Below, piece after piece: positions 1 to 64,000 of a stretch of 64,000 nucleotides of DNA (the first letter of the stretch is position 1; each line of letters starts with the position of its first letter). The stretch is from Schizochytrium sp. TIO01 (taxonomy: Eukaryota; Protista; Bigyra: Labyrinthulomycetes). The notes beneath the pieces were generated by a model. That model was not told the origin of the DNA. It did no database searches and saw nothing but the letters and a program-made list of their open reading frames with translations. The stretch covers positions 4,938,862-5,002,861 of the forward strand of contig SMSO01000025.1 in NCBI GenBank assembly GCA_004764695.1, written 5' to 3'. Both the position numbers and the translations under genes were made by a program.

Positions 1-473
1 AGGAAAACAAACCTTTTACTACTCCGTGAAACTAGTTAAATTTATCATTCAGGCAATAGCTTGAACTTGCGCCCATGCGTGACTTACGAGCACTGCAGTT
101 GCAGCAACACTTTTGAATCCTTTTATTTTTTATTATGAGAAATCAGAGTGATAAAATGTTTCTGGTTTTGATTATTTTATTTTATTTTAAAAAGAAAAAG
201 TGATTTATAATAAAAAAATCAGTTGACAATCAGTAACAGTGTATAGATTCGTAGTAGGAGCTAGTTTAAAACAAAATGATGAGCGGTCAGCGAGCAGAGA
301 TCCTGAGCCGAGCTCAGGCCAGCATTTGGCCAGCGAAGCCGCATCACTGAAGAATTGGAATTGTTAAAGCTGGTTCTTGAAGACAGAAAACTCCGAGCAG
401 GCAAACACCTAATTCCATCCAAGACACAGGCAACCAACACTGTACAAGCTTGCTGCAGAGCTTGAGAGCAAAC

Positions 474-1571
474 ATGAACCAAAGGACAGGAAGCATCCGT
501 AACATCTTCCTTGCTAGATCGAGGTCCGTGGGTATCGCAGAAGACGACTCACAGGATGAATTCCGAGACCTTGATGAGCGCGATGAAGACCAGCTACAAA
601 CAATGAGCTCGCAGTCTTCGAGGTTGTCTACATCGAGCGAAGTGAACCGAGACGAGGATGAAGATGACGCAGAACGCAAATCGTCATATACCTTGCGCAG
701 AACCAAGTCGGCCCGAGCAAAACTTGTACGTTCAGTATCCAAGCTCACAAAGCTACGATCAAGCGGTAGCTTTCGCATGAAATCCTTGCGCCAAAGCAAA
801 TCTAGTAGTCTTCAAGACACCGCTGAAGGAGATGAGGACGATGAAGAGTTTATTGCCGTCGCCGAACCAGTGGAAGACGATGAGGAGACTGCTCGCATGA
901 CGATCCGCGCCCTTGAAAAGGAGGCAGCTCTGGGATATAGTCAAAATAACAACCATGCGGTTGAAGACAACTTTCTTTTGGCCCTCCGCCAAAGTCTTGT
1001 CGATGCGAGAGATGTATTACAAGAAAACGAGCAGATGCAATTAGCGATGGCTATGTCTCTGAGTGAAATTGAGGTGGCGAACGAAATCCATTCGGAAAAG
1101 CCCTCCACTACACCTCGCAAGGGTCATCGCTCTGTGTACTCACTACGCCCCCGTCCTCCTGCACCCGTGGCTCGCCGCCCAAGTCTAGTTGCAACCAATG
1201 TTTTGCCAACGTCCAGTTCCGGCACCAGCCAAAGTAACAATCTCACAAATAGTGTTAGCTCAATCCTCCAAGTTTCAGGCGAATCACTAGGTGGTGTGCC
1301 AGAGAAGAAGTCGCAACTCACAAGGTCAACCACTTCTTCTCAGGAGGTTGTGGAGCAAAAAGATGACGTAGATGAGGTCGGTTTTTGGTCTGACGAAGAA
1401 GACGAATTCGACATCAGTGCGCCAGTGGTCCCAGCAACCTCGCCACCTTCATCCCCTTCTGGTAAGACCTCCCACTCTTCAACTTTCCCCCGGGTTACGC
1501 ACTGCATGCATACAAAAGATTTTGAGCGCAACTCTCTTGTAGCATATGAGGATTCCATTCAAGCTGTGTAG
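474..1571 (+). CDS. Mostly disordered protein with two tandem ubiquitin-interacting-motif (UIM)-like helices
   Basis: Long ORF; first ATG at 474. EDNFLLALRQSLVD and ENEQMQLAMAMSLSE both fit the UIM pattern (acidic-hydrophobic-x-x-A-x-x-x-S). The remainder is S/D/E-rich low complexity. Confidence 0.65.
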   Translation: MNQRTGSIRNIFLARSRSVGIAEDDSQDEFRDLDERDEDQLQTMSSQSSRLSTSSEVNRDEDEDDAERKSSYTLRRTKSARAKLVRSVSKLTKLRSSGSFRMKSLRQSKSSSLQDTAEGDEDDEEFIAVAEPVEDDEETARMTIRALEKEAALGYSQNNNHAVEDNFLLALRQSLVDARDVLQENEQMQLAMAMSLSEIEVANEIHSEKPSTTPRKGHRSVYSLRPRPPAPVARRPSLVATNVLPTSSSGTSQSNNLTNSVSSILQVSGESLGGVPEKKSQLTRSTTSSQEVVEQKDDVDEVGFWSDEEDEFDISAPVVPATSPPSSPSGKTSHSSTFPRVTHCMHTKDFERNSLVAYEDSIQAV

Positions 1572-2799
1572 AGTTTTATTTCAATACCTTCAGAGGTTGG
1601 GTGTTAATAATCATTGTACTTTCATTACCAAACTATTACATCGTATTTTAAATAGTGAATTTTCGTGACCTAGATAAAAGTTCATCAGGAATCTCTTCCT
1701 TGGCATCATTATTGAATAACCTCCTACTTGTTTATGTTGTCGAGAAACAACACACAAAACACAAGTACTATTTTGGCAATCATTGTTTTGCCAAAATCAA
1801 TATTTGATGGTCAATTTTTATCATTATGAAGGTTGATGCTTTGGATAATTGAAGAATCAAGTTCATCCATGTTTAGCGCCTTCCTTGGCGAGAGGATCCC
1901 CTTTCGCCTGAACAGAGTTGCAATAGAATTTACTCAATGTCATTTTCCTAATTCATTTAACATAGGCTACCAACGCTCTCTCAAGTCAACTGTTAGATTA
2001 AATATGAATCAAACATAAACCCGACGTATCAACATACCTTCTCTTCTTCCACATGAAGAGTGTCCTTCCCTTCTCTCTTGCTCCCTAGGACAAAATTCTT
2101 CTGCTCTGCTCTGATTTTCCTTACTTTGATGGGAAAATCTGCATTCTTCGAGTTATTTCTAAACGTAACTTCAAAGTTGCACCTCACCTGCTGCATTCAT
2201 ATGCAAAATTTACTCACCAAATTCTTTTTAAAATTTGTTATCCATAGAAAAAACTAATAAAGGCGTTTGCACAATTCTGCTTTTAAATCACTAATCGGCA
2301 ACTGTGTAGACCTTCTAGGAGAAAGTCACAACCACTTTAAATCACTACACAAATGGTTCAATACCCAAGTGATATAATCAATACAGTATCATTCTTTAAT
2401 TTGATACCCTAGGAGTCTCTCCCAAAACGAGTCGAAATGTTGAGCCACCAAAAGGATACATCTTGACAAATGCAGAAAAATGCACAAGTACAAAATTTTA
2501 AAAAAGTTGTATGCCTTTCATGTAGCCATCATATGTCATAAATAGAACAATGAAAGAAAATTTAGCTCCTGCATCTTGTCACAGGAAAATTGCTATGGTA
2601 CATTCCCAACAGGTCCAATGTCTTCTCTTGGTTTCTTGATCCCCCTCCCGCCCGCCCTCTCCAAAAAAAAAAAGAAGCAATGCATTCGAATAAGATAAAC
2701 TCTTCAGATACACTCCTTTGGTCATTTGAGACCAGTGAAGAACATATGGGAAAAGAGGCAGACTCAGTGAAGATGGAGTAGGAGGGGTCTGTTGGTCTC

Positions 2800-3050
2800 T
2801 CCTTAACAGGCTGTAATGACCAGTGGCTCATTATTTGTACAGGTTGTTGCACTTCAAGAGACCCGCCTAGCCCTAAGTTACCTTGCGTCCTCATTTGATT
2901 GCCGGGTTGCATACTGGCTTGGACCTTTAAAGCCATATCTCATTCGGCCATCCTCGAGCGTCAATGAACTTGGAACTCGCTTGTACAGAAAATAAAAGCA
3001 GACTGAAAAATTAGGATTTTGGGCTCTCCATCTTTGCAAGGATCAAAGGA
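2800..3050 (+). pseudogene. Possible heavily decayed protein-kinase relic
   Basis: Manual translation gives LKN*DFGLS at 3003-3029, preceded in a shifted frame by SHSAILER and NSLV (resembling LHS..I.HRD and NLL). Several stops and frameshifts are present. Confidence 0.25.
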
Positions 3051-3565
3051 TACCCATGAGCTTAGCATCAGCCAGTAGAAGATAGATTATTCATGTTGGT
3101 GCAAGGAGCATGCATGATGAGTCTAATCGATATAGGTACTTAAGCATAGTAGAAGAGTGAGTGAATGAAGAAAAGAAAGAAAAGGGAAAAGAAGGGCTTT
3201 TTTTCTTCAGTGTTGCCATAGTATACCTATTCCCCTACCAAGTACTTTAAATGGCTTTCTTCTCCCTTTCTCCTCCTCCTTGACAGGGCTGCAACAGCAG
3301 CATATAACCAGCAAACTCCATAATCGGAGGCCACTGCGCTGAGGTCGGGAAAGTGGCAACCTGCACGAGCCTTGTCGGTGTTTTTGAAGAGGCGTACAAC
3401 GCGCCTGGACGAGACTAGTTCGAACTGGAACTCTACGAAGGATACGAAGGGCGCAAAAGCCATATTGAAGAGCTAAGAAGACATCCAACGAGGCACCCCG
3501 AGGAGCAGGAGCACGAACAACGGAGCAACAATCACCTCGCTGAAAACAATTGAACCTGCCAAAGC

Positions 3566-5113
3566 ATGCCTGTGGGCAAGGAAATTGTCGTCACGCTTCG
3601 TGCAGTTGCGACAGTATGTGCAGTGCAAGTGTTTGGCATTGCTCTTGTGCGTGCTGGTATTATTACGCGCCCTACTGTAAGGGTGCTCTCTAAGTTAGTG
3701 CAAGAATTCTTCCTGCCTGCATCTGTATTTATCCGGATAGGGAGCATATTAACTCTCGAACTTCTACGTAGTATGTGGATGCTACCGCTTGTGTACATCT
3801 GCATGGTTTTCGTCAACGTAATCTTTGCACGCCTAGTGCTCCTCCCTTTCTCGGGGTCACCAAAATGGTTTCGGCCATGGTTTGTGTTGACAGTATCCTT
3901 TCCAAACATGGTAGCAATTCCGCTCATTTTCGTACGAGAGTTCTGTACCATGCTTACCTTCGAGGCAGATGGTAAACCCATGACTGTAGAAGAATGCACT
4001 GCGCAAGGTGAACTGTTTCTTTTTTTCGCTGGCCAACTTGTAACCTTTACATTCTGGATGGTCGGCCCTGAGATGGTAGCGCGTGCGGGAAGTAGTACCT
4101 CAACAAACCCAGGGGTAGAAGGAACCAATAGGGAAAGGTACGCGCGCGTGGCGGCTGACGAAGAAGCAGACTTGCGTGTTCTTGATATCCGTAGATCCTC
4201 CTCTTTAGACTATGAAAAAGAGCGTCATTTGCGGCGAAACTCTGAGGATGGACTTGAAATGTCAACCAATGGACGCTTGCATACTCATCGTAGTACGTAT
4301 GAAGATAGCGGAGCCAGTGGCAGCAATAACAACAGTAATGTTGCTGGTGATAATAATAGCCGCGGCAGTCTTGTGGACGATGAAGAAGACAATCGTCTCG
4401 ATATGCTTAGTGACCAAGAAAGTATCAATGGAGTTGATGACGGATTGTTAGACGAAGAAAATGAGAAGACGTCGAACTCTTCTTTTGAACTGGAAGGGGA
4501 AGCACGAGCCACCTCGCAAAGTAGGGAGCAGAGCTCACGATTCTGCAGCAAAAAATTATGTGCTACAATTATTCGGGTACTCAGTCGGCCACCCACAATA
4601 GCACAATTGATTGCAGCACCAATTGCGCTTACACCAATCCTCCACAGTGCTGTTTTTGATCACGACTCTGTACTTGCACCAGTGGTCAGTGCTTTGACAA
4701 CTATGTCATATGCCCTTGTTCCTTGTATGAATTTGGTGGTTTCCGGTAGTCTAGGTCTTAGTTTTTTTGAGCCCAAGAATGAGTCGCATGCTTCTCTCTT
4801 CGCGATTGTTCCTCGCCGCACACTAGCTATTCTCCTGATCAGCCGTATGCTGATTCTTCCTATGGCGTCATTCTCCGCATTGTGTGCTCTTCAACCAACC
4901 TTGTTCGGAGACTCTGAAAATACTTTGATGATGGCCGTAATGTTCATGTCAGTGTGCACGCCAACGTCTAATGGTTCGGTAGTATTACTTTCAAACTCGG
5001 AAGACCCTAATGCTGCTGATGCCCTCTCCCTCGTGGTGCTAGGTCAATACCTTTTAGGCCTTTTTTCAATGACTAGCTTCTTGATCTTTACATTTCGTCA
5101 TTTGGACATTTAG
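3566..5113 (+). CDS. Auxin efflux carrier (PIN-LIKES/Mem_trans) family membrane transporter
   Basis: 515 aa with two hydrophobic halves separated by a long acidic/Ser-rich loop. Motifs LSKLV..FFLP, SFPNMVAIPLI, SRPPTIAQL, SRMLILP and TPTS match the PILS/AEC layout. Confidence 0.85.
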   Translation: MPVGKEIVVTLRAVATVCAVQVFGIALVRAGIITRPTVRVLSKLVQEFFLPASVFIRIGSILTLELLRSMWMLPLVYICMVFVNVIFARLVLLPFSGSPKWFRPWFVLTVSFPNMVAIPLIFVREFCTMLTFEADGKPMTVEECTAQGELFLFFAGQLVTFTFWMVGPEMVARAGSSTSTNPGVEGTNRERYARVAADEEADLRVLDIRRSSSLDYEKERHLRRNSEDGLEMSTNGRLHTHRSTYEDSGASGSNNNSNVAGDNNSRGSLVDDEEDNRLDMLSDQESINGVDDGLLDEENEKTSNSSFELEGEARATSQSREQSSRFCSKKLCATIIRVLSRPPTIAQLIAAPIALTPILHSAVFDHDSVLAPVVSALTTMSYALVPCMNLVVSGSLGLSFFEPKNESHASLFAIVPRRTLAILLISRMLILPMASFSALCALQPTLFGDSENTLMMAVMFMSVCTPTSNGSVVLLSNSEDPNAADALSLVVLGQYLLGLFSMTSFLIFTFRHLDI

Positions 5114-5879
5114 TTGTGAGAATAGCTGATAATATCTGTAGGGTACCTAGTCTATATATAAACACGCACGCTCTTCTCTATGGTCCCAAACATGTAAAAT
5201 CGTACCTCTTTTGACACAGGTATGCTCTCTTTTGAACAAGAGAATATTTCCGACAATAATTAAGATTATACTGCATACTTCTGTGAATCCTTACACTTTT
5301 CAGCTGATAAGCTTTCTTCTATTGTGTCCCTAAATATCATAATTGTGCTCTAAAACAGCGGATTTTCGATCTGCTGCAAGTGGCCGAAGCATATTTCCTT
5401 TTTTGCAACAAGCAGAAGGCAAATATAGCATTAGCTTCTTTTCGGTATTGATTTGAGACATGGTATAGCATGAATTGATTAAATTAACAGAGTAAAATAT
5501 TCAAAAATATTTTATAGATGTTACAAAATCAGTCTGTTAGTTGCAACTTCAGTTTTACAATGCAGTCATGTCATTGACCCTCGCTAGACCTTCTGATTGT
5601 TAATTGCTTTTATTCCACTTTACCCAGGATAAACGTTAAAACCAATTTAAATTTAATATGACTTTTCAGCTTCTGCGATCAGTGATGTAATTCTAGTTGG
5701 AACCTTTTCGCCTATTTCGTCATGACACATGGTGCGCACCAATATGCTACAATAGAACATTTAACTTTGGAAGTCTTTCCTTATCGACATTCAAATTCAA
5801 CTCTTTCAATGAAATCCTGAGGAAGTGTCGGTTAAGTGAAAGTTGTTGTAAACTGGGGAAATATAAAGTTCCTTATGGT

Positions 5880-7340
5880 TTAGGCTTGATCTTTCGTGCT
5901 GCTACCTAGACGTTTGTGAAAACTGGATTTGGCTGCATTTTTTAGAGTGCCAAGCTCACTATCTGTGAATGCACACATATGTACCTCCTCGAGACCTTTA
6001 TAAAACCCATCTTGGATAGCCTCTACTCCGATTTCTAGAACGCGATCAAGCGATTGGTTGCCGCGGAAGATTCCTGCAGAGAGTAAGCTGAACGCTATGG
6101 TTTTGAGATTTTTCTCTTCTGCGCGTTTCATAGCAGCAAGGTAAGCTTTCCGTAAAATTTCATCTGCTGCTTCCAGAGACGGAAACGCAGTGTACTGCGG
6201 TCCAACAGCATGTATACAAAAGGAAGAATTAAGGTTGCCACCAATTGTGATTACTGCGTCACCCGTATGGCAGCGTACATTTCGAGTTCCAGGAAGAACT
6301 GGCAAGTCCTGTCGCGCCTTCGCTAGTACTTGACCTCCTTCCCGATTGATTGCCCCATCAACACCTCCCCCGCCAAGGCAACCTTCATTTGCAGCATTTA
6401 CTATTGCGTCTCCATGAAATCCTACAACTGAGCCTTGCGAAACCACAAGGTAGCCTGTATCACTGTTTGCGAACTTATACACATCTCTGGGATACACGTT
6501 ACGCCACTTTGCGCTAGACTCCATAGCTTCAAGGACACTGCTTGGAGGCGCATTAGGAGGCCTGGTGTTGTTGCCGACTGCGGCTTGCCCTTCTTCCTCA
6601 GGGACGACGTTTCCTTTTGAAGGTTCTAATGCATCAGACAATTGTTTTACTGTATTCCTCTCATTGAGCGTGTTGGACGAACCCAGACCATTGTCTATTT
6701 TCATATTTGTGAGCTTATCACCTACTTCGCTCAGCTGTGCGAAAGTTTTAGTATTGCTCTCCTGTCCAGACTCTAGTTCATGAGCGCCAACTTCGTCGAG
6801 TCCACTTTCGCTCTGCTCTGTTTTCGACTTGAGTGTGCTGATTGGGGAGTCGGCTTCCGCATCTGCCATGTTGAGGTCTCTTTTGTGGCGATAGAGTTTC
6901 GCAGATGCGTGCAAATTGTGCGCAAACGTCAAGGCGCAGCAGGGAAATGGACTTGGGCGTTGGCAGTACTCTGTGTCACTTTCAATCTTCAAAATCCTGG
7001 TAATACTCCTATTAGTAATATTGCTACTAAACCTCTGTGCATTAATGCAATGAGGAGATTTATCGTTGTGATTCGTATCCCACATAAAAGGGCCACGCAG
7101 AGAAGCACGAGTAGTATTAGTAGTAGTGGTAGTAGTACTCGTAGTGAGACCTCTTCTTTCTTGGCTGCGTTGTTGATTTGGAGAAGAGGCAACTTGATCT
7201 CTTGAACTAATGACGAAGGCCCGAGGTTTCAAAAGACAAGGGCTATGACACGACACGACTGTACATGGTCTAGGCAGAGATGGAGCTGAGACACGGGCAA
7301 GGAACTGAGACGAACTGAAACGCCACATTGTGGCGAGCAT
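5880..7340 (-). CDS. MacroD-type macrodomain protein (ADP-ribose / O-acetyl-ADP-ribose hydrolase-like) with long N-terminal extension
   Basis: C-terminal DAIVNAANEGCLGGGGVDGAI, TGDAVIT, IHAVGP and AFSLLSAGIF are MacroD signatures. ATG at 7340; alternative ATG at 6869 (MADAEAD). Confidence 0.9.
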   Translation of the reverse strand: MLATMWRFSSSQFLARVSAPSLPRPCTVVSCHSPCLLKPRAFVISSRDQVASSPNQQRSQERRGLTTSTTTTTTNTTRASLRGPFMWDTNHNDKSPHCINAQRFSSNITNRSITRILKIESDTEYCQRPSPFPCCALTFAHNLHASAKLYRHKRDLNMADAEADSPISTLKSKTEQSESGLDEVGAHELESGQESNTKTFAQLSEVGDKLTNMKIDNGLGSSNTLNERNTVKQLSDALEPSKGNVVPEEEGQAAVGNNTRPPNAPPSSVLEAMESSAKWRNVYPRDVYKFANSDTGYLVVSQGSVVGFHGDAIVNAANEGCLGGGGVDGAINREGGQVLAKARQDLPVLPGTRNVRCHTGDAVITIGGNLNSSFCIHAVGPQYTAFPSLEAADEILRKAYLAAMKRAEEKNLKTIAFSLLSAGIFRGNQSLDRVLEIGVEAIQDGFYKGLEEVHMCAFTDSELGTLKNAAKSSFHKRLGSSTKDQA

Positions 7341-8467
7341 ATATTTTGGAGCTGCGAAATATCTTGGGGTTCGAGTTTTGCTATTTCGTCGAAGGAGAGA
7401 AAAGGTTGAGTACTCGCTAATAGGTGGTATTCTTAATTATTGCTGCAGTAATGAGCCGGGACCTTCTGTAGTATGTGATAAATCATTCTGCGTTGCTTTA
7501 AGGCGACCCCCAAAGCCATCGCGGCCATTAAACAATAAACCAGCAGAGAAACAAGAAAGAAGCTAATTCCTTGAAGAAAGTGAATGTGTCAACAAACAAG
7601 TTGATATCAGGTCGTTTTAAAGCTCTTAAACTCTTACTTTGTTGAAAAAGCAAACAAAAACAATAATTGAGATTTCGTTTTAGTGATTTTGCTTCGTGCG
7701 AATCTTGCGTTATACTAATTCGCTGGAGTACACAGCTCTTCAAAATAGTATCCCCCGTTTATTATCATTGGTCAGGCATTTCAAAATTTTATAACATCCA
7801 TCTGTGGGCGAAACCTCAACAAGGATCAATACAACAAGATAGAAGCAGGATACTTTTGAGCAAGGTGTTTTCTAAGCTCATGCGGCTTTTGGGAGCATCG
7901 GGCTTTGCAAAGGGTGCAAAATCAACTGAGAAATTTGCTTCGCATGTCATGTCATGTTAATCATATGTTCTAAATCTGCCAACAAATCCCACACGCACAC
8001 TTAGGGCGGCAATTATTTCATGAAAAGGCACTCTGAGTCTTGCACTGCGACATGTATGAGCACAAGAACGAGGCCTGTGGTGCACTGGTGAGGCAAAAAG
8101 CTTTTTAAATCAAGTCCCTATGATATAACCATGAAGCGCAGGTTTCGATTTCTTCGTATAAAAAAACCAAAACAAAAACAGCGTTGATGTGATTTTTAGA
8201 TTTTCTTGCAACACAGCGTCTCCAAGTTCGTGACGAAAAGGCTCACAATAACTACGGATCGTTTTCTCCTGACGCAAAAATCTTATGCTAAGAAGTATTC
8301 AGAACAAAAGAGCATATTTGCGGTGCTTCTTGAATTCTTAGTCAGATCCCTGAGGAAAACAAGAATAAGGAGAAGCCGAAGGTTATGTAAGGAGGAAACT
8401 GAGAGCAGACGAGTTTACTGCTGTAGCAAATTACTATGCTATATACGCGCACTTTAAAGAGCAAAAT

Positions 8468-9286
8468 TTAGTCCTCCATCAAATGTTGATGCATTTGCAT
8501 ATGTTCATGCTGCTGTTGTTCAGCATGCCAGAGTTGCAAGTTGTCCTTGATAAGCTGTAGAATAAGAGAAGCATCTCGGTAGTCTTCGTCTGCCTCGATC
8601 TGATCCAGCTCACTGTTGGCGCCGTCAAGAGCAGTCTGTGCAATATCACGAGCTCTCCTGAAGTCCTGCATAATTTCATGGTAAAAAACTGAAAGGTTAA
8701 GTGCCAAGCCGAGACGAATGGTGTTAGCTGCAGGAAGGTCCTGCGCAATGCGTTGAGCTTCATTGTAAGACCTCAGGGCTTCTTCCGAAGCTTTGCTGCG
8801 GTGATCATTTTGTGTGAACTCAGCAAGGTAACGATAGTAGTCACCCATCATTTTGTGGCAAAACACTTGTGATTCAGGCGCCCCCGCCTGTTGCAGTAAG
8901 GTCTCACGCAAGAGAGATAGCGCCTCTGCGCAAGCGGCTTCAAGCTCAGATTCAAGTTGGCGAACGTAGTCGTGAAGTTCTTGGCCTTGCAGTTCTTTGA
9001 TCATGTTCATACTTGGGTTTGGTACAGACATATCGAAAGTATTCTGAGCGATCGCAGTCAAGGTACGCCAGCTTTGTCGAAGGACCCCAACGCGTTGTTT
9101 AAAGGCTACACTGAGCAAATTTCTTTCTTCCACGCTGAGTTCTTGCTTGTCGATTTGTGCCTTTTGTGCAAGGACTTTTACAAAGCGCACCATATCTTCC
9201 CAGCGCTCGGCATGTTCTGCAAGATGGGCGAACTTGACCAGGGCTTGCCGGCTCAGATGGTGTAGCTCCGCGCTATTGACTTGCAT
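8468..9286 (-). CDS. 14-3-3 protein (divergent paralogue)
   Basis: Motifs AEHAERWEDM, ELSVEERNLLSVAFK, KMMGDYYRYLAE, IRLGLALNLSVFYHEI and LILQLIKDNLQLW. First ATG at 9286; the ORF-track start at 9334 is TTG. Confidence 0.95.
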   Translation of the reverse strand: MQVNSAELHHLSRQALVKFAHLAEHAERWEDMVRFVKVLAQKAQIDKQELSVEERNLLSVAFKQRVGVLRQSWRTLTAIAQNTFDMSVPNPSMNMIKELQGQELHDYVRQLESELEAACAEALSLLRETLLQQAGAPESQVFCHKMMGDYYRYLAEFTQNDHRSKASEEALRSYNEAQRIAQDLPAANTIRLGLALNLSVFYHEIMQDFRRARDIAQTALDGANSELDQIEADEDYRDASLILQLIKDNLQLWHAEQQQHEHMQMHQHLMED

Positions 9287-12200
9287 CTCTCCCAGCCTAC
9301 AACCAGTTGATAAAGCCGATGATGTGCTGCTCAATCGTTCGTTTTTTACGAGGCGGCAGAAACGTGTGAACAGCCGGTTGGCTGTTTTAGTTGTTTATTT
9401 TGGATGTAGGTGAGTCAAGTCGAGGGATGACAAGTGAATGAATCGAGTGAGTGAACGAGTGAATGGACAGAAAGACAGACAGACAGACAGACAGACAGAA
9501 CAAAAGAGGAAAAGGAGAAAGTAAGACAAACAGGTAAACGAGCGAACGAAGCAATGAGCGGATGAACGGGTAGTCGCTTGAGTAGACAAATCACTACAAG
9601 ACGGCAATTGCAAGGGGTGTTTCGGTCCCGCGTTGTTGTCCTACGAGAACGAGTAGGTTGGTCTCCTTTTCAATTCAATTCACTTTCTGGTTTAATTTGA
9701 TCTGTTTGTTGTTATTTTTGGCTGTCGTTGGAGTATGTGCTGATGCACATCGGTACCCTAGTTCTAGAGAAAGTTAGTATTGTGGTGGCGGTGGTCATTA
9801 CTCTTACCTGAAGTTCCTCCTCACTCTCATCAGGAAAGTCAGCACTGGAATGGTAAGGAGATACTACCTGAATAGCATTATTTTCTCATTTTCTGGTGCA
9901 GGGAGGCTGTCTCTTTCCTTAAATCTTTCTCTCCTCTTTTTCTTTTTTTTTTTTTCCACTGTCAAGCAGACGTAGTGAGGTGCCTACAAACCCAGTAGTG
10001 GACAGTACAGTAATATGTACTAAAAGTATACTGTAGATACTCTTCCCTTCGCATTTCTCACGAGAGCAATAATCGCCTCTGACTGGTAGAAGGTGCTATT
10101 GAGCCACCTGAGACTACTACTAGGCTCGATATAGCTAGATAACTAATACTTACAATAGACACACTTAATAACGATGAATACTTTGAGTTTTGGTTTGTTC
10201 AAGCAAAGCAATTAATCCTAGACATACCTATCTAGTCATCATGACATCATGAAGTTATCGTCTTCTTTTCCTAAAAGCTTCTTCTTTCATAGTTCCCCCC
10301 ACCCTCACCCTCTTTAGGTCCGAACAATTCACTTATAAAAGTATGCTAGGTACTTCAAACAAGTTTAGATTCAGTTAGCGTAAGGGTGAAGGTCAAGAAA
10401 ACTCAAACATATCTGCTGTTGTCATAGTACTGCAATGGTATTAATTTCCATCACTAGAGCATGCTTCGGTACCTAAACATCGTTGTCGACCTGCAACCTC
10501 TATCACTAGTCAAAGGCTATCCCTCAATTTTTTTTACTTGGGCAAAAACTCGAGTTAAAAAATCTTCCCAATGGTCTGCAGTGAATAAAATAAACTTTCA
10601 GGGCTTAAACGTTCAAGTCTTAGTGACACTTCAACAACGAACTACCTAGCGTAAAACTTATATCGAACTTTTAAACAGGTTGGATGCATGTATTAATCAA
10701 TTAGTTCCTAGTCAGCCTTGTGGCTCCATAAATGTTTACACCAATTGCTGGGGATGATAAATTCGGATAGACATAGTTCGTTTCTAATACTAGCAGCCTT
10801 CCTTGAAGCTAGAGTTTCTTAATTAATACATATTGACGATGCTAGTGAGTACAAGTTGCCAGAGCAAGTGCAAAATGCAAAATAAAAATGTGTACTGATA
10901 TTAGTTGTGAAAACAACATCGACTCAGCTGCTTTAATGCCTGCCGTGTGTCAGAAGTAATTTAATATTTCGAAATATTTGTAGCATTTTTATGAGACACT
11001 CTATTAGTCAAACGTCAATACGTCAGCATCTGCCATGATAAAAATTGAGAAGGAAAAAAACGAGTGCCAGAGAGCTACAAATCTTCGCAATCAAAATAGA
11101 TGAAGTCGTGCGAATCAACAGTTTAGCGATGCATTTACGCCCAATTAAAGAAAATGTTACTATATTGTGATTTTTTTTCTCTCACAAGACTTGGACTTGC
11201 GCTAATATAGGAAGGATTCAATACCAATAAATATCAGGCAGAATTTGGCAAAACTAGGAATTTGGCAAAAGTCAGTCACAGAAGAAGTAAAACGAAGACC
11301 GTGGCCCACTTCAGCATGAAACCATACAATAGAAATTGAGCGAGACCTTTATGCTTTGCTTGAATGACATAACAAGAGCGTTTCTACAAAACAAAGAGCT
11401 ATTATCTCACGATGTTTGGTAAAAGCACCAGAGGAGACTGCCAAAAGTCAACCCGACGAAAACAGGGTCTGTGAAGATTCAAAACCGAGGTGAATATTGA
11501 CAGTAATTTGAATTAATCCTATCGAACTAATATGATCCTTCATGACAACGAGATATTTGCTCACACTCTTGGCCATTAGTTGTCATTCATGTAATCTTTT
11601 CTGAATAACGGCGGCTTGGTACTCATTTACCGTACGTGTTGTCTTGTATCAGATACATTTAGACTTTATAATTATCTGCCTTTGCCTACGTTTGCCTTCG
11701 TTTGCCTTCGATTCGCCCAACTTCTGTCGAACTAGTCTAGCAATGAATAGAACTCCTGGCGCGAGCGAGAGCATGCAATTTTAAAATGTAAACAGTTGGA
11801 AAAAACTAACCTTGATAGCCCGTATTTAGCTACTACTAAGCGCACTAACAGTGGCGAGTAAAAGTCTATGATAGTACTAAGATTAGAGACTCTCTAAGAG
11901 TAGGAGAACAAAAGGCCGCAACGAAGCCACAGAAAGTAAATAGAAACAGATATACAGACAGAAGCAGAAGCAGAAGACAAGTAAACATCATAATCAATAA
12001 TAGACAATTAATTAGCAATAGAAAGCAATAATAAACAAATATAAGGGAACAAACAGAGCAAAAGGAAACAAAGAAGCAAAGAGTCAAGAAACAGAGAAGC
12101 AAGCGGGAGCGAAACAAAGCCTGCGCTTGCGTGCGAAAGGCGGGGCGGTGAAAAAGAGAGACCAAGGAGAAGCAGGCGGGGCTTTCTTTCTCTCGCCTAG

Positions 12201-12287
12201 CCATAGAGGCACGACCAGGCAGCAAGACAAGGCAAGGGAAAGAAGCTAGCGGTAGCAAAAACCAAACTATCAAAGCCAACAGCCACA

Positions 12288-14075
12288 ATGGCAGGTGAAG
12301 GACATGGCCGGTCGAGGAGCGGCCCTGATGGCAGCAATGGCACCCAAACCAAGAACAAGAAACCCGAGGTTAAAGAGCGCAGCTTCGTTGTAGATCTTCG
12401 ATACAGAAATGACCTTCCAGAACCTCCGTGTGACCCGAAATTTTTGAAGATCCCTTCACAAGTAGAGTCCATGTTCAAGTATCATTTCTCGTCTATGGAG
12501 AGGGCATACAAGCATAAGATTTACCTCAAACCCACCCTTGGTCCAGCAGTGAATCTCATGGATCCACGCACTGCGGAAATCCCGGGGGTCCCGATGCATA
12601 AGGCAGATAAACACCTACTCCGCAAAGATACTGAAGATGATGTTGGCCTTGGAAACGGTACCTCTGGATCGGGTCAGGTGCGCCGCCGTATCGGAAACGA
12701 TATGAGTATGCGTAATATCCAAAACTCCATGGCTGTCCGTGCGAATAAGCATTGGCTCCGTAAGACCGAATACCTGGACAACAACCAGTTTCAAACCTCG
12801 CACCGTGTCATTTCTCAAACCCAGGAAATTGACCAACGCCGTGCACTTCTCATGCAACAGATGAAGAAAGCTGAGGGAAACCGCACGCTTAAGTCAAAGA
12901 CTGAGCGTATTGAAGATCAGTTTGCATCCGCTCGGACTCTCCCAGTACATCAGACTAACCCGAGCCTCAAACCGGTGCGCATCTTTAACATTGAGCCTGA
13001 TATTGAGCTCAACTTGCAACGCCTTTTTCACATTTCCTTTACTGACGAAAGTGCACTTGAGGACCGACCCAGAGCAGAAAAGTCAAAGGAAAACGGTGGC
13101 CAAGCAATCGCGCAGTACACTCCTGAGCAGCGTAAAGTTCTCTCGCATGCTCTGCTTGAACAGCTCCACACAGATGCTCCCGAACAGATTTCTTTGATCG
13201 TCCCTGCAACTGAAGAGGATGACAAGAAAATGGGTGTGAAACGCTCTGCGTTGGATCTCGACGATGATGACGAGGACATGGACGACCTCGAACGCAGCAA
13301 GAGCTCTGGCGGTGAACAGAAGTATCGCTGGGTCCGCGATTATCAGTATGACTATCGCAATGGTGGCACCAAATTCGCCTTTCTCTGGGATCGTCAGGCT
13401 GTTGATGCTCCTGCATCAGCAGCCAAACCAGTATATGGCAAGGTTCGATTTGTGGAGCTTGAACCTACTTTTATTACGCTCACGCGTAACCAGACGGATC
13501 GTTTCAACACTCATCTTTCTCGCGTGAAGCGCATCCGTCTCGATCGTCGTGAGCTTAACGACGATGAAGAAAAGGATCGCCAAGAGCGTCTCGATGAGAT
13601 GGAACGTGGGCAGTACGATGTAGAAGACGAGATCATGGCTCAGGAAGAAGCTGCAGCTGAGGCCCAGGCTGCTGCAGTTAGTGCGATGGATGATAGTCAG
13701 CCCGATACCTCTGCCCCGGGTACCTCGAGTCAAGATACATCCACACGCACCAAGGCTGCTGCCAGCAAGTCAAATAAGCGTGTTGCATTTGCTGAGCCAG
13801 ACGATGATGATGACGAGGACGACGAGGACTTTGGTGGCGATGATAGTGAAGGCGAGGCTGAGATGGATGACGATAATGTTCAGGGTACAACACGTGAGGC
13901 TCGTCGGTCTGCAGAAAAAGAGGACGAGAAGAAAAAACCAGCCTCGTCAGCGCCAGCAACCAAAAAGAGCGCCCCGAAGGAATCATCTAAGGGAGGAGAT
14001 GTTTCTGATGACTCTGACTCATCAGACTCTGATTCTGATTCCGATTCGTCATCTTCCTCTGGTTCGTCAGACTAA
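12288..14075 (+). CDS. PAF1: RNA polymerase II-associated factor 1 (Paf1 complex subunit)
   Basis: N-terminal LRYRNDLPEPPCDPKFL, WLRKTEY, HQTNPSLKPV and YRWVRDY motifs plus an acidic/Ser-rich C-terminal tail typical of Paf1. Confidence 0.88.
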   Translation: MAGEGHGRSRSGPDGSNGTQTKNKKPEVKERSFVVDLRYRNDLPEPPCDPKFLKIPSQVESMFKYHFSSMERAYKHKIYLKPTLGPAVNLMDPRTAEIPGVPMHKADKHLLRKDTEDDVGLGNGTSGSGQVRRRIGNDMSMRNIQNSMAVRANKHWLRKTEYLDNNQFQTSHRVISQTQEIDQRRALLMQQMKKAEGNRTLKSKTERIEDQFASARTLPVHQTNPSLKPVRIFNIEPDIELNLQRLFHISFTDESALEDRPRAEKSKENGGQAIAQYTPEQRKVLSHALLEQLHTDAPEQISLIVPATEEDDKKMGVKRSALDLDDDDEDMDDLERSKSSGGEQKYRWVRDYQYDYRNGGTKFAFLWDRQAVDAPASAAKPVYGKVRFVELEPTFITLTRNQTDRFNTHLSRVKRIRLDRRELNDDEEKDRQERLDEMERGQYDVEDEIMAQEEAAAEAQAAAVSAMDDSQPDTSAPGTSSQDTSTRTKAAASKSNKRVAFAEPDDDDDEDDEDFGGDDSEGEAEMDDDNVQGTTREARRSAEKEDEKKKPASSAPATKKSAPKESSKGGDVSDDSDSSDSDSDSDSSSSSGSSD

Positions 14076-14860
14076 CTCACAACTTTCGCACCTTTTTCTT
14101 GGGTAAACACCTAGAACTTACAACATGCACATGTCCTTCCCTTCGCCATATGGTTCCTCATGTTTACATAAACTTGGGTCACTTGATCTCACAAGTTTTT
14201 TGCTGATGCTGTGTATACGAACATGGTTCTCCATACGAGGTAGCTCTACGGAAACACCCTACAACTAGAAGAGGATAAAATTGGCTGATTTGAAGAGTTT
14301 TTGTTTTCCAAACATTTCACAATACTATTCTTGGAAATAGCGATGCGCCTCGGACGATTGCACCTATTGCACACAACCGACTAGAAGCATTACGTCCCCT
14401 TTCCCTATTTGCAAATCATTCACACTCTTTTTTCTTTCTTTTTTTCTTTTTTTCCCTCAACTCTGCTCTGTTGACTTTTCCCGTGTCAACCTTTACATGA
14501 TCACAAGGAGACATTGTTCTTCAGTTGTTATCGTTTACTTCATGCATGTGAAAAGATAGTTAGTACTAATTTTTATTCCCCAACGGAGTGGAGACATGTT
14601 CATTTAAGGTTTACTAGTTTCTATCTTGTTGATAAATACAACAACAAAAAACTTATTAGTAAGGACCTGTACAAGTTAGCGCGATGCTTGCAAGCGTATT
14701 TTGGCAGAGGGGCACAAACATTTTTCAACTATGTTGTATGACGGTTCATTTTGTTTTCAATACCTAGAATTTTAAGCAAGTCACAACAAGAATCGAGTTA
14801 ATAGAAAAGTAAGAATAGTTATGTTTAAGGAATACATTATCAAAGGCAAGCATTGGCCAT

Positions 14861-16597
14861 TTAAATTCCCAGGGGAGGACGAGACTTGGGTAAGATTTTG
14901 CGATCCTTCGAAGCAAGCTTCTTCCTGCGCTTTTCCAGGAATTTGTCGAGCTTTCCCTTGCTTTGCAGGTCTTGGTAACGTTTCTGAAGTTCGAGCTTGC
15001 GCAGATCTGCTTCCTTCGTAAAGAATGCCTTCTTACCCTTGGCCACCTTGTCCAGCTCTTGTTTCTTAAGATCTCTTTTGATGTCACGACGACTCCGGTC
15101 ACGCTCAGATCGGGAACGTTCTTGCTGCATTTTGGTCAGTTTGGCCATTGCTGCATGGCGCTCATCTTCACTCATTGCACGGTGGTTGCTATGCTTGCGT
15201 GCGGATTTGCTCTTGCTCTTGAGGGCGCGGTCAGACCTCAACGCGTTATTCAATTCATCAATCTCCTTGTCACGCATCTCTTCAAGGAATCCATATCGGC
15301 CCTCAAATACATTACTGTCTAACTTGTCCCCACCCATATTCATAAAACGAGGGTCGCGGCGTTCACGGTTGGGTGCCTTGATGACATGGCGGAATCGAGA
15401 AACCTGATGTTTTGCAGAGATCTCCTTGGGAGCATTGCGTTGCTTTTTCGTCTTATGAATACCATCGCTACCCTCAGCAACATTGTTACTGTCATCATCT
15501 GATCCAGAGTCAACATCTTCAGCAGTCTCTTGTTCGCCTCTTGTTGATGGACGACTCCGTTTGCGATTATTTGCTGCAGCCGCCTTGATGGTATCCAAGT
15601 CGACATTTCCGCTCAACCATGCATTAATGTACTCCGGTCCAGGAAGATCCAAAGCCTTATGCAGAGGCTGGCCGTTCAATCCCTCTCTCTTTAACTTTGC
15701 GAGCTCCTGCATAGGCATATCGCGCAGAGTATCACGGAGTTCGTCAACTAGACTGACCTCTGGTTGTGCTTCCTCTTCGCTGTCTTCATCTTCATCTTCT
15801 TCAGCGTCTTCTTCATCGCTGCTGTTTGGAGCCGCACGAAGAAGCTGCTTGGAAAGCTTGTCTCCCTCCTCCTCCTCCTCATCGTCCTCTTCATCGTCAT
15901 CATCGTCGTCGTCGTCATCGTCGCTTGAGACATCCTCATTCTCCTTGGTGGAGGTGGATATCTTGGATTGGGCACGAAGTTTCTGTGCTCGCCGCATCTT
16001 CACAAGTTCATCTTCGCTCTCAGAATCATCCTCATCATCTGAAGATGCAGGCTCGAGGCCGGGCTTACCGGATTGTTGCTGACGAAGCTTTTGAGCACGA
16101 CGGAGCTTAACGAGCTCATCTTCACTATCATCTTCACTGTCATCATCATCATCATCATCATCTGAAGCAGGGGCAAGTTGACGATTTCCAGAGCGCTGAC
16201 TGCGAAGTTTCTGCATACGCCTCAACTTCACGAGCTCATCCTCGCTCTCGTCATCATCTTCGTCTTCACTCTGCTGGGTTGATCTGCTTTGTGATTTCTG
16301 TGCACGACGCAACTTAGCAAGTTCATCATCGCTATCTGAGTCCATATCGTCCATGCTATCATCCCCTTCGCCTTCGTCGCCAAAGTCCTCATCCTCAGGA
16401 CGGGCTCTTGAAGCCTGCTGCATTTTCTGTTGTAGTTTGGCCATCGCTAGTAGTTTAGATTCATTGTCTTCGTCCTCTTCACCATTCGCCTGACGACGCG
16501 GACGACGCGGAGCACTATTGCTCTCTGTACGAGAAATTTTACTCTTCTTTGCGGACTGCCCACCACCATATGTAGACTTTCTGCGTGGCGTAGACAT
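14861..16597 (-). CDS. RRP36: rRNA biogenesis protein RRP36 with expanded acidic repeat N-terminus
   Basis: C-terminal APKEISAK..VSRFR, RRDPRF, YGFLEEMRDKEI, FFTKEADLRK and LDKFLEKRRKKLASKD match Rrp36. First ATG at 16597. Confidence 0.88.
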   Translation of the reverse strand: MSTPRRKSTYGGGQSAKKSKISRTESNSAPRRPRRQANGEEDEDNESKLLAMAKLQQKMQQASRARPEDEDFGDEGEGDDSMDDMDSDSDDELAKLRRAQKSQSRSTQQSEDEDDDESEDELVKLRRMQKLRSQRSGNRQLAPASDDDDDDDDSEDDSEDELVKLRRAQKLRQQQSGKPGLEPASSDDEDDSESEDELVKMRRAQKLRAQSKISTSTKENEDVSSDDDDDDDDDDEEDDEEEEEGDKLSKQLLRAAPNSSDEEDAEEDEDEDSEEEAQPEVSLVDELRDTLRDMPMQELAKLKREGLNGQPLHKALDLPGPEYINAWLSGNVDLDTIKAAAANNRKRSRPSTRGEQETAEDVDSGSDDDSNNVAEGSDGIHKTKKQRNAPKEISAKHQVSRFRHVIKAPNRERRDPRFMNMGGDKLDSNVFEGRYGFLEEMRDKEIDELNNALRSDRALKSKSKSARKHSNHRAMSEDERHAAMAKLTKMQQERSRSERDRSRRDIKRDLKKQELDKVAKGKKAFFTKEADLRKLELQKRYQDLQSKGKLDKFLEKRRKKLASKDRKILPKSRPPLGI

Positions 16598-17837
16598 TCT
16601 CGCTTGATCCAAGCCCACGAGACCCCTTGATGTCAAGCTTTGAGTTCTGGTCGCACTCAGCGCTTGTGGAGTTCTGTCTTGTTTGGTCTCAATCACCTCT
16701 CCCTTGGAAACCTGGAAAACCCTATTTCTGAGGTGATGAGAAGGATCCCAACCTTCAGTTTGTTTCCTTCAAGAGGTCCTGATTTGCCCAGGTCCCTCTT
16801 CGTCTTTGCGCTTGCAGGGCGCAGTTTATCGATGCGTTCAGATGAAGCCTCGAAGTCTGCTCTCCAAGCGCTACGGACCAGCCATCATGATGTCACCACA
16901 TAGCATTCATTGGTAAGACACCTTAGTGAGTTGTAGAGAACAACTTGTAGCAATAAGATGTTCTAAACAGGCAAGAAAGAGCCCATGTCTTTTTATATGT
17001 GTATGGCCCACATATATTATATACTTTATTTTTATTTTTTAAACATATGAGAGGCCTATATATTCTTTTAATGTAAAATAGGATAATGGAACAACAATGC
17101 ACCTCGATGGCTAAAAGAGCAAATTGAAAAAACTTTAAGTCCGTAGCTTTGAAATTCTTATGTGAGACAAGTATCACAGACACAAAAGGACGATGACTAG
17201 CCTAGAAAGAATTGTAAAGAAAAGAGTCCCTTGTATCGCGTGGTGTAAAACACTGTGTGTGACTTTCCCTGTAAAGAATCTATAGTTAGGTTGGTCTTCT
17301 TATAGCTGTTCATGTAGTTTTATTTATTTCCTTTTATAAAAATGAACATTTCTATAAAAATTATATTTTATATTTACATATATATATGAATTGCAATTAG
17401 ACGATTTTCCTTGTAGAGCCACAATGAAAATATTACAATGGTTTGATGTTAAAATTTGGGTGTCAATCTCAGCTCATCACTCATTTACAACACCCACAAT
17501 CACTTTGTCTCCGGCCGAAACCATAAATTCTGAAAATTTAACTTGACAATTAGACATCATTATGGTGGTAGGTAGGACTTCGCGTTCGGTCATTCGCTGA
17601 GCACAGCGAGGCACCTTAAGTCTTTCGTAAAACATCCTTCAAGTTCCATTTCCATCTCACTTTCTTTCTGTCGATTGCCTCATTATGAACTACCTGTAAA
17701 GTAGTAGTCATAGGACTGTTTTACAACTCTAAGACGACTTGGATTCGAGGATAGTTCTATGGCAAAATTGCAATTCGCTTGCTGCTCCTGCTGCTCCGGC
17801 CACACAGAAGTGAAGCTTCCCGGGTGAAACTATCGAT

Positions 17838-18473
17838 ATGTCTGGAGGAGATCAACATAATCTTGTGCAACGCAAACCCAAGACAGGGTCGGCAACCTCA
17901 GGAAAGATGCTCGGAGCCTTGGAAAACGAAGAACGCAGCGCTGCCAGAGAGGATGCAAGCGAAGACGAGAACACCGACTATTGGGCAGAGGAGCGGCGCA
18001 CGCTACTTGCGGAGACAGAAGAACCTGAAGGCATTATGAGCATATCATATACTGAAACTGTAGCGGGCTCTCCGGCTGAGGTTATGAAGGCCTTCCAGAC
18101 CATTGTGTGGGAACAGGGCGGATTTCACTCGTCGTACTTGCGACACTCGCCGCCCCCAAAGATTATCCAACGAGGCGATGAAAATGGGGTTGGTGCTGTA
18201 CGGCAAGTACCTAACGCTTACCTTCCCATTGTTACTGAGCACGTACTTGCGGTTGACCCAGGACAGCGAATTGTTTACTCAGTGGTGAAAAACTTCCCGG
18301 CATCATACCACCGTGGATATGTTACATTTGAAGATCAGAATGATGGTACGACCTTAGTAACCTGGACTGTTCGGATTGTCCCTTTCCGATTTATGGGCTG
18401 GCTCGTTCGCTCTTTTATCACAGTCTTCCCCACTTTTCTACGATCGCTTAAGCAATCTCAATCCCGTTTGTGA
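17838..18473 (+). CDS. SRPBCC / polyketide-cyclase-like (START/Bet v1 superfamily) ligand-binding protein
   Basis: GVGAVRQV, VTEHVLAVDPGQRIVYSVV, HRGYVTFE and GTTLVTWTVR follow the SRPBCC pattern. Confidence 0.8.
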   Translation: MSGGDQHNLVQRKPKTGSATSGKMLGALENEERSAAREDASEDENTDYWAEERRTLLAETEEPEGIMSISYTETVAGSPAEVMKAFQTIVWEQGGFHSSYLRHSPPPKIIQRGDENGVGAVRQVPNAYLPIVTEHVLAVDPGQRIVYSVVKNFPASYHRGYVTFEDQNDGTTLVTWTVRIVPFRFMGWLVRSFITVFPTFLRSLKQSQSRL

Positions 18474-20061
18474 TTAGCTCTAAATTGAACAAATACCTAT
18501 TTTACAAATATAAAAATGTTGACTCGCGTTTAACGTAGAGCGTACCATGTGTTAAATCGTATTCGTTATTACTGATGTTGTTGTGCTACAAATACTTAGT
18601 TATTAAGTCTAAAAGTGTGCTAATGTCTCCTTTTCAAATTATATATTATGCTTTGTGAGAGAGTCTGGCGTAACTATAGGTCTCCTTTGCGTGGAAATCT
18701 ATACGCACCCATTCCTCTTAGCTTATGCTCTGCTCTAATGGACATATTTCAATATCCACTTCTGCCAGGACCAAAGTAATATATACTTATGACTAAAATT
18801 GATTTTCAATTTGTGATTGCCTTTTTCCTTTGAAAGTAGAGACACGTTAAAAAAATGGCAACACTCCCAAAGGTCGACCCTGATTCCAGTCTGCTTTAAG
18901 CTCTTTATATTCGTGGCAGTTGATCAATAAAACTCTAGATTCGACAGAATTCCCTCCTTTTTTTCCCTTTTTCTTCAGAAGATTTGCCGTTCTGTACATT
19001 GTGTTTGTGTTATATGGACACATAGTGAGAAAAAGTGCTTTGGAGTTCAAACTTTATAGCATATTATATTTGTTAAGTTACCCTGGTTTGAAGAAATAGA
19101 AAAGATATTGCTAATTATAAATTGCCGGATTGAGATATCACGGATTTCTAACTCGATAGTAATACTTTGCTGGATTAATGGATTGGATAGACAGAGCCAG
19201 ACCACAGAAAGTTTGCTATACATAATTCATTCGTTAATACAAGTACTCAGGAGCGTTTTTTAGACCAGATTTTCGGAAAAGCTGAATAATAGGCACAATA
19301 CCAAATCCAACGAACCCGTGTACAAATAGAAAGATGTTCATCATGGCTTGTATTGTGCAGGCTCTACTGTTGTAAGACTTACAGGCTCAGATTTTGGAAC
19401 TCTCTTTCTAAAATTATGTGGATCTTAAATTGCTTCCCAAATACAATGATGTTGTGGCTTCGTTTTATCTGAAGTACCACGCCACAGACATTTTAAACTG
19501 CTCTTAATTACTTCTGCATTTCATTCTCTCCAAATACCTATGGGGTACTAGCTAGGTAATAATACATTGTTGGCTTAGTGTTAGCAAAAATAACTTACTA
19601 GCTAGGCCTAATAGTATGATTACACTCCTATATTCTTCTAATGTCACTATGGCACGTGCAAACTAGGAAGTCCCAAGTCCAATTACGCCTCCTAGCAAAT
19701 GCACATGTTGGTACAAATAGTGCACAGCCTCTAAGATGATGCATGTGCAGACTGGAAAAGAAATCCTCCAGAAGTAGAAAGCTAGCCTCGCTATTGCTTT
19801 CGTGCAGACCTTGCGCGCTTCCTCCGGCTGTGGCCTAAGTTCACCCTGGTCGTAAGTAGCGTCTTGTGGGGTGGACTGGTGGGCGCTGGGTAGAGCATCG
19901 TTGCGTCTTTGAAGGAAACCCGTTCTGCTAGTATAAACTGTCCTTCAGGTAGCGCATAGAAGAAAGACTGGTCTTCTTTTTCAAAGTCTGTAGAAACCTT
20001 CACAGTTTCGTATACTGTAAAGAGTACAGACAGCTTGGGTTGGCTCTTGACTCAAGCAACG

Positions 20062-22488
20062 ATGTCATCAAAGACGCTTGAAACCTTAGTTTCAGCAAAA
20101 GTTCAGGATGCCAACAGCTCATCAGATTCTGGTGAGCATGACCTACTAGAAATTCATCATCGAGACAGTTTGCGAAGACGTATATATCGACTTGCAAACT
20201 TGCAACGCAGTTTTCAGTTCAAAATGCAACACATTCGTCCGCGCAAATCCTACACTGGAGACAGCGATGATTTTGAAGTCGCAACTCGGGAAATAAGCAA
20301 TTGCGTCAAAGTTTCGTATGCAGCTCCTCAATTTGCTGTTCTTGCTTTGTACATGCTGTTAGCTGTGCATGCAACCCTTTTATACGAGTATCTTGGTGCA
20401 CCATTATCTTACCTTGCATTCTTTACTGCACTTGCACGAAGTATTGACGTGTTCACAGACCCAATCATGAGCTGGGTATCTGACTCGACTCGCAGCCACT
20501 GGGGACGACGTCTACCGTATATGGTCTCTGGCTGCTTGTTCTATGGCTTAGCGATCATTTTGCTGCTTGGTGTAGGTGTCATTTATCCTACAGATACCAG
20601 TCGAGTTTCATGTGTTCCCAATGGCACTGATACAAGCGGCTCCAATATTTATGTCCTTGACAACCCCGATGAAGCGTCACGAGATGTTTCATATGCATAT
20701 TGGTATGCTGCAACTTTTGTGTTTTTCTATTTGTGCGACACGTATTGCAATGTCCCATACAATGCTTTGGGCCCAGAGTTATCGGATTCATCCGAAGCGC
20801 GCCAAGGCGTTTATTTTGTACAGAGCATTCTTGGCTTCATGGGTACCCTCATCGGGGCTGTGACGCCGCCACTGCTCGAGATTGCAGGTCTCAGCAAAGA
20901 GGTTTCGTTTCTTATTACAGGTGCATTTTTTGCAGGTTATTACATACTCACAGCTCTCAACTTGGCTTCCAATGTTGCTGAGCGTGCCGAAGGTTTTCAA
21001 AACCAAATGACTGTTCCTTTAGTACCATCAGTGATTCGTAGCTTTGGAAATGCACCTTTTCGAATTCTTCTAGCCTCCTGGTTCATCGACTCTATCGGCT
21101 GGTACTCCTTGGCAGCGATTTTACCATTCTACGTAAAATATTACCTACGCCCTGGAGAGGCAGGAATTGAGTTTATGACAGATGAGGTGTTTCTTGGTAT
21201 TGCCCTTGGCGCACTCTTTATTTCTGCAATAATTGGTACCCCGTTTTGGGGTTTTGTTGCGCGAAAAGCTGGTCGCTATCGTGCTTGGTTAGCGTACAAT
21301 TTATTCAATGGCTTGTCAAACGCCTTGTACATTATTGTAAAGCCACAGGATTGGCGAACTGCTCTCATTGTGACAATTTTCAACGGAATTCCGTTTGGTG
21401 GCAAGTTTCTTAGCGATGCAAATCTTGCGGATACAATTGACTATGATGAGCTAGCCTCTGGTTCAGGTGAGCGTCGCGAGGCTCAGTTTACAGTATTTTC
21501 GTCACTTGTCCCAAAGCTTGTCGCAATCCCCGCACAAGCTCTTCCTTTAGCAATAATCAGTGCGCTTGGGTTCGTGCAGAGTTCATTAGCGTGCTCGGAG
21601 GATGGAGAAGCAGAAACAGTAGCATCGGATCAAAACGCCTCAGTGAGATTTGCTATTCAGCTAATTTTTGCGTTCTTCCCTGCTTTCACTAATCTAGTGT
21701 CATTTGGCGTTAAATTGCGGTACCCCATTACAAGTGCGAAAGACGTGGCTATGATATCTGCAGGTATTTCTCTACATCAGCAGGGTGTAGCAGCTGAGGA
21801 CCCCCTCCGGGGCGTACTCCTACCTTCTCCAAAGGACCTGTCTCTAGAAGATCGACGGATGGGTATTGCGTTTGATTATTTCTACAGCTCCGAACAGCGC
21901 AAAATCTATATGAATAACGGCGACGTAAGCACAGTGCTGTGGGGTCTTGCGGGTCAGCTTGTTGCAATGGGGGTTGTCGTAGCGAGTGCGTTGTATGGAG
22001 TAGTTGCTACTTTCCCTCTACTCGATGATGCAAGTATGAGCTGGGTCCCTTGCTTTCTACAGGTGCTTCTTGGACTTTCTTTAATGTTATGGTGTTTCAC
22101 GTTCTTACGATTTCGAGAAGCTTTACGCCTAAAAGAATTTCCTTTAGACCGTGGATTTATGCAGCGCTGGATAAAAAAAGGAGAAGGTCGGCTCTTTGAT
22201 GATCCAGAAAATGATCAGAAGAACCCCCTCATCACGAATCCAGAAATGGTCATTCGTCGTTTGCGAAGCGATTCGGGGTATAGTGAGAAAAGTGACACAC
22301 ATGATGCACCTGATGATTTAGATTTAGCCACACGGCGCCGTATATTCCGACAAGTGAAGGGTTCATTTTTCTCACCTAGTGGGTACGTAGGATCCACTCG
22401 AAATATGATTGAGCATGACGAAGATGAGAAAACAGCCTTCATCCGTAAAATTCTTTCAGATAAGCCTCTTAATAAAGAGGATGTATAG
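20062..22488 (+). CDS. GPH (MFS_2; MelB/MFSD2-like) cation symporter with C-terminal extension
   Basis: DVFTDPIMSWVSDSTRSHWGRRLPY, VPYNALGPELS, N.PFRILL and ADTIDYDE...RRE are GPH-family motifs, with multiple TM segments. First ATG at 20062. Confidence 0.88.
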   Translation: MSSKTLETLVSAKVQDANSSSDSGEHDLLEIHHRDSLRRRIYRLANLQRSFQFKMQHIRPRKSYTGDSDDFEVATREISNCVKVSYAAPQFAVLALYMLLAVHATLLYEYLGAPLSYLAFFTALARSIDVFTDPIMSWVSDSTRSHWGRRLPYMVSGCLFYGLAIILLLGVGVIYPTDTSRVSCVPNGTDTSGSNIYVLDNPDEASRDVSYAYWYAATFVFFYLCDTYCNVPYNALGPELSDSSEARQGVYFVQSILGFMGTLIGAVTPPLLEIAGLSKEVSFLITGAFFAGYYILTALNLASNVAERAEGFQNQMTVPLVPSVIRSFGNAPFRILLASWFIDSIGWYSLAAILPFYVKYYLRPGEAGIEFMTDEVFLGIALGALFISAIIGTPFWGFVARKAGRYRAWLAYNLFNGLSNALYIIVKPQDWRTALIVTIFNGIPFGGKFLSDANLADTIDYDELASGSGERREAQFTVFSSLVPKLVAIPAQALPLAIISALGFVQSSLACSEDGEAETVASDQNASVRFAIQLIFAFFPAFTNLVSFGVKLRYPITSAKDVAMISAGISLHQQGVAAEDPLRGVLLPSPKDLSLEDRRMGIAFDYFYSSEQRKIYMNNGDVSTVLWGLAGQLVAMGVVVASALYGVVATFPLLDDASMSWVPCFLQVLLGLSLMLWCFTFLRFREALRLKEFPLDRGFMQRWIKKGEGRLFDDPENDQKNPLITNPEMVIRRLRSDSGYSEKSDTHDAPDDLDLATRRRIFRQVKGSFFSPSGYVGSTRNMIEHDEDEKTAFIRKILSDKPLNKEDV

Positions 22489-24157
22489 AAATCTATCGTG
22501 CATAATCATCATTGAATTCAGTTCAGTTACATATTTTGCAATATATAAAGTGTTTTAATTAAGCGTTCTAACTTTACGCTTGTGTATGCGTAATCTTGTA
22601 CCTTGATATGCTTTGGTCCCGGCAGCGACTACATGTGAGGGTAAGGTTATGTTTTTGTGTGGAATGAATGCAGATCATCGTCATTAAAAGCCATACAGAT
22701 GTCGAATGAAACATCCGCCATAGAAAGCTATGACTTCAATCGAAAGCACGGGTTTTCTTTTTAAGCAAAGTCTTCTTCAAGTTCTAGAACGGGCTTCAAC
22801 ATAGGCGGGTAAGCAAGCAAGTTTGAAAATCTAGTTTACTTTTTATTTTTCAATTTTAGAAATATGTTTTCCATATGGGTGGGTTTCTACGTCATTTGAA
22901 ACGAATGAATATCGCATTTTCCATGTGCCAACTATTCAACCACCGGGGTCTTCCTAGAAGAGAACAGCGGCTAAAATTTGTTCATTTATAGTGAAAGATC
23001 TTATACTCCAGCTTTCGATACCGTATGTCTGCCATTCACAGATATCAATATCTAAACGCGAAAGTTTTGTGGAAGCGTGTAGCGAGTATCAACCAAATAT
23101 TCCTGACGAGTTCGAAACCTTAAAGCAAGAGATAGTATGGTTCCTTGACCTCTTCATCTCTGGGAGAAAGTACAATTGCCGAGAAGGTTACTCTTTAGTA
23201 TTCCGAGGAAAGCACTATCGCTTGCTCTTGGTATATCCTGTTTGATCCTAATTCATATGAGTTAAGGATCCTACAAAGCCATACATTAGAAAAAAATGAC
23301 AGAAAGAGATGTACTTGAAGACAATTTTATAAGAAACACATTTTTTTTTGTTCCACTAACTACGGTTCCAAGAGCGCTATTTTTCTGTCAAATCATGAAT
23401 ACCAAGCCTCGCTAGCTTTACGCCCTTTAAGGGAGTGAACAGGTGTTGTCAGATAGCCTCCAAGGCTTGCTAGTGTTTGTATGCGGGATGGTTCTACCTT
23501 TTGCGTTTTAGAGTCTTACTAAAGTCCAACCGTCATGGGGCAAAAGTCACCAGGTCGTCGTTAGACAAAAAGCCCATCCTTTAGTCCATCGCAAAACCTC
23601 CCCGTCTATTCAATCCTTGTGAAAGTGAATACCATTTCCAACCCGCTTAGCAACGCGGGGAATTAGCAAGCTATACCAGACTTATCACGTTCTGCGCGGG
23701 TCTGGGAAGAGCACAGGGAAGGGCCGCTATCCAGGGCACCTCTGTTTCACGGCGCCAGTTCCGTGTTCAAGACCTCCCACAGACAGAAGTACACTCGGTA
23801 GTAGGTAGGACTATGTATGGTGCACACCAGAGGCACGAAGAGGGAGAAAGGCAGCAGGGAAAAATTCAAATCTGAGAGCCGAGAGAACCAAAAGAACAGA
23901 GACCAAGAGAAAGAACACCTTCGTAATTCCCAGGCCAGAGCTCGCCAGAGCGGCAGACCCCGAACGCAGAACACCAAGCAGTGGCACGCAGAGACAGGGC
24001 ACGCAGAGCACGCAAAACACGAGAGCGCGAGACTCGTGCAGACGACCAGCTGCACGAGAGCGAGGAGAATTACGACAGGAGACAAGAACTGGCGCAGATC
24101 TGTAACAGCGAGAAAGAGGTTGTACCTATCTCTAGCTAGCGAAGACGAAGCAAGATC

Positions 24158-26938
24158 ATGAGCAAGGGGGATCGAGGACAAACGCAGTACGTCGACGAGG
24201 ACGACGCGGAGTACGACAGAGAGTGGTTTGAAATGCTGGGACTTACACGCACCACGCAGGAAGAAGGGCTGGGTTTGTTGGAGGACGATGAATCGTGGCT
24301 TCAAACTGGCGTGAACAAGGATGACTTCGATTTGAATCAGGATAATTTGAATTCAAATGACCTGGGTGCAGGTATGTGGAATCTGGATAGTTCTTATTCA
24401 GACAAAGAGTTTGAAGAGCAAATCATGGCTCAGCGCACGGACGTGAACGAGTACGTAGAGGCTTCGGTGAGCAGCATGATGCTCAGAGTGGAAAAAGGCC
24501 GGTGGAGTGTGCAGAGTGTAAGCTACAATGAACCCATGAAAAAGGTCAGCTTAATGTTGACAGAGACAATTTCGGACTCACATCCGTACGATGACAAAAT
24601 GCTTTTGCAAGAAGACCGGGCGAGTAGCAACTTCATGAAGAACGTGGATGATATTTTCAAGGAACAGTCGGGATTACCTATCATGTGCAGTGCTAACATG
24701 GGGAATTTGGATGCCCTTCCGGAAGTTGAAGGTGAAACTCTTTCGACAGCCATTTCCCTCCTAAGTCTCCACGAAGTACCTGTGCTCCAACTCTCCGACG
24801 ATGAATTCAGGACTTGCATGTTTAATTTTAACGAAGCTGGTGCCGAAGACGGCTCCACAAATTTAAATCCTAGCGATTCAAATGACATTTACGGTTGCTA
24901 CCCTAGCACAAACCATCTTCCTACATCAAACAGCAAGGACCTGTTGATTTCTCTCCAAAGCTACGTAGGTGAAACCGATTCTGCTCCCTATTCCGAGAGT
25001 AGACTCAAGAAGTCCTTGTCGCAGCCCTCTCCTGGCATTGCATTATCGCGATGTGACGAGGATTCCAAAGGCCATTTTCAGAGCACGGAAAACCCACGCG
25101 TCGAGAAGCGCCCACTAGTGAATTCAATCCAAAATCCGGGGCCAACAAACACTTCTGTCATGACCATCAGTCCTTCCGCCAAGCGTGCCAAGCGGTATAA
25201 GCTTTCGAGTCATTCTCAGGAAATTTCTTTGATTGCTCCTGCAGAGCCCTCTGCGCAATCACACATTTCCTCAACAACTAAGACAGAAATTTCATCACGC
25301 CTTCCATCGCGCAGTTCGATCAACAAGAGACCTCGGGCTCCTTGGAGTTCTCCCCCCGATGGTTCTCCCTTTTCCAAAAAAGCAGGTCTCGGCCTTTGTT
25401 GCGATGGTGGCGTTATCAGTGGTGGTGCAGCTTTTCCTAGTTCTGATGAACTTCAGGATCTTCCAGCTCGTGGCAATTGTCTTGAAGTTCAAGCATGTAA
25501 TAATATTAAGGACCACAAAACGATCACGGCACAGCCACTCTCAGAAGCAGTTTTGGGGTTGCTGGCTTTGACGAGGCATGATTCTTCTTCCTCTAGTTCA
25601 CTTTCTTTTGATGTCAAGAGTGAGGACAATAGTACAAATGGTACCATTGGTAAGGGTATGTCTACCAAAGGCCAAGCCAATGTATCTCCCTTTTCTTCTC
25701 GTTGCACCAGCACTAGTAGTGATAGTGTTTCAAGCAAAAGTACTACTAATAGTACTATTGCGAGTATCGGTTGTCATACTACTGGCCATAGTAGTAGCAC
25801 TAGTTTTAGTGAAAGAATGAATATTGCAAGGAATGGTGCCTCTCCAGGCGCCATGAAATCGTATACTGCTACTATTACTGCTGGTGAGGGTGAGAAAACC
25901 ACTCTTTCTGGCGATAAATTTTCAATTAATAGGCCTAGTAGTGTGAGTAGTTTCAAGCCTTTCGAAGGAAGCCTCGGAGGTGAGGACAAGAAAAGTGCAA
26001 GGGCGGGGCTGCAACAACCCGAGGTCCTGGCGCGAAACGAGACTTGCGAAATTCCTCAAGCTGCAACGACATGGGCAGCTCGAAATAGTGACTCGGGATT
26101 GCGGTCCGCTGATGAGACAGATGGTTATCTTGTCCAACGAGATGCTGTGCTTAAATTTCAAGATAAATTTGACCAAGAAGAAAAAGACTTAGGCGGAGAT
26201 TCTGATCAAAGATTGAAAGAATCTGCTGCACCTGCTGAAGGAATTGACAAAGAGGAAGAGTTCCAACAGAAAGACTTCAACCTTGTACTTGCTGCCGCCC
26301 AAGTTGTCGCAGCTCTACAACATGATGAAAACAGAACAAACACTTCAAAGGCGGTCCGAGCAGACATTGACAACTGGCTGGAAGCCGAGGAACTTGAATG
26401 TCGTGGAGCCGTGGCTCCAACATCGTCAACGCCTGGAGCCACTGCTTTGATGGATATTAATCCTATCGTTTCTAGTGCCACTTTTACAACGAATAGTATT
26501 CTTTGTGTCGGAGATAATGCGCATGGTGGTTATAATCCTTTTCATAGCCATCTTACTGAAGCATCAGTAAATGAAAAAAAGATCGATAGTGGTGAGGCAC
26601 CAGGGCTCAATCAATTAATTTCTTATGCCGACACCGACGATAGGCTTTGTAACACTCGCGGAGCCGCCGCGGAGCGCAGGGAGCACACGGAGCGCGCGGT
26701 GATGGCCCCGGCTCTACACGGTCCACAGTCAGACCACCATCAAATCCATCTCTCCGAAGAAGAACACAACTTGGAACAGGAACGCGGATTATGCTCTCTG
26801 CGTACCTCTTCTCAGTATAAGAGGCGCCGAATTCTCAAGAAGGGGTCGCTGTCAGTGGAGACGCCCCGCAACGAGAATGCATCCGCAGTCCCTAACTCTG
26901 TTTCCCAATCTCATGCTTCATATCGCTTTATCATATAA
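24158..26938 (+). CDS. Hypothetical, largely disordered Ser-rich protein
   Basis: 926-codon uninterrupted ORF beginning at ATG; no recognisable domain. Confidence 0.6.
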   Translation: MSKGDRGQTQYVDEDDAEYDREWFEMLGLTRTTQEEGLGLLEDDESWLQTGVNKDDFDLNQDNLNSNDLGAGMWNLDSSYSDKEFEEQIMAQRTDVNEYVEASVSSMMLRVEKGRWSVQSVSYNEPMKKVSLMLTETISDSHPYDDKMLLQEDRASSNFMKNVDDIFKEQSGLPIMCSANMGNLDALPEVEGETLSTAISLLSLHEVPVLQLSDDEFRTCMFNFNEAGAEDGSTNLNPSDSNDIYGCYPSTNHLPTSNSKDLLISLQSYVGETDSAPYSESRLKKSLSQPSPGIALSRCDEDSKGHFQSTENPRVEKRPLVNSIQNPGPTNTSVMTISPSAKRAKRYKLSSHSQEISLIAPAEPSAQSHISSTTKTEISSRLPSRSSINKRPRAPWSSPPDGSPFSKKAGLGLCCDGGVISGGAAFPSSDELQDLPARGNCLEVQACNNIKDHKTITAQPLSEAVLGLLALTRHDSSSSSSLSFDVKSEDNSTNGTIGKGMSTKGQANVSPFSSRCTSTSSDSVSSKSTTNSTIASIGCHTTGHSSSTSFSERMNIARNGASPGAMKSYTATITAGEGEKTTLSGDKFSINRPSSVSSFKPFEGSLGGEDKKSARAGLQQPEVLARNETCEIPQAATTWAARNSDSGLRSADETDGYLVQRDAVLKFQDKFDQEEKDLGGDSDQRLKESAAPAEGIDKEEEFQQKDFNLVLAAAQVVAALQHDENRTNTSKAVRADIDNWLEAEELECRGAVAPTSSTPGATALMDINPIVSSATFTTNSILCVGDNAHGGYNPFHSHLTEASVNEKKIDSGEAPGLNQLISYADTDDRLCNTRGAAAERREHTERAVMAPALHGPQSDHHQIHLSEEEHNLEQERGLCSLRTSSQYKRRRILKKGSLSVETPRNENASAVPNSVSQSHASYRFII

Positions 26939-27737
26939 AAGAAATTAAGTTCCTCCGACACTGCCTCTTAGTAGTCTCAATTGTATCAGGTGAGCTAACT
27001 TCAACATCAGATACAAATTGTTGGTACCATGTACTCTTAACTAATCAAACTAAAATTGAAACTTATAGTCTCGGATAAACTATTTTAATATAGAAATGTT
27101 ATATTTTACAGAGAGGGGTTTCAAGATATTAGAAAAATGTATATAGTTGGATTGTGAGTGAAAAAGTTTCCCTAAAACACAGTGTGATAGGTGGTAGTGA
27201 CAGTGATGGGGCTCTGCTGACCGTCCATTCCTTTCCTGCAATAGGATGTTGGTATTCTTGACTTCTAGTAAAGTCGATCAAGTAGACTATTTCAACCTAT
27301 ACTATGGAGTTTCCCAAATTGTCAATCTAAGCTTCTTTCATATCGTCTGTTCAATCGGCGAATCCTTTGGAATATTAATTATCCTCTGCTCTCCTCGGAG
27401 TTGTTTTTAAGAAATTGTGTGAATATCCCCTTAAAAGAGGTATCGTGGAGTTATTTCTTTTATCTTCTTTTCCTTTCTATTTCTTCAGTTTCCATTCTAG
27501 CATTTCACATAGAGTCGCTGTAGAGCGAATCCTTTTGAAATCAATTTTTCATTTCTCTCCATTAACGCTATTATGCTTAGGACCACCCTAGCGAGTCCAT
27601 AGCAAGTCATCCTTCTTTTCAGAAAAAGCAAAAAATCGCAAAGCTAGGAGAAAATACACAGCGACTAAATCCCTAGGTCCGCATAGGCGTGTTCTATTGG
27701 GGTGCTCTTCCTTCCTTTCTGCTCTCGCTGCCAACAA

Positions 27738-28215
27738 CTCTCTCTCTCTCTCTCTCTCTCTCTTCGAGCTATGCTGTCTGTCTGTCTGTCTGTCTGTCTA
27801 TCCATCCATCAATCAGCCTCCCTCTGTTTGCACCTAAGCCCCATCAGGCCTCTTTGTGCCTGTCTCTCTCTCTCTCTCTCTCTGTCTGTCCATCTGTGAC
27901 TGTATGTGTATCTTCCATTCGATGGATATTCCGAATGAGATGATGATAACAAATCATAACCAAATCACTACGGAGACTACTAAGCATTGATTCCTCTTCT
28001 TCGCTTCTCTCTCCTTCCTTCTTCCTCTTTTTCTTTCTTTCCTTCTCTTTCTCTTTCTTTCTCTTTTTCTTTCTTTCTTTTTCTTTCTTTTCTTTTTCTT
28101 ATCTTCTTATTCTCTTGTTTTCTTTCTTTCTCGTTTCTCGTTAGCGCAGGCCTATCTGTATCCCCTATCTGGCCTAGGCCCCCTCCGCCCAGCATTCCTT
28201 TCTTTCTCTCTCTTT
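27738..28215. repeat. Compound (CT)n, (CTGT)n and polypyrimidine tract
   Basis: Directly visible simple repeats and a long T/C-rich tract. Confidence 0.85.
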
Positions 28216-29059
28216 CGCCTCCACTCATTCACGCCCTTTCTTCTCCAGCAGACCCCTTTGGCGATATTGTCGAGGTAGGTGCTTCATCATCATCCGAGGG
28301 CGACGCGCGGAGGCGGGCGGGGCGGGCGGCCAGGCGCTGCTCGGGCGCAGGCACTACGCTGCACGCACATCTAGACCTGCAGCGGCGGGCTGCAGTCCGC
28401 GGTCTACAGGACAGGTGCGGCAGCATGGAGCTCATTCCCGCTCGCATGTGGCCAGTCTGCCAACCAACCAACCACCTTCTCTCCTCTCTCATACATAGAC
28501 ATACATGGCGAGGCCAATGCACATGCGTGCGGAAGGCCGAGGGCAGGAGGGAAGCGGATAGCGAGGAGCAGACAGGACACCGCGAGGAGTAGCGGCAGCC
28601 GTGTATCATCCATCACCTGGGAAGTGGAGCAGAGACCAGATTCGATTGAACCATTGGTTAAAAGAGAAGTTTTCTTTTTCTTTTCTGCTTGCTGTATCCA
28701 TCTGGCTAAGGCTCTGCTACCCAGTTGACTAGGAGTACATGGATTTCTCTACTTTCTCTGGGAGACTATCTTTCCGTTTGCTTCTTTGGAGTGGTCTTTC
28801 TGCCTCTTCTCTCCCCGAATGCCCAATAGGCTCAAACGTATGCAAACAAACATGTCATGGTGGAGACGAGGAGGAAGGGAGAGAACACTCGCCTTGCGCG
28901 CCCATTTTTGTTTGAAGGTTTTGATTTGAAGAATGGTCAACTAACTGTATACTTTGTGAACAAATTGCGTCTTTGATATTGATAACAACAGGGATTTTGT
29001 ACCGGAACCGCAGCGGATTTAGTAGTTGAGCCCCTCGGCTCTACAAATCGCAAAGCAAG

Positions 29060-31660
29060 ATGGTGAACTTTACGATCGACCAGTTGCGGGAGATGATGAA
29101 CTACCCCGACAACATCCGCTCCATGAGTGTCATTGCCCACGTCGATCACGGCAAGTCCACTCTTACCGACTCCCTTGTGTCCAAGGCCGGTATTATTGCC
29201 GCCAAGAACGCCGGTGATGCTCGTTTCACTGATACCCGTGAGGATGAGCAGGAGCGTGGTGTGACCATCAAGTCCACCGGTATCTCCATGTTCTTCAAGT
29301 ACGACAAGGAGAAGTACTGGACTGACGATGCTGGCAAGGTCGTCGAGGGTGAGGCCACCGTCGGTGCTGAGGGTGGTGAGAAGAACTCTTACATGATCAA
29401 CCTCATCGACTCCCCCGGCCACGTCGATTTCTCCTCCGAGGTGACCGCCGCTCTCCGTATCACTGATGGTGCCCTCGTCGTTGTTGACTGTATCGAGGGT
29501 GTCTGTGTGCAGACCGAGACCGTGCTCCGTCAGGCTATGGCTGAGCGCATCAAGCCCGTCCTCATGGTCAACAAGCTTGACCGTGCCTTCCTTGAGCTCA
29601 AGATGGACCCCGAAGAGGCTTACCAGAACTTCCGTAAGGCCGTCGAGTCCGTCAACGTCGTCATCGCCCCCTACGAGAGCGAGGACCCCGTTGCCGAGTA
29701 CAAGGCCGGTGGTCTTGGCCCCGTCCAGGTCGACCCTGCTGAGGGTACCGTCGCCTTCGGTTCTGGTCTCCAGCAGTGGGGTTTCACCCTCAAGAAGTTC
29801 GCCGTCATGTACGCCGACAAGTTCGGTGTCAAGCCGGAGGACATGATGCGCCGTCTCTGGGGTGACAACTTCCTTGACTCCGCCTCCAAGAAGTGGAAGA
29901 AGGGTAACGCCCACGGCAACCTCAACGCCGGCCTCAAGCGTGCCTTCGTTCAGTTCATCCTCGAGCCTATCCAGCAGCTCTGCCAGGCCATCATGGACGA
30001 GAAGGACAAGAAGGTCCAGAAGATGCTCAAGGCTCTTGACATCCAGCTCAAGAAGGACCAGCTTGAGCTCAAGGGTAAGCCCCTCATCAAGCCCGTCATG
30101 CAGAAGTGGCTCCCCGCCGCTGATGCCATCCTCGAGATGATGGTCATGCACCTTCCCTCCCCCCGCCGTGCCCAGTCCTACCGTGTGGACGTCCTCTACG
30201 ACGGTCCCCTCGACGACGAGGGTGCCCAGGCCATCCGCCAGTGTAACCGTGAGTCCCCCCTCATGATGTTCGTTTCCAAGATGGTTCCCACCTCCGACAA
30301 GGGTCGCTTCTACGCCTTCGGTCGTGTCTTCGCCGGTACCATCTCTACTGGCCAGAAGGTCCGCATCTACGGCCCCAACTACGAGGTTGGCAAGAAGAAG
30401 GACCTCTACCTCAAGAGCATCCAGCGTACCCTCATCCAGATGGGTCGCTACGTCGAGCAGGTCGCCGATGTGCCCGCCGGTAACAACGCCTGCCTCGTCG
30501 GTGTCGATCAGTACCTTCTTAAGACCGGTACCATCACCACCATTGAGTCTGCCCACTCTTTCCGTCAGATGAAGTACTCCGTGTCCCCCGTCGTGCGTGT
30601 CGCCGTCGATGTCAAGAACCCCCAGGATCTTCCCAAGCTCGTTGAGGGTCTCAAGCGTCTCGCCAAGTCTGACCCCCTCGTTCTCTGCCAGACTGAGGAG
30701 TCCGGTGAGCACATCGTTGCCGGTGCCGGTGAGTTGCACCTCGAGATTTGCCTTAAGGATCTTGCCGATGACTTCATGGGTGGTGCCCCCATCAAGATCT
30801 CTGACCCCGTCGTCTCGTACCGTGAGACCGTCACTGAGGAGTCCTCCATGGTCTGCTTGTCCAAGTCCGTGAACAAGCACAACCGTCTCTTCTGTAAGGC
30901 TATGCCGATGCCCGAGGGTGTCGATGTCGCCATTGAGGAGGGCAAGGTTGGCCCCCGTGACGAGTTCAAGGCTCGTGCCCGCATCCTCGCCGACGACTTC
31001 GGCCTCGATGTTGGTGAGATGCGTAAGATCTGGGCCTTCGGCCCTGAGGGCACTGGCCCCAACCTTCTCGTCGACGCCACCAAGGGTGTCCAGTACCTTA
31101 ACGAGATCAAGGACCACTGTAACTCCGGCTTCCAGTGGGCCACCAAGGAGGGCCCCATGTGTGACGAGGTCTGCCGTGGTGTTATCATGCGTGTTCTCGA
31201 TGTCACCCTCCACGCTGATGCCATTCACCGTGGTGCCGGTCAGATCCTCCCCACCATGCGCCGCGTGACCTACGCTTCCATCCTCACTGCCTCCCCCACT
31301 CTCCTCGAGCCCATCTACCTTGCCGATATCTCCTGCCCCCAGGACTCCACCGGTGGTATCTACGGTGTTCTCACCACCCGCCGCGGCCACGTGTTCGCTG
31401 AGGAGGTCCGCCACGGATCCCCCATCGTCCAGCTTAAGGCTTACCTTCCCGTCTCCGAGTCCTTCGGTTTCACCGGCGCTCTCCGTGCCGCCACCGGTGG
31501 TAAGGCCTTCCCCCAGAACTCCTTCTCCCACTGGCAGGCTCTTAACACTGACCCTCTCACCGCTGGCACCAAGGCCAACGAGATTGTCCTCGGCATCCGC
31601 GAGCGCAAGGGTCTTAAGGACGCCATCCCGACTTACGACAAGTTCTACGACAAGCTCTAA
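29060..31660 (+). CDS. EEF2: Eukaryotic translation elongation factor 2
   Basis: MVNFTIDQ start, [36 protein letters not shown] and the diphthamide loop [12 protein letters not shown]. Extreme C/T-ending codon bias. Confidence 0.99.
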
Positions 31661-33038
31661 GTGCATACCTTTTACTAAACCTTTTAAGAGCATACGCTAT
31701 CAAAACTGAGATAAAATTTGCTGTCTTGCTGTTCCGTTGTTTGTTTTGCGATTACCAATTTATTGATTGCAGTATGAGATTAGTTCCTTCTTTGATCGTC
31801 AAAAGTAGCAAGTGATTTTCATGTGGTTTTTGCTGAAAATGGCCTTAAGATTCCGGTCCGAATGCAAAGCTTGGAAGAATCACGCATCCTTCTTACGGAA
31901 GGCTTCGCAAATATGTCACTCAGTTTACGATTTTTTTCTTCCTGGTTAGATTTAAGTGAAGTTGAGGCACTTAGAGCCAATGTAGACTTCTTCGATATTT
32001 TGAGAATCTTTTTTGTTTGGCTGGTTTTCGGATAACAGAAAATAACGCTGGTCGAATTAAAAGGTCTCTCCATTTATATTAATAAGGTGGATTATAAATT
32101 TTTGTGTATAGATTTAGAAAAGTAAAAACGAAGAAAAGTTATTGTATGGAAGATTAGATATAGTTTGAAATCCCGTTTTTCGATGGCAACCGGTGCCGCG
32201 CTTGTGTTTAGCATTTTTTTATTTCTCAAAATCTTCTTAGTTAAAGAAATGAAATGAAATGAAAAACAGCTAACTTGAAGAACTATTTGCGAATGTAGAG
32301 AGATTCAGGTAGATTTATATATAAGTAATCGAAGAGATGCATCATTTAATGTTTACTTTCATCTTTAAAATGAAATTTCAAATGAAGTTTAGGACTTTTA
32401 TCTCATGTTAATATTTACAATCAACTGCTAGAGTGGGAGTGGACTTTGAATTTAAGCTAAGATCAATGGATCATTTTACAAAAAGCGTCTTTCTTGTAAA
32501 AGCTAAAGAAACACGATTTGCATAGCTTGGTGGCTTCCTGAGTGAAAATTAAAGATGAAATGAATCGAGCATGACATGATCTTGCTACTGATCTTGTGAG
32601 TCTACTTTAGAGTAAAGCAAAATTCTATTCTTCTGAAGTGGTTAAAGGCTGCTCAAACTTGTTTATTTATCTACTCTTGACCATGCAGCACTGCGAGTAA
32701 TAGAAAATTGAAGGATGCATGAGGTAGCATAATGTATTGTAAACATGTTAGTTTTGAACCTTTTCCATCGATGTAGCGTGATTAGATCTTCCTGTTCATT
32801 AGCGCATATGTGGAAAATGGCTCTTTTGTGACGTTTAGGGACAAATATCACGTTTTAAAAAAAATTTTAATCTTTTGAAAGAAGGTCCACAGAAGGTTGG
32901 AGCAGCAAGCGTCGCTTGCAGGACCAATTCGCTGTTTTCGCGCTAGATTTGTATTGGCGTGCGAGGTTAGGTGCTCGCTCCAACTGCTGCGCTAGCCTGC
33001 CTTCTCTTCTTTTCACGTATCTCAGGTCTCGGCTACCA

Positions 33039-34055
33039 ATGGATTCTACAATAGATTGCTCCACATGGAGTAGCAACGAGTGCGCTTGCTACGCGGCTGA
33101 TCTTGGGCGTTCTTGCAGCTACTGCTCTGCGTCTTCTCGTTGTATGGACGTGTCTGAGGTGGATGAGAACTGTGTGACTTCCCCTTCTGCGCGTCGTGAC
33201 CACGCATCGGATTGTGGTAGTCAAGACCAAGACACCAATTTGGTGAGCTCGCCGAGTGAAATAGTAAGCTCTTTGCCAAGTATCACATGGTATGGGGAAT
33301 CAATCTCATTCGATTTAGGCACTGTTTTTGCAGTTGATTATATTTCTGTTGATCTTGTTCAAGGCGCTTTCGACGACTCTGTTCCTGGCGTGAAGATCAG
33401 CGACCTCTGGCCAAGCACCTCAAGCAACGAAAACGTGATGAACCAGACTTGTAGTGACGTAGGGACCTGTACGTGGAAGCTGACAATGCCGGTGTTGCAA
33501 AACCTTACGCTAAGCTCGGCTCAGGAAGGTACAAGCATGCGGTTGCAGTCTTTAATGGTTCACTTGGCTTCTTATGATCCCGTAGATGGTGGACTTGGCT
33601 ACACTGACGTTTGGTCAGAGTGCTCCTCAACTTGTGGAAATGGGACTCAATATCGTCCAAGCAGCTGCTCCTCTCCAGAGCCTGCGTACGGTGGTCTGCC
33701 ATGTTTCGAGCCTGATACAGAGACTGTCATGGTAGCTGGCAATATCTCGCGAACTTGCTACGAGTCATGGAACTGTGGCACGGATTGGCGTGTGGTTCTT
33801 ATCGTGGGCTGGTGGCAGTTTCTTTTAATAATTGTCTTTGTCTCGCGGAAGCTATTGCAGTGCATTCGTAGTAGGCGTCGTGATAAGCTTGACGCAGCAA
33901 AGCTACGCCGACGCAGGTTTTCATCTGATTTTGACGATATGGGGGATGCTATTCATGCAAGTGGAGACTCAAGCGGGGATGAAATTTCTGACACTTCAGA
34001 ACTTTCACAGAGATTGAATGTTTCGCGTTCCTCTGAAAATCTGACGTTAGCTTGA
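33039..34055 (+). CDS. Single-pass membrane protein with Cys-rich N-terminus and a thrombospondin type-1 (TSP1) repeat
   Basis: VDGG...WSECSSTCGNGTQYR..SCSSPEPAYGGLPC is a TSP1 repeat. Hydrophobic WRVVLIVGWWQFLLIIVFVS is followed by basic residues. First ATG at 33039; the 5' end is uncertain. Confidence 0.75.
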   Translation: MDSTIDCSTWSSNECACYAADLGRSCSYCSASSRCMDVSEVDENCVTSPSARRDHASDCGSQDQDTNLVSSPSEIVSSLPSITWYGESISFDLGTVFAVDYISVDLVQGAFDDSVPGVKISDLWPSTSSNENVMNQTCSDVGTCTWKLTMPVLQNLTLSSAQEGTSMRLQSLMVHLASYDPVDGGLGYTDVWSECSSTCGNGTQYRPSSCSSPEPAYGGLPCFEPDTETVMVAGNISRTCYESWNCGTDWRVVLIVGWWQFLLIIVFVSRKLLQCIRSRRRDKLDAAKLRRRRFSSDFDDMGDAIHASGDSSGDEISDTSELSQRLNVSRSSENLTLA

Positions 34056-35020
34056 GAAGCACAATTATGAATATCCCACTATATGGAACAAATACTCAAT
34101 TTTGCTCGATATACAGGCGTGATGCTCTTTCTTATCATCTCTGCCATAATTGCAGTATAGCTAGTGAATTCAAACAGGGGTCGATTTTGTGTTAACCTTG
34201 GCTCTGCAAATGTGCTGTATTTTCTGTTGGTTTGGTTGTGTGAAGTTGTATCTCTGTAACGGGATTCAACGGAGTCACTACTACTGATATGTCTACATGT
34301 CCATCAGACAGCAAGTCAAGTCAAGTCAAGTCGAGTCAAGCCAAGCCAAATCAAATAAGTAGCAAGTTTTTACGGGGTAATAGATGTAGCTTATAGCGGG
34401 CTGAGGCACTGGTGCTCAATAATTACATCAAGTCTTAGCGTATCTGATGCTTAAACTAATCGCAAGTGGCTAGCGATCATCCATAGTGAAAGGGTGTGTG
34501 TAACTTGAGAACCTCAACGCAAGCAAATTTACTTTGAAATCTTTACAGTTCCATGCGCGACAATTAGTATGGGTATTCCAAGGTGAGGATTTTTATTCAG
34601 ATTTATGAAAAGAAAGAAAAGAAAAAGAGTATGCCCGAGAAGGGGATGAAGGCTGTCGTTACTTGTACCTCGCAATCAAGAGGGAGTACCTGAAGGATGA
34701 GCACTACGTGTTTACGTGACGGTTGCCCTTTCAATTGACTTGCGAAACCAACAAAGAGTAAGCACGCTTAAGAAAAAAGAAAAGAAAAGACAAGGACTTC
34801 AGCCGCCGCAGCAAATCGTTTAGCAGGGCGATCTCTAGCAATAATGCTGCAAGTATGAGAAGATATAGGGTACTTAGACGATGAACTAGTGGATGGCATT
34901 TTTTTGAATCAATAGACCAACGATTGGGCTGGAATGTGTTGGACTTTGTTGATCAATCAATTGACAGATAGATAGGATGATTTAGAAATTGGGACATTTA
35001 GAATATGTATTGTGATTTTA

Positions 35021-35707
35021 TCATTTCTTTTTGGCCTTTTGTTCTTGAGCGACAGCACGCATCAATGAGCGCTTACCGATGATGTTGCAGATCATAATAT
35101 CCTGTTGGTTTCTTGGGATCTTTTGGGCGAGCTGGACGCAGTTCGGGACCTCAAGATCCTTGTACCAAAGACGCTGGCCAACGTCGAGGTTGCGGAGAGA
35201 GGCCTCGAGGGCGTGCGGGATCTCCTCTCCGGAGATCTTCATGCGAAGGGAACGGGTGACCTCGTTCAAGAATCCTCCACGCTTGATACCTGGGCAGATC
35301 TCTTCATCGGTAAAGTCGATGGGCATAAGCACTTCGCTGCCAACCTCAGGGTCATAGCGAGCGAAGTTAAGCGAGGCAATCTGGCGCGTGACATTGCCAA
35401 TTTTGACGCCGCGGGGGAGCACGAGCTCTGTGGATCCATCCTCGTGCTCGAGCTTGTACAGAGTAGATTCCAAACTCAGACCACGTCGTCCGAGCTCCTT
35501 TTCTACTTCGACATAGGGTGTCATAATGATTAGTTGCTCTGTCTTGCCGCCAACGCCTCGGCCCTGCACGGTGGCGGGAACAAATCCATCATGGCGCATC
35601 TGAGCGGCAACATACTTGCCCGTCGTGCTCACCCACTGTGAATATCTATCGCGAGTGAAGGCCTTGAGCGTGCGCGCCGTGGCCACAGACGACCATAATG
35701 GGTTCAT
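35021..35707 (-). CDS. Bacterial-type ribosomal protein bL25 (L25/TL5/CTC, two-domain), probably mitochondrial
   Basis: GK.VAAQMRHDGFVPATVQG (L25 domain) and CPGIKRGGFLN...IPHALEASLRNLDVGQRL..KDL (TL5 C-terminal domain). Confidence 0.85.
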   Translation of the reverse strand: MNPLWSSVATARTLKAFTRDRYSQWVSTTGKYVAAQMRHDGFVPATVQGRGVGGKTEQLIIMTPYVEVEKELGRRGLSLESTLYKLEHEDGSTELVLPRGVKIGNVTRQIASLNFARYDPEVGSEVLMPIDFTDEEICPGIKRGGFLNEVTRSLRMKISGEEIPHALEASLRNLDVGQRLWYKDLEVPNCVQLAQKIPRNQQDIMICNIIGKRSLMRAVAQEQKAKKK

Positions 35708-35716
35708 CCTGATGCC

Positions 35717-36052
35717 CCTGCCTGCCTGCCTGCCTGCGTGCCCAACTGCCTGCCTGCCTGCCTGCCTGCTTGCTTGTCTGACCCTCCTCTTCTACCAGAC
35801 CACCTTCCTCTCAACACACGCTGCTTTCGATCTTTCCTTCCCAAGAAGGAGGTCTCGACGCAGCTGTTTCGACGGAGTGCTCTCTCCTCGTGGTGCTGCT
35901 GCTGCTGCTGCCTCCCTCCTCTTCTCCTTATCTCCTTCTCCTTACTTATCACTAAATAACTAACTACTATACATACATACATACATACATACATACATAC
36001 ATACATACATACATACATACATACCTACCTACCTACCTACCTACCTACCTAC
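35717..36052. repeat. Microsatellite cluster (CCTG)n, (GCT)n, (ATAC)n, (CTAC)n upstream of bL25
   Basis: Directly visible tetranucleotide and trinucleotide runs. Confidence 0.9.
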
Positions 36053-36777
36053 CTGCCTACCACCTGCTAGCCACCTACCTCCTACCTACCAGCTACGAAC
36101 TGCTACAGCTGTTGTTCTCTGTTGTTCTCATTCTCAGCGCTGTTCTTCCTGCCGTTCTCTCCGCTGTTCTCTCCGCTGTTCTCTCTGCTGTTCTTCTTCC
36201 CTTGCCTGCCTGCTCATGGCTAATGAACGAGTGCCCTATGGTGTTCTTTTGTTGGTCTGCGCCCTCGAGTCCTTCTTCTTACAGACGGAGCTCCTTCGCA
36301 GAGGTCGCTCTTTTCGCGATGGCTCTTCTCTGCTCCCATTTCGACCGGGCCTTTATAAACCAACACGGAGCTGGCAGGACGAGTTTGGAGGCTCGAACTC
36401 GCTGCTGGATCCTGCCTCCTCTCGCAGAGGATCACATGTGCATCGAAAGAAAGCGAGGTGTTCTTTCTTTCTGTTCTCTCTGTTCTTTCTGCCTTGAGCA
36501 TACCAATGGCAGAGCCATAAGCGCAATAGTAGGACAGTAGTAGAGCAACCAGTAGTGGTGGGGATAGAGAGAGAACGATGCTCCTCGTACCTGTGGCTAC
36601 GAGAAAGGCCTTCGCTCCCTCAATCAGTCTCTCAGCCGTAAGGGTCTGCGTCCGTGATATGCAAAAACAAGGGTGGGGCATGGTGCTCATGAAGCCAAGC
36701 GCCTTGGGCTTGGGCGAAATGAGGAGGACATTTGCCACAGAAAAAAGACAAACATCACACATGCAAGACAGCAGCAA

Positions 36778-36890
36778 ACAAGAACAAGAACAAGAACATT
36801 AAGAACAAGAACATTAGGGACAAGAACAAGAACAATATTAAGAACAGCAAGAACAACATGAACATTGAGAACATTAAGAATATTGAGAAC
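36778..36890. repeat. Degenerate AAGAAC / AAGAACATT minisatellite
   Basis: Directly visible tandem 6-mer and 9-mer units. Confidence 0.75.
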
Positions 36891-38327
36891 GGCAGTGGCC
36901 TCAGCATTTCTCTCTCTACAGTAGTGAGCACATCACTCGTCACTTCGAAAGCACTGAGAAAGCACTGCGCCGCGTGTAGGGCGTGGCAGTAGCATCAGCG
37001 GAATCAGACATCGATGCACCTACTACCGCCAAGGCTTGTCTGCTGCATCGACGTGTCAGCAGTCAGTCCTCTTGAGAATGCTCCAATGCATCGTGGAGTG
37101 AGGTTGCGCTCTGTTTTGGTCCCTCGCAGCCACTTAATTGGAAAGATGAAACCTAAGAAGCAACGACTAATCCGCAACAAGAACAGCAGAGAGTGGCTAC
37201 GATGCACTTGTATACCATTGGTGCATGCAAATTCCACGAAGCAGGCCTTCAACTATTGACGGGATTCTGGGGAACACCAAGTCAGCGGCGGCTGGCCTTG
37301 AAGAGTGAGGCCCAAATAAACTTGATGGAAAACAATTGCTGGTTGTGGAGCAAATTCATGAAGAACCCAAAAGAACAGAACAGCAATGAGGGCTACTTAA
37401 AATATCTATGGCTAATGGGGAGGTCGAAAAAGAACGGCTAGTGTGAGTGTAATAGCAGTAGGCATTCGTGTCCAGATGGGCCATCTTCAGGTTCTGTCTG
37501 AATGTTGTTGTTGACATTTTGGCATCTTTGATGATGGGTATCCTCAAGAAAGCCCAGGCCTTGGCTTCTCGCGAGATGACTGATCCTTACAAGGTCCAAA
37601 AAGAAAGGAAGAGTGCAATTTGGTCATTTAGAGTAACAAGAAAGTGAAATGCCAGAACTATTCCTATTCTACCATAACATGAGGAGGAGGAATTTCATCT
37701 TTGTTCATACTCATCGAGTCAGACACATATGTTTCCTCTCTTCAAGATTGGTTTGAGGGGTTTTGTAGCAAGGCCACAGTCTTGGTATTACCAAAAAATA
37801 AAATAAAAGATGGAGCAGCTCAAGGGACGGACGACGAGCAAAACAGTCTTTGTTGAGCTTTAAGTGCTAGCACTTCAGATGATGTAAATTAGACTTAACG
37901 TTGTATGATAAAGGGAAAACAACTAAGGGAAATCAAACGAGCAATAGTACGCATTGTATCGAAACCAAAGCTGGGACGGTTATGCTAGAACGAAACTACG
38001 AGAGACGTCCTTATTTGTTTATGATTTGTGCGAATCTTAAATTCACAAATATCGTGCATGCGTGTTTTTCTTCTCATCAACGTTTTCGAAGAAGAGAAGG
38101 CTAGATGCGCACTACTTTCATATCATTTAATAAAACCAGCAAAGGTGCTTCACGACCTAAGCAGACCTTTCTTTTCCTTGTTCTAAGTATCTACCTAGAT
38201 TAAACAAAAGAATTCACAGGATCTAGGAGTTTCTCTAGAGGTGACTATCTCATGTAGATGATGTACAAGAGTAGAATTAAGCTTGATTCATTCCAAGGTA
38301 GGTAAGTATATAGCTTTGCCATAACTA

Positions 38328-40607
38328 TTAATTGAGCAGAGGCACATGCTCAAAAAGTTCAGCATAAGCAACCTTTGCGGCCTTCTCCGGGAGTGATTTA
38401 ATTGCCTCCTGCAGCGCAGGCGATTCAGGGGAAAAGTTGCCGGGTAAGCAACGATACAGAGAATCCCGGATTTCCTCTAAGCTGTTGTAATATTCTTCGA
38501 TTTCATTCTCAAACATGTCCTCCTCTTCTTCATCCTCGTCGACGGGCGCATCATCGGGCTCTTGTTCAGCGAGTTGGACCAAAGCACCTAGCAATTGCTT
38601 AAGAACAGTCTGCAAGACAGGTTGAAGGATGTCGGTGGGAGCGTAGGCCAGAGCACCAGCAAGCATGTATCCAAAATCCATCTCACCGCCCTCCTCACTC
38701 TCGTCATCGTCATCTTCACTAGCTTCGTCTTTTGCCTGGTCGTTACTCTCAGAAGTCTTCTCAGACAGGAGCTTGCACTGTGCAGCCATCACTTCCCAGG
38801 GCATTCCAGCTGGAGCCGGAGGAAATTTAAGAAGGTTCCACGCAACTCCAGCGGCGGCAGGCTCACGATTGGCGATCTTTTCGCTGAGAATTTCGGGTCC
38901 CAGAGCCTTGTGAAGAGCCTTAACTCCTTTCCGTAAGCTAGAGAATCTAAGCAATAGCTCATCATAGTCAGGCTCACCCCAACGCTTCACCAGCCAGACA
39001 GCCAAAAATTCAATCTCATCAGAGCCCAAAGATTTGGGGTCTTCTTCGTCACCGGCTTCCAATTCTTCTTCATCAGCCATGGTCTCAATCAATGTTTCAA
39101 GGTACTCAATGGGGGGATCAAGTCGCACGTTGATCTCTTGCGTGAGCTCACTGCCATCGTGCAGGAAGTATTTGCCGACGAACGAGGAACCCTCTTCCTC
39201 GTCCTCATCATCTTCGTCGTCAATTTCAAAACTGGTACCATCTTCGCTCATAAAGCGCATCTGGGCCGCCATATCGCGTTTGGTGTTGTTTTGCTTCTTC
39301 TTGTCACGTGCAGCCTGCTGAACAGACCTCTTCTGGGCACCAGTGGCACCCTTAGGCTCCTCCACGCGGCTCCAGACCTTGGGCACCTTGGGCGGCACAG
39401 CGCGGTCCAGCTCAGTCTTATCAATGGGATCGACAGAGGTCCATTGACGCATGGGCTCTTGCCATGTGGCTTCAGAGTCCTTCGAAGGAGGCATCATGTT
39501 GGCGCACGGTTTCTTCATGTCGCACTGAGTGCGAGAGACCTTGGAATCCCAGAATCCTACCATGAAGGTCAATCTTGCAGCTCCAGAAGCGGCCATGCCA
39601 AGTCGAGGCACGACACCATGTAGAAGGCGTCCATCAAATACTGCTAATCTGTTTCGTTGCGGATGCAGCAGCCAACCAGAGGTCTCCTCGAGGTCCTCGG
39701 CATTCTCATACTCGCGGTCTGTCACGAGCGTCGGCGCTGCTGACCCGACATCCACATAGAACACTGTGGAGAACACAGGGTGGTGCAAGCCATGTCCCGA
39801 CTGCAGCCTGTGCTCGTCGGCATCCCAATGAAGCTGGTGGCCGCTCATGGCATCGCGCTTGTGGACCCACCATTCAGCGTACTGGACGTCGGCGGGGACA
39901 CCTCCAAATGCGCTGCTATTGTCTCCCAGCGTCTTCTTCAGAGCCGGCCAAAGGTGATCTTTGATGAGAGCTTCCGCAGCTACCGTGGGAGTTTCATCCA
40001 GAGCAAAGGAGTGCGAGAAATATCCCGAGTCACCATACTTGTGTTCCGCCCAGTACGGTGCATCTGCATCGAAGTGCTTTGCAATGTCCTGCAAGAACTG
40101 CTCAGGGACCACCGCATCCACCGACCAGACCGGCGGTGCAAGGGACAATTCTTTTGGGAGACGGCTTGGCGAGTTCGCTGCGAAAACGCTCTCATGTAGC
40201 CGCCAAGAATATCCAAGGCGGCTCAAGTACGCGTCGGCGCGCCTTGGCTCGTCCCTTGCCAGAAGTGCCAAGGCCAGGAGGTATGCAGCATCTTCGTGTC
40301 CTGAGGACCCAGTCTTTGACGTAACTACGCGCTCCAGGTCGCAAAGAGCCGCATCGCTGTGCTGAGGCGCATAACGAAGCTTGAGCTCGGCCAGCAGCAC
40401 AGTGGCCTCGCCGCAAGCAGGGTCCTCACGGAGGGCCCGAAGACAGAGACGAGAAACACGTCCCCAACCGCGTCGGCCAAGAAGATCATCGTAGGTACGA
40501 GCGCGCTCCACGAGACGGCATGCACGAGCAGCACGGAGACGCTGCAAACGGGCGCGCTCCCGACGAGCGGAGTTGGGAAGAGTCGATGAGGCCTTGCGTT
40601 TCACCAT
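38328..40607 (-). CDS. 2-oxoglutarate/Fe(II)-dependent oxygenase-like protein with helical N-terminal and acidic C-terminal regions
   Basis: EWWVH..., GHQLHWD (HxD), STVFYV, NRLAVFDGRLLHGV (distal His) and RLTFMVGFW (2OG-binding Arg) occur in DSBH order. Confidence 0.75.
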   Translation of the reverse strand: MVKRKASSTLPNSARRERARLQRLRAARACRLVERARTYDDLLGRRGWGRVSRLCLRALREDPACGEATVLLAELKLRYAPQHSDAALCDLERVVTSKTGSSGHEDAAYLLALALLARDEPRRADAYLSRLGYSWRLHESVFAANSPSRLPKELSLAPPVWSVDAVVPEQFLQDIAKHFDADAPYWAEHKYGDSGYFSHSFALDETPTVAAEALIKDHLWPALKKTLGDNSSAFGGVPADVQYAEWWVHKRDAMSGHQLHWDADEHRLQSGHGLHHPVFSTVFYVDVGSAAPTLVTDREYENAEDLEETSGWLLHPQRNRLAVFDGRLLHGVVPRLGMAASGAARLTFMVGFWDSKVSRTQCDMKKPCANMMPPSKDSEATWQEPMRQWTSVDPIDKTELDRAVPPKVPKVWSRVEEPKGATGAQKRSVQQAARDKKKQNNTKRDMAAQMRFMSEDGTSFEIDDEDDEDEEEGSSFVGKYFLHDGSELTQEINVRLDPPIEYLETLIETMADEEELEAGDEEDPKSLGSDEIEFLAVWLVKRWGEPDYDELLLRFSSLRKGVKALHKALGPEILSEKIANREPAAAGVAWNLLKFPPAPAGMPWEVMAAQCKLLSEKTSESNDQAKDEASEDDDDESEEGGEMDFGYMLAGALAYAPTDILQPVLQTVLKQLLGALVQLAEQEPDDAPVDEDEEEEDMFENEIEEYYNSLEEIRDSLYRCLPGNFSPESPALQEAIKSLPEKAAKVAYAELFEHVPLLN

Positions 40608-41639
40608 GTTATGTTGTGCGAGGAACTTCAGAAACAGCCACTTGCGAGCTTGTCAAGGAGGTGAAAGACCACGAGTGGTGGTTTCCACGAAGAGCAAGTT
40701 CGCACAGAGAGCTAGCACCTTAGACAGAGGTCCGCCAAACAGACAGACAATCAGTCGCCCAGTCGCAGAGCGAGAACTGGGTTCTGATCTGATGTCTCTG
40801 GGTTTTGTACACCAATGGATCCTCACTCTCTTCTTCATAGCGTAATGTATGGACGTTTCTACCACTACTCTAGAGGCTACTAGCTTTCGCTCCAAGGTGA
40901 GAAAAGAGACTTATAAAGAGGGCTATTCAATTCTGGAGATCTTGCTTTTGCTAATATGGAGGCTCCTCAATTGATAGGTTCTCAAAAATATTGTGGCTTT
41001 TGGGGCTAAAGGATTACATGTATGCACTCATGCAGGATTGGTGAGCGCGAGACAGGAGATAGACACGCCGTGCATAAAGAGCAGATATGAGGAGGCGCTG
41101 AATGGGCGACATGTGAGTGGAGGTGTTCTGGAAAAGTCCTGTCGCTAGTACTTGTCGGCACTCGCTATTATAGTTTTTGTCGAATTCTATTGCCTTTTCT
41201 TAAATGAGTTGAATGGGGCCTGTTCAAGATAATTTAAGCAATTGGAAGAAGTTGAAGGCCTTCAGAAGTACAGACAATCGTTCCCGACCACAAAATAACA
41301 AATAAGGCGAGTGAGAGACTTCCTGAGAATTTTATACAGCCTCATCATTTTGCTATTGCAAAATCAAACAGCAACAACAACAGTTTTATATAAGGGGTTG
41401 ATTCAGCTAAAGCAATGCAATATCATTGTAAAGGAGAAGGCGTTGATGAAGAAAGGAAAGATTAAAGTATTTCTCAATATCCGAAGACGGACCAGAACCA
41501 CTTGTCTCGAAAGATTAGATCTTGGTGTACAAATTTTGTTATATTTATATACTACATTTTGCTTACCTTAGACTAAATTAAAGGATATATTATCGCTATG
41601 GACCACACATGAAGAGAAAAGAGATTTATATTTACAAAA

Positions 41640-41760
41640 GTCCATCTCACTTAGATTTCAACCTGTAAAATCTGCACGGCTTGGATGTCCTACGGTGACT
41701 AAGTGGAGCTAAGACTCAATCGCGTATTTAAAACTAACTCACGACTCAATGACAATTATT
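41640..41760 (-). ncRNA. Candidate omegaRNA scaffold / element right end
   Basis: Lies directly 3' of the nuclease stop. Inverted repeats CACTTAG (41648-41654)/CTAAGTG (41699-41705) and AGATTT (41653-41658)/AAATCT (41668-41673); direct repeat GACTCAAT at 41713 and 41743. Confidence 0.35.
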
Positions 41761-42209
41761 AAATCATGTCCTTGGATAGGTAGCGCAAAAGGACGCCTCC
41801 GGCAGCGTGAATATCACGATTGGCTACGTGCTTGCATTTTGGGAGGATACTTGAATACCTTTGGATGTCTCTCTGTCACTAGTCAGAGGTACTGAGTAGA
41901 GATCTTTTAAGTTAAATTCTAGAGCCAAAACAAACACACATGTGGATGTTCCGAGCTTGTCGTGGACGGTATCATTTGCATTGCATCGCTTGTAAGTGTA
42001 ATCCTCTCAGCAAATAACCAGTTCACATCGCTGGCAGAGGAAAAGATCGGCTTCGTGAATGAGCACTTGTCGGGAGCCAATGAATGAGGCATCTTTCGAG
42101 CTGTCTTGATTTTGATCCCACCTGATTAACTTGTTGAGGTCTCCAAAAATTTAGGCAAACACCGTAGTTTTCACAGAGCCAAAGTGCAAGCTGGCAGTGA
42201 ATCTCGGTA
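41759..42209 (-). pseudogene. Fanzor2/TnpB-like RNA-guided nuclease remnant (C-terminal RuvC-II / Zn-finger / RuvC-III part)
   Basis: Joining frames gives, in order: TEIHCQLALWLCENYGVCL, ETS, IKIKTARKM, RQVLIHEADLF..RCELVIC*EDYTYKRCNANDTVHDKLGTS, [insert], KVFKYP, PKCKHVANRDIHAAGGVLLRYLSKDMI* (stop at 41759-41761). Confidence 0.8.
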
Positions 42210-42520
42210 GTCCATTAGGGGACGCAAGTCCGGCCTGTTGAAGTCGACCCTTCTACCGAAGTCTTTGTAGACGATTGAGGTATCTGGATAGGCACGCTGG
42301 AGGTCACCAATCCGGCATTTGAAATTCCCTTGTTGCTTTGCGGAGGACACGATGGCGTAAGTAATGGTATGGTCAGTGCTGCGTTGCTTGCGGCCGTCGG
42401 AATAAATCGCAGCCACAGATGCCCTTAACGTCGCTACTTGCATATATGCGATTGCCTCCGAGGGAGCACTCGAAGGGGATTTGCCGAGGCGCCAAACCTC
42501 TGGTTGAAGTACTCTGATAG
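42210..42520 (-). pseudogene. tnpA: IS607-type TnpA serine recombinase remnant (N-terminal HTH plus start of catalytic domain)
   Basis: IPFECSLGGNRIYASSDVK (MerR-like HTH wing, GG.R.Y), then a frameshift into ITYAIVSSAKQQGNFKCRIGDLQRAYPDTSIVYKDFGRRVDFNRPDLRPLMD. This matches the IS607 pattern YARVSS.KQ..DL.RQ...L...YP......D.GSG.NF.R.GL..L.D. Confidence 0.82.
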
Positions 42521-43268
42521 TTCGAGTTGACAGTTTGTTTCACTTGTAGTGTTCGGACCTCGTTCCTTGGCTATTCCATTTTTTTACCTTACCATCGCTC
42601 CTCAGCAAAGACCTGCATACTCACTATAACATCTATCATTCATATGGAGCAGTCGCTGCCATTTCGAGGTTGTGCAAGTCCCAACGTTTTCAATGCTGCA
42701 AAAGTCGCCTATTCGTTCACTGCGGCGCTTCTACAAGCTCGCCCCTGTGTTTGGTATTTCGGCGCCACCCTCCACCCTAGTGGCGGCCTAAGTGCCTCTA
42801 CGCGGTGAGTTTAGTATGGGCAAGATTTGTCGTCGTGGAGCACATCGAAGGAGAAGACTCATCGAAGAAGCAGAAGAGGCGTGGAGGGCTCTCTCGAGAG
42901 GCCTTCGGGCGGGAGGAGGGCAGAGGGAGGGCGACGCAGCAGAGGACACGTCACGTGAAATGAGGCGGGCGCAGAGAAGAGATGGCAGAATAACGGCGAA
43001 TGAGCGAGATGCGCGAAGTGAGAAGAAAGCGTTAGGCAAGGCAAGCGCCTCCCTCTTAGCACGCGATAAGTAAGTGGTAGGAGGTCTGGAGAGGCGCTCT
43101 TTCTCTATTTCCCACTTCAAAGATAAAGAGGAAATAACTTTAAGTTTGATGTTTTTACTTTATATTTCACTCATAGAGAGAGAGAGAGAGAGAGAGGTAG
43201 CTAAGAGCTGCCTACCTGTTTGGGTAGGGGTGGGGTAGTTTGCTAGAGAAGTCGAACTTGAACTTAAA

Positions 43269-43300
<32 letters not shown>

Positions 43301-43558
43301 GAGAAAGAGAGAAAGAAACAAACTTCTGAAGAAAAGGAATGTTTTGTGTTTCTGTCTAAGCACCCTAGTGCCCAGTCCTAGGGAGGCGGGTCTAGGGAAA
43401 TGCAGTAGAAGTGGCGTGTCATGCTAACGAGAAGAAGAAGAAGAAGAAGAAGAAGCACAGTGACAGAACATCGAGAGAAGAAAGAGCAGCGAGAAGCAAA
43501 CAGGCTTCTCCCCCCTCCACTTCTTTCAAGCCTCCGCTCTCCAATTCACTCTTACACG

Positions 43559-45649
43559 ATGGATAGAGGCCGAGGCAGAGGCCGAGGCCGTGGCAGTGGC
43601 AGAAGCTTCGCTTCCAACGGAGGCGGCCGCTCTGGCCAGGGTCATGGTAACAACAACAATAACAACTACAACAACAGCAACAACAACAACAACCGCAGCA
43701 ATGGCAATAACAACTACAACAACAGCAACAACAGCAGCAACAACAATAGTGCCAGCAACGGCAATAGCAACGGGTACAGCAACGGGTACAGCAACAACAA
43801 CAACCATAACAATGGCAGTCGGAGCAATTCCCGCCACGGTACCAGCAACGGAGGAATGAGCCGCGACGCTCGCAAGGATGTGCGTCGCAAGCGGCAGGCT
43901 GCTGCTGTGCAGAAGAAGGCAGACGAGGAAACCGACTTCTTTTTCTCGTGCGTGCGCCGTGCACAGCGATTGCCTGCCTCCACCCCTCCTCTGAGCCAAG
44001 GTGGCAAGCCTCAGGGCCGTCAGAACCCTGTCCGTAAACCGCAGCGTTCCGAGGAGGCCGTTTTCGGTGCCAAGGCAATCTGCTCAGGCATTGACTTCAA
44101 TAAGTACGACGACATCCAGGTTGAGTGCAGCGCTTCCGATATTGTAGCCCTCGAGAGGTTTTCCGACGTCGCAGACGCCCTTGGGCCTGAGGTGCTGCGG
44201 TCTGTGGAGCGCATGAACTACGCCACGCCTACGCCTATTCAAAGGTATTCTATCCCAAGCGCTCTCAAAGGCCGCGACCTCATGTGCTCTGCGCAAACCG
44301 GCAGCGGTAAGACTGCATCTTTCCTGATCCCTACAATTGCTGGAATGCTGCGCTCTAAGGAGCTGATGGAACCCTCCGGAAGGCGGCCCGGCGAGGAGGG
44401 CGTTGTGCACCCCGCAGCAGTAGTGCTGGCGCCCACAAGAGAACTTGCTTCACAAATTGATGTAGAGGCTGCCAAGCTTTGCCACTGGACACCGATTGTT
44501 CCACTCTGTGTTTACGGAGGAGCACCCGCTCGGTCTCAACTCGAGGCACTCGCGCAGGCTGGACCACACCCCCTCCTACTCACCGCCACGCCAGGACGCC
44601 TCATCGACTTTGTGGACAGAGGCATCATTAAGCTCTCTGGGGTTGGATTCCTTGTACTCGACGAAGCAGACCGCATGCTCGATATGGGATTCGAGCCGCA
44701 GGTGCGCCAGATCGTACAGAAGAGGGACATGCCGCCCCCATCGAAGCGAGCTACCCTCATGTTTAGCGCAACCTTTCCCGAACCCATTCAGAAGTTGGCG
44801 ACAGACTTCCTGCGGCCAGGGTACACGTGGATCGCGGTGGGCGTCGTTGGGTCCACGACGAGTTCCATTACGCAGAGACTCTTGGAGTCTAGCATGGATC
44901 GCAACAAAAAGATGCAGCTGCTCGCAGAGCAGCTCCGCGAGATTGAGGGTCGTACCCTTGTCTTCGTGCGCATGAAGCGGTCAGCACATCAGGTGAAAAG
45001 ACGCCTTGAACGTGACTTCGACATCAAGGCTGGTGAAATTCATGGCGACCGCTCACAGGCACAGCGCGAAGCAGCGCTTGATTCCTTCCGTGATGGTAAG
45101 ATCGCTGTACTGATTGCCACAAATGTTGCTGCACGTGGACTTGATATCCCTAATGTTACCCACGTCGTTAACTTTGACTTGCCGACCGCAGAGGCTGATT
45201 TTCCGGATTACGTTCACCGTGTGGGACGCACAGGCCGTGCAGGCCACCGTGGTGTTGCCACGAGCTTTTACGTGCCAGGTTTTGACCCCAAGCAGGGCAA
45301 CGGCAAGATCGCTCCCATGTTGCTTCAATTCCTCGAGGACGCAGACCAGGAAATCCCGGAATGGTTCCTTGCGCTACCAGAGCTGAAAGGCGTTGGTGCT
45401 GCTAGAGCTCGAAGTGCTGCTGCGGGTCCTCCAAACCCGCCCGCGTCAGCAGAGAATAACTCGCGCAATGGCCATAACAACAATAACAACGGTAGTAATG
45501 GAGGCAGCCGGGGTGGCGGCCGAGGAGGCCGAGGAGGCCGTGGACGTGGCCGTGGTGGCCGTGGTGGATCTCAATCGCAGTTCCGCGATCATCGCCGAGG
45601 CGGCGGCGGCGGCCGTGGTGGCCATCGTCGTGAAGCCGCTACTGCATAA
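43559..45649 (+). CDS. Ded1/DDX3-subfamily DEAD-box RNA helicase with RGG and Asn-rich termini
   Basis: GIDFNKYDDI.VE, Q motif PTPIQ, AQTGSGKT, PTRELA, TPGRL, DEADRMLDMGFEPQ, SAT, HGDRSQ.QRE, ARGLD and YVHRVGRTGRAG. Likely start is ATG 43559 (MDRGRGRG); an in-frame ATG also exists at 43421. Confidence 0.93.
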   Translation: MDRGRGRGRGRGSGRSFASNGGGRSGQGHGNNNNNNYNNSNNNNNRSNGNNNYNNSNNSSNNNSASNGNSNGYSNGYSNNNNHNNGSRSNSRHGTSNGGMSRDARKDVRRKRQAAAVQKKADEETDFFFSCVRRAQRLPASTPPLSQGGKPQGRQNPVRKPQRSEEAVFGAKAICSGIDFNKYDDIQVECSASDIVALERFSDVADALGPEVLRSVERMNYATPTPIQRYSIPSALKGRDLMCSAQTGSGKTASFLIPTIAGMLRSKELMEPSGRRPGEEGVVHPAAVVLAPTRELASQIDVEAAKLCHWTPIVPLCVYGGAPARSQLEALAQAGPHPLLLTATPGRLIDFVDRGIIKLSGVGFLVLDEADRMLDMGFEPQVRQIVQKRDMPPPSKRATLMFSATFPEPIQKLATDFLRPGYTWIAVGVVGSTTSSITQRLLESSMDRNKKMQLLAEQLREIEGRTLVFVRMKRSAHQVKRRLERDFDIKAGEIHGDRSQAQREAALDSFRDGKIAVLIATNVAARGLDIPNVTHVVNFDLPTAEADFPDYVHRVGRTGRAGHRGVATSFYVPGFDPKQGNGKIAPMLLQFLEDADQEIPEWFLALPELKGVGAARARSAAAGPPNPPASAENNSRNGHNNNNNGSNGGSRGGGRGGRGGRGRGRGGRGGSQSQFRDHRRGGGGGRGGHRREAATA

Positions 45650-47507
45650 GGAAATATCTAACATCCTGCTCCTCCACACCCCCACGTACCCAATCTCTCC
45701 TTCTCTACCATTCCTATCGTAAAAAGTGCATCGCTTCTTCTCTCGCCTTGCGCATTGATCTTGATCGTGGAGTTAGAAATTACAGCTAGAATAACGGCAT
45801 CAATAGCAGCAGTAATTAGATTGTATCCACGATGTAAGTCCAGTCGAAAAATGAATGATCATGATCATGCTGTGGGGATGATTGCCAAGAAGCTAATATT
45901 AGTAGACTAGTACCACTTATCATACTAAGCTTTTATCAAGCGTCGTGTCTAATTCTTCCTTGTCCATTTAAACAATCTCAGACTCTTGCAAAACCCAGAG
46001 AACACCTAGTCTCCTACCTGATGCCTTTAAAAGTAAGTAAAAGCTATGTTGTTAATAGTAGGATAACTTTTCGATATTTCTTTTCTTTATAAAAACGAAG
46101 TTAGTCGTTATGGACCTATGATCTGACTTTCATTTCTTCTATTCAAGTTTGTATTTGTTTCTTCGAATTTCAAATTGCATTGGACATACGAATCTTATAC
46201 GTCGTCAAAACTTATTGTATTTCATCTGACAGGTAAGATTAGATATTATCTGGCCTGTAAAAATAAGTGAATTGAGAATCCTCCACACTTGCTAATAAGT
46301 TGACGACGACCGCAACGCTGACGTTCTTAACCGCAAGTCCCGGTTCTCAGCACTGCAAGCACATTTTCCTCTTCTTCTTTCGTTTCATAAAAGTTCAGAC
46401 GAGGGCAGAGAGAAGTGGCCCACTCTGTCTAGGATGTAATTGGAAATAAAATGAGAATAATCAACGTTCATGAAAGGGGGAACAGACTAGAAAGGAAGTG
46501 AGTGGGACATATCATGGTGAGACCAGTCAGACAAATAGGAAACATTTTCAATAGGAATAACTCAGGTTTTGTTATCTTCTTCGCTCATGATAATAAAAGT
46601 GGTAATGATTGAGGGAAATGTTTTCTCTTGAGGATTTCCAAAGAAACTGAAACTTTCCATTTCGAGAAGGATGCTCATCTGCTTCGCTGGGGGTTAGAAG
46701 AGCACGTTGTTTGAAGTTACAGTTTTAGTGCTGTAGACAAGTAATAAACCACATATCCCAGTTGGACATCAAGGAGCGAAGCCTTAGGGATGCCGACTGA
46801 TTTTTCGACCAGGCGCCTTTAAAAGGGAAACGATCGGTCTGGACCTCATGGTCGATTTTGATGACAGCAACATGCTAAATATTGATCAAGAAGTAAAAAT
46901 CATCATAATGATAATAATTAAATAAATAAATAAATAAACGGAGCTATACTTTTTCTTTTTCTTTTTTAACTTTTCGACTTTTTTTAAACTAAAGTTTAAT
47001 CGTGATAGTTAGTATATTACAGAAAGAAAGATTATTTTGTTTAAAAATATCGTTACATTATGCTATTGAAAAAGAAGATTTCTATAAATATGATAAAATA
47101 GTTTTGTTAAACTTTACAAATTATTTAGTAGTAGTGCTAGTAGCAGTATGGCCGAAGTTGTTTGACTTTGTATCATTTTACTTTCTTGGTAGTTGACTCG
47201 TGTCAAAACAACTCCATCTTCAGCGATGGCCTTTTCCAACTATGAAATTCGCGAAGAAGAAGCCATCACTTCGAGTTGGAAGCCCCTCCGTCCTTTCAGG
47301 TTTTGCCATAGAAAAGTACCCAAAGATCGCTCTCGGCCACACACATCACGTTTCTCAGGCGTTCTCGACACAGGCAGGTGTCAGGAAGACCTGGGCAACA
47401 GAGCGCCTTACAGGAGCCACGGATCATCAATCAATCACTCACTCACCTGAGAGAGGAGTGCAAGGATGGCCAAGTTCTCTGTTTCGACCCACCGTCATCG
47501 TCATCGC

Positions 47508-47547
<40 letters not shown>

Positions 47548-47721
47548 GTCATCGTCCTTCCCATCCCACAAAAGCATGTCGAGCATCGTGCAATATTCAC
47601 GCTACGCTATCCCTGATCTGACCTGAGCTGCAGCGCAGTTCGATCACGAGTGTGCGAACCACTCTGCTTCGAGATTGCTTGAACACTCAGCCTGCGACCA
47701 CTGTGCTCCCGCTCACTCCAA

Positions 47722-47753
<32 letters not shown>

Positions 47754-47839
47754 TCCTCAGAAGCCGCGTCTGTGTCTGCCTGTGTTTTCCTCCTGCTCGC
47801 CGCATTCGAGATTGAGCCAAGCTCGCAAGTTAAGTAAGG

Positions 47840-48399
47840 AGGCTTCACAGCAGCACCGTGCTCCAACAACGCCGCCATCGATCGGCCCAGAAGCTCCTGG
47901 TTCACTCACGCCTGGTCCTTCATGGCGTCCATGGCGATGGCGGCCATGACGGCCATGACGGCCATGACGGCCATGACGGCCATGACGGCCATGACGGCCA
48001 TGACGGCGGTGGACGTGCTTTCGGTACTTTCAAGGTGTGCTTCGCACGCTGCAGGCAGAGTCGTCCAATGTGCTACCCGCCACCGCCTTGGAGGCTTCTT
48101 CCTTCTTGAAGGCTTGCTTTGCTTGAATCTTGAAAGCTCGAAAGCTCGAAAGCTTGCTTGCTTGTAAATCCTGGGCAGCTAGCGGAGGCAGATCGATCGA
48201 CAGATGGACAGAGCCTCCGCGAAGCAGGCGTGGAGATGCTGGATATCCTGGATATCCACTCACTCGCTCACTCGCCTGGCTGGCTGGTCTGCCTTCCAGC
48301 TAAGCAGCGCGAGGAAACTCAGAAGAACCGTGCAGGAGCTGCGCACTGAGAGAGTCCTGGTTGACGCGGCGCTGCTCTGCCTGAGCTCGAAGGTGGCTG

Positions 48400-48430
<31 letters not shown>

Positions 48431-49020
48431 GACCTGCAGACTCGCAGACTTGCTCACCAAGATCATGTCGAGCTAGCCAGCGAGCTCTGCGGACATGAGC
48501 TTGAAGGCTGATCGACTGCCAAATTGATCAGCTGCTGGTCTGGTTGGGGAAAGACGGCGCCACAGCACGATTAGGAGCGACGGCATGGCATAACAGCAGG
48601 AGCAGACCCGCAGAGGGGAGGGAGACCATCATCAGCACCGCCATCGCGTTCACGCTAGCGAGCGCCTTGCTCTTCAGAGCGGGATGCGGGTCGCATTTTG
48701 TAGCATTCAATCGATCCCAGAGAATGACTTGCTTCATGATAGACTGACTGACTGACTGGCTGACTGACAGGGCGCTGTTGACTCCGCCCCGCCCCACCAG
48801 GAGAGGATGCAGTCAGTTCGTCTCGAGATGCTCTTGAGCTCGCTCCTCCCTCTCCTGCGATCGAACCCTCGCAGAGGCAACGCTGAGCCGCCATCTCCGC
48901 TGTCTACAGCCACAGCAGACGGTCCATCAGCACTGCCGTGAACGAGGAGGTGACACCATCATGCTGCTTCTCTCCGCCCTTGCCAGGCGGATGAGCGCCC
49001 AACCTAAGCAGCTTGTCTGC
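47840..49020 (-). pseudogene. Possible decayed ankyrin-repeat gene relic
   Basis: Scattered minus-strand fragments KLLRLGAHP, DGVTS, LLVGRGGVNS, ASVNA + DDGLPPL, RVNQ and ALLEHGAAV, broken by frameshifts and microsatellites. Confidence 0.3.
47942..48004. repeat. Perfect 9-bp tandem repeat (GGCCATGAC)x7
   Basis: Directly visible. Confidence 0.95.
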
Positions 49021-49334
49021 GTGCTCGTCTGCGTGCTTGTCTGCCCGTCCCAGTGCGCGAGGCCGTGGCCAGAGGCTGCGCGACACGCTGCGATACAGGG
49101 AATCAACAACGCCAGCCATTGCAGTGGATGTGCATCCAAAGGCGACCCACAAACTACGAGTGGTCTCGCAGGTCCCTCTTCTCTTCTCTAACGCGCAGTC
49201 TCAGCGCCCTCAGTGATGAATGCAGAGGGAAGGAAGCAAGGGGTCTCGCCTGCTAGGAGCGCATAGCGCCTCGCTAGCGGGTTTTGGAATCGCAGAGATA
49301 ACGACGATAAGAGGAGTGACCCTCTTCCTCAGTT

Positions 49335-49366
<32 letters not shown>

Positions 49367-50027
49367 TTTTTTTTTTTTTTTTTTTTTTTCACAGCAGATG
49401 AAGAACGAGCGGAGATCACAAAAGAAAGGGGAAAGAAGCGCGCCGGAAGGCAGTCTCTCTCCCTTTCCCCGCGGGGCCAATCGTTCTGTACTGGTCGCGT
49501 GAACGCGTACGCCGCAGAGCGAGTCTCGGCGCTGCCAATCAATGCTTCCTTTCCTCGCGAGGTCCGGAGGTCTCCAGCTTCGCAAGCCTCGCGCTCAACA
49601 GAACAAACCGCCTTGGTTGAGAATTAATGAATAGTTCCTTTTGCTTTTACTTTATTATTGTTATTATTATTATTATTATCATCATTGATAATTAGATTAA
49701 TCGAAGAAGATACAAACTGTACCTACTGCAGTAGGCACTAGCTAGCCTAGCCTTGTGTGGGAGAGAGAACCTTCTTTTTAAAAATAATGTGCTTCTTTAA
49801 AATCTCTTAAACCAACTAACTGCTGTCAGAGAGAAGTTCCCCGCCGGTTCTTTCAAGTGCAACTTTCTATCAGCGTTCGTCATGAACTTCCGTGTGCCCC
49901 GCGGAACCTCCGCAGAAACAGGCGGCGAGGCTTCTCCAGGGGGGTACACAGCGCCACTTCGTTCGCCACTCTTCAACAGAGATGGCCCTCCTTCCTCAGC
50001 TTCGGACCCACTTTTGAAAGTACTTAT

Positions 50028-50139
50028 ATGAATGAATGAATGCTCAAATGAATGAATGAATGCTCAAATGAATGAATGAATGCTTAAATGAATGCTCAAA
50101 TGAATGAATGAATGCTCAAATGAATGCTCAAATGAATGA
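50028..50139. repeat. Compound (TGAA)n-TGCTCAAA minisatellite
   Basis: Directly visible higher-order units of variable length. Confidence 0.85.
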
Positions 50140-53100
50140 GAGAAATAAAGGGGAGACCCATCGTGGCAATGGACACCGCCCCTTTCGAAGAAGGAAGCTG
50201 AAGCGAGTCGATGCCTCGTTCGCTGAGCACGCGTGCTGATGGGGAGGCTGGTGAGGGGCCCTCTCTGTGTCTGTGTGCGTTGCGAGTCAGCTTCGAGCTG
50301 TAAATCAGCGCTGTGCTACGACTCTGCGCAGAACTCGAAGTCTTCCGAGCAGATTCGAGGAAATCCCAACTTGGAAACAAACAAACAAAGATTGTGCAAA
50401 CCGTTCATTTTTCATCAACCTTAGTTAACAAGAAACCATGCTTATTAGCAGCAGATCAAGAGAAGAAAGAGGGGAGAATCACGAAAACGGGGAACAGTAG
50501 CGACCGCTCCTCTTCGAATCGACGACTGCGAACAATCGGTCGCGGCCTCTCATCATCATCCGGCGACGCCTCCTCTGCTCTGGTAGACCGCTCGAGCGAC
50601 CTCAGACTTGGGACGCTGAGAAGGGCCGTCAGATCGCTCACAGTTCACGCCACTCATTGAAGTTGAGAAGATCGTCGCCGTCACCGCCAAACAAAGAAAA
50701 AGAATGAAAGAATGAATGAATGAAAGAAAGAAAGAAAGAAAGGAAGAATAAATGAATGAAAGAACGAAAGAATGAATGAGGAAAGAATGCATGAATGAAT
50801 GGAAGGAAGCTCAAGCAGCAGAGGTAGCTAGGGCCTAATGGGATCCACTCCTCATTTTGGCTTTTCGTTCCAACTTGTTTTGATCCAAACATCCTGAGAA
50901 ACCTTGAAGATTGTGTAAATTGTTATTCGCATTTCTTTTTTAATGTTTTTTTTTTTTCTTCTTGATAATTTAAAGTTGTTTTTGTAAACTAGAAAAAGAA
51001 GGGCAGGCATGAAAGATTGGAAACGAAGATAACTTGTCAAAGTTGAAAGAAAACCTAAAAGCCTAATTTTCATTTCAATAAATAAATAAACAAACAAACA
51101 AACAAAAATAAAGAAACAAACAAAAATAAACAAACGTTTTCTTCGAGTTCAAGAGTTATCTTGTAGTTGGTTTTGGATTTTATAAACTGCCGCCGTGGTT
51201 AATTAAATCATTCAGAGCAAATGAAGGCCAATCTGGTTTGAAAGGTCGATCCATCTTCCCATCAATCCGCTCCTCAAGCCATCAATCCACCCACCCTTCC
51301 GCAGCTCCATTCCACTCCATTACATTACATCCCATCCATTGCACTGCATTCCCTTTCAGATCCTCAGATCCTCAGCCGCTAGCACCTCCTAATGGCCTCC
51401 TACCCCAAACCCTTTTGCGTTGCGTGGCGAGACCTGTGTGGCCAGGACTCGCGAGGAGCCAACCAAGGCTTCATTCATTCAAAGTCGGCTCAAGCACTGT
51501 AGCTTGCTCACGAACACACACACACACACTCAGTCACGCAGTCACACCTGCGTACATCCAGACACCCATGCTAAGCGCCATGCTCGCTCGTCATGGGCGG
51601 CGCAGCAGCTGAGCGGCTTCTTCGCTGAGTTGGTTCATGGTTTCTCACACGCGCTACTTACTTAAATACGTACTTACTTAAATACTTATTTACTTACCAA
51701 CTTACTTACTACATCAGGCCTTCTCATAGGTGAAAGGAGAATATCGTTGGATTCACTGAGCAAGCAGCGGAAAGCTCGAAGAAGGGGAGCTCCTGAAAAG
51801 CTGATGCTGCTGCGAAGGGCAAGAAAATGCTGAGAGCCAAGCTTCATGAACGTACCTACATTGTTTGTTTCGAGTTGTTTGTTTGTTTGATACAAAGTTT
51901 TCTATTTTTATGCAAGCCTTGAGAAAAGCATTTCTATTTATTTCAAGCCTTGAGAAAAGCTTTTCCAAAATGGAAATCCAAGTTTTTCATTTTGTGTTTT
52001 CCAAGCACCTTAAATAGTTAAGTCTACCCCCTGGCAGGGTCATACAATCCAAACACATTAAGGTGGGTGGGTATCCATGTACATACCTCATTAGACCCCG
52101 AGCTAGCACTGCCTAAGTACCTAGCTAGCTAGCTAGCTAGCTGCTGTATATTCATTCATTCCCGAATCTAAACCAACTCATAGCAAAGAGTCAGAATCAG
52201 CGCGGCAATTGAGCGGAGGTTTATATGCTCTTGAATGCTCGAGCCAAGCCCAGAGAGGGATGGGAGAGCGGCTAAGCGGCTCCTTCTCAGGTCATTCGCA
52301 GTGGAGGCCTTTCCTGCAACGAGGTTTGATCATCCTCAAAACGCCTCGGCAACAGGCTCTGGCCCCGCCGGGTTGCTCTGGCCTCCCCCCTAGCCAGCCA
52401 ATTCTCTCGCCAGCCTGGCTGACTCGGCTCCTCTCATTTCCACTGGCCCTCAATATCCCACATCCCCACCAGCACGGATCCAGTGCTGCCCTCACAGAGG
52501 CTCTCAGTGCCGTTGTGAGTAGGTACCTCTGAAAACTTCGCGCCTCCCCGGAGCCTCCGCCCAAGTGCTCCTTGAAGAGGTGCTTTCTCCGCAACCCATT
52601 TTCGTGGCGCAAGATTCGGCCCTTTTTCTCCCTTCGCCGCCTTCCCTGGGTTGCCCAGGTCGCGCACACTCTTCGAGGCCGGAAGCAGATCTGCGCAACG
52701 CATCGCGGCCGCAATGGGTTGCCCTGATTCTGCGCAGTCGCCGGCCTCTCCTTAGCTAGGGGGTCTGTCTCTGCCTGTCTGCCTTTCTGTCTTATCTTTC
52801 TGTCTTTCTTTCTGTCTGTCTGAAGGGAGAAAGAGGCGCTTTTCCCTTCAAACATCTCTTCGCTTTTCTAAAATCGAAAAGGAAAAAAGTAATAGAAAGT
52901 AGTAGAGCATAAAAACGTTCGCGTTTTTCTGTTTGCTCCCCTTCTATGACGTTCCTCTGTGAAAAGGAAAACAAAATGAAATAAAATGCTTTTTAATAGG
53001 ATCATTTCTGAGGACTTTTCACATATTTGCATTTATATCCATATCTTTCAAAGAACTTCAATGATAACGTTTAATGCCTTTTTTCAAATGTTTTTGTTTT

Positions 53101-53609
53101 TGTTTTTAACTATTTTATAAAAATCAAAAAATACTAAAAGAGATAAAAAGAGATAAATAGAGAGAGAGGCGTTGCCGACCTGAGGCTGAGGAGCGACGAA
53201 GAGGAAGTGTCCCCTGGGAACGTGGGCAGAATGTTTTGATACGAGTACATCTGTGCAGGGTGTTTAGCTTGTATGCGAGGACTGGACTCAAGGTGTGAAG
53301 AAGACATAGGGAAGCTTCGAGGAAGACTTGTGAGGGAGATGGAAAGAAACGCGAAAAAGGGTTGCGCCGGTAAAGTGAGGTGTTTTTAACTTTGCCAGGA
53401 AAGAAAGGAAAGCAACGAAGCAGCAGCAGCACCTGAAGCGACGCTGCTGAGGCATTCTGGAGTCTCGAGGGCATCGGATATGGGGCCTCAGCCTGAATAT
53501 CCGCTTGCGTGCGTGGGGTATTAAGGAGGCCAGGGATGGAACAGCTGCGAAGACGCCCGAATACTGTCAATCAAATGAGTTGTTGATTAGCTCACAAACT
53601 CACTCGTTC

Positions 53610-53751
<142 letters not shown>

Positions 53752-54042
53752 AGTCAGTTTCTTTGCTTTGCTATCCTAGTTTTGATTATTTTCTCTCCTT
53801 TTCTCGACTAAGAAGAAGCAGAAAGAAGAAAGGAGAAAGGAGGATAGATAGACTGAAGGTAGGTCCTATCTACCTGGAAAGTGCTGCAGAAGCAGTGAGG
53901 GACTTGTAAGAACAACGGGAACAACTCCAAGAGCAACAAGAACAACTCGCGCGACGAAGTCCCGCGTGGAAAAGAAACACCAATCAATCAGTGTTCATTC
54001 AATCTTGATTTGATTGGAACAAATGAATAAACAATTCATATA

Positions 54043-54180
54043 TTCATTCATTCATTCACTCATTCATTCATTCAATCGATTAATCATTCATTCGATCAAT
54101 GAATCAATGAATCAATGAACCAATGAACCAATGGATCAATGGATCAGTGGATCAATGGATCAATCATTCAATGAATCAAT
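54043..54180. repeat. (TTCA)n followed by a drifting 8-mer array (TCAATGAA > CCAATGAA > TCAATGGA)
   Basis: Directly visible. Confidence 0.8.
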
Positions 54181-55415
54181 CAGTCCACAATCAGTGAATA
54201 ACGTCCAAAACCCATCGAACAGAGAGGAACCCCCCACTCTTCACTGGCACAGGTGCCAAAGAAGAAGGCGCCCAAGAAAGAAGAAGAAGAAGAAGAAGCA
54301 ACCGCGGATTGTTTGGTTTCACAGAGAGAGCACTCACTCACTCTAATAATTTATGATTCACTCATTCATTCCGCAATGAAAATACGCTTTCAGAAGCTAG
54401 CTCTCTTTCATTTGCATCCATCTCTGTGTGCTGCACAAGCCGGAGCGAAGCCGGAGCGTGGCGCTGATGGAGGGGGGGAAGGAGGGCGCTCTCTCGCAGT
54501 CTGCCTCTCAGTCTGCGTCTCAGAGGCTCCGCTCTGCAGAGCTGAAGAAGGCGCGCTCCGCCTGCTTTGGCATTCTGTCTGATTCTGATCGATCCTTCTT
54601 TCTTTCTCTCTTTCTTTCTCTAACAATCCTTCGGCATTCATTTTGTTTAAACAAGAAAGAAAAGAAAAAGAAAATGAAAATGAAAATGGAGATGCAGATG
54701 AAAAGCAGAATTGCAAAATTGCAAAGTTGCAAGATTTTATGAAGAAAACAAACAAACGATGGGCAGCAGGAGGTAGGACGTGAAGGGAAGAGGTGCGGGA
54801 CCCGAAGAACGCGAGGTTCACTGCGTTCATGTGGCGGGAGGGGCACACGAGGAGGCAGTTCTCAGAGTAGAGGCGAAGGCAGCCAAGGCCAAGGCATGGC
54901 AAGATGCAATTGTAATTTTAACAATGATTGTTTTACTTTTTTTTTTTTTTTTTTTTATAAATTACTTTTATATACAAAAAAAAAATATAAAAAATCATAA
55001 TCATCATCACCACCATGTTAAAAGTTTTTAAAAGTTGGTGTTTTTTAACATAAACAAATTATTTGGAAGGAAAGAAAAGAGGCGGAAAGTATGAAAAGAA
55101 AAGAAAAAGAGAAAGAACTCGAGAAGAAGTGGAAGCAAGGGCCGAATCATTTGAGGGCAAACAAAAAAGAAGGAGAAAGAAGTTCTGGCGAGGCTGACGA
55201 AGTTGAGGAGGTGCTCTGCAGAAGAAGAAGATCAGCAAACCCCAAACTCGAGTCTAAAACTCACAAGCTCAGCAACAACAACAACAACAACAACAACTCT
55301 AGATACGGAGAGCGCACGACAAGTCTCGCTCAAGAAAGCAAATCCCAAACACCCGAACAAACAGATTCTGCAAAAGCAGTGATAGTAGTAGTAGAAGGAG
55401 AAAGAGAAGAACAAG

Positions 55416-56732
55416 ATGATGCTCAACCAGTCCGCAAGAAACGTTGCCCGCAAGACCTCCCAGGCTGCTCTCCGCAGACACTCCACTCAGGCTAAGCTCT
55501 CCAGCCAGCAGCTTATCGACCTTGAGGACAAGTATGGCTGCCACAACTACGCCCCGCTCCCCGTGGCCCTCACCAAGGGTCGTGGTGTCAAGGTCTGGGA
55601 CGTCGAAGGCAAGGAGTACATGGACTTCCTTTCCGCTTACTCTGCGGTGAACCAAGGTCACTGCCACCCCAGAATCATCAAGGCACTCCAGGATCAGGCC
55701 GCCCAGCTCACCTTGACTTCCCGCGCCTTCTACAATGACCAGCTCGGTGAGTATGAGGAGTACATCACCAAGCTCTTCGGCTATGACCGCGTTCTCCCTG
55801 CCAACTCTGGTGTGGAGGCTGGTGAAGCCGCTGTGAAGCTCGCCAGACGCTGGGCCTACGCCAGCGAGAAGGCCATCCCGGACAACCAGGCCGTCGTTCT
55901 CTTTGCGGAGAACAACTTCTGGGGCCGCACCATGTCTGCCATCTCCTCCAGCTCTGACCCAACATCCTACAGACAGTTCGGCCCCTTCATGCCCGGCTTC
56001 GAGCTTATCCCGTACAACGACCTCAACGCTCTCGAGGAGAAGCTCAAGTCTAACCCCAACATCGCTGCCTACTACCTCGAAAACATCCAGGGCGAGGCTG
56101 GTGTCGTCGTGCCCGATGAAGGATACCTCCAGGGAGTCCGTGAGATTACCAAGAAGTACAACGTTCTCATGATCTCCGATGAGATCCAGACTGGTCTTGC
56201 ACGTACCGGTAAGATGCTTGCCGGTGACCACGAGAACGTCCGCCCCGATATGGTCGTCCTCGGTAAGGCTCTCAGTGGTGGTACCATCCCCGTGTCCGCT
56301 GTCCTTGCTGACGACGAGGTCATGACCCTCATCAAGCCCGGTGAGCACGGATCCACCTACGCCGGATCCCCGCTCTCTTGCCGTATTGCTAAGACTGCTC
56401 TCGAGGTCATCGTTGACGAGAACCTTGCTGACCGCAGTGAGAAGTACGGTAAGATCTTCCGTGAGGAGCTTGGCAACCTCCAGAAGGACATTGGTGACGA
56501 CATTATCACGACCGTCCGTGGTAAGGGTCTCCTCAACGCTGTTGTGATTAACGCCACTGATGGCAAGGACGCATCCACTCTTTGCTACGAGATGAAGGAC
56601 CGCGGCCTCTTGGCCAAGCCCACCCACGGTGACACCATCCGCTTTGCTCCTCCTCTTGTTATTAACGACGAGGAGATGAGCAAGGCCCTTCAGATCATCC
56701 GTGACGCCACCTTCGCTGTCTTCAAGAACTAA
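55416..56732 (+). CDS. OAT: Ornithine aminotransferase (class III PLP enzyme), probably mitochondrial
   Basis: [61 protein letters not shown] (PLP Lys), PGEHGSTY and IRFAPPLVI. Arg-rich, acid-free N-terminal presequence. Confidence 0.97.
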
Positions 56733-57550
56733 GTTTTCGACGCACGTCAAAAATATATATCCTCAACTTGCTAATTGTTGAGGTCATAAGTTATACCTTC
56801 TTCACCCCACACATACACGAAGCCTCGTCTCTGTGCTACATAGTAAGAGGCATCCTTTTTTTTAAAACGTGATTGGGATTTCACAAATATTGTTTGGTGG
56901 ATCCTAAATCTTTCACATATCCTTCTTCCACCCTACCTACACAAAACAAATAACCCCCCCTGTTTCTGTATAGTCTAGCTAGATCAACTAGTAAAACCCA
57001 AATAAAGGAAAGCACACTTTTCAATATCCTCATATTCATTCTCTTTGTTTTTTGTTTGCTTAATTATAAAAAGTGATAACAGGTACCCGGTCCTCTCCAT
57101 AAAAATAACTTCTCCGTGCTATGATTTCCCTCTGGTGACTGCTGGTGATCAAGCTTTCTGGAGGTAGCTCTTTTTTTTTGGTCCGAGTAAGTAGGTATGT
57201 CTTCTTATGACTTATGACGTAGTTCAACGTGTTGAAACTCATCATGGTCATTTCCTCCCCCCCTTTCACATGAAGATATATGAATGTCATATTCGATGAT
57301 ATCGTTTTCGCAACTCATCTCAAAGTTTCAATAGCAAGATGCTTGTAGATATTCGATTGTTCTGAAAATCATTGGAAAATATTAAAAATCTCATCTATCT
57401 TTAATTAAAGATGAACCACAGAATATTCATATGTACGCAGATCTTAAACAGAGGCAAGCAAGCAACAATGAGTGTTTTAATGAATATTACATATTGGAAT
57501 ACTTGAGGCTGCAAAAATTTGATTAAAAGTTTGAAGATGAATGGATATGG

Positions 57551-60500
57551 TTATGATTTTGCGTATGTGAGGTATCGCAAGGAGATATATTCACCTGACT
57601 TCCAAAACAAGCAAAATGCAAGCAAAATCAGAAAATTATGCTCCCACGGCGTTTCTGCATAATCAAAATTCGTGCGCAAGAATTGCCAAACGTTAAGTTT
57701 GGAGTAACCAACTGTACCCATAGGAATATCCAGTATTGTGCAGCCAGGAAGATTCATATTGCACACTTGCGTACAATCTTGCTTAACGTTACAGCTGGGG
57801 GTGGCAACATTGAGATTCAAATCTACCTTACAATCGCACCATAGTTGTGATCGCATCAGAGCCTGGAGTGAGTAGTATGACGGCGAGATCGTGTAGATCC
57901 AAGCGAGAGCATCAGGAGTCTCCTCGCGGCTAATGAAGAGACCTGCAAAAAGAATGAAGAAGGACAGTGTTAAACCGACACCCGCCACTGCTGCACGAAT
58001 CTCTGGCGTTAAGGCAACATAGAATTGACTCATGAAAGAAAAGTTCAGGAACGTAGCGAATAGAATTGCGGAGAAGGCAAGATACGCACTCCCATCTGTA
58101 CGAAGACCAATGACAAAATACACCGGGGCAACCGAAATTAATGCTGTCACTGCAAGATATAAAATCTCTGCCATGGACGCCCCAAGAATGTACGCGAATG
58201 TGGTGTAGATATGCTCGTTCTTCTCTCGATAAAAGACCGACCGCATCTTACTTGCAATATCTAGAGTTGACAAAGAAACTAGAAAGCTCACTACAACTAC
58301 GCAGTAATCCAGCACACCTAAATACGATTGAGTTTCGGCAATTGTTGTGAATTCTGTAGTTTGAAACAGGACGAGATTAAATACGAACATAAAGAGAGTG
58401 AGAGCAACCACACGTAATAACGTAAACTCTGGAGTCCGCCAATAAGCTACTTGCCATCTCCAAAGGACTGCAAAGGTTGATTTCCATCGAGGGATCATAA
58501 CCCGTCCTTCTAGAGTTTGCACGGAGTGCTGTTTTACGTCTAATAGGTTTGCAAGCCGCGCAGCCTCAGGGGACGACCTCCAAACTTCAGACCAATCTAG
58601 CATTACAGTTCCTTCACTTGATTCATGCGATTCTACTGAATCGTTTGAGTGTGACAAGTTTTTCGGCCGCAATTTTGACCCAGTGGAGTTATCAATCACC
58701 TTGATTTGGCCCACTGCAAGTACATCTAAGGCATAACAGCTTGGGTTATACTCTCCAATAGGTTCTAAAAGAGAATTTCGTTCTTCGCGTAAAAAGTACG
58801 GGATCATTTCAGACACAGGCCCGTGGAAAGCAACGTATCCGCCTTTTTGTAGTAGCAAAATGTCGTCAAAGAGGGCAAATACCTCTCGGCTTGGCTGATG
58901 AATGGTACATAAAACAGTGCGTCCAGTCATGCAGATTCTCTGAACAGCACGCATAGTTATTTCGGCAGCTGTCGCATCAAGCCCAGAGGTCGGTTCGTCG
59001 AGAAACAATATCGCCGGGTTTGCTGCTAGCTCCACGGCCACAGTGAGTCGTTTAAATTGGCCCACGGAAAGCCCTCCATGTCCCTTTACGCCGATCTTAT
59101 AGTCACGAATAATCTCAAGCGAAAGTGTTCCCAAAATTGAGTCTACAAATTTTTCCAGTTGTGCCGTTGAAGTACCTTTCGGTAGACGAAGTCTTGCAGA
59201 AAAGAGTACCGCTTCTCGCACAGTATAAAATGCACAGTGGTGATCCTCTTGCTCGCAAAAACTTAAAAGACGTTGATAGCGCTTGGCATTAGTTACTACT
59301 TGCCCATTAATAATTAGGTCGCCTGTTCGCTCACCAGAAGTTTTCCGCAACGCAAGCTGATTTAAAAGCGTCGTCTATCCAGCACCAGTGGCACCAATAA
59401 TCGCACACATACGACCATTCTTTACATGCCCATTAACATTGTGCAAAAGTTGGCGTGGTAAACCACTGCTACTTACGGTATAGGAAATGTTGCGAAACGA
59501 GAAATCCAATTTGGGACAAGGCATACTCTTTGCAAGACCTTCGACCTTGGATCGAGTCGGTCTCGTCGAATCTGTGCCACGTTCGTCTGCTTCGTTTGAC
59601 ATTTCTGGTTCATCTGTTAATGCATTTTCTAACCATTCTGGATCTTCTGGGTAGCAAGAGGTCTCCTCTTTCTCAAGGAAACGTTTTTCCTCTTCAATGT
59701 CTTCTTCCACAGGCCCGAATGTCCGGGCAGAGCTACGACTGTCAAATCGAACATTTCGTAGAAGGATCCACTGTGCCACTGTGCTAAAGAAGGCAATGCC
59801 CAGACAATACAGAGCACCATAGAATATCCATGTTCGATCAGATCGAATCTCATACGCATCAAAGACGAGTTGTGAACGCCCAGCAAAGGTGTTGCTGTCA
59901 AACACAGTAATGGCAAGCCCCCGAAAGGCATGTGAGGCTGGAGACAGCCAAAATATCCACACTAACCAGCCTGGGATTGTTCCTTCAGATACGACAATTC
60001 CATTAAAGCAATAGATAATCCCTGAAATAATTGACGCGTGTACTAGAAACGCAATTACAAGGTCTGGCGATGCATAAGCAATGGCTAGGGTCAGTGCATT
60101 CGTAGCTAAACTCAGGCATGTGCTAACACCAATCCAAAGTCCCAGAGTTGTTGCCATGTCTCCCGCATTGCGATCTACTATGTTTGTCATGTTTAGTACA
60201 ATGAGGGAGGTTGTGACTACCTCAAAAACGATTGTAACTATCATAGTGATCAATTTGGCTAGAACGAATGAAATAGCACGCATCATGCCCGCATCAAGTT
60301 GTTTATGAACAACGTCTCGCTCTTGCATGATGAATGGGAGAGATTCGAACGAAGTGACTGCATACAAAAAGCTCATGAAATAAATTACAGACACGCGATT
60401 TCGCATCCATCCGAGATCACCAGCCTCATTTGCTACCTCTGTCAAATTATAAAATACGCAGCCCACAACCACACTGATTATCACAGAAATTAACAGCAGT

Positions 60501-61921
60501 GCAAAGTGAATTAACCTATTTGACCAGAATACCTCCAGTTGATGCCGAAATACTACCTTGAAATCGGTCCAGGCATCTAAAATAAAGGGGTTGCGGTTGT
60601 TCATATAAAATGAAGGGATTGGATCTTGTTCAAACTTCGGGCATTCCTCATCGACTCCAAAAGTTGCCTGTGCGATTTTTCTCCTCCAGAGAGAACCTAG
60701 CGCGGCCGTTGTATGAAAGGCGCCTTCTTTATTGTCTCCGTCATAATACCTGCACCGGCGCAAAGAAGCCATATCTGAAAGGAATTCTCCCAAACTCCGA
60801 CCCACTCGCCATTTATAGCCGAGGCTCGCAAAATAATCCACGGTGCCTTCGACTGGACCATGATAGATTATGGCTCCCTCGCTCATAATTATGATGTCGT
60901 CGAAAGATTCAATGAGTTCTGGTCCAGGTTGAAGAAGGGACACAACTAGTGTGGAGCCCATCTCCCGCGCTGATTGCGTCAGTTTGCGAATTATATTAAG
61001 AGCGGTATTGCTATCAAGCCCCGTTGTTATTTCATCTAATAAGAGAACTGGATGACGCCCAAAGAGCATTTCACCTATAGTGACTCGCTTGCGTTCGCCT
61101 CCTGACACCCCGCGAAACAATTCATTGCCAATAATAGTTTCAGATGCACTACTTAGACCCAGGAGCTCCAGGGTGGTATCTACAGAGGTTGCTAGATCTT
61201 GATCAACTTGCTCAGCTGAAACAGATCGACATGGCTTTGTACCCTTCTTGCCAGAGAAGGCTTTCGAGCTACCAACTGTCTGAGAAGCAAACTCGAAGAT
61301 CTTTCGGACAGTTTGAAGTGGCATGTGTGAGTCAACCTGGCTTACATAAGTTGCCACACGCTTCATTTCAAGTGTGTCTTGAACGTGGCCATTGTAGGTT
61401 ACTTTACCTATCAGACGTGCACCATGTGATGGGCGAAGACGTCCTGCTAATAATTTGAGGAAGCTGGATTTGCCACTGCCAGGAGCACCAAGCAACAGCG
61501 TGCTTGTTCCAGAGTGCAGCTTACCTGATATATTATCAAGAATACTATACTCATTACATTTGGAGTTTCTGCAGACTCGGATAGCATCACAAATCGCAGT
61601 TCCTACAGTACTGACTTTCAGATCTTTTGAGGAGGCCTTTCCGAGGAATTGCACATTAGAAAACTCAATGCTAACAGGCCAGCGAGGTTCACCTGGAAAG
61701 GGCTTTAACACGTTCGTGTTTGTCGTGCGCTGTGTTTCGAAACTGAATGCAGACTTTAAAGGTGGGCTTGATTCAGATTCTGCTCGCTGAGGATATATCC
61801 ACGCTGTCTCTTCCTGAACAGATTTTAACTCCGTGCCTGTATCTTCACTTTGATGATCATCTTGAGGTTCTTGGTGGCACTTCTCCACCTGTTTCAGTGT
61901 GAAGGCCTTATCAGGCAACAT
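57551..61921 (-). CDS. Full-size ABCG/PDR-type ABC transporter (NBD-TMD-NBD-TMD) interrupted by one in-frame TAG; pseudogene or sequence error
   Basis: NBD1 has GAPGSGKS, VSGGERKRV and LLDEITTGLD. NBD2 has GATGAG*TT, LSVGQFKRL, FLDEPTSGLD and TIHQP. The two ORF-track ORFs are in the same frame, separated only by TAG at 59375-59377. First ATG at 61921. Confidence 0.9.
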
Positions 61922-64000
61922 GGTGCTTAAGTCTTGCTGTTCTTGATGAATACCAATTAGAGAGAGAAACCATACCAAGTTGCTTTCTCCCTTTGCAAAT
62001 TTGATGTCTTCTGCAAGTTTTGTGTTTGCTTACTTTGCTGACAAAGCCTTCAATGCCATTTCAGATATAGAAGTTTTCGATCTGCAACATTGAACCTTGA
62101 GCCGTGTTGCATTTAAATCAAAAGAAACCTTACATCGTTTCTATGTTAATCCACTTAGATCCATTTGGACTTTGCTTTACTGCTGTTTACGGAGCTTTGT
62201 TTTAATTAGTTTGACCCAAGCTCAAACCAACACAACCTTAAAAGTCGAAAACTGAGCATAGAGAAAAATACACCACAAATATGTATATCTGCAGCTTTTG
62301 TTATTTGGACAAGTCGATAAAATCAGTGTGGAAGTACCAGGTGAATTGCCGCGGCGATGTTCATTTAGAGCAGCGATGTTGATCTCTCAGTGCCCTATAC
62401 AGGTGGCCGCACTTCTTTTTATCAATGAAGCGACAGTGATGAAAAGGAACCTTCTGAAAATCTAAGCTACGGTCCGCGCCAATGACTCCCAATTGCCGCT
62501 CTTGGGTTGACTCAACACTAGTGCCCTGCCTTACTAAGACCTTTCAAGGATATATCTCTGGGTCTACAAACTGGATTCTAGAACTCATTGATTTTTAAGA
62601 TAAATGGAAATGAACAATGGAGACAACCTTGAACACGACATACTACCTCTGCATATACCAAAGCAAAAGCATATGCCTTTTTGATATATTTGAGTCATTC
62701 CCACAGTTATTCTGAAGATATCATAATGGAGCTGAGGTGTAGTTGTATGACGAGCCAAGTCAGTACAAATATGCTAATTGTTTGAATTTAACTATTCTAC
62801 TTTCCAACCCTCGCCATTTTTTTTTGTAATACTTTGCGCCCAACTCACAGGACAAGTCTGCGCTGGTTATCTATCACTAAACCTTACGATTGGAAATGGA
62901 GTGAATGAGGGCAACTATTTGTTTTTCCGTTTTTTATTATATTATTTTTATTCTCGTGGGTTTTAGGTCCTATAAAGTCAGTGTACTGCATTGTGGCTGT
63001 ACTGTCCATTGACCCACAGCTTTTCAAATGTGTAAGAAGAAAATTAAGTACGTCCAATGAACTGATCATCCAAACCAGCAATGCGTGTCGCCTTTTGTTA
63101 CGTTGTCGAATAGCATACCTTTGTATCTTTTTTATTAATGTATTTTTAATTAAAATAGAGAGGGGAAAAAGTATTTTATAATGTTTGCTATGTAAACGCA
63201 AGACTTTGAAAGTAGTCTTAATGTAGACTCATCAAATACTTTCGTGGTTGTTTTGTCTTTTTATATCGATTCATAGTTTTTTTGTCTGCGTCAAAGCACA
63301 TAGTCGACTAAGTCACCATGTTCAAGCTACCAACTCCTCGCTTTGAAAACCCTTTTGAATTTATTTTAAGAAACAACCTCAACAAATTTTATGAATTAAA
63401 AAAACAAAATAAAAAAAAGTTGGGAAGAGGATCATCTGCTTTTCGAAACCTATCTCTAGAAAATGAGACATCACGCCTGCCAGTGGTTGCTATATCTCGC
63501 ATATTCCTATGTTTTAACTGAGAGCCAGAGTTGTCTTGCTTAAACCTACCCATTCTCTATCAGTCTCCTCTTCGGATGAGAAATAAATATAAAATCAAAC
63601 ACTTCTGTTGTGGTGATTTGCAACTCTGACATTGTCCAAGGCTAGTAGTAGGGTTGGCAGGGCAGAGATATGAAAGGAGAGAGAAAAAAAAAAAAAGAAC
63701 TGATTAAAACTCATGAGGTCAAAGAAATTATTCCTGATCCAGAAAGGTGTAACGGACAAGCAAATACTGTATGGTATTTCCGGTCAAATTATGTAAACTA
63801 GACAGTCAGGCCTGGTCAGTTCATTTATTGTTTAGTTGCAAACCAGCATACTTGTCTTCCTTCCAGGGTTTCATTATCCTTATTTGAGTGTAACAAGTTA
63901 TTTCTTACTGTCCGCGCCGCGGAGTTGTCTTTGACAGCCAGCTATTTTTCTACCCTTCCTTTGTTTCCCTGCTTTTTTCTTTTTTAAATTTGTACTCCAG

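Follow-up and report, generated by a model that had tools for sequence, protein, structure and literature searches.

The window analysed here, a stretch of 64,000 nucleotides, carries on its minus strand the remains of an IS607-TnpA/Fanzor2 element, lying between two host genes. The features of the element and its two neighbours are listed below; L002 is a viral locus, and P0095 and P0103 are TnpA relatives.

38328-40607, minus strand: flanking host open reading frame of 759 amino acids, with no family in a Pfam scan
41648-42620, minus strand: whole relic, an internally deleted IS607-TnpA/Fanzor2 element delimited by the depth profile, its left end uncertain at about 42560-42630
41648-41745, minus strand: omega-RNA-like tail with a short conserved stem and the right-end motif TAAGTG (41653-41648), from a tail model of relatives
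41759-41861, minus strand: end of the Fanzor2 nuclease with KVFK, the RuvC-III RD, LLRYL and a stop (alignment to L002; PF07282)
41862-41949, no strand assigned: 74-nt insertion (41869-41942) between two 7-nt repeat copies, particular to this locus and splitting the zinc finger
41944-42205, minus strand: C-terminal part of Fanzor2 (bridge helix, RuvC-II region, first zinc-finger half) with several frameshifts (alignment to L002, frameshift-aware alignment)
42207-42212, minus strand: deletion joint, with L002 residue 449 aligning at 42205 and L002 W99 just upstream of the joint
42210-42416, minus strand: front half of the TnpA serine-recombinase domain (NF033518; TnpA profile)
42406-42511, minus strand: N-terminal winged helix of TnpA, split by frameshifts (tblastn pieces 42459-42406; frameshift-aware alignment to P0095 and P0103)
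43421-45649, plus strand: flanking host DEAD-box helicase (PF00270, E=2e-42)

The neighbours are eukaryotic, with long unbroken frames, and the window also holds Paf1, RRP36 and 14-3-3 genes. Of 15 window proteins that were looked up, six have entries in the protein collection used, some of these also in MMETSP, EukProt and JGI sets. The host is likely a thraustochytrid; a GC content of 45% would agree with Aurantiochytrium. A divergent 14-3-3 protein with a Gln/His-rich tail is encoded at 8468-9286 (minus strand), and a 926-aa open reading frame at 24158-26938 (plus strand) has no Pfam family. An antisense open frame of 918 codons (28937-31693, minus strand) shadows the gene at 29060-31660 (plus strand), which we take to be elongation factor 2; the antisense frame is likely an effect of codon bias.

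Six-frame translation of the relic recovered the whole string of motifs listed by the original prediction, on the minus strand, in the order given and spread over three frames:

42459-42442, minus strand: wing GGNRIY
42362-42345, minus strand: YAIVSS
42205-42164, minus strand: EIHCQLALWLCENY
42107-42090, minus strand: KTARKM
42072-41944, minus strand: RQVLIHEA to HDKLGTS
41861-41850, minus strand: KVFK
about 41836-41777, minus strand: CKHVANRDIHAA..VLLRYL

The nucleophile serine, said to be retained, is indeed kept at 42350-42348. Two details needed correction: the frame given as ending in VLLRYL* continues as LLRYLSKDMI before it stops, and the open frame over tnpA, described as a 90-aa fragment, measures 122 codons from stop to stop. 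The proposed span of 41640..42520 was right in place but not in its limits, as the element reaches about 42560-42630 at one end and about 41648 at the other.

The proposed identity, an IS607 TnpA together with a Fanzor2-type nuclease, is borne out by comparison with relatives and by frameshift-aware scores. Family models by themselves gave weak matches: a 57-aa resolvase piece matched the IS607 transposase model NF033518 (E=0.0076, far short of the curated cut-off), and the last nuclease piece matched Pfam PF07282 (E=0.041). Searched against 1.84 billion representative proteins, the resolvase piece gave five hits: the decayed relatives P0002, P0004 and P0005, the intact TnpA P0006, and P0003, apparently a repeat protein of no relation, which was not retained. 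A profile of 50 TnpA relatives, partly circular in that its seed came from the search with the relic's own resolvase piece, returned the relic as its sole included match in six frames of the window (E=2e-10). The Fanzor2 of L002, which was chosen via its tnpA neighbour and is independent of the nuclease pieces in the window, aligned to the relic in three collinear pieces (E=1.4e-12; 310 ORFs tried). Among 182 Fanzor2 queries, 120 of which came from a search with L002, 89 matched the element and none matched elsewhere in the window. The frameshift-aware translated search that the original prediction had called for gave a Fanzor score of 159, where 39 kilobases of control sequence reached 43 at most; with P0095 the TnpA score was 116, where 29 control kilobases reached no more than 47. 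Several other searches were negative. A Pfam scan of the three whole minus-strand frames returned no family, none of four candidates from a word-seeded protein search with the 122-aa frame was significant, and a viral-contig scan with the same frame, or with P0006 alone, confirmed nothing. Window pieces matched nothing relevant in the PDB, where phmmer gave unrelated weak hits only, and a degenerate pattern derived from the relic found no stretch in metagenome contigs and none in viral contigs. A TnpA tree does not place the relic, two unrelated bacterial sequences being drawn into its group. The locus holds a real, dead IS607/Fanzor2 relic.

Both domains that define an IS607 TnpA, the winged helix and the serine-recombinase domain, survive as remnants, and the tnpB-type gene lies 3' of tnpA on the same strand, as in the IS607 gene order. 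The catalytic set of TnpA is incomplete: Ser is kept, the YARVS Arg that 50 of 50 relatives share is replaced by Ile, DLxRQ is altered, and D-R-L-x-R and helix E are deleted. This lowers the case for an active enzyme, not for derivation from IS607. Relative to L002, about 347 codons (~1 kb) are absent, namely the back half of tnpA and the REC, WED and RuvC-I parts of the nuclease, including the region of the DPG motif, which is present in the best intact matches. The joint is in frame for the nuclease, whose last ~120 codons are retained after it. A stop codon at 42009-42007 interrupts the RuvC-II region. In the alignments, the Glu that opens EDYTYKRC (42006) falls on the Glu conserved in L002 and P0185. 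Because this RuvC-II Glu (42006-42004) is shifted to six residues before the zinc finger, the nuclease is of the Fanzor/pro-Fanzor type; its partner gene, an IS607 TnpA instead of a canonical eukaryotic transposon carrier, sets it apart from Fanzor1. The C4 zinc finger is not intact, with two of four cysteines kept (the second and third are lost, the fourth is kept), and the RD is kept. Stops, frameshifts, lost catalytic residues and missing enzyme cores all agree with the earlier description of a dead copy. Where the relic has 41839-41942, other copies have about 20 letters, and depth is ~1x at 41870 and 41921. An intron was considered for the 74-nt insert and set aside, since other copies are without it at the DNA level and it is flanked by 7-nt direct repeats; a retro-copy origin was likewise set aside, there being no A tail beyond the right end.

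Beyond the nuclease lies the omega-RNA-like tail. A tail model built from 19 relatives, with the window excluded, ranked 41745-41642 best in the 64 kb (20.8 bits, E ~0.01, next 12.3), the E-value being rough and the seeds having been picked by a motif noticed after viewing the relic's tail. The tails of the 19 relatives share a 4-bp long-range pairing and a short stem, 92% paired, with the structure read from these same sequences. The relic's own tail folded no better than shuffles (z=-0.55) and had no match in an Rfam scan. The right-end motif TAAGTG is followed by AGAT and then GG, the nearest GG lying 5 nt beyond the motif, and the sequence of a guide would come from the adjoining host flank. 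In this decayed copy the IS607 GG termini and the left end were not identified, and no inverted pair joins both ends among the 25 longest listed, the left end not being fixed. A promoter scan stayed at chance level, with a method not suited to eukaryotes.

Twenty of the 24 listed sequencing runs, from 10 studies, contain the stretch or part of it, and four of the 24 were aligned at 80% identity. No RNA run was listed among the 24 as containing it. In all four, 240-251 contigs per run aligned to the stretch, 139-148 of them at less than 90% identity. Summed depth was 5-59x that of the flank in bins 41631-42598, highest over the 3' part of the element (43-59x), and 1.1x in 42599-42719; flank bins beyond the element stood at ~1x apart from one skipped repeat. 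A microsatellite-rich stretch at 43165-43326, on the upstream side of the helicase gene, was skipped in all four runs. Summed contig depth is not copy number, for which the 16-19 contigs over position 42260 give a floor. In each of the four runs single contigs bridge the right end and other single contigs the left end, none spanning the 3.6 kb among the matches listed. Because both ends are bridged in four of four runs, the insertion at this locus is common to them. The original prediction had placed the element in a eukaryotic nuclear genome and had named a break with the flanking host DNA as grounds for rejection; the bridged ends and the cellular neighbour genes uphold that placement. Its description of the element was right in identity; absent from it were the loss of ~1 kb, the large number of copies, the tail resembling an omega-RNA and the two-frame layout described below.

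Contigs from other loci stop at 41647 and at 42552-42557. Contigs aligning at 42158-42502 and 42167-42384 cross the joint gap-free at ~80% identity, some other-locus contigs leave the relic at the joint and continue into upstream nuclease-like sequence, and other copies skip different internal parts. The decayed proteins P0002, P0004 and P0005 carry the same tnpA/nuclease fusion as the relic joint. Recurrence of one deletion joint at several loci makes it likely that the deleted form was spread in trans. The simplest reading of these alignments would be an old family that comprises longer copies as well as deleted derivatives, with amplification of one derivative. Independent insertion sites are suggested by the depth profile. 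Intact relatives elsewhere in the genome, as supposed in the original prediction, may exist, since other copies extend into nuclease sequence upstream of the joint, but no intact host copy was seen among the copies matched.

We consider it probable that the relic is a dead, internally deleted IS607/Fanzor2 copy, one of many, and that the deleted form spread via transposase from intact copies. The best intact matches, however, sit on viral and environmental contigs, and Fanzor2 is described as enriched in giant viruses in the available text of one survey (PMC10530073), as would suit copies that arrived in giant-virus or mirusvirus DNA carrying the element and never transposed in the nucleus. 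Against such an arrival, which we regard as unlikely, the neighbouring ORFs with an assigned family are cellular genes, depth rises over the element only, and the relic-derived pattern had no matches in viral contigs. One deleted copy could also have multiplied by segmental duplication, or by the spread of an unrelated repeat, with no transposase involved. Eukaryotic IS607 fragments often share flanks, and transposition was not concluded for them in the sections of PMC3673617 that we cite; here, in contrast, the flanks are single-copy on both sides at >=80% identity in four of four runs, and duplication is highly improbable.

The retained tail and right end, together with the depth maximum over the 3' part, recall ghost loci, for which working scaffolds are described in the text available of PMC10432273. 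As a ghost locus, the relic would make no protein and would supply omega-RNA with a host-flank guide to an intact Fanzor2 elsewhere. However, the tail gives no folding signal, differences between runs are equally frequent in the element (18 in 1401) and the flank (22 in 1489; run X13), and no intact nuclease was seen, which leaves this role distinctly improbable. As for chance motifs, or a stretch that is a contaminant or a mis-join, the empty Pfam scan of whole frames and the unrelated phmmer hits could be read that way, but both are refuted by frameshift-aware scores above controls and by the bridging contigs, and the TnpA profile and L002 matches also speak against them; we give them practically no weight.

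The relatives of the relic share an unusual arrangement of the two genes. Among the viral loci L001-L079, which were found through TnpA, 62 of 79 have a downstream nuclease, and in 59 of these 62 (a few loci being near-duplicates) the open nuclease frame extends over 385-859 nt of tnpA, in every case in +1. The last 140 tnpA codons are free of +1 stops in 61 of the 62 loci, where ~10 stops would be expected. In the 17 loci that have no nuclease call the mean is 17 such stops, although four of these loci have none and most are AT-rich. When viral loci were chosen by their nuclease, many of them repeating the first set, the overlap was found in 46 of 77 (5 shorter, 4 with tnpA on the opposite strand, 22 without tnpA), and nuclease-chosen metagenomic loci showed it in 49 of 80 (8 other, 23 without tnpA). 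Prokaryotic controls with DPG and the shifted Glu had no +1 stops in tnpA. A +1 overlap of 583-586 nt is present in the cyanophage L086 and the cyanobacterial plasmid L105, and the cyanophage record has an annotated gene of 561 aa whose start lies 10 nt inside the tnpA match. Canonical IS607 controls carried 3-22 +1 stops, with overlaps mostly below 70 nt. Two codon pairs that create a +1 stop were used in 2/157 and 0/407 chances in 61 overlapped genes versus 147/203 and 50/180 in 18 canonical ones, and one +1 Trp was kept in 55/60 overlapped versus 2/18 canonical genes. Judged from these sequences, the +1 layout appears to separate Fanzor2/pro-Fanzor elements from canonical IS607.

Some loci depart from this pattern or merit separate mention. 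In the viral loci L172, L175, L176 and L183 tnpA lies on the opposite strand. In two of them, L172 and L183, the N-terminus of the nuclease still has the PFW motif, so that the overprinted domain can persist once the overlap is lost. At L105:2500-3139 the tnpA frame is open only from 2687 and the +1 frame from 2556, and the record starts TnpB at 3084, so that the N-terminal part is omitted. Eleven AT-rich viral contigs (L015, L033, L040, L043, L050, L051, L054, L063, L069, L072 and L074) carry an IS607-like tnpA with 19-41 +1 stops and no downstream nuclease, and these genes are possibly resolvases kept by the virus. The elements on two bacterial-MAG contigs, L080 and L081, are closer to the viral/eukaryotic type than to bacterial IS607, possibly through mis-binning. 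In the fungus Diversispora epigaea, contigs of 0.66-1.3 Mb bear the annotated close TnpA relatives P0023 and P0081.

The +1 frame over the relic's tnpA scored 19.1 bits against the relatives' profile, a value matched by 1 of 500 synonymous recodings. It aligns to the N-terminal region of Fanzor2 (profile positions 57-109), and its last residues, P*W, fall on the conserved PFW/PYW site. The +1 stop count of the relic alone is not significant (1 observed, 3.1 expected, P=0.11). The parent of the relic was probably dual-coding, and the relic appears to keep this two-frame signature. A +1 ATG stands within 16 nt of the tnpA ATG in 12/14 giant-virus MAG loci and 12/35 others, a count that set aside 13 of the 62 loci and is biased upward by taking the shortest spacing; leaky scanning is therefore offered as a hypothesis. 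Giant-virus MAG loci commonly show a pair of start codons spaced 4-13 nt. In the relic, ATGs at 42595 and 42579, with a spacing of 16 nt, fit a two-start layout, yet both frames stop within three codons, and we therefore left them out of the argument.

Returning to spread by transposase, the parent element would have been ~1.9 kb long. A single transcript would have carried tnpA together with the beginning of Fanzor2, written in +1 on the same nucleotides, and its 3' end would have served as the omega-RNA scaffold, with a guide taken from the adjoining host sequence. The excision, insertion and homing steps are borrowed here from bacterial IS607, as presented in the available portions of PMC13565253 and PMC6188088: TnpA would move the element out of one site and into another as double-stranded DNA, and the emptied donor site would be cleaved by the nuclease, so that its repair would bring the element back. 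A deletion that took out both enzyme cores and spared both ends would have left a non-autonomous element, which transposase from presumed intact copies could have moved to new sites, and the relic would then have decayed through stops, frameshifts and the 74-nt insertion. On a wider scale, we tentatively suggest as a serious possibility that a bacterial-type IS607 transposed to dozens or hundreds of thraustochytrid nuclear sites, non-autonomous deleted forms included. This may have been possible as its lineage had the nuclease start inside tnpA in the +1 frame, with two starts a few bases apart from which a scanning eukaryotic ribosome could translate a single mRNA into both proteins. The overprinted stretch would then be the origin of the Fanzor2 N-terminal domain and older than the jump to eukaryotes.

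The relic itself offers no new enzyme. Its value lies in a many-copy family in what is likely a new host group, together with the two-frame signature it seems to have kept. Whether IS607 transposes inside eukaryotic genomes was left open by a 2013 survey, as far as its consulted sections go (PMC3673617), and the many-copy family, the shared deleted form and the many public runs of this host make the question testable; the family may also point to an intact Fanzor2. With the relic, the two-frame layout enters a nuclear genome. This layout might account for how the Fanzor2 N-terminal domain arose, and it is relevant to the question of why the Fanzor2/pro-Fanzor clade crossed into eukaryotes.

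The literature covered, which did not extend to Repbase, ISfinder, subscription papers or bioRxiv supplements, held no listing of Fanzor or IS607 in thraustochytrids and none of a long +1 overlap. Thraustochytrid names are absent from the supplements consulted of PMC10530073, PMC10711439 and PMC10432273, whose tables may list accessions without names, and the consulted text of PMC3673617 describes IS607 merely as two overlapping ORFs. The closest known systems are the eukaryotic IS607EU elements with Fanzor2, in which, going by the text available (PMC3627910, PMC3673617, PMC13565253), a winged helix and serine recombinase are followed by a Fanzor2-type nuclease, as in the relic. Terminal inverted repeats were not seen in them, nor, among the 25 longest pairs listed, at the ends of the decayed relic, and fragments are known in stramenopile nuclear genomes. 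They were reported at 1-22 copies per genome, and the survey text left transposition undecided (PMC3673617). In the present case the aligned contigs number in the hundreds, and several loci have a deleted form in common. Fanzor ghost loci, as described in the accessible part of PMC10432273, are protein-less copies that keep their ends and the omega-RNA region, as the relic appears to do; the described ones are bounded by inverted repeats and make RNA, whereas the relic, known from DNA alone, keeps gene remnants. Pro-Fanzors, cyanobacterial IS607 TnpB proteins with DPG and the shifted Glu in the available text of bioRxiv 10.1101/2023.08.09.552727 and PMC10711439, have the same active-site layout but are prokaryotic, while the relic lies among eukaryotic host genes. 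The Mimivirus Fanzor2 ApmFz2 (PDB 9B0L; PMC11832414) is the top PDB match of the relatives' profile (E=1e-76) and has the shifted Glu, the zinc finger and the RuvC-III Asp, whereas the relic is broken and without RuvC-I, REC and WED. The consulted text on ApmFz2 calls its N-terminal domain unique and makes no link to tnpA, and reports that Asn82/Ser83, within residues 77-120, contact the RNA pseudoknot (PMC11832414). In the relatives' profile, ApmFz2 residues 77-120 align to the part that the relatives encode inside tnpA.
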